Part shown: positions 1 through 39,360 of the stretch, piece by piece | How positions within the stretch are numbered: the first letter of the stretch is position 1 | Layout of the letters: each line of letters opens with the position of its first letter | Assembly (NCBI GenBank): GCA_964390275.1 | Contig: CAYMHQ010000003.1 | Coordinates: forward strand, 1 to 39,360 | DNA from: an uncultured Coriobacteriaceae bacterium | Lineage (GTDB): Bacteria > Actinomycetota > Coriobacteriia > Coriobacteriales > UMGS124 | DNA: 39,360 nucleotides | Direction: 5' to 3' | The notes under the pieces: model-generated | What the model saw: the letters and a program-made list of their open reading frames with translations, nothing else | Told to the model about the DNA's origin: nothing | Database searches by the model: none | Made by a program: the position numbers and the translations under genes

Positions 1-1008
1 GTCGCGGGGCTGTCCCCGAACCCCTGCGAGTCCGGCGCGCCTGCGATGCCTGCGGTGACGAGCGCGCCGGCGGTGTCCGGGGAGCCGGCGGAGGGCGGCC
101 AGTCGCAGGCGGGCGACCTCGACCTCGCGGGCTTCATGGAATGGCTCGCGCTGCGCACCGACCTCGACGCCGCCTCGACCGACGGCGACAACGTGACCCT
201 CATGACGGTCCACGCGGCGAAGGGCCTCGAGTTCGACACCGTGTTCGTGGCGGGCATGGAGGAGACGGTCTTCCCCCACGTCTTCAACGGGACGCTCGGC
301 CAGGACCAGTCGAAGATCGAGGAGGAGCGGCGCCTCGCCTACGTCGCCATCACACGCGCCCGGCGCCGGCTCTACCTGTGCTACGCCCGCATGCGCCGGC
401 TCTTCGGCCAGGAGCAGCACAACCCCCTGTCGCGGTTCGTGAACGAGATCCCCGCCGAGCACGTGACCTACGTCGGCGTGGGCAGCGACGGGTACGAGGG
501 CTTCGGCTACGACAGGCGCGGCAGCAGGCACGGCATCGGCGGCGCCGGCCACAACGTCGAGGTGTACGACGGGAACGTCTTCGGGAACCGCACGCGCTCG
601 AGCGGCGCCAGCGCGACGGCGTCGGGCAGGTCGGCCTTCTCCTCGGGTCGTCCCTCGGCCTCGGGCAGGTCGGGCGTCTCGTTCGACTCCTTCGTCTCCT
701 CGGGTTCCTCGCGGTCCGGCTCTTCGCGCCCGGATTCCGGCCTTTCCTCAGGCTCCTCGCTGGGTTCGTCCCGTGCCTCCTCGCGCAGCTCCCTGCGCGA
801 CGCCCCCACACCCCAGGCGCCCACGAGGCAGTACGAGCGCGCCGAGGCCTCGACCTCGTTCGCGCCGGGCGACCGCGTGAACCACAAGAAGTTCGGCACG
901 GCCACGGTCGTGCGCATCGAGGGCGACAAGATAACGATCCATCTCGACAGCGGCGGCGAGAAGGTCCTGCTCAAGGGCTACGCGCCGATCGTCAAGATCA
1001 AGGGATAG
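1..1008 (+). CDS. pcrA: ATP-dependent DNA helicase, PcrA/UvrD family, C-terminal part (5' end lies outside the window)
   Basis: Frame 1 is open from nt 1. It contains the UvrD-type C-terminal helicase motifs (VTLMTVHAAKGLEFDTVFVAGMEE, RRLAYVAITRARRRLYL). A Ser/Gly/Arg-rich linker follows, then a Tudor-like tail (GDRVNHKKFGTATVVRIEGDKITI). Confidence 0.85.
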   Translation, partial: VAGLSPNPCESGAPAMPAVTSAPAVSGEPAEGGQSQAGDLDLAGFMEWLALRTDLDAASTDGDNVTLMTVHAAKGLEFDTVFVAGMEETVFPHVFNGTLGQDQSKIEEERRLAYVAITRARRRLYLCYARMRRLFGQEQHNPLSRFVNEIPAEHVTYVGVGSDGYEGFGYDRRGSRHGIGGAGHNVEVYDGNVFGNRTRSSGASATASGRSAFSSGRPSASGRSGVSFDSFVSSGSSRSGSSRPDSGLSSGSSLGSSRASSRSSLRDAPTPQAPTRQYERAEASTSFAPGDRVNHKKFGTATVVRIEGDKITIHLDSGGEKVLLKGYAPIVKIKG

Positions 1009-1021
1009 GGGGACGGCTGCC

Positions 1022-2335
1022 ATGGGTGGGGACGAGGCTCGCACGGAGGAGCGCCCGCGCACCGTAGGCACGGACGCGTCGGCCGATGGGGCGAAAGGCT
1101 CCGCGCCGCGTGCGTCGACGCAGTCCAGGCTCGTCCTCGTCCCGGTCGCGCTCGTCGCTGCGGGCGTCGCCGTCTGCGCGGCTGGGCCGGTCCCGCTCGG
1201 CGTCGTCCTCGCCGTGTTCGGCCTTCTCGTCGGCGTCGCGGAGACCCTCATCGGTTCTGCGCTCGTGAAGGTCTTTCTCGCGCCCCATGCAAACGCATTC
1301 ACCCTCATGTCGAGCCTTAAGGTTGCCCGCGGGTCAGGGGAGGCGTCTTGTGATGGACCTTCTTCCGTCGCCGTCTCCGACTCTGAGGACGCCGCCGAGC
1401 TCGAGGAGCGCGAGATCGACGAGGCGGTCGGCTGGGGCCTCACCCGCGCTGCGGCTGAGCGAGAGTCCTCGCTGACGGGACTCTCTCCCGAAGAGTCTTC
1501 TGTCATGCGCGTGAACATCCTACGCGAGCGGAGGGAAACCTACGCCTGGCTCTCCGAGCAGCCATTGTGGGAGCGGGTCTCGATCACCGCCGAGGACGGC
1601 GAGACGCTCGTGGCGCACGCGCTCGTCTGCCGTCCTGACAGCCCCCGGTGGGCGGTGCTCTGCCACGGGTACGCCGGGACCTGGGGCTCTATGATGCCCT
1701 ACGCGCGGCGTCTGGGGGAGCAGGGATTCAACCTTCTCGTCCCCGATATGCGCGCCCACGGTGAGAGCGGCGGTCGCCTCATCGGCCTCGGCCTCCTCGA
1801 CCGGCGCGACGTCGTGCTCTGGGCGCGGTGCCTCGTCGAGGGAGGGCTTGGCCTTCCCGTCGCAGCGGCGCCCTGCACGGACATTCTCCTGCTCGGCCAG
1901 AGCATGGGGGCGTGCGCGGTGTGCTCTGCGCTCGGGGAGCCCGACCTGCCCGCCGAGGTGCGCGTTGCGGTTGCCGACTCGGCTGTGTCTTCAGGGTGCG
2001 ATGCGGTCGCCGGGTTCATCGGCGCTCTCGGCCTGCCGGTGCATCCGCTCATCGAATTGCTCAGGCTAAACTTGAAGGTTAGACCTCGCGGTTACGACAT
2101 TGCTGACGTTCAACCTGAACGTTCCCTCGGGCGTTCGCAGGTGCCCCTCATCCTGTTCCACGGTGGTCGCGACCTCTCGGTGCCCGTCTCGTCCTCCGAG
2201 GTCCTCGCGCGCGCAGCTGGCTCCCGTGCGCGCCTCGTGGTCGTCCCCGGGGGAGGCCACTGCACGTCCTCGCTTGCGGACCCAGGCCGCTACTGGGGCG
2301 AGCTCATCGCGTTCGTCGAGCCGCGCCTCTCCTGA
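1022..2335 (+). CDS. Membrane-anchored alpha/beta-fold hydrolase
   Basis: Two N-terminal hydrophobic helices are followed by a hydrolase core: HGYAGTWG, DMRAHGESGG, nucleophile elbow GQSMGA, and a C-terminal GGGH. The ATG sits 13 nt after the pcrA stop, with AGGGGGA upstream. Confidence 0.75.
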   Translation: MGGDEARTEERPRTVGTDASADGAKGSAPRASTQSRLVLVPVALVAAGVAVCAAGPVPLGVVLAVFGLLVGVAETLIGSALVKVFLAPHANAFTLMSSLKVARGSGEASCDGPSSVAVSDSEDAAELEEREIDEAVGWGLTRAAAERESSLTGLSPEESSVMRVNILRERRETYAWLSEQPLWERVSITAEDGETLVAHALVCRPDSPRWAVLCHGYAGTWGSMMPYARRLGEQGFNLLVPDMRAHGESGGRLIGLGLLDRRDVVLWARCLVEGGLGLPVAAAPCTDILLLGQSMGACAVCSALGEPDLPAEVRVAVADSAVSSGCDAVAGFIGALGLPVHPLIELLRLNLKVRPRGYDIADVQPERSLGRSQVPLILFHGGRDLSVPVSSSEVLARAAGSRARLVVVPGGGHCTSSLADPGRYWGELIAFVEPRLS

Positions 2336-2531
2336 GCGCCTCCGCCCCTCTCCTGACCCGCACTGTTTATTCGCCGTGCATTGAGGCCGTCCGGCCCATG
2401 GCCCATCGGCGCGGCGTTACAATCTGCCCGATATTGCGACGCGCCCCGCGCTCCCGGCCGCCTTCTCTGGCGCACCCGGGCCGCCAGGCCGTCCGCCCGT
2501 GTCTCGAACAGGATGAACAGGAGTAGGTTCC

Positions 2532-3464
2532 ATGAGCAAGGTCCTTGTCTTCGGCCATAAGAACCCCGATAACGACGCGATCATGTCCGCGGTCGTGTTC
2601 TCGCGCATCGCCGCCGCGCTCGACCCCGACAACGAGTACGTCGCCTGCCGCCTCGGCGCGATGCCCGGCGAGAGCGCCAAACTGCTCGAGCAGTTCGGCA
2701 TCCCCGAGCCCCAGCTCCTCGAGAAGATCGAGCCCGCCGAGGAGAAGTGCAAGGTCATCCTGACCGACCACAACGAGCTCTCCCAGACGGTCGACGGCAT
2801 CGAGAACGCGCAGATTGTCGCGGTCATCGACCACCACCGCATCGCCGACGTCACCACCGCCCAGCCCATCGCGTTCATCAACCTGCCCTGGGGCTCGAGC
2901 TGCACAGTCATCGCCAAGCTGTTCGAGGCCACCGGCACCGAGCTCCCCGACGACCTCGCCACGCTGCTTCTCTCGGCCATGATGACCGACACGGTCATGC
3001 TCAAGTCGCCCACCACCACGGCGGTCGACCAGGACGTCGCGGAGAAGCTCGGCGCCCGCCTCGGCCTCGACCCGGTCGCGTTCGGCGCCCAGGTCTTCAA
3101 GAGCCGCGGGGCCGACGGGTTCACGCCCGAGCAGATGGTCTCGCGCGACATCAAGCGCTTCGAGATCGGCGGCAAGGCGGTCTACATCGGCCAGTACGAG
3201 ACCGTGAACAAGGAGCCCGTGCTCGAGCAGGCCGAGGCTCTGCGCGCGGCGATGGAGGAGTACCGCGTCGCCAACGGCGGCGACTCCCTCGTGCTCCTCG
3301 TGACCGACATCATCGAGGAGGGCTCGCAGGTCTTCGCCTGCGGCGACGTCTCGGTCGTCGAGCGCGGCCTTGGCATCGTGACCTCCCCCGAGGGCGTCTG
3401 GATGCCCGGCGTGCTCTCCCGCAAGAAGCAGGTCGCCGCGCCCCTCATCGCCGCGGCCGAGTAA
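2532..3464 (+). CDS. ppaC: Manganese-dependent inorganic pyrophosphatase (family II, DHH/DHHA2)
   Basis: MSKVLVFGHKNPDNDAIMSAVVFS, LTDHNE and IDHHR motifs, at the typical ~310 aa length. An AGGAGTAGG RBS precedes the ATG. Confidence 0.9.
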   Translation: MSKVLVFGHKNPDNDAIMSAVVFSRIAAALDPDNEYVACRLGAMPGESAKLLEQFGIPEPQLLEKIEPAEEKCKVILTDHNELSQTVDGIENAQIVAVIDHHRIADVTTAQPIAFINLPWGSSCTVIAKLFEATGTELPDDLATLLLSAMMTDTVMLKSPTTTAVDQDVAEKLGARLGLDPVAFGAQVFKSRGADGFTPEQMVSRDIKRFEIGGKAVYIGQYETVNKEPVLEQAEALRAAMEEYRVANGGDSLVLLVTDIIEEGSQVFACGDVSVVERGLGIVTSPEGVWMPGVLSRKKQVAAPLIAAAE

Positions 3465-3538
3465 GCCCCGGCGGGACCTTCTGACCTGTCCGCCGGACCG
3501 GCGCCCCGGACCGGCCGAACCGCCGAGCAAGTTCCCTC

Positions 3539-3582
3539 GGGCGGCGGCGTCGCACCTCTGCGTCGGCGCCGCCGCCCTTTTT
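3539..3582 (+). terminator. Rho-independent terminator after ppaC
   Basis: GGGCGGCGGCG (3539-3549) pairs perfectly with CGCCGCCGCCC (3567-3577). An inner CGCA/TGCG pairing is also present, and a TTTTT tract follows. Confidence 0.7.
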
Positions 3583-3631
3583 CGACACCGCGTGTCCCCG
3601 CGACCGCGCGACCCGGAGAGGAGGCCGACCC

Positions 3632-4282
3632 ATGGCGTGCGGAGAAAAGTCCCGGCTGCTGCTCCACGCCTGCTGCGGCCCGTGCTCCCTCGAGCCGACC
3701 CGCGTGCTGCGCGAGGAGGGCTACGACATCACCATCTGCTACGTGAACCCGAACATCCACCCTGCGGCCGAGTACGCCAGGCGCCTCGACGTGCTCCGCG
3801 GGTGGGCGGCGACCGAGGGCCTCGAGGTGCTCGAGGGGCCGTGCGACACCGGCGCCTGGGAACGCGACGTCGCCCGCTGGGGCACGAACCGCCCGGCGCG
3901 CTGCGCGGCGTGCTACCGGCTGCGGCTCGCCGAGGCCGCCAGGATGGCATCAGACCTCGGGTTCACCCACATCTCGACCACGCTCGCCGTCTCGCCCTAC
4001 CAGCTCTTCGACGCGTGCGGCCGCGCCCTCGCCGAGGTCGCGGGGGAGCGCGGCCTGACCGGCGTTTGGCGCGACTTCCGCCCCCTCTACCCTGCCGCGA
4101 CGGAGCGCGCGAAGAGGCTCGGGCTCTACCGGCAGAACTACTGCGGCTGCCGCTTCTCCGCCGCCGAGGCCGCCCTCGAACGCTGCGAGGCGCGCGAGCA
4201 GCGAAACCTCACTCGCGACCTCGGTCGCGCATGCGCCGCGGCCTCGTCCGCTGTATCGCCGAGCTCCGCGGCTCGCGCGTAA
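3632..4282 (+). CDS. queH: Epoxyqueuosine reductase QueH (DUF208)
   Basis: LLLHACCGPCS, CAACYRLR and YRQNYCGCRFS cysteine motifs characteristic of QueH. A GGAGAGGAGG RBS lies upstream. Confidence 0.85.
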   Translation: MACGEKSRLLLHACCGPCSLEPTRVLREEGYDITICYVNPNIHPAAEYARRLDVLRGWAATEGLEVLEGPCDTGAWERDVARWGTNRPARCAACYRLRLAEAARMASDLGFTHISTTLAVSPYQLFDACGRALAEVAGERGLTGVWRDFRPLYPAATERAKRLGLYRQNYCGCRFSAAEAALERCEAREQRNLTRDLGRACAAASSAVSPSSAARA

Positions 4283-4309
4283 ACCCTCAGTCCCCGAGAG
4301 AGGTGCTCC

Positions 4310-5500
4310 ATGGAAGTCAAGCCTCCCGCAAGCGAATCGACCGCCCCTGCCACGCCGCCTGTCGACCTCGCCGCCCTTCGCGTGCGCATGGACTCGGTGA
4401 ACGAGCGCATGCTCGCCCTCTTCGAGGAGCGCATGGCGCTCTCCGACGAGATCGCGGCCCTCAAGCGCGTCTCCGGCCAGCGTCCCTACGACCCCGCCCG
4501 CGAGCGCGAGATCATCGCGCGGGTGCGCTCCGAGGCGCCGGAGGGGCTGGGCAGCGCCGCGACCGTCCTGTTTTCCCTGCTCATGGAGATGAGCCGCGGC
4601 AGGCAGGACCGGTTGCTCCGCCCCTCGAGCCCGCTCGGCGAGCGCGTCGCGGCGGCCGTCGCGGAGTCGCCGTCTCATCTCCCCGCGGGCGCGAGCGTCG
4701 CGGTCCTCGGCATCGAGGGCTCCTATTCCCAGCTCGCCTGCGAGAAGATGTTCAAGCGCCCCTCCGTCAGCTTCTTCAGGGACGCGCGCGGCGTGGTGAG
4801 GGCCGTCGCCGAGGGTCTCTGCGACTACGGCGTCCTGCCGTTCGAGTTCACCGGCGAGGCGGGGGAGGGCGTCGTCGACCTCCTGTGCGATACGGACTGC
4901 CACATCGTGCGCATGTGCGAGGTGCGCGTGGCGCGCGACCTGCTCGCCCTGCCGGGCGCGACGCTCGAGGGCCTTCGCGAGGTCGTCTCCGACCCGCGCG
5001 CCGCGGCGCGCTGCTGCGCCGGCACCCTTGCCCGCGACGGCGTGCGCTTCACGACCGTCGGGGACGCCGCCGAGGCCGCGCGCGCCGTCGCCTCGTCAGG
5101 GCGGCTCGACCTGGCGGCGCTCTGCGGGCGCGCCTGCGCCGACGTCTACGGCCTCGTCCCCCTCGAGCGCCAGGTCGACCTCGGCCCCTTCGGCCCCATG
5201 CGGTTCGCCTGCGTGGGCCCCGGCCTGCGGATCCTCCCCGGCGCCGACCGCACGGCGATCAGGATGACCCTCCCCAACGAGCCCGGCTCTCTCTACCGCG
5301 TCCTCGCGCGCGTCTACGCGCTCGACGTGAACGTCGCGTCCATCGCGAGCCTGCCCTCCCGGGGGTGCGACGAGGAGGCCCGCTTCCTCTGCGAGCTCGA
5401 GGCCTCCGTCTACACGCCCGAGTTCGCCTCGCTCGTCTGCGAGCTTGACGACATCTGCGCGGGCTTCAGCTATCTCGGCAGTTATTGCGAGGTCCGCTAG
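4310..5500 (+). CDS. pheA: Bifunctional chorismate mutase / prephenate dehydratase (divergent P-protein)
   Basis: The N-terminal chorismate-mutase helix pattern is present (LRVRMDSVNERMLALFEERMALSDEIAALK). A PDT-like core (VAVLGIEGSYSQLA, GVLPFE, MRFACVG) and an ACT-like C-terminus follow. Several canonical PDT residues are substituted, so specificity is uncertain. Confidence 0.7.
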   Translation: MEVKPPASESTAPATPPVDLAALRVRMDSVNERMLALFEERMALSDEIAALKRVSGQRPYDPAREREIIARVRSEAPEGLGSAATVLFSLLMEMSRGRQDRLLRPSSPLGERVAAAVAESPSHLPAGASVAVLGIEGSYSQLACEKMFKRPSVSFFRDARGVVRAVAEGLCDYGVLPFEFTGEAGEGVVDLLCDTDCHIVRMCEVRVARDLLALPGATLEGLREVVSDPRAAARCCAGTLARDGVRFTTVGDAAEAARAVASSGRLDLAALCGRACADVYGLVPLERQVDLGPFGPMRFACVGPGLRILPGADRTAIRMTLPNEPGSLYRVLARVYALDVNVASIASLPSRGCDEEARFLCELEASVYTPEFASLVCELDDICAGFSYLGSYCEVR

Positions 5501-5555
5501 GGAGGGCGCCGCGGCGCGCCGGCGCCTGTATCATGGGGCGGTGAATCGGACAAGC

Positions 5556-5617
5556 AACCGGTGAGAGCTGGCGAGAACCGGTGAGGGCTGGCTGGAACCG
5601 GTAAGAACTGGTAAGGA
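5556..5617 (+). repeat. Tandem array in the pyrE leader: six 10-nt units (equivalently three 20-nt units)
   Basis: The units are CCGGTGAGAG, CTGGCGAGAA, CCGGTGAGGG, CTGGCTGGAA, CCGGTAAGAA and CTGGTAAGGA (5558-5617). The last unit overlaps the AAGGAG RBS at 5613-5618. Confidence 0.9.
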
Positions 5618-5629
5618 GCGTGCGTTCCC

Positions 5630-6280
5630 GTGATCGACAAGATCGAGATTGCAAAAGCCCTGCTCGGCATCAAGGCCGTCTTCCTGCGCCCCGACGAGCC
5701 CTTTGTCTGGTCGTCGGGCATCAAGAGCCCCGTCTACTGCGACAACCGCCTCATCCTCTCGTACCCCGAGGTGCGCGAGATGGTCGAGACCGGGATCGCG
5801 GAGAACGTCCGCGAGCGGTTCGGCGAGGCGGAGACGCTCATGGGCACCTCCACGGCGGGCATCGCCCACGCCGCCATCGCCGCCTACAAGCTCGGCCTCC
5901 CCATGGGCTACGTGCGCGGCGGCGCGAAGGACCACGGCCGCAAGAACCAGATCGAGGGCCTCTGCGAGCCCGGGACCAAGGTCGTCGTCGTCGAGGACCT
6001 CATCTCCACGGCGGGCTCCGCGCTCGAGTGCGTGGGCGTGCTGCGCGCCGCGGGCGCCGAGGTGCTCGGCGTCGCCTCCATCTTCACCTACGGGATGCGC
6101 TCTGGCCTCGACCACCTCGCCGAGGCGGGCGTCGAGAACGTCTCGCTCACCGACTTCGACACGCTCGTCGAGGTCGCCGCGCGGGAGGGCTACATCCGCC
6201 CGGACGACGTGGCGCGCCTGCTCGCGTTCCGCGCGAACCCCTCCGACGAGTCTTGGATCGCCGCCGCCTCCGCCGAGTAG
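5630..6280 (+). CDS. pyrE: Orotate phosphoribosyltransferase
   Basis: GTG start 11 nt after AAGGAG. Motifs FVWSSGIKSPVYCDNR and the PRPP-binding loop VVVVEDLISTAGS. Confidence 0.9.
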   Translation: MIDKIEIAKALLGIKAVFLRPDEPFVWSSGIKSPVYCDNRLILSYPEVREMVETGIAENVRERFGEAETLMGTSTAGIAHAAIAAYKLGLPMGYVRGGAKDHGRKNQIEGLCEPGTKVVVVEDLISTAGSALECVGVLRAAGAEVLGVASIFTYGMRSGLDHLAEAGVENVSLTDFDTLVEVAAREGYIRPDDVARLLAFRANPSDESWIAAASAE

Positions 6281-6498
6281 CGCCGCACGCCGCCCGCCGC
6301 GACCCGCACGCCGCGACCGCCCGCCACGGCCCGCCCGCCGCGCGCGGCACGCTACTGTAGCGGGACTGTGGCCCGTTGGTTAATATCTCGTAACGCCGCT
6401 CAGACCGGGTCTATAGTACGTTCAACCGTGCGTTTTCACGAGCTTCTTCACGTGTAACCCGACCCCGCCGGACTATGAATCAGGAGGACATCCCTACC

Positions 6499-7539
6499 AT
6501 GGACGCCATCGAAAAGAAGGACCTCGACTGGGGCAACCTCACCTTCTCCTACCAGCCCACCGACTACAGCTACGTCTGCAACTACCGCAACGGCGCGTGG
6601 GAGGAGGGCGGCCTCACCAAGGACCACTCGGTGACGATCTCCGAGTGCTCCGGCATCCTCCACTACTGCCAGGAGTGCTTCGAGGGCCTCAAGGCCTACA
6701 CCACGCAGGACGGCTCCATCGTCTGCTTCCGCCCCGACATGAACGCCTCCCGCATGGCCGATTCGGCTCGCCGCCTCGTCATGCCCGCGTTCCCCGAGGA
6801 CAAGTTCATCGAGGCCGTCAAGATGGTCGTCAAGGCCAACGCCGCGTGGGTGCCGCCGTTCGGCTCGGGCGCCACGCTCTACGTGCGCCCCTTCATGTTC
6901 GCGACCGGTGAGGTCATCGGCGTCAAGCCCGCGACCGAGTACCAGTTCCGCATCCTCGTCACGCCCGTGGGCCCCTACTTCAAGGGCGGCTGCAAGCCGG
7001 TGAGCATCTGCGTGTCGCAGTACGACCGCGCCGCGCCCCACGGCACCGGCAACATCAAGGCCGGCCTCAACTACGCGATGAGCCTCTACCCCTACCAGCT
7101 CGCCCATGACAACGGCTTCGACGAGAACATGTTCCTCGATTCGCAGAGCCGCACCTACGTGGAGGAGACCGGCGGCGCGAACTTCCTGTTCGTCGCCAAG
7201 GACGGCACCCTCGTCGTGCCCCAGTCGCACACCGACTCGATCCTGCCCTCGATCACCCGCCGCTCGCTCGTCTACGTCGCGCGCCACATGCTCGGCATGC
7301 AGGTCGTCGAGCGCCCGGTCCTCTACAGCGAGATCGGCGACTTCATCGAGTGCGGCCTCTGCGGCACCGCGGCGGTCATCTCGCCCGTGGGCCGCGTGAC
7401 CGACGGCGAGAAGGTCATCGAGTTCCCGAGCGGCATGACCGAGATGGGCCCTGTCATGGGCCGTCTGCGCTCCACGCTCTGCGACATCCAGTCCGGCGCC
7501 ATCGAGGGCCCCGAGGGCTGGGTCGTCAAGATCTGCTAA
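6499..7539 (+). CDS. ilvE: Branched-chain amino acid aminotransferase (class IV)
   Basis: LDWGNLTFSY, FEGLKAY and GTGNIKAGLNYA motifs. I prefer ATG 6499 (CAGGAGGA RBS at 6481-6488) over the track's in-frame ATG at 6475. Confidence 0.85.
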   Translation: MDAIEKKDLDWGNLTFSYQPTDYSYVCNYRNGAWEEGGLTKDHSVTISECSGILHYCQECFEGLKAYTTQDGSIVCFRPDMNASRMADSARRLVMPAFPEDKFIEAVKMVVKANAAWVPPFGSGATLYVRPFMFATGEVIGVKPATEYQFRILVTPVGPYFKGGCKPVSICVSQYDRAAPHGTGNIKAGLNYAMSLYPYQLAHDNGFDENMFLDSQSRTYVEETGGANFLFVAKDGTLVVPQSHTDSILPSITRRSLVYVARHMLGMQVVERPVLYSEIGDFIECGLCGTAAVISPVGRVTDGEKVIEFPSGMTEMGPVMGRLRSTLCDIQSGAIEGPEGWVVKIC

Positions 7540-7632
7540 TCCAGGCGACTCTCCGGTAGGCAAGGCGGCTCGCGCTCGCAGCGCGGTCTCGCGCCGCTGC
7601 CTGTCCGTTTGCTCATGCTGTGAATTTCGGGC

Positions 7633-7668
7633 GCGTCCGGCATCCGTCGGGCGCGTCCTTTCGTTTTT
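7633..7668 (+). terminator. Probable intrinsic terminator after ilvE
   Basis: GCGTCCG (7633-7639) pairs with CGGGCGC (7648-7654), with one G-U pair. The T-rich run GTCCTTTCGTTTTT follows. Confidence 0.4.
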
Positions 7669-7754
7669 CTGGGAAGCACGCCCCCAAGGCGCTCGACTTG
7701 GCGTAAAATCGCTCGGTTGTTTTCCTCCGCCGAAGAGAGAGGCCCGGCCCATCC

Positions 7755-9236
7755 ATGCAGATCGGATTTGACAACGACAAGTACATCGCGCTCCAGGCGG
7801 AGCGCATCCGCGGCCGCATCGAGCAGTTCGGCGGGAAGCTCTACCTCGAGTTCGGCGGCAAGCTGTTCGACGACTACCACGCCGCGCGCGTGCTGCCCGG
7901 GTTCGAGCCCGACACCAAGATCCGCATGCTCCAGAGCATGGTCGACGACGTCGAGATCGTCATCGCGATCAACGCGAACGACATCGAGTCGAACAAGCGC
8001 CGCGGCGACATCGGCATCACCTACGACGAGGAGGTACTGCGCCTCATGGACGCGTTCCGCGGCATGGGGTTCTACGTGGGCAGCGTCGTCGTCACGCACT
8101 TCGCCGGCCAGCCGGGCGCCAAGGCGTTCCGCAACCGCCTCGCCTCCATGGGGATCCGCAGCTACAAGCACTATCCCATCGCCGGCTACCCCTACGATAT
8201 CGACCACATCGTGAGCGACGAGGGCTTCGGCCGCAACGAGTACGTCGAGACCTCCCGCCCGCTCGTCGTGGTCACCGCGCCGGGCCCCGGCAGCGGCAAG
8301 ATGGCGACCTGCCTCTCCCAGCTCTACCACGAGTACAAGCGCGGGGTCTCCGCCGGCTACGCCAAGTACGAGACGTTCCCGATCTGGAACCTCCCGCTCA
8401 AGCACCCGGTGAACATCGCGTACGAGGCCGCCACGGTCGACCTCAACGACTCGAACATCATCGACCCCTTCCACCTCGAGGCCTACGGCGAGGTCACGGT
8501 CAACTACAACCGCGACGTCGAGACGTTCCCCGTGCTCAAGGCCATGATGGAGAAGATCATGGGGACGAGCCCCTACCTGTCGCCCACCGACATGGGCGTG
8601 AACATGGCGGGCCTGGCCATCTCCGACGACGCGGTGGTGCGCGAGGCCGCCAAGGCCGAGATCGTCCGCAGGTACTACCAGACCGCGGTCGAGTCGAAGC
8701 GCACGGGCGGCGACGGGCACGACGTCGAGACGCTCGTGCTGCTCATGAACCAGGCAGGCGTCACGGCGCAGTACTCCCCGGCGCACGGCGCGGCCATGGA
8801 CAAGGAGGCCGAGACGGGCGCGCCCGCGGGCGCCATGGTGCTCCCCGACGGCACGATCGTGACGGGGCGCACCTCGTCGAGGCTCGGCGCCGCGTCGTCC
8901 CTGCTCCTCAACGCCCTCAAGCGCGTCGCGGGAATCCCCGAGGAGACCTACATCATCAGCGACGACGCGATCGACCCCATCTGCCGCCTCAAGACTGAGC
9001 ACCTGCGCAGCAAGAACCCGCGCCTCCACTCCGACGAGATGCTCATCGCGCTCTCGATCAGCTCGGCCGTGAACCCCCTCGCCGCCCAGGCCATCGCCTG
9101 CGCGAACGACCTGCGCGGCTGCGACGCGTACTTCTCGGTCATCCTCTCGAACGCCGACGAGAAGCTGTTCAAGACGCTCGGCATCAACGTCCTGTGCGAG
9201 CCCAAGTTCGAGCGCAGGAGCTACTACCACAAGTAA
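7755..9236 (+). CDS. DUF1846 / UPF0371 family protein (function unknown)
   Basis: The N-terminus MQIGFDNDKYIALQAERI...LYLEFGGKLFDDYHAARVLPGFEPD matches my memory of the UPF0371 family. The ~490 aa length is typical of that family. Confidence 0.8.
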   Translation: MQIGFDNDKYIALQAERIRGRIEQFGGKLYLEFGGKLFDDYHAARVLPGFEPDTKIRMLQSMVDDVEIVIAINANDIESNKRRGDIGITYDEEVLRLMDAFRGMGFYVGSVVVTHFAGQPGAKAFRNRLASMGIRSYKHYPIAGYPYDIDHIVSDEGFGRNEYVETSRPLVVVTAPGPGSGKMATCLSQLYHEYKRGVSAGYAKYETFPIWNLPLKHPVNIAYEAATVDLNDSNIIDPFHLEAYGEVTVNYNRDVETFPVLKAMMEKIMGTSPYLSPTDMGVNMAGLAISDDAVVREAAKAEIVRRYYQTAVESKRTGGDGHDVETLVLLMNQAGVTAQYSPAHGAAMDKEAETGAPAGAMVLPDGTIVTGRTSSRLGAASSLLLNALKRVAGIPEETYIISDDAIDPICRLKTEHLRSKNPRLHSDEMLIALSISSAVNPLAAQAIACANDLRGCDAYFSVILSNADEKLFKTLGINVLCEPKFERRSYYHK

Positions 9237-9308
9237 CGGTGGTCACAGCAGCGCCTCCGCGGGCAGATCCGCGGCGGCGGCCGATTCGACAGGGGAGGGG
9301 GCGGCGCC

Positions 9309-9695
9309 GTGGGCGACGTTCGCGAGGAGTGCGGCGGGCCTGACATGCCCGGCGAGTTCGACATCCATTCGTGCTACTTCTCGTTCCGCTCGCCGGACGA
9401 GGACGGCGCCATGGCGAAGTACGACGCGCTCTTCTGGTTCGAGGACCCCTCCTCGGCGACGCGCTACCTCGTCTACGCCGACTACGAGGCCGACGAGTCC
9501 GGAGAGGTGGGGCTCTACGCCTCGACCGTGGTCGACTTCGCCGAGGTCGAGCACGCCGTCGCCGTCTACGAGTCTGGCGGGTCGCCCAAGAAGCCCCCGG
9601 TCGTGAATCTCAGGCCCGTCGAGACCCCCGAGGGGGAGGCGGCGGTCGCCCGCGCGCTCGAGCAGGTCGACGCCGAGGAGGGCGACCCCGCGTAG
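9309..9695 (+). CDS. Small acidic protein, DUF1292-like (tentative)
   Basis: GTG start 10 nt after GGAGG (9294-9298). The pattern DEDG..Y..LF.FE...YLVY.D.E.DE.GEV ... L.PVET.E resembles the DUF1292/UPF0473 family. G/C dominates the third codon position, as in neighbouring genes. Confidence 0.5.
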   Translation: MGDVREECGGPDMPGEFDIHSCYFSFRSPDEDGAMAKYDALFWFEDPSSATRYLVYADYEADESGEVGLYASTVVDFAEVEHAVAVYESGGSPKKPPVVNLRPVETPEGEAAVARALEQVDAEEGDPA

Positions 9696-9876
9696 CGGAC
9701 TGCCGCGCGTAGCCGCTCGGCCGGCCCTCATCGCGGCCCGCCAGCTCGCGCGTGCGGCGCGGGCCCGGCTGTGGTACAACGTTAATCGTGCAAGGTTTCA
9801 GCGCGGGGCGGCAGCGGTGCCGCCTCGCTTCGTGTCCGGAGTCAGCAGGAGTCAACAGAACAGGAAGGCGGTCGCC

Positions 9877-11376
9877 ATGTCGGCAGACGCATCTGAGAAG
9901 CCCGTCGCTCCCGAGGAGCGCGAGAAGCCCCGTCGCGCGTTCAGGAAGGTCCCGGAGCCGGTCGAGCGGCGCCTCACGTGGTCGTGCGCCGGCGAGTCGT
10001 TCGACTATACGGCCAAGGCGGGCCACGTCGAGATTCGCGAGGACGACGGCGAGCCCGTGGGCTCGATGTTCTGCATCGCCTACACGCGCGTCGACGCAGA
10101 GGGCCGCGAGGACCCGGCGCGTCCCGTCACGTTCTGCTTCAACGGCGGCCCGGGCAGCGCGAGCGTGCTTGTGAACGTCGGCGGCATCGGTCCGCGCCGC
10201 GTCGTCCCCAACGGCGACCGCCGCATCGGTCCGGCCCCCTACACGATCGAGGACAACGCGAACACCCTGCTCAGGACCAGCGACCTCGTGTTCATCGACG
10301 CCCTGGGCACCGGCTGGTCGGTCCTCGCCGAGGGCGTGGAGGGCAAGCGCGCCTTCGGGGTCGACCCCGACGCTGACTGCTTCGCTCGCTTCGTCCAGTC
10401 CTGGCTTGAGGGGAGCGGCAGATGGAACTCCCCGCTCTACCTGTTCGGCGAGTCGTACGGCACCACGCGCAACGCCGTCCTCTGCCGCGAGCTCGAGCGC
10501 AGGGGCGTGGGCCTCAACGGCGTCGTCATGCTCTCGGCCATCTTCGACTGGGTCTCGACCATCCCCGGCAACGACGCGAGCTACATCCAGATGCTGCCCA
10601 CGTTCGCCTGCATCGCCAAGTATCACGGCAAGTCCGAGGCGGGCCGCGACCTCACGCAGGCCGAGCTCTTCGACCGCGCCGCGACCTTCGCAGAGACCCG
10701 CTTCGCGCCCGCCCTGCTCCTCGGCGACCGCCTCGCCCCCGAGGAGGAGCGCGCGCTCGCCGAGGAGATGGCGGCCCTCATCGGCCTTCCTCTCGACTAC
10801 ATCCTGCGCAAGCATCTTCGCATCGAGCTCACCGACTTCCGCCAGGAGCTCCTCAGGGACGAGCGTCGCGTCTGCGGGCGTCTTGACGGGCGCTTCACGT
10901 TCGAGGCGGGCAACTTCCTCCAGGGCAGCGCCGAGGGCACGGCCGAGGAGGACCCGAGCGACTCCTGCACCATGGCGGCGTGGAACGCGGGCTTCAGGGC
11001 TATCGTGGGCGGCGAGATCGGCTACCGCAACCCGCTGCCGTACGGCCTCAGCAACTGGGAGACCGTGGGCCTGTCGTGGGACCACACCCACACGAGCGCG
11101 GGCGCAACCTGGCGCGCCAAGACGCCCAATGTCGCCTACGACCTCGCCGAGACCATGCGCCACAACCCCGGCATGAAGGTGCTTGTGCTTGGCGGCTACT
11201 TCGACCTCGCCACGTGCTTCCTGGGGCCCGTCGAGGACATGGCGCGCATGTACCTGGGTGACGAGGTCAAGGCGAACCTGACCTGGAGGCTTTACGAGGC
11301 CGGCCACATGATCTACGTCGACCAGGCCTCGGCCGACGCGATGGCGAAGGACGTCGAGGAGTTCTACCGCGCGTAA
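9877..11376 (+). CDS. Serine carboxypeptidase-like protein (peptidase S10 family)
   Basis: FCFNGGPGSAS, catalytic-serine motif LFGESYGT and C-terminal EAGHMIYVDQ. I prefer ATG 9877 (AGGAAGG RBS 9 nt upstream) over the track's GTG at 9817, which lies inside a hairpin. Confidence 0.8.
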   Translation: MSADASEKPVAPEEREKPRRAFRKVPEPVERRLTWSCAGESFDYTAKAGHVEIREDDGEPVGSMFCIAYTRVDAEGREDPARPVTFCFNGGPGSASVLVNVGGIGPRRVVPNGDRRIGPAPYTIEDNANTLLRTSDLVFIDALGTGWSVLAEGVEGKRAFGVDPDADCFARFVQSWLEGSGRWNSPLYLFGESYGTTRNAVLCRELERRGVGLNGVVMLSAIFDWVSTIPGNDASYIQMLPTFACIAKYHGKSEAGRDLTQAELFDRAATFAETRFAPALLLGDRLAPEEERALAEEMAALIGLPLDYILRKHLRIELTDFRQELLRDERRVCGRLDGRFTFEAGNFLQGSAEGTAEEDPSDSCTMAAWNAGFRAIVGGEIGYRNPLPYGLSNWETVGLSWDHTHTSAGATWRAKTPNVAYDLAETMRHNPGMKVLVLGGYFDLATCFLGPVEDMARMYLGDEVKANLTWRLYEAGHMIYVDQASADAMAKDVEEFYRA

Positions 11377-11388
11377 GGCTCCGCCCGG

Positions 11389-13962
11389 CTACCCGATCCG
11401 CTCGAAGAGATGCCCGGGGTTCGCCCCGGGCTCGCGCGGGTCGGGGGCCCTGCCGACGGCGGCCGCCTCGAGCGCGCGCCTCATCCGGGCGACCGCGCGG
11501 GCCGTCTCGTCGCAGGAGAGGACCCGCGCGTCCACCATGAACCGGGTCACGCCCATGCCGATGAGCTCGGGCACCTGGGGCGTCGCGTCGAGCGGGCCCG
11601 CCTGCCAGAGGCGCGACCTTCCGAGGGCGTCGCTCGTGACGAGGGATGGGCGGTCGAACTCGTCGCGCAGCGTGAGCCGCCGGGCACGCCGCTCGCACGA
11701 GGCGCACCGCTGCGCGCAGGGGCCCATCGCCTGGAGCAGGCAGTGCTCGGTCGTCATGGTGCGCTGGTGGCCGTAGACCACGATGCCCAGGGGGAGCCGC
11801 GTCGTGGCGGCGAGCGTCGCGATCTCCATGAGCTCGAGCTCGGGGGAGAGCCACACGCCCGCCGCCCCGGCGCGCTCCATCTCCTCGAACGCGACGTGGT
11901 TGTGGAGCGGCAGCGTGTTCCAGAGCCAGGGCGCGCACCCGCGCTCGACGGCGAGCGAGAGCCAGCCCACCGTGCCGACCCCCGCCTCGCGACCGTTCGC
12001 GAAGAGCCCCTCGAGGCGCCGTATATCGGACTCCCTGCTCACCTCGTCGAAGAGCGGGACCACGCCCTCGGGCCAGTCCTCTGCGCCGCCTTCCGCGAGG
12101 TCGCGCCTGCCGCTCGAACCTGGGCCGAGCGCGAGGTCGTCGGCGGGGGCGTAGACAACCGTAGCGCCTTCGTCGAGGGCCGCGCGCGCCGCGGCAGGGG
12201 AGGTGACGAGCGCGCACACCCCCGGACGCCCCGCCTCCCGGTCGGAAGCGCCCCCGGACGCACGTCCCGCGACCCTCCGCCGCGCCTCGACGCTGCACGG
12301 CGGCTCGATGGCTTCCCTCGCGCGCGTCTCCCACGGCTCAAGGATGGCCTCCTCGAGCATCTCGGCCGCGCGCGCCCGCAGCGCGTGGAGCGCGGAGAAG
12401 CCCATCCCCACGCCCTCGTCGAGCTCGACCTGCCAGCCCGCCACCTCGAAGGGGCTCGTCCCGAACCTCCCCACGTGCTCCATGACGTCCTCGACCGTCA
12501 CGCTCTTCGTGCGCGCTGCCTCCACGGTCGCGCCCTCCGCGACCACGCGCACGACGCCGTCCCCGAGCGCTGGGTGGCAGTCGCCCGCCACCGTCGCGAG
12601 CTCGATCGCCAGTGGCTCCCCCAGCCGTGCCGTGACGCGCACGTCGACGCGCCGCTTGCGCGGGTACCTGCGGGCGGCGTACTCGCGGGCGCGCGCCATG
12701 CCCTCCTCGCTGCGGATGACGCGCACGGGGCATCCGGCGCGCATGGGGCGGGGGAGCGCGAGCGTGAGCGTCTCGCCGGCCTCGCAGTCGCGCGGCGCCG
12801 GCACCGTCACGTAGTCGTCGAACTCGTCGGGGTCGCGGATCTCGAGCAGGTCCCCGGTCCCCACCGGCTCGTCGAGCGCGACCGTCGCCCGGCGCTCGCC
12901 CGCGAAGGTCACGACGCCGGCGAGCTGCCCGCGGTTGTTGCCGCGCTCGTAGGACATCATGTCGGGCCCGCTCTCGCCGCGCAGGTACGCGTTCGTGAAA
13001 TCCCTGTTGAAGGCCCTGGCGAGGGCGCGCATGACCTCGGGCGTCGCCTCCGGGTCGCCGCCGCGCGCGTACTCGTCGAGCGCCTCGCGGTAGCAGCCCA
13101 CGACGGTCCCCACGTAGTCGGGCGCCTTCATGCGCCCCTCAACCTTGAGCGCGGAGCAGCCTGCCTCGGCAAGCTCGCCTATCATCCCCACGGTGCAGTT
13201 GTCGCGCGGCGAGAGGAGGCGCGTCCCGCACGCGCGGGAGACGTCATTCCCCGCCTCGTCGAGCAGGCGGTAGGGGAGCCTGCAGGGCTGGCGGCAGAGC
13301 CCGCGGTTCGCCGACCTGCCGCGCTGGAAGCTGCTGAGCAGGCACTCGCCCGAGTAGCACACGCAGAGCGCGCCGTGCCCGAACACCTCGAGTTCGACCC
13401 CTTCGTGCGAGCAGGCCTCGATCTCGCCGAGCGAGAGCTCGCGCGAGAGCGTCACCCGCGAGCAGCCCCGGTCGCGCGCGAACCGCACGCCGCGCGGCTC
13501 GTGGACGTTCGCCTGGGTCGAGAGGTGGAGCTCCGCCTGCGGCCACAGCTCGTGCACCGCCCGCAGGAGGCCCCAGTCCTGCACGATGAACGCGTCGGCG
13601 CCCGCCTCGATGCAGTCGTGGACGAGGGCGAGGGCGTCTGCCAGCTCGTCCTCGCGGATGAGGATGTTCACGGTCACGTAGACGCGCGACCCGGCGAGGT
13701 GTGCGAGCCGGCACGCCTCGCGGAACGCCTCGCCGTCGAGGTTGTCGGCGTTCCTCCGCGCGTTGAAGGCCCCCTGCCCGCAGTAGATCGCGTCGGCGCC
13801 CGCTGCGAGCGCGGCCTTGAACGCGTCGAACGAGCCGCCCGGGGCGAGCAGCTCCGGCACGCGCCTGCGACCCGCGGTCTTGGTGGGGTCCGCCTCGGAC
13901 GCGAGCTCTGTTTCGGTCGTGCGCGCCTCGGGGGACGTCTGGTCTGAGGAGATGGGGGGCAT
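11389..13962 (-). CDS. U32-family protein with two tandem U32-like modules
   Basis: Module 1 carries ELLAPGGSFDAFKAALAAGADAIYCG and GALCVCYSGECLLSS..RSANRGLCRQPCR. Module 2 repeats the same layout: LSPELELMEI...VVYGHQRTMTTEHCLLQAMGPCAQRCASCERR. The gene is convergent with the S10 gene, with only 12 nt between the two stops. Confidence 0.85.
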   Translation of the reverse strand: MPPISSDQTSPEARTTETELASEADPTKTAGRRRVPELLAPGGSFDAFKAALAAGADAIYCGQGAFNARRNADNLDGEAFREACRLAHLAGSRVYVTVNILIREDELADALALVHDCIEAGADAFIVQDWGLLRAVHELWPQAELHLSTQANVHEPRGVRFARDRGCSRVTLSRELSLGEIEACSHEGVELEVFGHGALCVCYSGECLLSSFQRGRSANRGLCRQPCRLPYRLLDEAGNDVSRACGTRLLSPRDNCTVGMIGELAEAGCSALKVEGRMKAPDYVGTVVGCYREALDEYARGGDPEATPEVMRALARAFNRDFTNAYLRGESGPDMMSYERGNNRGQLAGVVTFAGERRATVALDEPVGTGDLLEIRDPDEFDDYVTVPAPRDCEAGETLTLALPRPMRAGCPVRVIRSEEGMARAREYAARRYPRKRRVDVRVTARLGEPLAIELATVAGDCHPALGDGVVRVVAEGATVEAARTKSVTVEDVMEHVGRFGTSPFEVAGWQVELDEGVGMGFSALHALRARAAEMLEEAILEPWETRAREAIEPPCSVEARRRVAGRASGGASDREAGRPGVCALVTSPAAARAALDEGATVVYAPADDLALGPGSSGRRDLAEGGAEDWPEGVVPLFDEVSRESDIRRLEGLFANGREAGVGTVGWLSLAVERGCAPWLWNTLPLHNHVAFEEMERAGAAGVWLSPELELMEIATLAATTRLPLGIVVYGHQRTMTTEHCLLQAMGPCAQRCASCERRARRLTLRDEFDRPSLVTSDALGRSRLWQAGPLDATPQVPELIGMGVTRFMVDARVLSCDETARAVARMRRALEAAAVGRAPDPREPGANPGHLFERIG

Positions 13963-14229
13963 CCGGTTCGCCTAACTGCCGTGGTGTGGTCGCCCGGGCG
14001 CGGCGCGCCGCGGGTCATTCGGAAAGTCGCAAGGCGGCATGGTAGCAGGTCGATGTGTGCGTGAGGCGGACGCCCTGTGCGCGCATGGGATATGTGCGCA
14101 GGCAGGCGCCGCGGACGGGGCCGCTCGGGGCGCGCGGTATATACTTCTCCCTCGCAAGGGGCCGCCCCACCAACGCTTCGCGAATCGTGACGCCCCGCGC
14201 CCACGCCGTCCCCGAGGAGGTATGCACAG

Positions 14230-15381
14230 TTGAACGAAGGTCAGACAGCCGGCCTGTTCTCGTACGAGGTCCTGGCCGAGGACCCTACCACCCACGCCCG
14301 CGCCGGCGTCTTCCACACGGCCCACGGCGACATCCACACCCCCGTCTTCATGCCCGTCGGCACCAAGGGCACGGTGAAGGGGCTGCTCCCCGAGGTCGTC
14401 AGGTCGCTCGGCGCGCAGATCGTCCTCGCGAACACCTACCACCTCGAGATGCGCCCCGGCTCGCGGGTTGTCGAGGGCCTCGGCGGGCTGCATGAGTTCA
14501 TGCGGTGGGATCGCCCCATCCTCACCGACTCGGGCGGGTTCCAGGTCTTCTCGCACGGCGACCTCGTTAAGCTCTCGAACGAGGGCGTGGCGTTCCGCGT
14601 CGACGACTACGACGGCGCCCACGTCTTCTGGACGCCCGAGGAGAACATGGCCATCCAGCAGCGTCTGGGGGCCGACATCGTGATGCAGCTCGACCAGTGC
14701 CCGGGCTACCCGGCCGAGCGCTCCTTCGTCGAGCGCGCCGTGGAGCTCTCAAGTATGTGGGCCGAGCGCTGCTTCAAGGCCCACACCAGGCCCGACCAGG
14801 CGCTCTTCGGCATCGTCCAGGGCGGCATGCACCTCGACCTTCGCCTTCGCTCGCTCGAGCACCTCGAGTCGTGCGGTGACTTCCCCGGCTACGGCATCGG
14901 CGGCTACAGCGTGGGGGAGGAGCACGACGTCATGTTCGAGACGCTCGCCCCCCTCGTGTCCGAGCACATGCCGCGCAACAAGCCCCGCTACCTGATGGGC
15001 GTCGGCAACCCCACCACGCTCGTGCGCGGCGTGGCGTGCGGCATCGACATGTTCGACTGCGTGCTGCCCACGCGCACCGCCCGCTCCGGCACGGCGTTCT
15101 CGCACACCGGCCGCATGAACATGCGCAACGCCCGCTATGCGACCGACGCGGGCCCGCTCGACCCGCAGTGCCGCTGCCCCGTCTGCACGGGCGGCTACTC
15201 GCGCGGCTATCTGCGCCATCTCGTCACGCAGAAGGAGATGCTCGGCGGCATCCTGCTCTCGATGCACAACGTGTTCTTCCTCGTCGACCTCATGGACCGC
15301 GCCCGCGAGGCGATCATGGAGGGCCGCTACGGGGCGTTCGTCGACGACTGGATGGCGAGCGAGGCGGCGAACGACTACTGA
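14230..15381 (+). CDS. tgt: Queuine tRNA-ribosyltransferase (tRNA-guanine transglycosylase)
   Basis: PVFMPVGTKGTVKG, LTDSGGFQVFS and the zinc motif CRCPVCTG...H. TTG start 10 nt after GAGGAGG. Confidence 0.9.
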   Translation: MNEGQTAGLFSYEVLAEDPTTHARAGVFHTAHGDIHTPVFMPVGTKGTVKGLLPEVVRSLGAQIVLANTYHLEMRPGSRVVEGLGGLHEFMRWDRPILTDSGGFQVFSHGDLVKLSNEGVAFRVDDYDGAHVFWTPEENMAIQQRLGADIVMQLDQCPGYPAERSFVERAVELSSMWAERCFKAHTRPDQALFGIVQGGMHLDLRLRSLEHLESCGDFPGYGIGGYSVGEEHDVMFETLAPLVSEHMPRNKPRYLMGVGNPTTLVRGVACGIDMFDCVLPTRTARSGTAFSHTGRMNMRNARYATDAGPLDPQCRCPVCTGGYSRGYLRHLVTQKEMLGGILLSMHNVFFLVDLMDRAREAIMEGRYGAFVDDWMASEAANDY

Positions 15382-15527
15382 CGACGTGCAGACCGTCTGG
15401 TGAGTCGCGCCTCTCGCCTTCCGGCGGGCAGCTATCGTCTATACTGATTTTTTATGCGTCTTTGCGGGGCCGTTATGCATGCGCGCCCCGTGGACATGCG
15501 TCCGTTTTGTGACTTTGGAAGGTGCGT

Positions 15528-17051
15528 ATGGCTGACGAAAACAAGGAAGAGCGGGAGAGCGCCGCTGCGGCCTGGGCCCAGGCCACCGGCGGGGGAGCCG
15601 GGAAGGGCTCCTCGAGACCGTCCAAGAAGCGCGGCGGGAAGAAGCGCGGGCACCGCTTCCCGGCGGAGGCGCGCAAGTACGCGGGCACGCTCATCGCGCT
15701 GCTCGTGATACTCGTGATCTGCGTCATCGGGTTCACCCCGCTCGGCGAGAAGATCACCCAGGGCCTCGACATCCAGGGCGGCGTCTCGGTGATCATGACC
15801 GCCACCAAGCCCGACGGCTCTGCCGTTACGGACACCGACATGGACTCGGCCGTGACCGTCGTCACGAACCGCGTGAACTCGCTCGGCGCGAGCGAGGCCA
15901 CGGTGCAGCGCCAGGGCACGAACCAGATCCTCATCCAGATCCCGGGCGCGACCGACGCGCAGCAGGTCATCGACACGATCGGCACCACGGGCAGCCTCGA
16001 GTTCGTCGACCTCAACGATATCGGCGACCAGGACGCGCTCAACCGCATCACGCTCGGCGTCAAGAACGTCAAGCTCGAGCCGGGCACCTACACCGCGTTC
16101 ATGACCGGCGACCAGATTCGCACGGTGAGCATCGGCCAGGAGTCCCAGGGCAGCGCGTACTACGCGGTGAACCTCAAGCTCGACTCCGAGGGCACCGAGG
16201 CTTTCGCCGAGGTCACCTCGTACCTCTCCGCCACGCACGGCGCCATCGCGATCGTGCTCGACGGCGTGGTCCAGAGCGCGCCCTCCGTCCAGAGCTCGAT
16301 CCTCACCGGCGAGGTCTCGATCACGGGCAGCTACTCGCTCGAGGACGCGCAGGCGTTCAAGACGGTCCTCGAGTCGGGCGCCCTGCCCGTCACGCTCGAG
16401 TACTCCGAGTCGAGCTTCGTGGGCCCGACCCTCGGCCAGGACTCGCTCAACGAGGGCCTCATCGCCGTCGTGGTCGGCTTCGTGCTGATCCTCGCGTACC
16501 TCCTGTTCTTCTATCGCGGCCTCGGCCTCATCACCGCCGGCGCGCTGCTCGTGTTCGGCATCGTCTACCTCGGCATCTTCGCGCTTCTGTCCTCGATGGG
16601 CCTCTTCGCCCTGTCGCTGCCGGGCCTCGCGGGCATCGTGCTCACGATCGGCATGGCGGCCGACTCGTCGATCCTCGTCCTCGAGCGCTTCCGCGAGGAG
16701 CTGCGCCTCGGGCGCGCCGTCCGCGTGGCCGCGGTCACCGGCTCCAAGCACGGCATCGGCACCGCGATCGACGCCGGCCTCGTGTCGCTCATCTCGGCGT
16801 TCGGCCTGTTCTTCCTCACGACCGGCTCGGTGCGCGGCTTCGCGCTCACGCTCGGGCTCGGCGTCCTGTGCTCGTTCTTCACGCTGCTCTGCTTCACCAC
16901 GCCGGCGCTCCGCCTGCTCGGCAGGGGCGCCATAGACGCGCACCCCGTCTTCTGGGGCGTGTCCGAGGACATCGCGGAAGGGCGCGCCCTGGGCGGTGGT
17001 TCGAAGACCGTCTCGCCGTCGAACAAGAAGGGGGGCGGTCTCGTTGCGTAG
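15528..17051 (+). CDS. secD: Protein translocase subunit SecD
   Basis: GLDIQGGVSVIM, a large periplasmic domain and a C-terminal 6-TM block. ATG 15528 is preferred (GGAAGG RBS) over the in-frame GTG at 15522. The N-terminus is a Lys/Arg/Gly-rich extension. Confidence 0.9.
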   Translation: MADENKEERESAAAAWAQATGGGAGKGSSRPSKKRGGKKRGHRFPAEARKYAGTLIALLVILVICVIGFTPLGEKITQGLDIQGGVSVIMTATKPDGSAVTDTDMDSAVTVVTNRVNSLGASEATVQRQGTNQILIQIPGATDAQQVIDTIGTTGSLEFVDLNDIGDQDALNRITLGVKNVKLEPGTYTAFMTGDQIRTVSIGQESQGSAYYAVNLKLDSEGTEAFAEVTSYLSATHGAIAIVLDGVVQSAPSVQSSILTGEVSITGSYSLEDAQAFKTVLESGALPVTLEYSESSFVGPTLGQDSLNEGLIAVVVGFVLILAYLLFFYRGLGLITAGALLVFGIVYLGIFALLSSMGLFALSLPGLAGIVLTIGMAADSSILVLERFREELRLGRAVRVAAVTGSKHGIGTAIDAGLVSLISAFGLFFLTTGSVRGFALTLGLGVLCSFFTLLCFTTPALRLLGRGAIDAHPVFWGVSEDIAEGRALGGGSKTVSPSNKKGGGLVA

Positions 17052-18153
17052 CCACTTCAAGCACGAGATTCAGTTCGTCAAGTACCGCAAGGTCCTGTTC
17101 GCCATCTCCATCGCCATGGTCGTCATCGCCCTCGTGGGCCTCCTCGCGCGCGGCCTCAACTTCGGCATCGACTTCCTGGGCGGCACCCAGGTCACGTTCA
17201 ACGAGACGGGCGACGTCACCATCTCCCAGATGCGCGACGCGCTCAACGAGCAGGGTGTGACCGACGCGGTGGTCCAGACCACCGTCTCGGGCGACTCGAA
17301 CGGCTTCATGGTGCGCACCGGGGAGACCGACCCCGTCGTCGCCAACGAGGTCGCGAGCGCCGTGGCCTCCTCGCTCGGCCTCGACGACGGCAGCTACAGC
17401 AGCAAGACCATCGGCCCCAACTGGGGCGGCGACGTCACGCGCGCCATGGTCATCGCGTTCTTCGTCGTCATCGCGCTCATCGTCATCTTCGTCTCCGTGC
17501 GCTACGAGCTCAAGATGGCCCTCATGGGCGTCCTCTCGCTCGTGCAGGTCCTCGTCATCGTGGCCGGCATCTACGCGTGGACGCAGTTCGAGGTCACGCC
17601 CAACGTCGTGGCGGCGCTCCTCACCATCATGGGCTACTGCCTCTACGACACGGTCGTCGTCTTCCACCGCGTGAACGAGAACATCCGCACGCTCAAGGAC
17701 GGCGTTCACCGCACGGCCCTGCAGATCACGAACTGGTCCGAGAACCAGGTCATCGTGCGCTCGATCAACACGGCGCTCACGAGCGTGGTCCCGGTCGTCG
17801 CGATGCTCGTCTTCGGCGGAGAGACCCTGCGCGGCTTCGCCTTCGCGATGACCGTGGGCCTCGTGCTCGGCGCCTACTCGTCGATCGCCGTCGCCGCCCC
17901 CGCCTACGCGCTCTGGAAGGGCCGCGAGCCCGAGTGGCGCGCAGCCGAGCAGAAGTACGGCGAGGCGGCGCAGCTCGCGGCGAAGTCCCAGGCCGCCGCG
18001 CCCGCCCAGCCCGCCGCTGATGGCGACACCTCTGCCGGCGACTCCGCTGCGAGCTCGGCCCCCGCGTCCTCCGCGAAGTCCGGCGCACGTCCCGGCGAGC
18101 AGGCCGAGCCTCGGCCCCGTAAGGCCAAGGTGAAAAAGAATAAGGTGGTGTGA
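17044..18153 (+). CDS. secF: Protein translocase subunit SecF
   Basis: LNFGIDFLGGTQV and a 6-TM block. TTG 17044 (AAGGGGGG upstream) overlaps the secD stop by 8 nt. The upstream part of the track ORF (16996-) overlaps the secD coding sequence. The C-terminus is an Ala/Gln/Ser-rich tail that turns basic at the end. Confidence 0.8.
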   Translation: MRSHFKHEIQFVKYRKVLFAISIAMVVIALVGLLARGLNFGIDFLGGTQVTFNETGDVTISQMRDALNEQGVTDAVVQTTVSGDSNGFMVRTGETDPVVANEVASAVASSLGLDDGSYSSKTIGPNWGGDVTRAMVIAFFVVIALIVIFVSVRYELKMALMGVLSLVQVLVIVAGIYAWTQFEVTPNVVAALLTIMGYCLYDTVVVFHRVNENIRTLKDGVHRTALQITNWSENQVIVRSINTALTSVVPVVAMLVFGGETLRGFAFAMTVGLVLGAYSSIAVAAPAYALWKGREPEWRAAEQKYGEAAQLAAKSQAAAPAQPAADGDTSAGDSAASSAPASSAKSGARPGEQAEPRPRKAKVKKNKVV

Positions 18154-21100
18154 TGACCTCTCTCGCGCTCAACAAGCGCTGGGAAGTCGTCCCATACGAC
18201 GCCCAGGCCGCCGAGCTCATCGAGGCGGCCTGCGGCGTCACCCCGCTGGTGGCCCGCATCATGGCGGGCCGCGGCATTTGTACGGTGGACGACGCCCGGC
18301 GCTTCCTGACACCCTCGCTCGACCGCGACTGGGAGGACCCCCTGCTCATCCCGGGGCTCGCCCAGGTGGTCGACCGTCTCGAGGCCGCGCTCAGGGCCGG
18401 CGAGTCCGTCGTGGTCTTCGGCGACTTCGACGTCGACGGCATCAGCGCCACATGCCTGCTCACGAGCGCGCTGAGGGACTTGGGTGGGCGCGTCACACCG
18501 TTCATTCCGCGGCGCTTCGACGAGGGGTACGGCCTTTCGGCCGCCGCCGTCGAGCGCCTCTTCGACTCGGTTCGACCCGACCTCATCGTCACCGTCGACA
18601 CCGGCATCGCCTCGGCGCGCGAGGTCGAGGCACTGCTCGCCGAGGGGGTCGACGTCGCGGTCACCGACCATCACGAGCCGGGCGACCTCGTCCCGCAGGG
18701 CGTCCCCGTGTGCGACCCCAAGCTCGACCCCGCGTGCCCGTCCCGCGAGCTCGCGGGCGTCGGCGTCGCCCTCAAGGTCGTCTGCGTCCTGGGCGCCCGC
18801 ATGGGCCAGCCCGACCTCTGGCGCTCCTACACCGACGTGGCGACGCTCGGCACGGTGAGCGACATGATGCTCCTCACGGGGGAGAACCGCTCCCTCGTCT
18901 CCGACGGCATGTCCCGGATGCGGCGCGTCCAGCGGTGCGGACTCGCCGCCCTCGCCCTGCACGCGCGCCGGCAGCTCGAGACGCTCACGGCCGACGACCT
19001 CGCGTACTCCCTCATCCCGCGCATGAACGCCGCCGGGCGCATGGACGACCCGGCGATCGCGCTCGACCTCCTCATGGCGAAGGAGCCCGCCGAGGCCGAG
19101 CGCCTCGCCGCCCGCCTCGAGGAGATCAACCTCGAGCGCCGCTCGATCGAGGCCCAGCTCGCCGAGGAGGCCATCGCGATGGTCGAGTCCTCCTACGACG
19201 GCGGTCGCGTCATCGTCGTGGGCGGCGAGGGCTGGCACGAGGGCGTCAAGGGCATCGTCGCGAGCCGGCTCGTCGGGCGCTACCACGTGCCCGTGCTCCT
19301 CTTCACCATCAGCGACGGCATCGCGCGCGGCTCGGGCCGCTCCGTGGGCTCCGTCAACCTCTTCCAGGCCGTCGAACAGTGCTCCGACCTGCTCGTCCGC
19401 TTCGGCGGGCACGCCGGCGCCGTGGGCGTCACGCTCGAGGCGGGCAACCTCGACGCGTTCCGCGACCGCATGCAGGAGGTCCTCTCCGCCCTGCCGCAGG
19501 ACGCGTTCGAGGACAGGAGCTACGTCGCCGCGCAGGTGAGCCTCTCCGAGCTCTCCGTCGAGTCCGTCAAGGCCCTCTCGGTCCTGCAGCCGTTCGGCCA
19601 GGGCAACGAGGCCCCCGTGCTCGCCGTTCGCGGCGTCACGATGGGCGACCGCCGCAGGCGCGGCGAGGGGGGCCGGCACTTCTCGTTCATCGCGAGCGAC
19701 GCGACGGGCGTCTCCCAGTGCATCATGTTCAACGCCGACGACGTCGAGACGCTCTCCGAGTATGACGGCGCCGTCGACATCGTCTTCGAGCCTAAGGTCG
19801 AGACCTGGCAGGGCCGCGTGAGCTGCAAGCTCCACGTGAAGGACGTCCTGCGCCGCGACGTGCCCGGCCCCGGCGACGTGTCGCCCGCGGCGGAGTTCGT
19901 CGACGGCCTTTTCGAGCGCGCGGAGGAGTTCCTGAACGAGGGCGAGCTCGCGGGCCTCGCGAACGCGAGCCAGTTCCACACCAAGATCGTCGGCGTCTCG
20001 TTCGAGGGCCGGCAGGCCGTCGCGGCATCGCTCGAGGTGGGGCAGCGCCTGCTCGTCGTGCGCGAGCCCGACAACCCCCACGACCCCAACGCCGTCGCCG
20101 TCCGCACCGAGGACGGGCGTCCCGTCGGCTACCTCAAGCGCCTCATCGCCGCCGCCATCGCCCCCAAGATGGACCGCGGGGCTGAGTACACGGCCACCGT
20201 GCAGTCGCTCACCGGCGGCTCCTCCGCGTCGCCCTCCCTCGGCGTGAACGTTCTCGTGAGTCTTCGCACGGGCGCCGGCTCCATCGACGAGCTCGCCGTG
20301 GTGCGCGAGCGCGCGGCGGAGCGCGAGCGTCTCGGCGCCATGGACACGACGCGCCTCACCGAGGAGCTCCGCCGCCTGCTCATCGGCGACCACGACCTCC
20401 TGCCGGCACAGGCGCGCGCCCTCGACAACCTCGACGCGGGCGTCAACACGCTCTGTGTCATGGCGACGGGCCGCGGCAAGTCGCTCATCTTCCACGTGCA
20501 CGCGGCCCGTTGCGCCCTCATGCGCAAGCGCGCGAGCGTGTTCGTGTACCCCCTGCGCGCGCTCGTCTCCGACCAGGCCTTCCACCTGAGCCAGGTGTTC
20601 GACCAGCTCGGCATGGCCACGCGCGTGCTCACCGGCGAGACGCCGCTCGAGGAGCGCGACACGGTGTTCGAGGGCCTCGCGCGCGGAGACGTCGACATCG
20701 TGCTCACGACGCCCGAGTTCCTCTCGATTCACTCAGCGCGCTTCGCCGAGGGCGGGCGCGTCGGCTTCGTAGTGGTCGACGAGGCCCACCACGCCGGCCA
20801 GGCCCAGGGCGGCTCGCGCCCCGCGTACCTCGAGATGCCCCGCGTGCTCGCCGAGCTCGGCCAGCCCACGGTGCTTGCCGTGACCGCCACCGCGAGCGAC
20901 CGCGTCGCGTCCGAGATACGGCGTCTCCTCGGCATCCCCGACGCCGGCGTTGTGATCGACCCCTCGTGCCGCGAGAACCTCCACATCGTCGACGAGCGTG
21001 GCGGCGCGGGCAGAGATGACCGGCTCGTGAGCCTGCTCGCCTCGGGGGAGAAGACGCTCGTCTACGTCAACTCCCGCGAGCAGACGGTGGCCCTCGCGCG

Positions 21101-21839
21101 CATGCTCCGGCGCCGCGTGTGGGCGTACGGGTCGCGCGTCGCGTTCTACAACGGCGGCCTCTCCCGGCCCGACCGCGCCTCGGTCGAGTCGGCGTTCCGC
21201 AAGGGCGACCTCATGCTCGTCGTCTCGACGAGCGCGTTCGGCGAGGGGGTCAACCTCCCCGACGTGCGCCACGTCGTGCTCTACCACCTGCCGTTCGACG
21301 AGGTGGAGTTCAACCAGATGAGCGGCCGCGCGGGTCGCGACGGCTCTGACTCGTGGATCCATCTCGCCTACGGCCCGGACGACGCGCGCATCAACGAGCG
21401 CATCCTCGCCGCCGACGCCCCGGCCCGCGACGACCTCGTCACGCTCTACCGGGCGCTGCTCCTGCGCAACCGCGCCGCGCGCCTCGAGGGGGCCGACGAC
21501 TTCGGGGTCACGAACGCCGAGCTTGCGGGCGACTGCCGCGCCGTGTCCCTGCCCTGCACGCTCAACGACAAGGGCGTCTCGTGCGGCATCTCGATCTTCC
21601 GCGAGCTGGGCTTCGTCTCTACCTCGGGCTACGGCATCGGCCGGCGCATCTCGGTCTGCCCGTCGCCCGAGCACATGGACCTGACCCGCTCGATCCGCTA
21701 TCTCGAGGGCCTGCGCGCGACCGAGGAGTTCTCGCGCTACAAGGCCTGGGCGCTCGAGGCCTCGGCCCCCGAGGTGCTCGCGCGCATCAACAGGCCCATC
21801 GTCCCCGGCGCGCCCGGGGCCCCGGGCGGTCTGCCGTAG
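18153..21839 (+). CDS. recJ: Fusion protein: RecJ ssDNA exonuclease, HIRAN domain and RecQ-like SF2 helicase
   Basis: One uninterrupted frame.
- RecJ motifs: FGDFDVDGISA, TVDTGI, VTDHHEPG (DHH codons at 18666-18674), GGHAGAVG.
- HIRAN: VGVSFEGRQ...VVREPDNPHDPNAVAV...VGYL (about 19974-20270).
- Helicase: ATGRGKS (about 20460), VVDEAHH (DEAH codons at 20778-20789), VTATAS, QMSGRAGRDG.
The ATG overlaps the secF TGA (TGATG), and an in-frame GTG at 18150 is also possible. Confidence 0.85.
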   Translation: MTSLALNKRWEVVPYDAQAAELIEAACGVTPLVARIMAGRGICTVDDARRFLTPSLDRDWEDPLLIPGLAQVVDRLEAALRAGESVVVFGDFDVDGISATCLLTSALRDLGGRVTPFIPRRFDEGYGLSAAAVERLFDSVRPDLIVTVDTGIASAREVEALLAEGVDVAVTDHHEPGDLVPQGVPVCDPKLDPACPSRELAGVGVALKVVCVLGARMGQPDLWRSYTDVATLGTVSDMMLLTGENRSLVSDGMSRMRRVQRCGLAALALHARRQLETLTADDLAYSLIPRMNAAGRMDDPAIALDLLMAKEPAEAERLAARLEEINLERRSIEAQLAEEAIAMVESSYDGGRVIVVGGEGWHEGVKGIVASRLVGRYHVPVLLFTISDGIARGSGRSVGSVNLFQAVEQCSDLLVRFGGHAGAVGVTLEAGNLDAFRDRMQEVLSALPQDAFEDRSYVAAQVSLSELSVESVKALSVLQPFGQGNEAPVLAVRGVTMGDRRRRGEGGRHFSFIASDATGVSQCIMFNADDVETLSEYDGAVDIVFEPKVETWQGRVSCKLHVKDVLRRDVPGPGDVSPAAEFVDGLFERAEEFLNEGELAGLANASQFHTKIVGVSFEGRQAVAASLEVGQRLLVVREPDNPHDPNAVAVRTEDGRPVGYLKRLIAAAIAPKMDRGAEYTATVQSLTGGSSASPSLGVNVLVSLRTGAGSIDELAVVRERAAERERLGAMDTTRLTEELRRLLIGDHDLLPAQARALDNLDAGVNTLCVMATGRGKSLIFHVHAARCALMRKRASVFVYPLRALVSDQAFHLSQVFDQLGMATRVLTGETPLEERDTVFEGLARGDVDIVLTTPEFLSIHSARFAEGGRVGFVVVDEAHHAGQAQGGSRPAYLEMPRVLAELGQPTVLAVTATASDRVASEIRRLLGIPDAGVVIDPSCRENLHIVDERGGAGRDDRLVSLLASGEKTLVYVNSREQTVALARMLRRRVWAYGSRVAFYNGGLSRPDRASVESAFRKGDLMLVVSTSAFGEGVNLPDVRHVVLYHLPFDEVEFNQMSGRAGRDGSDSWIHLAYGPDDARINERILAADAPARDDLVTLYRALLLRNRAARLEGADDFGVTNAELAGDCRAVSLPCTLNDKGVSCGISIFRELGFVSTSGYGIGRRISVCPSPEHMDLTRSIRYLEGLRATEEFSRYKAWALEASAPEVLARINRPIVPGAPGAPGGLP

Positions 21840-21934
21840 GGTACCGCCTCCCGGTCGGCGCACCCGCACGTTCCGTACGTCCCGCACCGCCCCCTCCGCA
21901 CGTTCCCGTTCTATGTTCGGTAAGGTGAGATATC

Positions 21935-24433
21935 GTGGTCGACAAAGAGAACCCCGCCCCCCGCGATCAGTCGCAGCAGCCCCTGCAGCCCCCGCAGGCT
22001 TCGCAGCCCCAGCCGGCCCTCCAGCAGGCGCCGCGGCAGCCCCAGCCGCCCCTCCAGCAGGCGCCGCAGCAGCCCCAGCAGGCCCAGCCTGCGCCGACGG
22101 CTCCGCAGCCTTCTGTCCCGGCGGTCGTCCCCGAAACCCCGGGCGACGGCTCCGACAACTTCCCCGCGCTCGTCGAGGCGGCCAGGGGCTACCTGTCGCC
22201 CGAGGACGTCGCGCGCATCGAGAAGGCCTACCGCTACGCGTTCGAGCACCATCGGGGCCAGAAGCGCAAGAGCGGCGAGCCCTACATCAACCATCCCGTC
22301 GAGGTCGCCATCATCCTCGCCGTGAACCTGCACTCCGACGCCGACACCCTCTGCGCCGGCCTGCTCCACGACACGGTCGAGGACACCGACGCGACGCTCG
22401 ACGACCTCAGGGAGCTCTTCGGCGACCAGGTGGCCGAGCTCGTCGACGGCGTCACCAAGCTCACGAACATCTCGGTCGACTCCCTCTCCGAGCAGCAGGC
22501 CCTCAACCTGCGCAAGATGTTCCTCGCTATGGCCAAGGACATCCGCGTCATCATCATCAAGCTCGCCGACCGCCTTCACAACATGCGCACCCTCATGGCG
22601 ATCCCCGAGGACCGCCGCATCTTCAAGGCCCACGAGACCATGGAGATCTACGCGCCCCTCGCGAACCGCCTCGGCATCAGCTCGATCAAGTGGGAGCTCG
22701 AGGACCTCTCGTTCTTCTACCTGAACCCCGCCAAGTACCGCCAGATCGCGCGCATGGTGGCCGAGTCGCGCGACGAGCGCGAGCGCTACCTCGAGGAGGT
22801 CATCTCGATCCTGCGCGGCGAGCTCGACCGCGCCGGCATCAAGGGCCTGCGCATCGTGGGTCGTCCCAAGCACCTGTACTCCATCTACATGAAGATGAAG
22901 AACAAGGGCAAGGACTTCAGCGACATCTACGACCTCATCGCGCTGCGCGTCATCACCGAGGACGTCCGCGACTGCTACGGCGTCCTGGGGGCCGTCCACT
23001 CGCTGTGGACCCCCATGCCGGGTCGGTTCAAGGACTACATCGCGATGCCAAAGTACAACATGTACCAGTCGCTCCACACCACGGTCATCGGCCCGGCCGG
23101 CCGCCCGCTCGAGATCCAGATCCGCACCGAGGAGATGCACCAGCACGCCGAGTACGGCATCGCGGCGCACTGGCTCTACAAGCAGGCGGGCAACTCCAAG
23201 GGGAACAAGGAGGACGCGGCGCAGCGGTTCGACAACCAGCTCGCGTGGCTCGGCCGCACGCTCGACTGGACCCAGCAGGACGACCTCTCCGACCCCCAGG
23301 AGTTCCTCGAGGCGCTCAAGATCGACCTGTTCGACAGCGAGGTCTTCGTCTTCACGCCCAAGGGCGAGGTGCAGATCCTGCGCGCCGGCTCCACACCGCT
23401 CGACTTCGCGTACGCGGTCCACACCGAGGTCGGCAACCACTGCATCGGCGCCAAGGTGAACGGGTCGGTCGTGCCGCTCTCCTACGAGCTCCAGATGGGC
23501 GACCGTGTCGAGATCCTCACGCAGAACAACGCCCACCCGAGCCGTGACTGGCTGAACATCGTCAAGACGCCGGGTGCGCGCTCAAAGATCCGCAGCTACT
23601 TCAGCAAGGTGACGAAGGCCGACGACTCGGCGCAGGGGCGCGACATTCTCGCGAAGGAGATGCGCAAGGCCGGCCTCGGCATCTCGACGCCGCGCACCGT
23701 GCGCGCCCTCGGCAAGGTCGCGCTCGACCTCGGCCTCGCCTCGGTTGACGACCTCTTCGTCGCCGTGGGCTCGGGCAAGACCTCCCCGCGCGTCGTCGCC
23801 CAGAAGGTCAAGGCGGTCTTCGACGAGACGCCCGACTCCCAGGCCGAGGCGGAGAAGCGCGCGTTCGCGAGCCTCACGACGCAGGCGACCCCGCCGCGCA
23901 TCTCGCGCTCGGTCCAGAACGCCGTCGAGCGCAAGAAGCGCGCCCTCTCGAACAACGGCGTCATCGTGCAGGGGGCCGACGTCGACATGCTCGTGAGGCT
24001 CGCGCGCTGCTGCAACCCCGTCGTCGGCGACGAGATCGTGGGGTTCGTCACGCGCGGCCGCGGGGTGAGCGTCCACCGGGCCGACTGCCCCAACGTCGCG
24101 AACCTCAGCAAGTCGGAGGGGAGGATGATCGACGTCCGCTGGGACACCGGCCAGGCCTCGCTCTTCCAGGTCGAGATCCTCGTCGAGGCCATCGACCGCA
24201 CGCGCCTGCTCGTGGACATCTCGGCCGCTATCAGCGACTCGGGCGCGAACATCCTCTCGTGCGGCACGCGCACCGACCGCATGGGCATCTCGAACATGCG
24301 CTTTCTCGTGGAGATGAGCGAGATCCAGCGTCTCGACTCCCTGCTCCACTCGATCATCCGTGTGAAGGGGGTCATCGACGCGCGAAGGGCGCTGCCGAGC
24401 GACTTCCAGGAAAGGAAGCACCGTGGCCGTTAA
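21935..24433 (+). CDS. relA: Bifunctional (p)ppGpp synthetase/hydrolase, RelA/SpoT (Rel) family
   Basis: HD hydrolase motif HRGQKRKSGEPYINHP, synthetase region (DLIALRVI, YQSLHTTV), TGS domain and C-terminal ACT domain. GTG start after AAGGTGAGA. The first ~65 aa are a Gln/Pro-rich extension. Confidence 0.9.
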   Translation: MVDKENPAPRDQSQQPLQPPQASQPQPALQQAPRQPQPPLQQAPQQPQQAQPAPTAPQPSVPAVVPETPGDGSDNFPALVEAARGYLSPEDVARIEKAYRYAFEHHRGQKRKSGEPYINHPVEVAIILAVNLHSDADTLCAGLLHDTVEDTDATLDDLRELFGDQVAELVDGVTKLTNISVDSLSEQQALNLRKMFLAMAKDIRVIIIKLADRLHNMRTLMAIPEDRRIFKAHETMEIYAPLANRLGISSIKWELEDLSFFYLNPAKYRQIARMVAESRDERERYLEEVISILRGELDRAGIKGLRIVGRPKHLYSIYMKMKNKGKDFSDIYDLIALRVITEDVRDCYGVLGAVHSLWTPMPGRFKDYIAMPKYNMYQSLHTTVIGPAGRPLEIQIRTEEMHQHAEYGIAAHWLYKQAGNSKGNKEDAAQRFDNQLAWLGRTLDWTQQDDLSDPQEFLEALKIDLFDSEVFVFTPKGEVQILRAGSTPLDFAYAVHTEVGNHCIGAKVNGSVVPLSYELQMGDRVEILTQNNAHPSRDWLNIVKTPGARSKIRSYFSKVTKADDSAQGRDILAKEMRKAGLGISTPRTVRALGKVALDLGLASVDDLFVAVGSGKTSPRVVAQKVKAVFDETPDSQAEAEKRAFASLTTQATPPRISRSVQNAVERKKRALSNNGVIVQGADVDMLVRLARCCNPVVGDEIVGFVTRGRGVSVHRADCPNVANLSKSEGRMIDVRWDTGQASLFQVEILVEAIDRTRLLVDISAAISDSGANILSCGTRTDRMGISNMRFLVEMSEIQRLDSLLHSIIRVKGVIDARRALPSDFQERKHRGR
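22004..22069 (+). repeat. In-frame 33-bp tandem repeat (two copies plus a partial third) inside the relA 5' region
   Basis: 22004-22036 and 22037-22069 differ at 2 of 33 positions. They encode QPQPALQQAPR and QPQPPLQQAPQ. CAGCCCCAGC starts again at 22070. Confidence 0.9.
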
Positions 24434-25103
24434 CGAGCGGGTCTGCGACTGCGTCGAGCGCGTCGTGGTGGGCCCCATTGAGACGAACTGCTACATCCTC
24501 GACGCAGGGGCGGCCGGGGGAGACGCCGGCTGCATCGTCGTCGATCCCGGCTGGGACGCGCCGGCGATCTTCGAGGCGCTACACGGCCGCAGGGTCGCCG
24601 CGGTCCTCGTGACGCATGCCCACTTCGACCACGTGGGGGCGCTCGACACGCTCGTCGCGGCCTCCGAGACGGGTTTCGCAATCTCCTCAGCCGACGCCCC
24701 GCGCCTCGCCGCCTGCATGGAGCAGGGGAGGCAGTGGTTCGGCGCCGACGCTGCAGTCACGGCGCGACCCTCCCGCGAACTCGAGGACGGCGACCTCGTC
24801 TGCGCGGGCGGCTTCCGCCTTCGCGTCGTCTCGTGCCCCGGGCACACGCCGGGCGGTCTTACCTACGTCGACGACGAGCGCGGCTTCGCGCTCACGGGCG
24901 ACACGCTCTTCCGCGGCTCGGCGGGCCGCACCGACCTCGACGGCGGGGACGTCCGCGCGCTTTACGCCTCGCTCGCGAGGCTCGGCGCGCTCCCGCCCGA
25001 GACCCGCGTACTGCCGGGCCACGGAGACTCGTCGACGATCGGCGCCGAGCTCGCGGGCAACCCCCACATGGTGCGCGCCATGCGCGTCGCCCACCGGGGG
25101 TAG
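24423..25103 (+). CDS. MBL-fold metallo-hydrolase (glyoxalase II-like)
   Basis: TNCYIL, the metal motif THAHFDHVG, GHTPGG and LPGHG. The GTG start overlaps the relA 3' end by 11 nt, with GGAAAGGAAG upstream. Confidence 0.8.
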   Translation: MAVNERVCDCVERVVVGPIETNCYILDAGAAGGDAGCIVVDPGWDAPAIFEALHGRRVAAVLVTHAHFDHVGALDTLVAASETGFAISSADAPRLAACMEQGRQWFGADAAVTARPSRELEDGDLVCAGGFRLRVVSCPGHTPGGLTYVDDERGFALTGDTLFRGSAGRTDLDGGDVRALYASLARLGALPPETRVLPGHGDSSTIGAELAGNPHMVRAMRVAHRG

Positions 25104-25314
25104 CGGCGACCCGCCGGCTGCGCTCAACGGTGCTCTCGCGGTGGAGCCCTTCGCGGCGCCCCGCTCCCGACCGCGCCCTTCGCCGTAGGTTTTTGACGTA
25201 CCGCGTTTCGGTCCCTTGTCGGGGACATGAGCCGCGTCGTAGTATGTCCGTGATTTGAAAGCAAGAAATGACAGACACGCAGTCCCAGACTGCCGTCCCT
25301 TGAGGAGGAAGCGG

Positions 25315-26262
25315 ATGCCTAAGATCTCTGTTGATGACGTGCGCGTGCCGTTCGACGTGATGCCCGAGTTCAAGGACCGGTATCGCGACAACTTCATGAA
25401 GGCCACGCGCGGCACCGGCCGCCTGATGCTCTTCGCCTGCGACCAGAAGTTCGAGCACATGAACAAGGACTTCTACGGCGAGGGCATCGACCCGTCCGAC
25501 GCCGATCCCGAGCACCTGTTCCAGATCGGCGACCAGGGCGTCATCGGCGTGCTCGCCGCGCAGCGCGGCCTCATCGCCCAGTACGGCGAGGACTATCCCG
25601 ACATCAACTACCTCGTCAAGATGAACTCCAAGACGAACCTCGTCAAGACCGCCCAGAGCGACCCCTACTCGCCCATGCTCTGCGAGTTCGACTCCGTCCT
25701 CGACCTCGTCGACGCGGGCGCGAACATCGTGGGCGTCGGCTACACCATCTACCTCGGCAGCGAGTTCGAGTCCGACATGGTGGAGGAGGCCGGCCGCCTC
25801 ATCGCCCAGGCCCACGCGAACGGCCTGCTCGTCGTGCTGTGGATCTACCCGCGCGGCAAGGCTGTCACGAACGAGAAGGACCCCGACCTCATCGCCGGCG
25901 CCGCGGGCGTGGCGCTGTGCCTCGGTGCCGACTTCGTGAAGGTGAACCCGCCCAAGGTCGATGGCCAGAACTCCGCCGAGCTGCTCAAGCAGGCCTCCCG
26001 CGCCGCGGGCCGCACCGGCCTCGTCTGCGCCGGCGGCTCGACCGTCGACGCCGAGACGTTCCTCACGCAGCTGTGGGAGCAGATCCACGTGGGCGGCGCC
26101 TCGGGCAACGCCACGGGCCGCAACATCCACCAGCGCTCGCTCGACGAGGCCGTCCGCCTCACCAAGGCAATCAGCTCCATCACGCTCTCCGACTACGACG
26201 TCCAGGAAGCCCTCGACGTGTTCAAGGGCATCGACGACTTCAAGCTGGAGAACATCCGCTAA
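25315..26262 (+). CDS. Class I aldolase, DhnA/FbaB-like (DeoC/LacD superfamily)
   Basis: The layout resembles E. coli FbaB: LVKMNSKTNL, VGYTIYLGSE, ADFVKVN (candidate Schiff-base Lys) and ATGRNIHQ. ATG 25315 follows GAGGAGGAAG. The track's ATG at 25255 has no RBS. Confidence 0.7.
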   Translation: MPKISVDDVRVPFDVMPEFKDRYRDNFMKATRGTGRLMLFACDQKFEHMNKDFYGEGIDPSDADPEHLFQIGDQGVIGVLAAQRGLIAQYGEDYPDINYLVKMNSKTNLVKTAQSDPYSPMLCEFDSVLDLVDAGANIVGVGYTIYLGSEFESDMVEEAGRLIAQAHANGLLVVLWIYPRGKAVTNEKDPDLIAGAAGVALCLGADFVKVNPPKVDGQNSAELLKQASRAAGRTGLVCAGGSTVDAETFLTQLWEQIHVGGASGNATGRNIHQRSLDEAVRLTKAISSITLSDYDVQEALDVFKGIDDFKLENIR

Positions 26263-26336
26263 CGCTGGCACCGCTTCCTCGGAGCCGCCTCGCGGGTACC
26301 TTGCGAGAGCTCCGCGATCGAGACGCGCCCTTCGCG

Positions 26337-26381
26337 CCCCGGCTCCCTCGCCACATGTGGCGGGAGTCGGGGCGTTTTGTT
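26337..26381 (+). terminator. Intrinsic terminator after the aldolase gene
   Basis: The imperfect arm CCCCGGCTCCCTCGCCA pairs with TGGCGGGAGTCGGGG (26358-26372). CGTTTTGTT follows. Confidence 0.6.
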
Positions 26382-26477
26382 AATAGTGTATGACGTCCCT
26401 CGATTATTCATCAATCTGTATATGGCGGGGCTATATTTACCCTGTCATCGATTCGATTGAGATTGAAAGAAGGCACC

Positions 26478-27383
26478 ATGCGCTCTGTCACCACCTCCCG
26501 CCGCGCGTTCGTCGCGTCGTCCCTCTGCCTCTCCCTCGCCGGTATCGCCGCGCTCGCCGGCTGCGGCTCCTCGACCGAGGAGTCCTCGACCGAGCAGGCC
26601 GATGACACCGCCGCGACCGACGCCGAGACCGCCGAGGACGCCGCCGAGACTGAGACCACCGAGTCCGAGACCTCCGAGACCGAGGACGACGGCCTGGGCC
26701 TCGTCGTCGAGGGCAAGCTCACGATCGGCTCCGACTGCGACTACCCGCCGTTCATCTACATGGACGGTGAGGAGCCCCGCGGCTTCGAGTACGACCTGCT
26801 CACCGCCATCTGCGAGAAGATGGGCCTCGAGCTCAACTTCCTCGCGCCCCAGAAGTTCGACACACTCATCGCGGCCGTCGCGGTGGGCGGCAAGATGGAC
26901 CTCGCTGTCTCCTCGATCAACATCACCGACGAGCGCAAGGAGACCGTCGACTTCTGCGATCCGTACTTCGACTCGAACCTCTCGCTCAGCGTCCTCAAGT
27001 CCTCGTCCTACAAGTCCTCGGCCGACCTCGAGGGCAAGCAGGTGGGCGTCCAGTCGGGCACCACGGGCGAGGCGTGGGCCAAGGAGAACATCGCCGACGC
27101 GACCATCGTCCCGTTCGACGACCAGAGCTCGGCGTTCGTCGCCCTGCAGGCCGGCAAGGTCGACGCCGTCTGCATCGACCTGCCCGTCGCTGCCGACATG
27201 ATCAAGACCTCCTACTCCGACTGCACGCTCATCGAGGAGATCGCGACGGGCGAGCAGTACGGCTTCGCCGTCTCCAAGGACAACAATGCGCTGCGCGACG
27301 CCGTGAACGACGCCCTTCAGGCCGTGAACGAAGACGGGACCTACGCCACGCTCTACGACCAGTACTTCTCGGTCGAGGAATAA
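26478..27383 (+). CDS. Polar amino-acid ABC transporter substrate-binding lipoprotein, paralog 1
   Basis: Signal peptide with the Tat-like TSRRAFV and lipobox LAGC (Cys codon 26562-26564). A ~45-aa Thr/Glu/Asp/Ala linker follows, then a family-3 SBP core ([34 protein letters not shown]). Confidence 0.85.
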   Translation: MRSVTTSRRAFVASSLCLSLAGIAALAGCGSSTEESSTEQADDTAATDAETAEDAAETETTESETSETEDDGLGLVVEGKLTIGSDCDYPPFIYMDGEEPRGFEYDLLTAICEKMGLELNFLAPQKFDTLIAAVAVGGKMDLAVSSINITDERKETVDFCDPYFDSNLSLSVLKSSSYKSSADLEGKQVGVQSGTTGEAWAKENIADATIVPFDDQSSAFVALQAGKVDAVCIDLPVAADMIKTSYSDCTLIEEIATGEQYGFAVSKDNNALRDAVNDALQAVNEDGTYATLYDQYFSVEE

Positions 27384-27409
27384 CCGGCTTTAGTCGCTCC
27401 GTCGGATTT

Positions 27410-27446
27410 ATTCACCGCTTGTATGCATTGTGGTGAATCAGGTTTT
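27410..27446 (+). terminator. Weak hairpin plus T-run after paralog 1 (possible partial terminator or operator)
   Basis: ATTCACC (27410-27416) pairs with GGTGAAT (27432-27438) across a 15-nt loop centred on ATGCAT. CAGGTTTT follows. Confidence 0.3.
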
Positions 27447-27471
27447 CAGCCGGCGCGACTCGGGTTACAAT
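27443..27471 (+). promoter_or_regulatory. Candidate sigma-70-type promoter for paralog 2
   Basis: TTTTCA (27443-27448), a 17-nt spacer, then TACAAT (27466-27471). Confidence 0.35.
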
Positions 27472-27604
27472 CTGCGGAGTTCTGTCGGGCAGGCCGGGAG
27501 GTCTGCCCGCGTTCTAAAAGGTCACACATCGCGTCAAGCACGCGAGTCGGGCGCCGGGGTATTGGGGCCCCGCCCCGTTCATCATGAGGAGGATTGAGCT
27601 CGTT

Positions 27605-28507
27605 ATGTCTAATTCCACCATGAGTCGCCGCACCTTCGCCGCCGCCCTCGGACTTGCCTCCGTCGCCGGCCTCGGCCTGCTTTCTGGCTGCGGCTCGAGC
27701 ACCGAGACCACCGAGGAGACCGCGGAGGAGGCCGCCGGCACCGAGACCGCGGAGACCGAGACCGCCGAGGGCGACGGCGCCGCTGAGGAGACCGCCGAGA
27801 CCGAGGCCTCCGAGGACGAGCCCGTCCTCATCGAGGAGGGCAAGGTCATCGTCGGCTCCGACTGCGACTACCCGCCCTTCACCACGCTCGACGGCGACCA
27901 GGCCTCCGGCTTCGAGTACGACATCATGTGCGCCGTCTGCGACGAGATCGGCCTCGAGTGCGAGTATCACACGCCGCTCAAGTTCGACACCCTGGTCGCG
28001 GCCGTCGCGGCGGGCGGCACCATCGACGTCGCCGTCTCCGCGATCACCATCACCGAGGAGCGCAAGGAGGAGGTCGACTTCACCGACCCGTACTTCGACT
28101 CGAACCAGTCGGTGACCGTCCTCAAGGACTCCGGCTACACCAGCTCGGCCGACCTCAAGGGCAAGAACATCGCCGTCCAGTCGGGCACCACGGGCGAGGC
28201 GTGGGCCAAGGAGAACATCGCCGACGCCACCGTCACCGCGTTCGACGAGGCCCCGGCCGCGTTCGCCGCGCTTCAGGCCAACAAGGCCGACGCGGTCATC
28301 GTCGACCTCCCCGTCGCCGTCGAGATGCTCAACGGCTCCTACGACTCCTGCACCATCATCGAGGAGGTCGCGACGGGCGAGCAGTACGGCATCGCGGTCG
28401 CCAAGACGAACCCCGGCCTCACCAAGCTGCTCAACCAGGGCCTCTCCGCCATCCGTGAGAGCGGCAAGTACCAGGAGATCTACGACAACTACTTCTCGGT
28501 GAAGTAA
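27605..28507 (+). CDS. Polar amino-acid ABC transporter substrate-binding lipoprotein, paralog 2
   Basis: MSRRTF Tat-like motif and lipobox LSGC (Cys codon 27689-27691), followed by a Thr/Glu/Ala linker. The family-3 SBP core is collinear with paralog 1, with identical stretches such as GSDCDYPPF and [22 protein letters not shown] 27605 lies downstream of AGGAGGA. Confidence 0.85.
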
Positions 28508-28541
28508 GTTTTCGCATTCCATCCAGCACATTCGATTCATC

Positions 28542-28576
28542 CGGCCGCCGGCGTGCGTCCTTGGCGTCGGCGGCCG
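28542..28576 (+). other. GC-rich intercistronic hairpin between the binding-protein gene and the permease gene
   Basis: CGGCCGCCGGCG (28542-28553) pairs with CGTCGGCGGCCG (28565-28576): 12 bp including one G-U, with an 11-nt loop. No T-tract follows. Confidence 0.5.
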
Positions 28577-28603
28577 CTTACGGTAGCGAGAGAGGGTTCC
28601 TCC

Positions 28604-30046
28604 ATGGAACGAAGCCATACCGTCGCGGCGCGACTGACAGCGAGAGGCGGCGAGCTGCCCCGGGTTCTCCTGGCGCTCCTCGCGGCGGTGCTCTGCCTGT
28701 GCCTGTGCATGGGCGCCGGCACCGCCCAGGCGCTCACCACCGACAAGCTTACCGCCAAGCCCTCCAACGCCAAGCAGGACAGCGTCCTCGCCGGCGTGGC
28801 CACGCGCTTCACCTACAACGGCACGGTGGGCGAGGGCGAGACCGTCTCATCGGTCACGTTCACGTTCCCCGAGGGCACCTCAGTCTCCGAGGACTCCCAG
28901 GTCAAAGCCGTCGTCCTCGACGGGCTCGAGCGCCTCTCCGAGTACACGAGCACCTACACGATCACCGACGAGGGCGCCACGGTCACCTTCGACACCCCCG
29001 TCGCGGAGGGGCTCCAGCTCCAGATCCAGATGTACAAGGTCACGCCGCCCAACCGTTCGATGGATTACGCGATGGGCGTGAGCTACACCACGGGCGACGG
29101 CAAGACGGTCGAGGTGGGGGAGACGCCCTCGGTTTCCATCGTCGAGCAGACCCTCGCCGAGGACATCGTCGACATGCTCGACCAGCAGGCGTGGGTCGAG
29201 GCGTGGAACTCGGTCACCTTCCTGCGGCTCTTCCTCAACCCGCAGATCGCCGTGCAGTCCGTGCCCGTCATCTTCATCGGGTGGGCCCGCTCGCTCGGCC
29301 TCGTCTGCATCGGCTTCCCGCTCGCCATCCCGCTCGGCTTCTGCCTCTCGTTCATGAGGATGAGCCGCTTCCGCATCCTGCGCGGCATCGGCAGCCTCTA
29401 CGTGAACGTGGTCCGCGGCACGCCTCTGTTCCTGCAGCTCTACATCTACTTCTTCGGCCTCTCGACCCTGGGCATCAACATCGACAGCTTCGTGCTCGGC
29501 TTCCTCGCCCTCGCGCTCAACTCGAGCGCCTACCTCTGCGAGATCTTCCGCGCCGGCATCCAGTCGATCCCCAAGGGGCAGTTCGAGGCCGCGCGCTCGC
29601 TCGGCATGACGGGCACGCAGACCATGTTCTCGGTCATCATCCCGCAGTCGATCCGCCGCGTCATCCCCACGGCGACGAGCGAGTTCATCCTGCTCTACAA
29701 GGACACGTCGCTGCTCGCCTCGGTCGGCGTGATGGAGCTCATGATGTTCTCCAAGACGCTCACCTCCACCACGGGCAACATGACCCCCTACATCGTGTGC
29801 GCGTGCTACTACCTCATCATCACGATTCCGCTCACCAAGCTGATCGGGTCCTTCGAGCGCAAGCTCGCCTCGCAGGACGGGGCGCGCCCGGCCGACGACT
29901 CCGGCGACAACCGCCAGCGCCAGCACAAGACGGTGGGCCTCGAGGTCGCGGCGGCCCAGACGGGCGACGTGACGCCCATCGTCATCCAGAACACGACCGA
30001 CGAGAAGATCGAGCAGGAGGCTATGCTCAAGAGGGGTGGTTGCTGA
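28604..30046 (+). CDS. Amino-acid ABC transporter permease (His/Glu/Gln/Arg/opine family) with an extra N-terminal extracytoplasmic domain
   Basis: The C-terminal half is a standard PAAT permease ([20 protein letters not shown] loop [21 protein letters not shown]). The first ~200 aa are a signal peptide ([22 protein letters not shown]) plus a Thr/Val/Ser-rich, beta-strand-like domain. ATG 28604 follows GAGAGAGGG. Confidence 0.85.
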
Positions 30047-30792
30047 TGGCTCGCGAGGACGCCGAGACCGTCGTCCGCATCGAGGGTCTCAAGAAAAGCT
30101 ACGGCAAGCTCGACGTGCTCAAGGGCATCGACCTTGACGTCAAGCGCGGCGAGGTCGTCGTGGTCCTGGGCCCCTCGGGCTCGGGCAAGTCGACGATGCT
30201 CAGGTGCGTGAACCTGCTCGAGACGCCCACCGAGGGCCATATTTGGTTCGAGGACACCGAGATCACGTCGCCCAAGACGAACATCAACAAGGTGCGCGAG
30301 CACGTCGGTATGGTTTTTCAGTCGTTCAACCTGTTCCCGCACCTCACCGCCAAAAAGAATGTCATGCTAGCGCAGCGCAAAGTTCTGAAGCGTTCCAAGG
30401 AGGACGCGGAGCAGCGCGCAATCGTCGAGCTTTCGAGAGTTGGTCTCGCCGACCGTGCCGACTACCTGCCTTCGCAGCTGTCCGGCGGTCAGCAGCAGCG
30501 TGTCGCGATCGCCAGGGCGCTCGCCATGGAGCCGCACGTCATGCTGTTCGACGAGGCCACGAGCGCGCTCGACCCCGAGCTGGTGCGCGGCGTGCTCGAC
30601 GTCATGCGTGAGCTCGCCCAGGGCGGTATGACGATGATCGTGGTGACGCACGAGATGGGGTTCGCCCGCGACGTCGCCGACAGGGTTGTGTTCATGGACG
30701 GGGGAGTCATCGTGGAGCAGGGTTCTCCTAAGGACGTTTTCGACCATCCGAAGTCGGAGCGTACGAAAGACTTTCTCGGGCACATCAGTTAA
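30046..30792 (+). CDS. Amino-acid ABC transporter ATP-binding protein
   Basis: Walker [10 protein letters not shown], signature LSGGQQQR and Walker [13 protein letters not shown]. The ATG overlaps the permease TGA by 1 nt. This gene is the 3' part of the long track ORF 28561-30792. Confidence 0.9.
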
Positions 30793-30798
30793 TTTTCG

Positions 30799-30832
30799 CG
30801 CTCGTGGCCGCACAGGCCGCGAGCGTTTTTTT
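30799..30832 (+). terminator. Rho-independent terminator after the ABC operon
   Basis: CGCTCGTGGCC (30799-30809) pairs with GGCCGCGAGCG (30815-30825) across a 5-nt loop. TTTTTTT follows. Confidence 0.8.
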
Positions 30833-30925
30833 ATGAAGGGCCGTTTCGAGCTGGTTCGGGGGTTACCCGTCCGAGGTCCCGCATAGGGTGGGTCTCGGAT
30901 GTAACAAGAAAGGGGTTCGAGCACT

Positions 30926-32251
30926 ATGTCGTTTGGTTGGAAACTGCACGGAGACGGGAAGCACCTCAATCCCGGAGAGGTGGTCGAGCCTGATGAGCGG
31001 CTCACCTGGGGCCGCACGGCGGGCATCGGCGCGCAGCACGTCATCGCCATGTTCGGGGCCACGTTCCTCGTCCCGATCCTGACGGGCTTCGACCCCGCCC
31101 TCACGCTGTTCTTCACTGCGGTCTCCACCGCCCTGTTCCTGCTCATCAACAACAACAAGCTGCCGAGCTACCTCGGCTCCTCCTTCGGCTTCATCGCGCC
31201 GGTCACGGCTGTCACCGCGGCGAGCGGCGACATGGCGGTCGCGAGTTTCGGCATCCTGTGCGCCGGTCTCACGCTCGCCATCGTGGGCCTCGTCGTGCAC
31301 TTCGCCGGCCCCAAGTGGATCGACATCGTCATGCCCCCCGTCGTGACGGGCACGATCGTCGCCATCATCGGCTTCAACCTCGCCTCCTCGGCGTGGAACA
31401 ACTTCCAGTCGGCGCCGATCACCGCCTGCGTCACGCTCGTCGCGGTCGTGCTCGTCGGCGTGCTCTTCAAGGGCCTCATCGGGCGTCTCAACATCCTCAT
31501 CGGCGTGATCATCGGCTACCTGTTCTCCGCCTTCGTGATGGGCGAGGTCGACTTCACCGCCATCGAGGAGGCCGCCTGGTTCGGTCTGCCCAGCTTCCGC
31601 ACGCCCGTCGTCGACTTCTCGATCCTGGCGATGTTCATCCCGGTCGTGCTCGTTCTCGTCGCTGAGAACGTCGGCCACGTCAAGTCCGTCTCCACGATGA
31701 CCGGCCGCAACTATGACGACCGCATCGGCCGCTCCCTCTTCGCCGACGGTATCGGCACCGTCCTCGCGGGCTTCGGCGGCGGCTGCGGCACGACCACCTA
31801 CGCTGAGAACATCGGCGTCATGGCGTCGACCCGCATCTACTCGACCGCCGCGTACTGGTGCGCAGCCGCCTTCGCGCTGCTGCTCTCGCTCTGCCCCAAG
31901 TTCGGCGCCCTCATCAACACGATCCCCTCGGGCGTCCTCGGCGGCGTGACCACGCTGCTCTACGGTATGATCGGCATGCTCGGCATCCGCATCTGGGTCG
32001 AGAACCACGTCGACTTCTCCGACAACGTGAACCTCTCGACCGCGGCCATCCCCATGATCGTGGGCATCGCCGACTACACCTTCATCGCCGGCGGCGTCAC
32101 CTTCAACGGCATCGCGATCGGCTCGATCATCTGCCTTGTGCTCTATCACGGCCTCAAGGCCCTCAGCAAGAAGTTCGGCACCGCCTTCGCGGCCGCGCCC
32201 GCCCAGGCCGAGGACGGCGCCGCTCCCGAGCCCGCTAAGGCCGAGGAGTAG
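30926..32251 (+). CDS. uraA: NCS2-family nucleobase permease, uracil-permease-like
   Basis: GAQHVIAMFGATFLVPILTG and KLPSYLGSSFGFIAP closely parallel my memory of E. coli UraA (QHLFAMFGATVLVP, KIPAYLGSSFAFISP). The protein has multiple TM helices. Substrate is inferred only. Confidence 0.75.
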   Translation: MSFGWKLHGDGKHLNPGEVVEPDERLTWGRTAGIGAQHVIAMFGATFLVPILTGFDPALTLFFTAVSTALFLLINNNKLPSYLGSSFGFIAPVTAVTAASGDMAVASFGILCAGLTLAIVGLVVHFAGPKWIDIVMPPVVTGTIVAIIGFNLASSAWNNFQSAPITACVTLVAVVLVGVLFKGLIGRLNILIGVIIGYLFSAFVMGEVDFTAIEEAAWFGLPSFRTPVVDFSILAMFIPVVLVLVAENVGHVKSVSTMTGRNYDDRIGRSLFADGIGTVLAGFGGGCGTTTYAENIGVMASTRIYSTAAYWCAAAFALLLSLCPKFGALINTIPSGVLGGVTTLLYGMIGMLGIRIWVENHVDFSDNVNLSTAAIPMIVGIADYTFIAGGVTFNGIAIGSIICLVLYHGLKALSKKFGTAFAAAPAQAEDGAAPEPAKAEE

Positions 32252-32321
32252 GTTTGGCTATAGCTTGGTAGGGGAGCGCCCTTGGCTCGCCCCTCCGGCC
32301 TCTGATCACTTTGCTTTCGCC

Positions 32322-32381
32322 CGCTGCGGCGTTCCTCCCTGGTCTCTGTTGGACTTGTGGAGGAACGCCGCAGCGCGTTTT
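32322..32381 (+). terminator. Long-stem hairpin after the permease gene
   Basis: A perfect 17-bp stem: CGCTGCGGCGTTCCTCC (32322-32338) pairs with GGAGGAACGCCGCAGCG (32359-32375). The loop is 20 nt and CGTTTTC follows. Confidence 0.55.
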
Positions 32382-32397
32382 CTGGCCAAAATAGTGC

Positions 32398-32426
32398 TTG
32401 CATTTGGTTTAGGCCTCGGCTAAGAT
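32398..32426 (+). promoter_or_regulatory. Candidate promoter for the tRNA-Ala/tRNA-Val pair
   Basis: TTGCAT (32398-32403), a 17-nt spacer, then TAAGAT (32421-32426), about 20 nt upstream of the tRNA. Confidence 0.5.
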
Positions 32427-32446
32427 AACCAACGCACTGTGAGCAC

Positions 32447-32522
32447 GGGGGTATAGCTCAGTTGGGAGAGCGCTTGACTGGCAGTCAAGAGGTCAGGGGT
32501 TCGAATCCCCTTATCTCCACCA
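32447..32522 (+). tRNA. tRNA-Ala (anticodon GGC), copy 1
   Basis: 76-nt cloverleaf folded by hand. It has the G3:U70 alanine identity pair, anticodon loop CTGGCAG, T-loop TTCGAAT and an encoded CCA. Confidence 0.95.
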
Positions 32523-32531
32523 TCACAGTAC

Positions 32532-32606
32532 GGGCGATTGGCTCAGGGGCAGAGCACATCCTTCACACGGATGGGGTCGCTGGTTCAAATCCAGCATCGC
32601 CCACCA
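32532..32606 (+). tRNA. tRNA-Val (anticodon CAC)
   Basis: 75-nt cloverleaf with acceptor GGGCGAT/ATCGCCC, anticodon loop TTCACAC, T-loop TTCAAAT and an encoded CCA. Confidence 0.95.
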
Positions 32607-32618
32607 TTTGATTTCAGG

Positions 32619-32649
32619 TCGGGGGCCGAAAGGCCCCCGATTTCGTTTT
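32619..32649 (+). terminator. Rho-independent terminator after tRNA-Val
   Basis: TCGGGGGCC pairs with GGCCCCCGA across a GAAA tetraloop. TTTCGTTTT follows. Confidence 0.8.
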
Positions 32650-32785
32650 AGGACTAGTTTGGGATTGCTCTGCATCGCCGGTATCACTGCGGTGGCCCGA
32701 TCTGGATTCCCGAAGCGGATTCCATGGCGATATTTGAACGAATGATGAATTGCGAGCCGGTTTGCAACATTCGCTCGATTTCGCT

Positions 32786-32813
32786 TTGCATCGTCGGAAT
32801 CAAGTGCTATATT
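32786..32813 (+). promoter_or_regulatory. Candidate promoter for the second tRNA-Ala
   Basis: TTGCAT (32786-32791), a 16-nt spacer, then TATATT (32808-32813). It lies in a locally AT-richer spacer, about 18 nt upstream of the tRNA. Confidence 0.5.
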
Positions 32814-32830
32814 AACAAAAGTGTTCTTGC

Positions 32831-32906
32831 GGGGGTATAGCTCAGTTGGGAGAGCGCTTGACTGGCAGTCAAGAGGTCAGGGGTTCGAATCCCCTTATCT
32901 CCACCA
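32831..32906 (+). tRNA. tRNA-Ala (anticodon GGC), copy 2
   Basis: Identical over all 76 nt to copy 1 at 32447-32522. Confidence 0.95.
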
Positions 32907-32918
32907 TCGCAAATGAGG

Positions 32919-32947
32919 GCCGGGGGCGTTTCGCCTCCGGCTTTTTT
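32919..32947 (+). terminator. Rho-independent terminator after tRNA-Ala copy 2
   Basis: GCCGGGGGCG (32919-32928) pairs with CGCCTCCGGC (32932-32941), with one G-U pair. TTTTTT follows. Confidence 0.7.
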
Positions 32948-32991
32948 CGTTCATGCCCCCGTTCACGCCATCCACGGGAAGGAGCGCCGCA

Positions 32992-33801
32992 ATGTCAACC
33001 AGCGAAGACGGCACCCTCATGATCTTCGGCATGGACTGGGAGATCTTCCTCATCAAGGCGTTCTTCTTCTGCGCCGTCGTGGTCGTTGCTTTCGTCGTGC
33101 AGCATCTCGGCGTCAAGGCGCTCAAGAAGGTGCTTGACTCGTTCGAACGCGCACCCTCGGCCACGATATTCATCAACGGACTCAGGATTACCATCTGGGT
33201 CGTCGCACTTCTCGTCGTCCTCGAGCCGGTTTTCGGCGTGCGGCCCACCGCGTTCCTCACCGCCCTCGGCGTCTCATCGATCGTCATCTCACTCGGCCTC
33301 AAGGACACGATCTCGAACATCTTCGGCGGCCTCATGCTCATGATCGGCCGCGTCGTGCGCCCGGGCGACTATGTGACCGTCGCGGGAATCAAGGGCACCG
33401 TTGTCGACGTGACCATGCGCCACACCGTGGTCGAGAACCGCCTCGACGAGCGCATCGTCATCCCCAACTCCGTGCTCAACACCACCTCCGTCGAGGTGCT
33501 TCCGGCCTCGAGCGAGTCGATGGGGACCATCGAGTTCACCATGGAGCTGGGGAGCGACCCCGACGCCGTCGCCGCCGACATCATCTCCGAGGTCACGAGG
33601 GCCGGCGGGGACGACCTGCGCCCCGACATGCCGCCCAAGGTCTTCTTCGACAGCATCACCCCGTACGGCGTGAAGGGTCAGATCTACTACTACGTGAACG
33701 AGGGTATCCCTTTCGCGCGCGTCCGCGATCGCATGGTCCGCTCCATCGCCGAGAAGGAATACTTCTCGCTCAAGGGCGCCCGCGCTCTCTCTGAGGAGTA
33801 G
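32992..33801 (+). CDS. Small-conductance mechanosensitive channel (MscS family)
   Basis: Three N-terminal TM helices, then the MscS signature GLKDTISNIFGGLMLMIGRVVRPGDYVTVAGIKGTVVDVTMRHTVV. ATG 32992 follows GGAAGGAG. The track start at 32953 has no RBS. Confidence 0.85.
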   Translation: MSTSEDGTLMIFGMDWEIFLIKAFFFCAVVVVAFVVQHLGVKALKKVLDSFERAPSATIFINGLRITIWVVALLVVLEPVFGVRPTAFLTALGVSSIVISLGLKDTISNIFGGLMLMIGRVVRPGDYVTVAGIKGTVVDVTMRHTVVENRLDERIVIPNSVLNTTSVEVLPASSESMGTIEFTMELGSDPDAVAADIISEVTRAGGDDLRPDMPPKVFFDSITPYGVKGQIYYYVNEGIPFARVRDRMVRSIAEKEYFSLKGARALSEE

Positions 33802-36093
<2,292 letters not shown>

Positions 36094-36274
36094 GGGAGCG
36101 CCGTCACGCCCGCGCCGCACGCCGCGGTTTTACTGTCGCGTGCGCGCGCCCACGTTTACACCGCTGGTCTTCTGGGGTACGCTACCGGAACATGTCAGTT
36201 CGTAACACGCCCGTTCGGGGCGCGCCGCAGCTCGCGGTCGCGGGCCCGGTGACCTATGAGGAGGCAACAGGCTT

Positions 36275-37564
36275 ATGGCCGACAAGCATCAGGCCGACGT
36301 TGACCGCACCGGTTTGAAGGAAGAGAAGATCCCCGCCAACTTCAAGGGCGAGGGGCACGAGGTCGCCTTCGACATCGAGGGCATCCCCGAGAAGCTCTAC
36401 GTGGGCGACGAGGTCTCCTTCGTCCTGCTCGCCGCGTGCGAGAGCGGCTGCGACCTCGTGGGCGACACCGCGACGCTCTCCACCATCTCCGGCGACGAGG
36501 TCGCGCGCGCACAGTTCGTCATCCAGGACGGCGAGTGCGCCGTGAGCGAGCCCATGACGCTCACGATGCCGATGACCGAGGGCGAGTACGAGTACGTGGT
36601 CCACTACGAGCCGCGCGTGCTGCCGCTCCCCGACGACGGCGGCCCCGCGTTCAAGAACCCGCACGAGGAGCGCGACCTGCTCATCGTCTTCACCGTCGAG
36701 CCGCACCACGTCACGATCTCGACCTGGGGCGTCACCTCGCCCGTGTGGATCGACAAGCCCATCGAGATCTGCGTCGGCGTGAGCTGCTCCAAGGGCTGCG
36801 CGCTCGGCGGCCAGCGCATCGACGTGTTCGACGAGGACGACCGTCTCGTGTGCTCCGGCACCCTGCGCACGCCCGAGGCGCCCCGCACCTCGCTCTGGTG
36901 GGCCAAGCTCACCGCCGTCGCCCCCTCCGAGGCCAAGCTGCACCGCTGGGAGGCCCGCTTCTCTGCCGTGGGCCTCGACTCGCCGCACGAGGACGCCAAG
37001 CACAAGTTCTCGTTCGTGGCGCGCGTTCCCCCCGAGCGCAACTTCAAGATCACCGTCATCGACGACAAGACGGACAAGCCCCAGCGCAGCGCCCGCGTCG
37101 AGATCAAGCCGGCCGACGGCACCGGCAAGGCTCAGTTCGCGAGCACCGGCGCAGAGGGCACCGCGAGCATCGGGTGCGCCAAGGGCAAGTACACCCTCAA
37201 GGTCACCGCTCCCAGCCGCAAGGCCTACAACGAGACCGTCGACCTGACCGAGGGCGACCTCGAGGTCGCGATTCGCGTGCAGCCGAGCGGCGCCGGCTCC
37301 GCCGAGCAGATTCCCATGAAGATCGTCTCCTCTGCGGCCGTTGCTGCCGCCGTCGAGACCGCAGCCGAAGCCGCCCCCGAGGCCGTGGCCGCTCCCGAAC
37401 CCGCTTCCGAGCAGGCCGTCGAGCCTGAGGTGACTCCCGCGCCCGTTGTCGAGCCCGAGGTCGCGGCCGAAACTGAGCCCAAGCCCGCTCCCGCCGCCGC
37501 GCCCGTCCCTGCGGATGACGACGATGACGACGAGGAAGAGGAAGAAGAGGACGACGAGAAGTAA
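36275..37564 (+). CDS. Uncharacterised protein: two CxxGC-containing beta-rich modules, a CarboxypepD_reg-like module, an Ala/Pro/Glu linker and a poly-Asp/Glu tail
   Basis: GAGGAGG RBS before the ATG, and third-position G/C bias like neighbouring genes. No signal peptide or TM helix is visible. The motif is duplicated (AACESGCDLVG at 36436-36450, VSCSKGCALGG at 36785-36799). FKITVIDDKTDKPQ...GKYTLKVTAPSRKAYNETV looks like a prealbumin-type fold. The tail DDDDDDEEEEEEDDEK spans 37514-37561. Confidence 0.75.
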   Translation: MADKHQADVDRTGLKEEKIPANFKGEGHEVAFDIEGIPEKLYVGDEVSFVLLAACESGCDLVGDTATLSTISGDEVARAQFVIQDGECAVSEPMTLTMPMTEGEYEYVVHYEPRVLPLPDDGGPAFKNPHEERDLLIVFTVEPHHVTISTWGVTSPVWIDKPIEICVGVSCSKGCALGGQRIDVFDEDDRLVCSGTLRTPEAPRTSLWWAKLTAVAPSEAKLHRWEARFSAVGLDSPHEDAKHKFSFVARVPPERNFKITVIDDKTDKPQRSARVEIKPADGTGKAQFASTGAEGTASIGCAKGKYTLKVTAPSRKAYNETVDLTEGDLEVAIRVQPSGAGSAEQIPMKIVSSAAVAAAVETAAEAAPEAVAAPEPASEQAVEPEVTPAPVVEPEVAAETEPKPAPAAAPVPADDDDDDEEEEEEDDEK

Positions 37565-37630
37565 CTCGTTCTTCTGACCTTCTGGCCGACTGATTCAACA
37601 GGTTGGCGCGGTACCGCATCCCGTACGCAA

Positions 37631-37678
37631 AAGAACCCCCGTGGAAGGTGCTTCCTCCCACGGGGGTTCTTTGTTTTG
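37631..37678. terminator. Bidirectional terminator between the 429-aa gene and trpS
   Basis: A perfect 14-bp stem: AAGAACCCCCGTGG (37631-37644) pairs with CCACGGGGGTTCTT (37658-37671). It is flanked by an A-run upstream and TGTTTTG downstream, so it can act on both strands. Confidence 0.85.
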
Positions 37679-37740
37679 CTGCGGGGTCTTTTGCTCTTGC
37701 AGCGTTCCGCCGGTTCGACCGGCCCAGCCTGTTCGGCCTG

Positions 37741-38790
37741 CTAGTACACCATGCCCATCGCTTCGCGGACCTCCTCGAGCGTCCTGTTGGCGATCTCGTT
37801 CGCGGTGCGGTTGCCCTCGTGCAGGACGTCCTTCACGTAGTCGAGATCGCTCTCGTAACGCGCGCGGCGCTCGCGAATCGGGGCGAGGTAGTCGTTCACA
37901 CACTGGGTGACGAGCTTCTTGAGCGCGCCCGAGCCCTGCGAGCCGATCTCCTCCGCGATGTCGGCCTCGGTCCTGCCGCTGCAGAGCGCGGCGGTGGTGA
38001 GCAGCGCCGAGACGCCGGGGCGGTTCGCGGGGTCGTACGTGATGGTGCGCTCGGAGTCGGTCGTCGACTTCTTGATGCGCGCGGCGGTCTCCTCGGGCGT
38101 CATCGAGAGGCTGATGGAGTTGCCGTAGGACTTCGACATCTTCCTGCCGTCGAGGCCGGGGATCTCGACTACGTCGTTGAGCAGCGCGTCGGGCTCGGGG
38201 AACACGTTTCCGTACCGCTCGTTGAACCGGCGCGCGATGAGGCGCGTGACCTGGATGTGGGGCAGCTGGTCCTTGCCGACGGGCACGACGTTGCCCTTGC
38301 AGAACAGGATGTCGCAGGCCTGGTGGACCGGGTAGGTGAGCAGGAGGCCGGTGAGCTGGTGGCCGGAGGCCTCCATCTCGGCCTTCACCGTGGGGTTGCG
38401 CTGGAGCTCGGCCTCGGTCTGGAGCGAGAGGAACGGGAGCATGAGCTGGTTGCACGCGGGCACGGCGGAGTGCGTGTAGATGGGCGTCTTGGCGGGGTCG
38501 ATGCCGCACGCGAGGTAGTCCATGACCATGTTGTACACGTTGTCCTGGATGTTCGCGGTGGTGTCGCGGTCGGTGATGACCTGGTAGTCGGCGATGAGGA
38601 TCATCGTCTTGACCCCGAGGTTCTGCAGGCGCACGCGTTCCCTGATCGTGCCGAAGTAGTGCCCGAGGTGCAGCCTGCCGGTCGGGCGGTCACCGGTGAG
38701 CATCCGGTACTTCTGCGGGTTGACGAGCAGGTCTTCCTTGATCTCGTTGCTGCGTTCAAGGCTCGCCTGGAAGCTGCCTTCGTTTGGCAT
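37741..38790 (-). CDS. trpS: Tryptophan--tRNA ligase
   Basis: HIGH-type motif GRLHLGHY and KMSKS motif GRKMSKS. ATG 38790 follows GAGGAGG. The in-frame extension to 38865 has no RBS and encodes low-complexity Gly/Arg/Pro sequence. Confidence 0.9.
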   Translation of the reverse strand: MPNEGSFQASLERSNEIKEDLLVNPQKYRMLTGDRPTGRLHLGHYFGTIRERVRLQNLGVKTMILIADYQVITDRDTTANIQDNVYNMVMDYLACGIDPAKTPIYTHSAVPACNQLMLPFLSLQTEAELQRNPTVKAEMEASGHQLTGLLLTYPVHQACDILFCKGNVVPVGKDQLPHIQVTRLIARRFNERYGNVFPEPDALLNDVVEIPGLDGRKMSKSYGNSISLSMTPEETAARIKKSTTDSERTITYDPANRPGVSALLTTAALCSGRTEADIAEEIGSQGSGALKKLVTQCVNDYLAPIRERRARYESDLDYVKDVLHEGNRTANEIANRTLEEVREAMGMVY

Positions 38791-39069
38791 GTGCGTTCCT
38801 CCTCGGGGATGACGGTCGCCGCCCGGACCGTCGCCGGACGCGGCTCGTTCGCTGCTGACCGGCATATGATACGGTAATTTGTGGCAGCGGATGCGGAACG
38901 GGTCAAAAGTTCAAACCTGTGGCGTCCCGAGGGGGCAATTTGAGTATCATAGATGCATTGTTCGAGACGGGTCGACGGTTCTCCGCCCCGTCTCGTGATC
39001 GACTGGACTGTCTGTGCGGTACAACCCATGCGGTGCAACGGCGTCGTGTGACGTAAGGAGTGGTTTTCG

Positions 39070-39360
39070 ATGGTGAGTAAGTCCGACCGGCGCTATGTCG
39101 GCAAGGCCTGGGGTTCGCTGGCGACGACGAAGAACCTGTTCGGGAAGCTTCTGCTTCTCGCGCTTCTTCAGTTCATCCCGATCGTGGGGCAGATCGCCCT
39201 GCTGGGTTGTGCGCTCGGGTGGGCCCGCGAGGCCGCCTGGAAGATGGACACCCCGCTGCCCGACCATGTCCTCGGTCGCGGCGAGACCGGTTTCTGGGCG
39301 CGCGGTGCCAAGGCGTTCCTGGCGATCATCCTGTTCCAGATCATCCTGTCGGCGGTCGTC
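39070..39360 (+). CDS. Membrane protein of unknown function, 5' part (runs off the window; not in the ORF track)
   Basis: AAGGAG sits 9 nt upstream of ATG 39070. The frame stays open to the window end with G/C-rich third positions. My translation is MVSKSDRRYVGKAWGSLATTKNLFGKLLLLALLQFIPIVGQIALLGCALGWAREAAW...AFLAIILFQIILSAVV, which shows two hydrophobic helices. Confidence 0.55.
   Translation, partial: MVSKSDRRYVGKAWGSLATTKNLFGKLLLLALLQFIPIVGQIALLGCALGWAREAAWKMDTPLPDHVLGRGETGFWARGAKAFLAIILFQIILSAVV

Follow-up and report, generated by a model that had tools for sequence, protein, structure and literature searches.

RecQ and RecJ are textbook partners in the RecF pathway. To our knowledge, studies of HIRAN function have to date been confined essentially to eukaryotic HLTF/Rad5. 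A 39,360-nucleotide stretch of DNA from an uncultured Coriobacteriaceae bacterium (GenBank assembly GCA_964390275.1, contig CAYMHQ010000003.1; hereafter the window) contains an open reading frame (ORF) in which a RecJ, a HIRAN domain and a RecQ-like helicase follow one another. Is this truly one gene, and what might a protein of this composition do? The features concerned are the following.

16996–18153, forward strand: secF; its stop and the start of recJ overlap (tgATG).
18153–21839, forward strand: the whole ORF, comprising RecJ, HIRAN, RecQ-like helicase and a winged-helix C-terminal domain (open frame, GC3, homologues).
18153–19844, forward strand: RecJ core (aa 1–564), a predicted 5′-3′ ssDNA exonuclease (Pfam, TIGR00644, invariant motifs), with DHH (aa 86–234, 69.6 bits), DHHA1 (aa 351–445, 51.1 bits) and, after it, RecJ_OB (PF17768, aa 460–564, 74.4 bits).
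19845–19973, forward strand: helical linker (aa 565–607), part of the HIRAN-helicase module (predicted helices, AF2).
19974–20252, forward strand: HIRAN (PF08797, aa 608–700; 55.8 bits, cut-off 24.7).
20253–20384, forward strand: second helical linker (aa 701–744; predicted helices, AF2 model residues 143–175).
20385–21422, forward strand: RecQ-like SF2 helicase core (aa 745–1090; RecQ sequence and fold matches), with DEAD (aa 751–918, 75.4 bits) and Helicase_C (aa 956–1064, 86.5 bits).
21423–21836, forward strand: C-terminal domain (aa 1091–1228), a helical region, a winged helix and a conserved tail (AF2 model).
21935–24433, forward strand: relA/spoT, the conserved downstream neighbour.

In G+C-rich DNA long ORFs are expected by chance, and the G+C content here is 68.5%. 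An antisense ORF of 942 codons (17904–20732) overlaps the frame in question and was rejected by a codon-position filter. The forward frame itself translates without interruption for 1228 codons to one stop at its end, as the earlier note had claimed, and GC3 is 0.95–0.97 in all of its segments, the same as in the adjacent genes. More than 100 homologues match the 1228-aa protein over its full length, and one of them (P0001, in ENA) is 100% identical. The motif strings quoted in that note (FGDFDVDGISA, TVDTGI, VTDHHEPG, GGHAGAVG, VGVSFEGRQ, REPDNPHDPNAVAV, ATGRGKS, VVDEAHH, VTATAS and QMSGRAGRDG) all occur in the translation, and the overlap with secF that it described is real, with the secF TGA at 18151–18153 running into the ATG at 18153. 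A GTG also lies in frame at 18150, one codon 5′ of this ATG.

Such a gene could be an artefact, a fusion of adjacent recJ and helicase genes created by faulty assembly or sequencing, or its helicase part could be a decaying pseudogene. Some database entries are indeed “helicase-only” or split, and at one locus (L036) RecJ is out of frame. However, in a survey of species-representative genomes, RecJ and helicase occupy one continuous frame in 67 of the 68 loci that were counted because they had enough (closed) upstream sequence. The identical protein in ENA, the uniform GC3 and the invariant helicase motifs also stand against an artefact, and the split cases examined are explained by an ambiguous base (in L086, at the junction) or by gene miscalling (in L088, where RecJ and HIRAN lie on the same strand). 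Across 80 loci conservation is highest in the helicase core (54–83% identity, compared to 40–78% for RecJ over full-length matches), which points to an active motor under purifying selection. The catalytic motifs of both nuclease and helicase are invariant across the relatives. The artefact explanation is effectively refuted, with a negligible residual probability.

The genomic position is equally regular. The gene order tgt-secD-secF-recJ-relA puts the fusion gene in the canonical recJ slot, and relA is found downstream in nearly all related loci. The genes around it form a housekeeping context, and, as regards further recQ or recJ genes, the window contains only a gene for a DHH-DHHA2 protein (2532–3464) and a PcrA/UvrD helicase gene that is represented by its C-terminal part (46–1008). 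The gene at 18153–21839 is the housekeeping RecJ orthologue of this Coriobacteriales bacterium, extended by a module of HIRAN, RecQ-like SF2 helicase and winged-helix C-terminal domain.

When the HIRAN-helicase-C-terminal half was used as a query, 884 clusters (50% identity) were matched at E < 1e-30, and the best 150 of these include 46 complete RecJ-HIRAN-helicase and 20 complete RecJ-helicase proteins. The distribution of the architecture, which had been left to a survey, is mostly within Coriobacteriia (Olsenella, Parafannyhessea and many uncultured lineages), and the fusion is also present in Thermincola (Bacillota) and Armatimonadota, three phyla in all. At the recJ locus of Collinsella, Olsenella and their relatives, which are major human-gut genera, the fused RecJ-helicase is the only form of RecJ seen. 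The fusion is the standard RecJ orthologue of gut and environmental Coriobacteriia and not a rare curiosity. It had been cautioned that the protein might already be characterized; full-text literature searches returned no paper on the RecJ-HIRAN-helicase architecture, and matches to “HIRAN” in papers from the Aravind laboratory were confined to their reference lists. The Thermincola potens fusion (WP_013120088.1; UniProt D5XEJ8) has been public for years as “RecJ”, the plain name under which databases list the fused protein. HIRAN-helicases that have no RecJ are labelled “single-stranded-DNA-specific exonuclease” by JGI.

The domain boundaries, for which a Pfam check had been proposed, are secure, in that DHH, DHHA1, RecJ_OB, HIRAN, DEAD and Helicase_C all score over their gathering cut-offs. 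The RecJ part is complete, as first described from its DHH motifs, DHHA1 and OB-like region. It scores 445.6 bits against the recJ equivalog model TIGR00644 (cut-off 396.9) and matches model positions 2–545 of 546. Among 28 sequences, none departs from the metal-binding Asp and His residues of DHH motifs I–IV or from the DHHA1 GGH (D91, D93, D149, D172-H173-H174, D237 and G418-G419-H420), and 5′-3′ ssDNA exonuclease activity is predicted from sequence for this part.

The helicase core carries the expected SF2 motifs, namely motif 0 (Q753), Walker A (ATGRGKS, 771–777), DEAH (876–879), TAT (912–914) and motif VI (QMSGRAGRD, 1055–1063), and these are invariant or nearly so in alignments of 28 and 53 relatives. 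A PDB sequence search ranks catalytic cores of RecQ first (4tmu, E = 2e-38), and a fold search RecQ, RECQ1, RECQL5, WRN and BLM. The AF2 model of aa 570–1228 has a pLDDT of 89.8 and a pTM of 0.78. Nevertheless, the core falls short of the cut-offs of both TIGR00614 recQ_fam (160.2 bits versus 219.8) and the recQ equivalog TIGR01389 (172.9 bits versus 640.2), and RecQ family models match the core alone, at about model positions 8–345. The alignment to RecQ ends just short of the Zn domain, and the Zn tetracysteine is absent, with one partly conserved Cys column (C1144, 83%) after aa 1060. Between motifs II and III, the aromatic-rich loop of RecQ (SQWGHDFRPEY in E. coli) is likewise absent, being replaced by GQAQGGSRPAY, in which Y892 is the sole conserved aromatic residue. 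No HRDC match was obtained in Pfam down to E = 0.1, and Foldseek recognized no extra HRDC-like helical unit in the C-terminal model.

A dedicated AF2 model of the C-terminal domain (pLDDT 90.1) contains a confident winged helix, for which Foldseek returned generic wHTH proteins at E > 0.02, none of them significant, and no specific RQC match. The domain has a conserved tail, [IV]xxPI.P (INRPIVP in the window, aa 1212–1218). The fused proteins retain this tail, and of five shorter proteins that were read it is missing only from P0190, which has SPITP instead and follows a full RecJ ORF. The label “RecQ-like” given at the outset was therefore pitched at the right level: the closest matches in both sequence and fold are RecQ proteins, yet RecQ cut-offs and signature elements are missed, and the helicase is RecQ-like rather than a bona fide RecQ. 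Since these signature elements are absent, polarity and unwinding competence are not simply transferable from RecQ, and 3′-5′ unwinding by this part is best regarded as putative.

The HIRAN domain had been placed at about 19974–20270, and Pfam gives nearly the same interval, with PF08797 matched at model positions 4–91 of 96. Alignment to structures of the human HLTF HIRAN (E = 5e-6) pairs NPHD with NPYD, and the NPxDxNA signature is conserved in 53 relatives, of which all have N641 and A647 and at least 90% have D644 and F617. Six β-strands are modeled with high confidence at AF2 model residues 38–137, in a block with pLDDT mostly 84–97; a six-strand barrel has also been described for HLTF HIRAN (PMC4666394). 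In HLTF, Y72 and Y93 flank the cavity that takes up ssDNA, and the domain is thought to recognize 3′ ends (PMC4666394). D644 corresponds to the Asp of NPYD and, by eye, F617 lies opposite HLTF Y72, while the position of HLTF Y93 is occupied by H643 and is variable across the family. The HIRAN here is a putative binder of 3′-OH ssDNA ends. In the linker that precedes it, F587 is invariant in the alignment, and an “LF.RA.E.L” helix is kept N-terminally in stand-alone HIRAN-helicase proteins.

In the resection of ends and in the widening of gaps at their 5′ end, the 5′→3′ exonuclease RecJ works together with a 3′→5′ helicase of the RecQ type (PMC12448304; PMC3378886). The fused protein is probably a single-polypeptide machine of the RecQ/RecJ type, which would resect 5′ strands and enlarge gaps with its HIRAN docked on a 3′-OH end. 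The helicase would move 3′→5′ along one strand (at a break the 3′ tail, at a daughter-strand gap or stalled fork the template) and would displace the complementary strand starting from its 5′ end. The covalently attached RecJ would thread this displaced 5′ strand and degrade it 5′→3′. Because RecJ would degrade the strand displaced by the helicase, both activities would proceed in the same direction and leave 3′-ended ssDNA for RecFOR/RecA. HIRAN, bound to a free 3′-OH end (a stalled nascent end or a 3′ tail), may target or orient the enzyme on gaps, forks and ends. The earlier proposal that unwinding, 5′ resection and 3′-end recognition would be united in one polypeptide fits the conserved catalytic residues of the three modules and the presence of the fusion throughout the class and beyond.

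A more far-reaching model can be offered tentatively, as a possibility about which we are somewhat doubtful. In Coriobacteriia, one polypeptide would replace separate RecQ and RecJ as a self-contained presynaptic machine, in which HIRAN captures the 3′-OH of a stalled nascent strand or break and thereby loads the RecQ-like motor with defined polarity, such that the displaced 5′ strand is fed directly to RecJ. On this model, it would be the first bacterial case of HIRAN-guided, helicase-coupled resection. The HIRAN-helicase would then be an autonomous mobile unit that was fused to RecJ, stripped of RecJ in Eremiobacterota or borrowed by phages.

Three kinds of variant bear on these models. Collinsella and Eggerthellaceae have a RecJ-helicase without HIRAN, and HIRAN is degenerate or deleted in some close relatives. 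Eremiobacterota have the HIRAN-helicase only, immediately 3′ of secDF. Finally, stand-alone HIRAN-helicases are found on three contigs in phage- or plasmid-like replication modules, where, in the phage-like ones, they lie beside SSB and RecU. Some lineages do without HIRAN and others without RecJ, and the occurrence of HIRAN-helicases without RecJ in Eremiobacterota and mobile elements means that coupling to RecJ is not obligatory. Shorter “helicase-only” relatives of about 450–550 aa were also considered as separate genes and rejected, a RecJ coding sequence lying directly upstream in both long-contig cases examined; most of the others are contig-end fragments.

The RecJ-less variants are what might be expected if the enzyme were instead a fork remodeller, in which a HIRAN-helicase acting mainly in the manner of HLTF or RecG takes hold of the nascent 3′ end and brings about fork reversal or branch migration, and RecJ is left only to trim the 5′ strand (extruded or lagging) at a later stage. 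The pairing of HIRAN with an SF2 motor follows the logic of HLTF/Rad5 (PMC4666394), the HIRAN-helicase module matches phrog_6819, “Holliday junction branch migration helicase”, at 91 bits, and E. coli RecQ itself contributes to fork reversal (PMC12448304). The motor, however, is RecQ-like and not an SNF2 or RecG dsDNA translocase, and the RecJ-helicase has been retained in lineages that lost HIRAN, which suggests that the core selected function is that of helicase plus nuclease. Fork remodelling is accordingly considered unlikely.

It could also be supposed that the helicase module is of mobile-element origin and has a different task (restart of replication, replication of plasmids or phages, or phage conflict), so that its fusion to RecJ is incidental and the two activities are uncoupled. 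The stand-alone genes on the three phage- or plasmid-like contigs and matches of the helicase core to the PADLOC DpdF and PsyrT models would agree with this. Yet those matches are restricted to the generic RecQ-like core, the genes in the window are of housekeeping character, the fusion is stable at the recJ locus across the whole class, and isolated phage genomes (INPHARED) contain no close HIRAN-helicase relative. This origin is judged quite improbable. A scan of IMG/VR with P0175 as single query gave no match, and a scan with an alignment gave three loci, of which L089 is truly of viral type and the other two are chromosomal and wrongly labelled as viral. The phrog_10048 partner protein has no match in Pfam or the PDB. 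Assignment to a defence system was rejected as well, given that the PADLOC matches (DpdF, PsyrT, BrxH and HamB) do not extend beyond the generic core of the helicase and the gene lies in a housekeeping setting.

The fusion places a bacterial HIRAN in a defined housekeeping repair context. As a stable natural fusion, the protein offers a tractable single chain for structural and single-molecule work on the coupling of unwinding to 5′ degradation. Moreover, the database labels “RecJ” and “exonuclease” hide the helicase and propagate an annotation error.

Several known systems share parts of this design. AddAB, RecBCD and AdnAB, as well as the archaeal HAN-Hef pair, also process ends or forks by coupling a motor and a nuclease; at stalled forks, HAN, a RecJ-like nuclease, reportedly acts with Hef, an SF2 helicase. 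These systems differ from the fusion in fold (SF1 motors, PD-(D/E)XK nucleases) and in being multi-subunit or non-covalent, and none has HIRAN. WRN, whose helicase is among the top fold matches, likewise holds a RecQ-type core and an exonuclease in one chain; its exonuclease is of the DEDD 3′-5′ type, compared to DHH 5′-3′ in the fusion, and it has RQC and HRDC. HLTF/Rad5 has a HIRAN with the conserved NPxD signature covalently tied to an SF2 ATPase, but its motor is an SNF2 dsDNA translocase with an embedded RING, its HIRAN is N-terminal, it is nuclease-free, and Y93 of HLTF is replaced in the fusion by a family-variable His. Mycobacterium smegmatis RqlH (PMC3378886) is an actinobacterial RecQ-like motor that is HRDC-free and has a non-canonical C-terminal extension, as in the fusion, while it retains the tetracysteine Zn domain, carries a ComF-like domain, and lacks RecJ and HIRAN. 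The two-protein system of RecQ (or RecS) and RecJ in the RecF pathway of E. coli and B. subtilis differs in that the fusion is one polypeptide with HIRAN in between, and in that its helicase has no Zn domain, aromatic-rich loop or HRDC and lies below RecQ cut-offs. Judged by sequence, the two nonetheless combine the same elements, a DHH-family 5′-3′ ssDNA exonuclease and a RecQ-type SF2 core, and the RecJ part of the fusion is a true RecJ orthologue at the conserved secDF-recJ-relA locus.

The fusion gene is a single open frame of 1228 codons at 18153-21839 of the (+) strand, closed by one terminal stop, which agrees with the uninterrupted frame described in the earlier note, and all of the motif strings quoted there are found in its translation. 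The A of its ATG (18153) is also the A of the TGA of the upstream ORF (…gtg tgATGacc…), and this ORF is SecF, as had been claimed. The G+C content of the window is 68.5%, a level at which long ORFs arise by chance. An antisense ORF of 942 codons (17904-20732, (-) strand) overlaps the fusion and fails the codon-position (GC3/GC2) filter. The fusion frame was divided into five segments, all with a GC3 of 0.95-0.97, equal to that of tgt, secD, secF, and relA, and no compositional seam was seen at the domain junctions. A second shadow ORF of 845 codons at 11410-13947 (+), antisense to a U32 peptidase gene at 11389-13962 (-), fails the same filter. Both shadow ORFs are typical high-GC artefacts.

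The gene order is tgt, secD, secF, recJ fusion, relA/spoT, MBL hydrolase, and deoC. In Gram-positive bacteria, recJ classically lies in the arrangement secDF-recJ-(apt)-relA.

14230-15381, tgt
15522-17051, secD
16996-18153 (+), secF
21935-24433 (+), relA/spoT

The remaining window is ordinary chromosomal housekeeping DNA (pcrA/uvrD C-terminus, queH, pheA, ligA, tRNAs, and an aminoacyl-tRNA synthetase). A second gene of the DHH family, 15 kb upstream at 2532-3464, combines DHH with DHHA2, is of the family-II pyrophosphatase type, and is no RecJ paralogue. The tRNA cluster at 32447-32906 contains tRNA-Ala(GGC), tRNA-Val(CAC), and tRNA-Ala(GGC), and both tRNA-Ala genes have identical Rfam scores.

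A Pfam scan with the gathering scores as threshold places six domains on the protein, all above their scores:

aa 86-234, DHH, 69.6 bits
aa 351-445, DHHA1, 51.1 bits
aa 460-564, RecJ_OB, 74.4 bits
aa 608-700, HIRAN, 55.8 bits (cut-off 24.7)
aa 751-918, DEAD, 75.4 bits
aa 956-1064, Helicase_C, 86.5 bits

Residues 1-564 are a complete RecJ, as first proposed, since the NCBIfam RecJ equivalog TIGR00644 is matched from position 2 to 545 of its 546 with 445.6 bits (cut-off 396.9). The HIRAN signature is likewise upheld, and its sequence also aligns to human HLTF HIRAN structures with E ~5e-6 (REPDNPHDPNAVAV versus RDPNNPYDKNAIKV). An AlphaFold2 model of residues 570-1228, built from 53 homologues, is confident (pLDDT 89.8, pTM 0.78), and its best PDB fold matches are RecQ-family cores. 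The HIRAN position is modelled as a six-strand beta module with helices, which equals the strand count described for HLTF HIRAN (PMC4666394).

The C-terminal domain (CTD, residues 1091-1228) matches no Pfam family. Modelled alone (pLDDT 90.1), it consists of a long helix, a winged helix, and two helices, and its Foldseek matches are generic winged-helix proteins only (MarR, Fur, ArsR, and RbkR, E > 0.02). It carries the C-terminal motif [IV]xxPI.P, which in the window is INRPIVP (residues 1212-1218, nt 21786-21806) and in which P1215, I1216, and P1218 are invariant. This tail is common to fused, stand-alone, phage-type, and Eremiobacterota-type proteins, and could be either a partner-binding tail or a piece of the fold.

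The RecQ-style motifs noted earlier in the helicase are intact and conserved (Q753, ATGRGKS, DEAH, TAT, and QMSGRAGRD), and the best PDB sequence matches comprise the catalytic cores of RecQ (4tmu, E = 2e-38; 1oyw; 4q47) together with RECQ4, WRN, RECQL5, RECQ1, and BLM. The best family models are also those of RecQ, which cover the motor core only and stay below cut-off (TIGR00614, 160.2 bits versus 219.8, model positions 8-345 of 470; TIGR01389, 172.9 versus 640.2). In place of the aromatic-rich RecQ loop SQWGHDFRPEY, the protein has GQAQGGSRPAY, in which Y892 is the sole conserved aromatic. A Zn domain is described as a signature for RecQ proteins in the extended sense (PMC3378886); no tetracysteine Zn module was seen after residue 1060 in 53 sequences, where C1144 (83% of the 53) is the only moderately conserved cysteine column, and the Pfam scan of the fusion protein detected no HRDC domain. 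On four tested features (family HMM cut-off, aromatic-rich loop, tetracysteine Zn, and HRDC), the protein falls outside RecQ. Because the SF2 motifs are kept but three RecQ hallmarks are absent, the motor is filed as what appears from its sequence to be a distinct clade, RecQ-like but not RecQ. This absence also lowers confidence that RecQ polarity and mechanism can be transferred unchanged.

The architecture is present in Coriobacteriia and beyond, and it is commoner than the earlier note implied: a bacterial class has the fusion as its default RecJ. ENA already contains an identical protein (P0001). The best 120 homologue clusters (90% identity) are all full length and 55-80% identical to the fusion, and 116 of them contain the full domain set including HIRAN. 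The named close homologues (Coriobacteriales and Atopobiaceae MAGs, Parafannyhessea umbonata) are all labelled 'single-stranded-DNA-specific exonuclease RecJ', and the NCBI name for the fused form is just 'RecJ'. With the C-terminal half (aa 600-1228) as query, an exhaustive HMMER scan matches 884 clusters (50% identity) at E < 1e-30, the best 150 of which comprise 46 complete RecJ-HIRAN-helicase proteins, 20 complete RecJ-helicase proteins without HIRAN, 9 HIRAN-helicase proteins without RecJ, and fragments.

A scan of one genome per GTDB species gave at least 599 stretches, at least 569 of them relatives, and the best 80 loci were taken for closer analysis. RecJ is in frame with the helicase in 67 of the 68 loci with closed upstream sequence, the exception (L036, 4227-7839) having a frameshift within RecJ. 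The single reading frame is confirmed, and an artefact is exceedingly improbable. Among the 80 loci, relA is downstream in nearly all, and secF is upstream in most HIRAN-bearing loci with sufficient upstream sequence and in none of the Collinsella type (L045, L049-L080). HIRAN is present in 48 (Olsenella porci, O. intestinalis, Parafannyhessea, Atopobiaceae, and many soil, groundwater, and peat Coriobacteriia) and missing in 32, almost all Collinsella. The helicase core is the best conserved segment, with 54-83% identity; the range is 40-78% for RecJ (full-length matches), 35-67% for HIRAN, and 38-66% for the CTD. Beyond Actinomycetota, Thermincola potens and T. ferriacetica have the complete architecture (WP_013120088.1, UniProt D5XEJ8, 1233 aa). 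An Armatimonadota MAG protein (P0259, MBI4279602.1) is also RecJ-HIRAN-helicase, with a DEAD N-lobe undetected by Pfam and a marginal Helicase_C, and possibly has an inactivated motor.

HIRAN-helicase-CTD is an autonomous unit; RecJ-helicase outlasts the loss of HIRAN and HIRAN-helicase outlasts the loss of RecJ. The variant loci are:

L049-L080, e.g. L068:4177-7509, Collinsella HIRAN-less RecJ-helicase
L081:6001-8043, L082:6001-7950, L084:7001-9001, Eremiobacterota-type stand-alone HIRAN-helicase
L083:6003-8974, L085:6071-8974, L089:4908-7884 (IMG/VR), phrog_10048 and HIRAN-helicase pair on phage- or plasmid-like contigs

By Pfam, the C. aerofaciens and C. tanakaei proteins (~1111-1146 aa) lack HIRAN and keep all other domains, and partial Eggerthellaceae entries follow the same pattern. 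Of the close relatives of the fusion, P0016, P0026, and P0116 have a degenerate HIRAN, and in P0027 it is deleted.

Genuine stand-alone HIRAN-helicase-CTD proteins of ~620-700 aa are numerous. They open with an 'LF.(R/Q)A.E.L' helix, which in the fusion is the linker after the RecJ OB domain, and the [IV]xxPI.P tail ends four of the five shorter proteins read (P0190 has SPITP); this shared helix and tail set the module boundary at about residue 570. Entries that seem to be 'helicase-only' were rejected as real genes, RecJ sequence being directly upstream in both long-contig cases examined, and apparent gene fissions at L036:4227-7839, L086:5304-8590, and L088:4884-8653 were explained by a frameshift, by an ambiguous junction base, or by miscalled genes. 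JGI/IMG labels stand-alone HIRAN-helicases (P0135, P0291, P0304, and others) 'single-stranded-DNA-specific exonuclease'; they contain no RecJ domain, and the label is evidently carried over from the fused form.

On three long Eremiobacterota-type contigs, whose proteins share 57-86% identity with named Eremiobacterota proteins (e.g. Aquilonibacter, Elarobacter), the HIRAN-helicase directly follows secD-secF in the usual recJ slot, and no RecJ-coding sequence is found within 6-7 kb on either side. This suggests either that an ancestral fusion shed its RecJ part or that the module reached this locus by an independent insertion. On the mobile-type contigs, a phrog_10048 protein (~310-326 aa, with no Pfam or PDB match) is directly upstream of the helicase and might be its nuclease or annealing counterpart. 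An SSB gene lies at most 1.6 kb downstream in L085 and L089, and the downstream genes of L083 have no family match on record. Other nearby genes encode cI/Cro-like regulators, Sipho_Gp157, RecU, a partition protein, and a DnaD-like initiator.

RecJ, a 5'->3' ssDNA exonuclease, and a RecQ-type 3'->5' helicase (RecQ/RecS) act together in end resection and also enlarge daughter-strand gaps at the 5' side (PMC12448304; PMC3378886). In the fusion, a 3'->5' motor would act on the 3'-ended or template strand and the 5'->3' nuclease on the displaced strand. Both would travel in the same physical direction, so that joining them covalently makes geometric sense. Such an enzyme would leave 3'-tailed ssDNA for RecFOR/RecA, and HIRAN would most plausibly dock on the free 3'-OH of a stalled nascent end or 3' tail and thereby bring in or position the enzyme.

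Such helicase-coupled RecJ resection with HIRAN docking on a 3'-OH end is rather likely. The catalytic residues of nuclease and helicase are invariant, which supports unwinding, 5' resection, and 3'-end recognition in one polypeptide, as envisaged at the outset, as an architecture and a plausible function; the RecQ hallmarks missing from the motor count against this reading. The HLTF HIRAN holds ssDNA in a cavity flanked by Y72 and Y93 and is regarded as a 3'-end reader (PMC4666394). In the fusion, N641 and A647 do not vary and at least 90% of sequences retain D644 and F617, which favors this role, but the equivalent of Y93 is the variable H643, and the 3'-end pocket residues are only partly conserved. 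A primarily fork-remodelling enzyme is unlikely. HIRAN is dispensable in some lineages and RecJ in others, which also speaks against coupled resection; a function unrelated to RecJ coupling is less probable still.

For bacteria, the only HIRAN proteins described stand alone or are joined to phosphoesterases or nucleases (PMC4666394). The earlier note knew of no characterised bacterial example, and no description of the RecJ-HIRAN-helicase architecture was found in the literature, in which subscription journals were partly covered. The sequences have long been public, auto-annotated as RecJ; they stand for a single-chain RecJ, HIRAN, and RecQ-like enzyme that is widespread and uncharacterised. 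For biochemistry it offers a good and tractable lead, though conceptually it is no surprise. The RecJ and HIRAN parts agree with their families in HMM and fold tests, and the closest known systems are the RecQ/RecS and RecJ pair, HLTF/Rad5, WRN, mycobacterial RqlH, and helicase-nuclease machines including the archaeal HAN-Hef pair.
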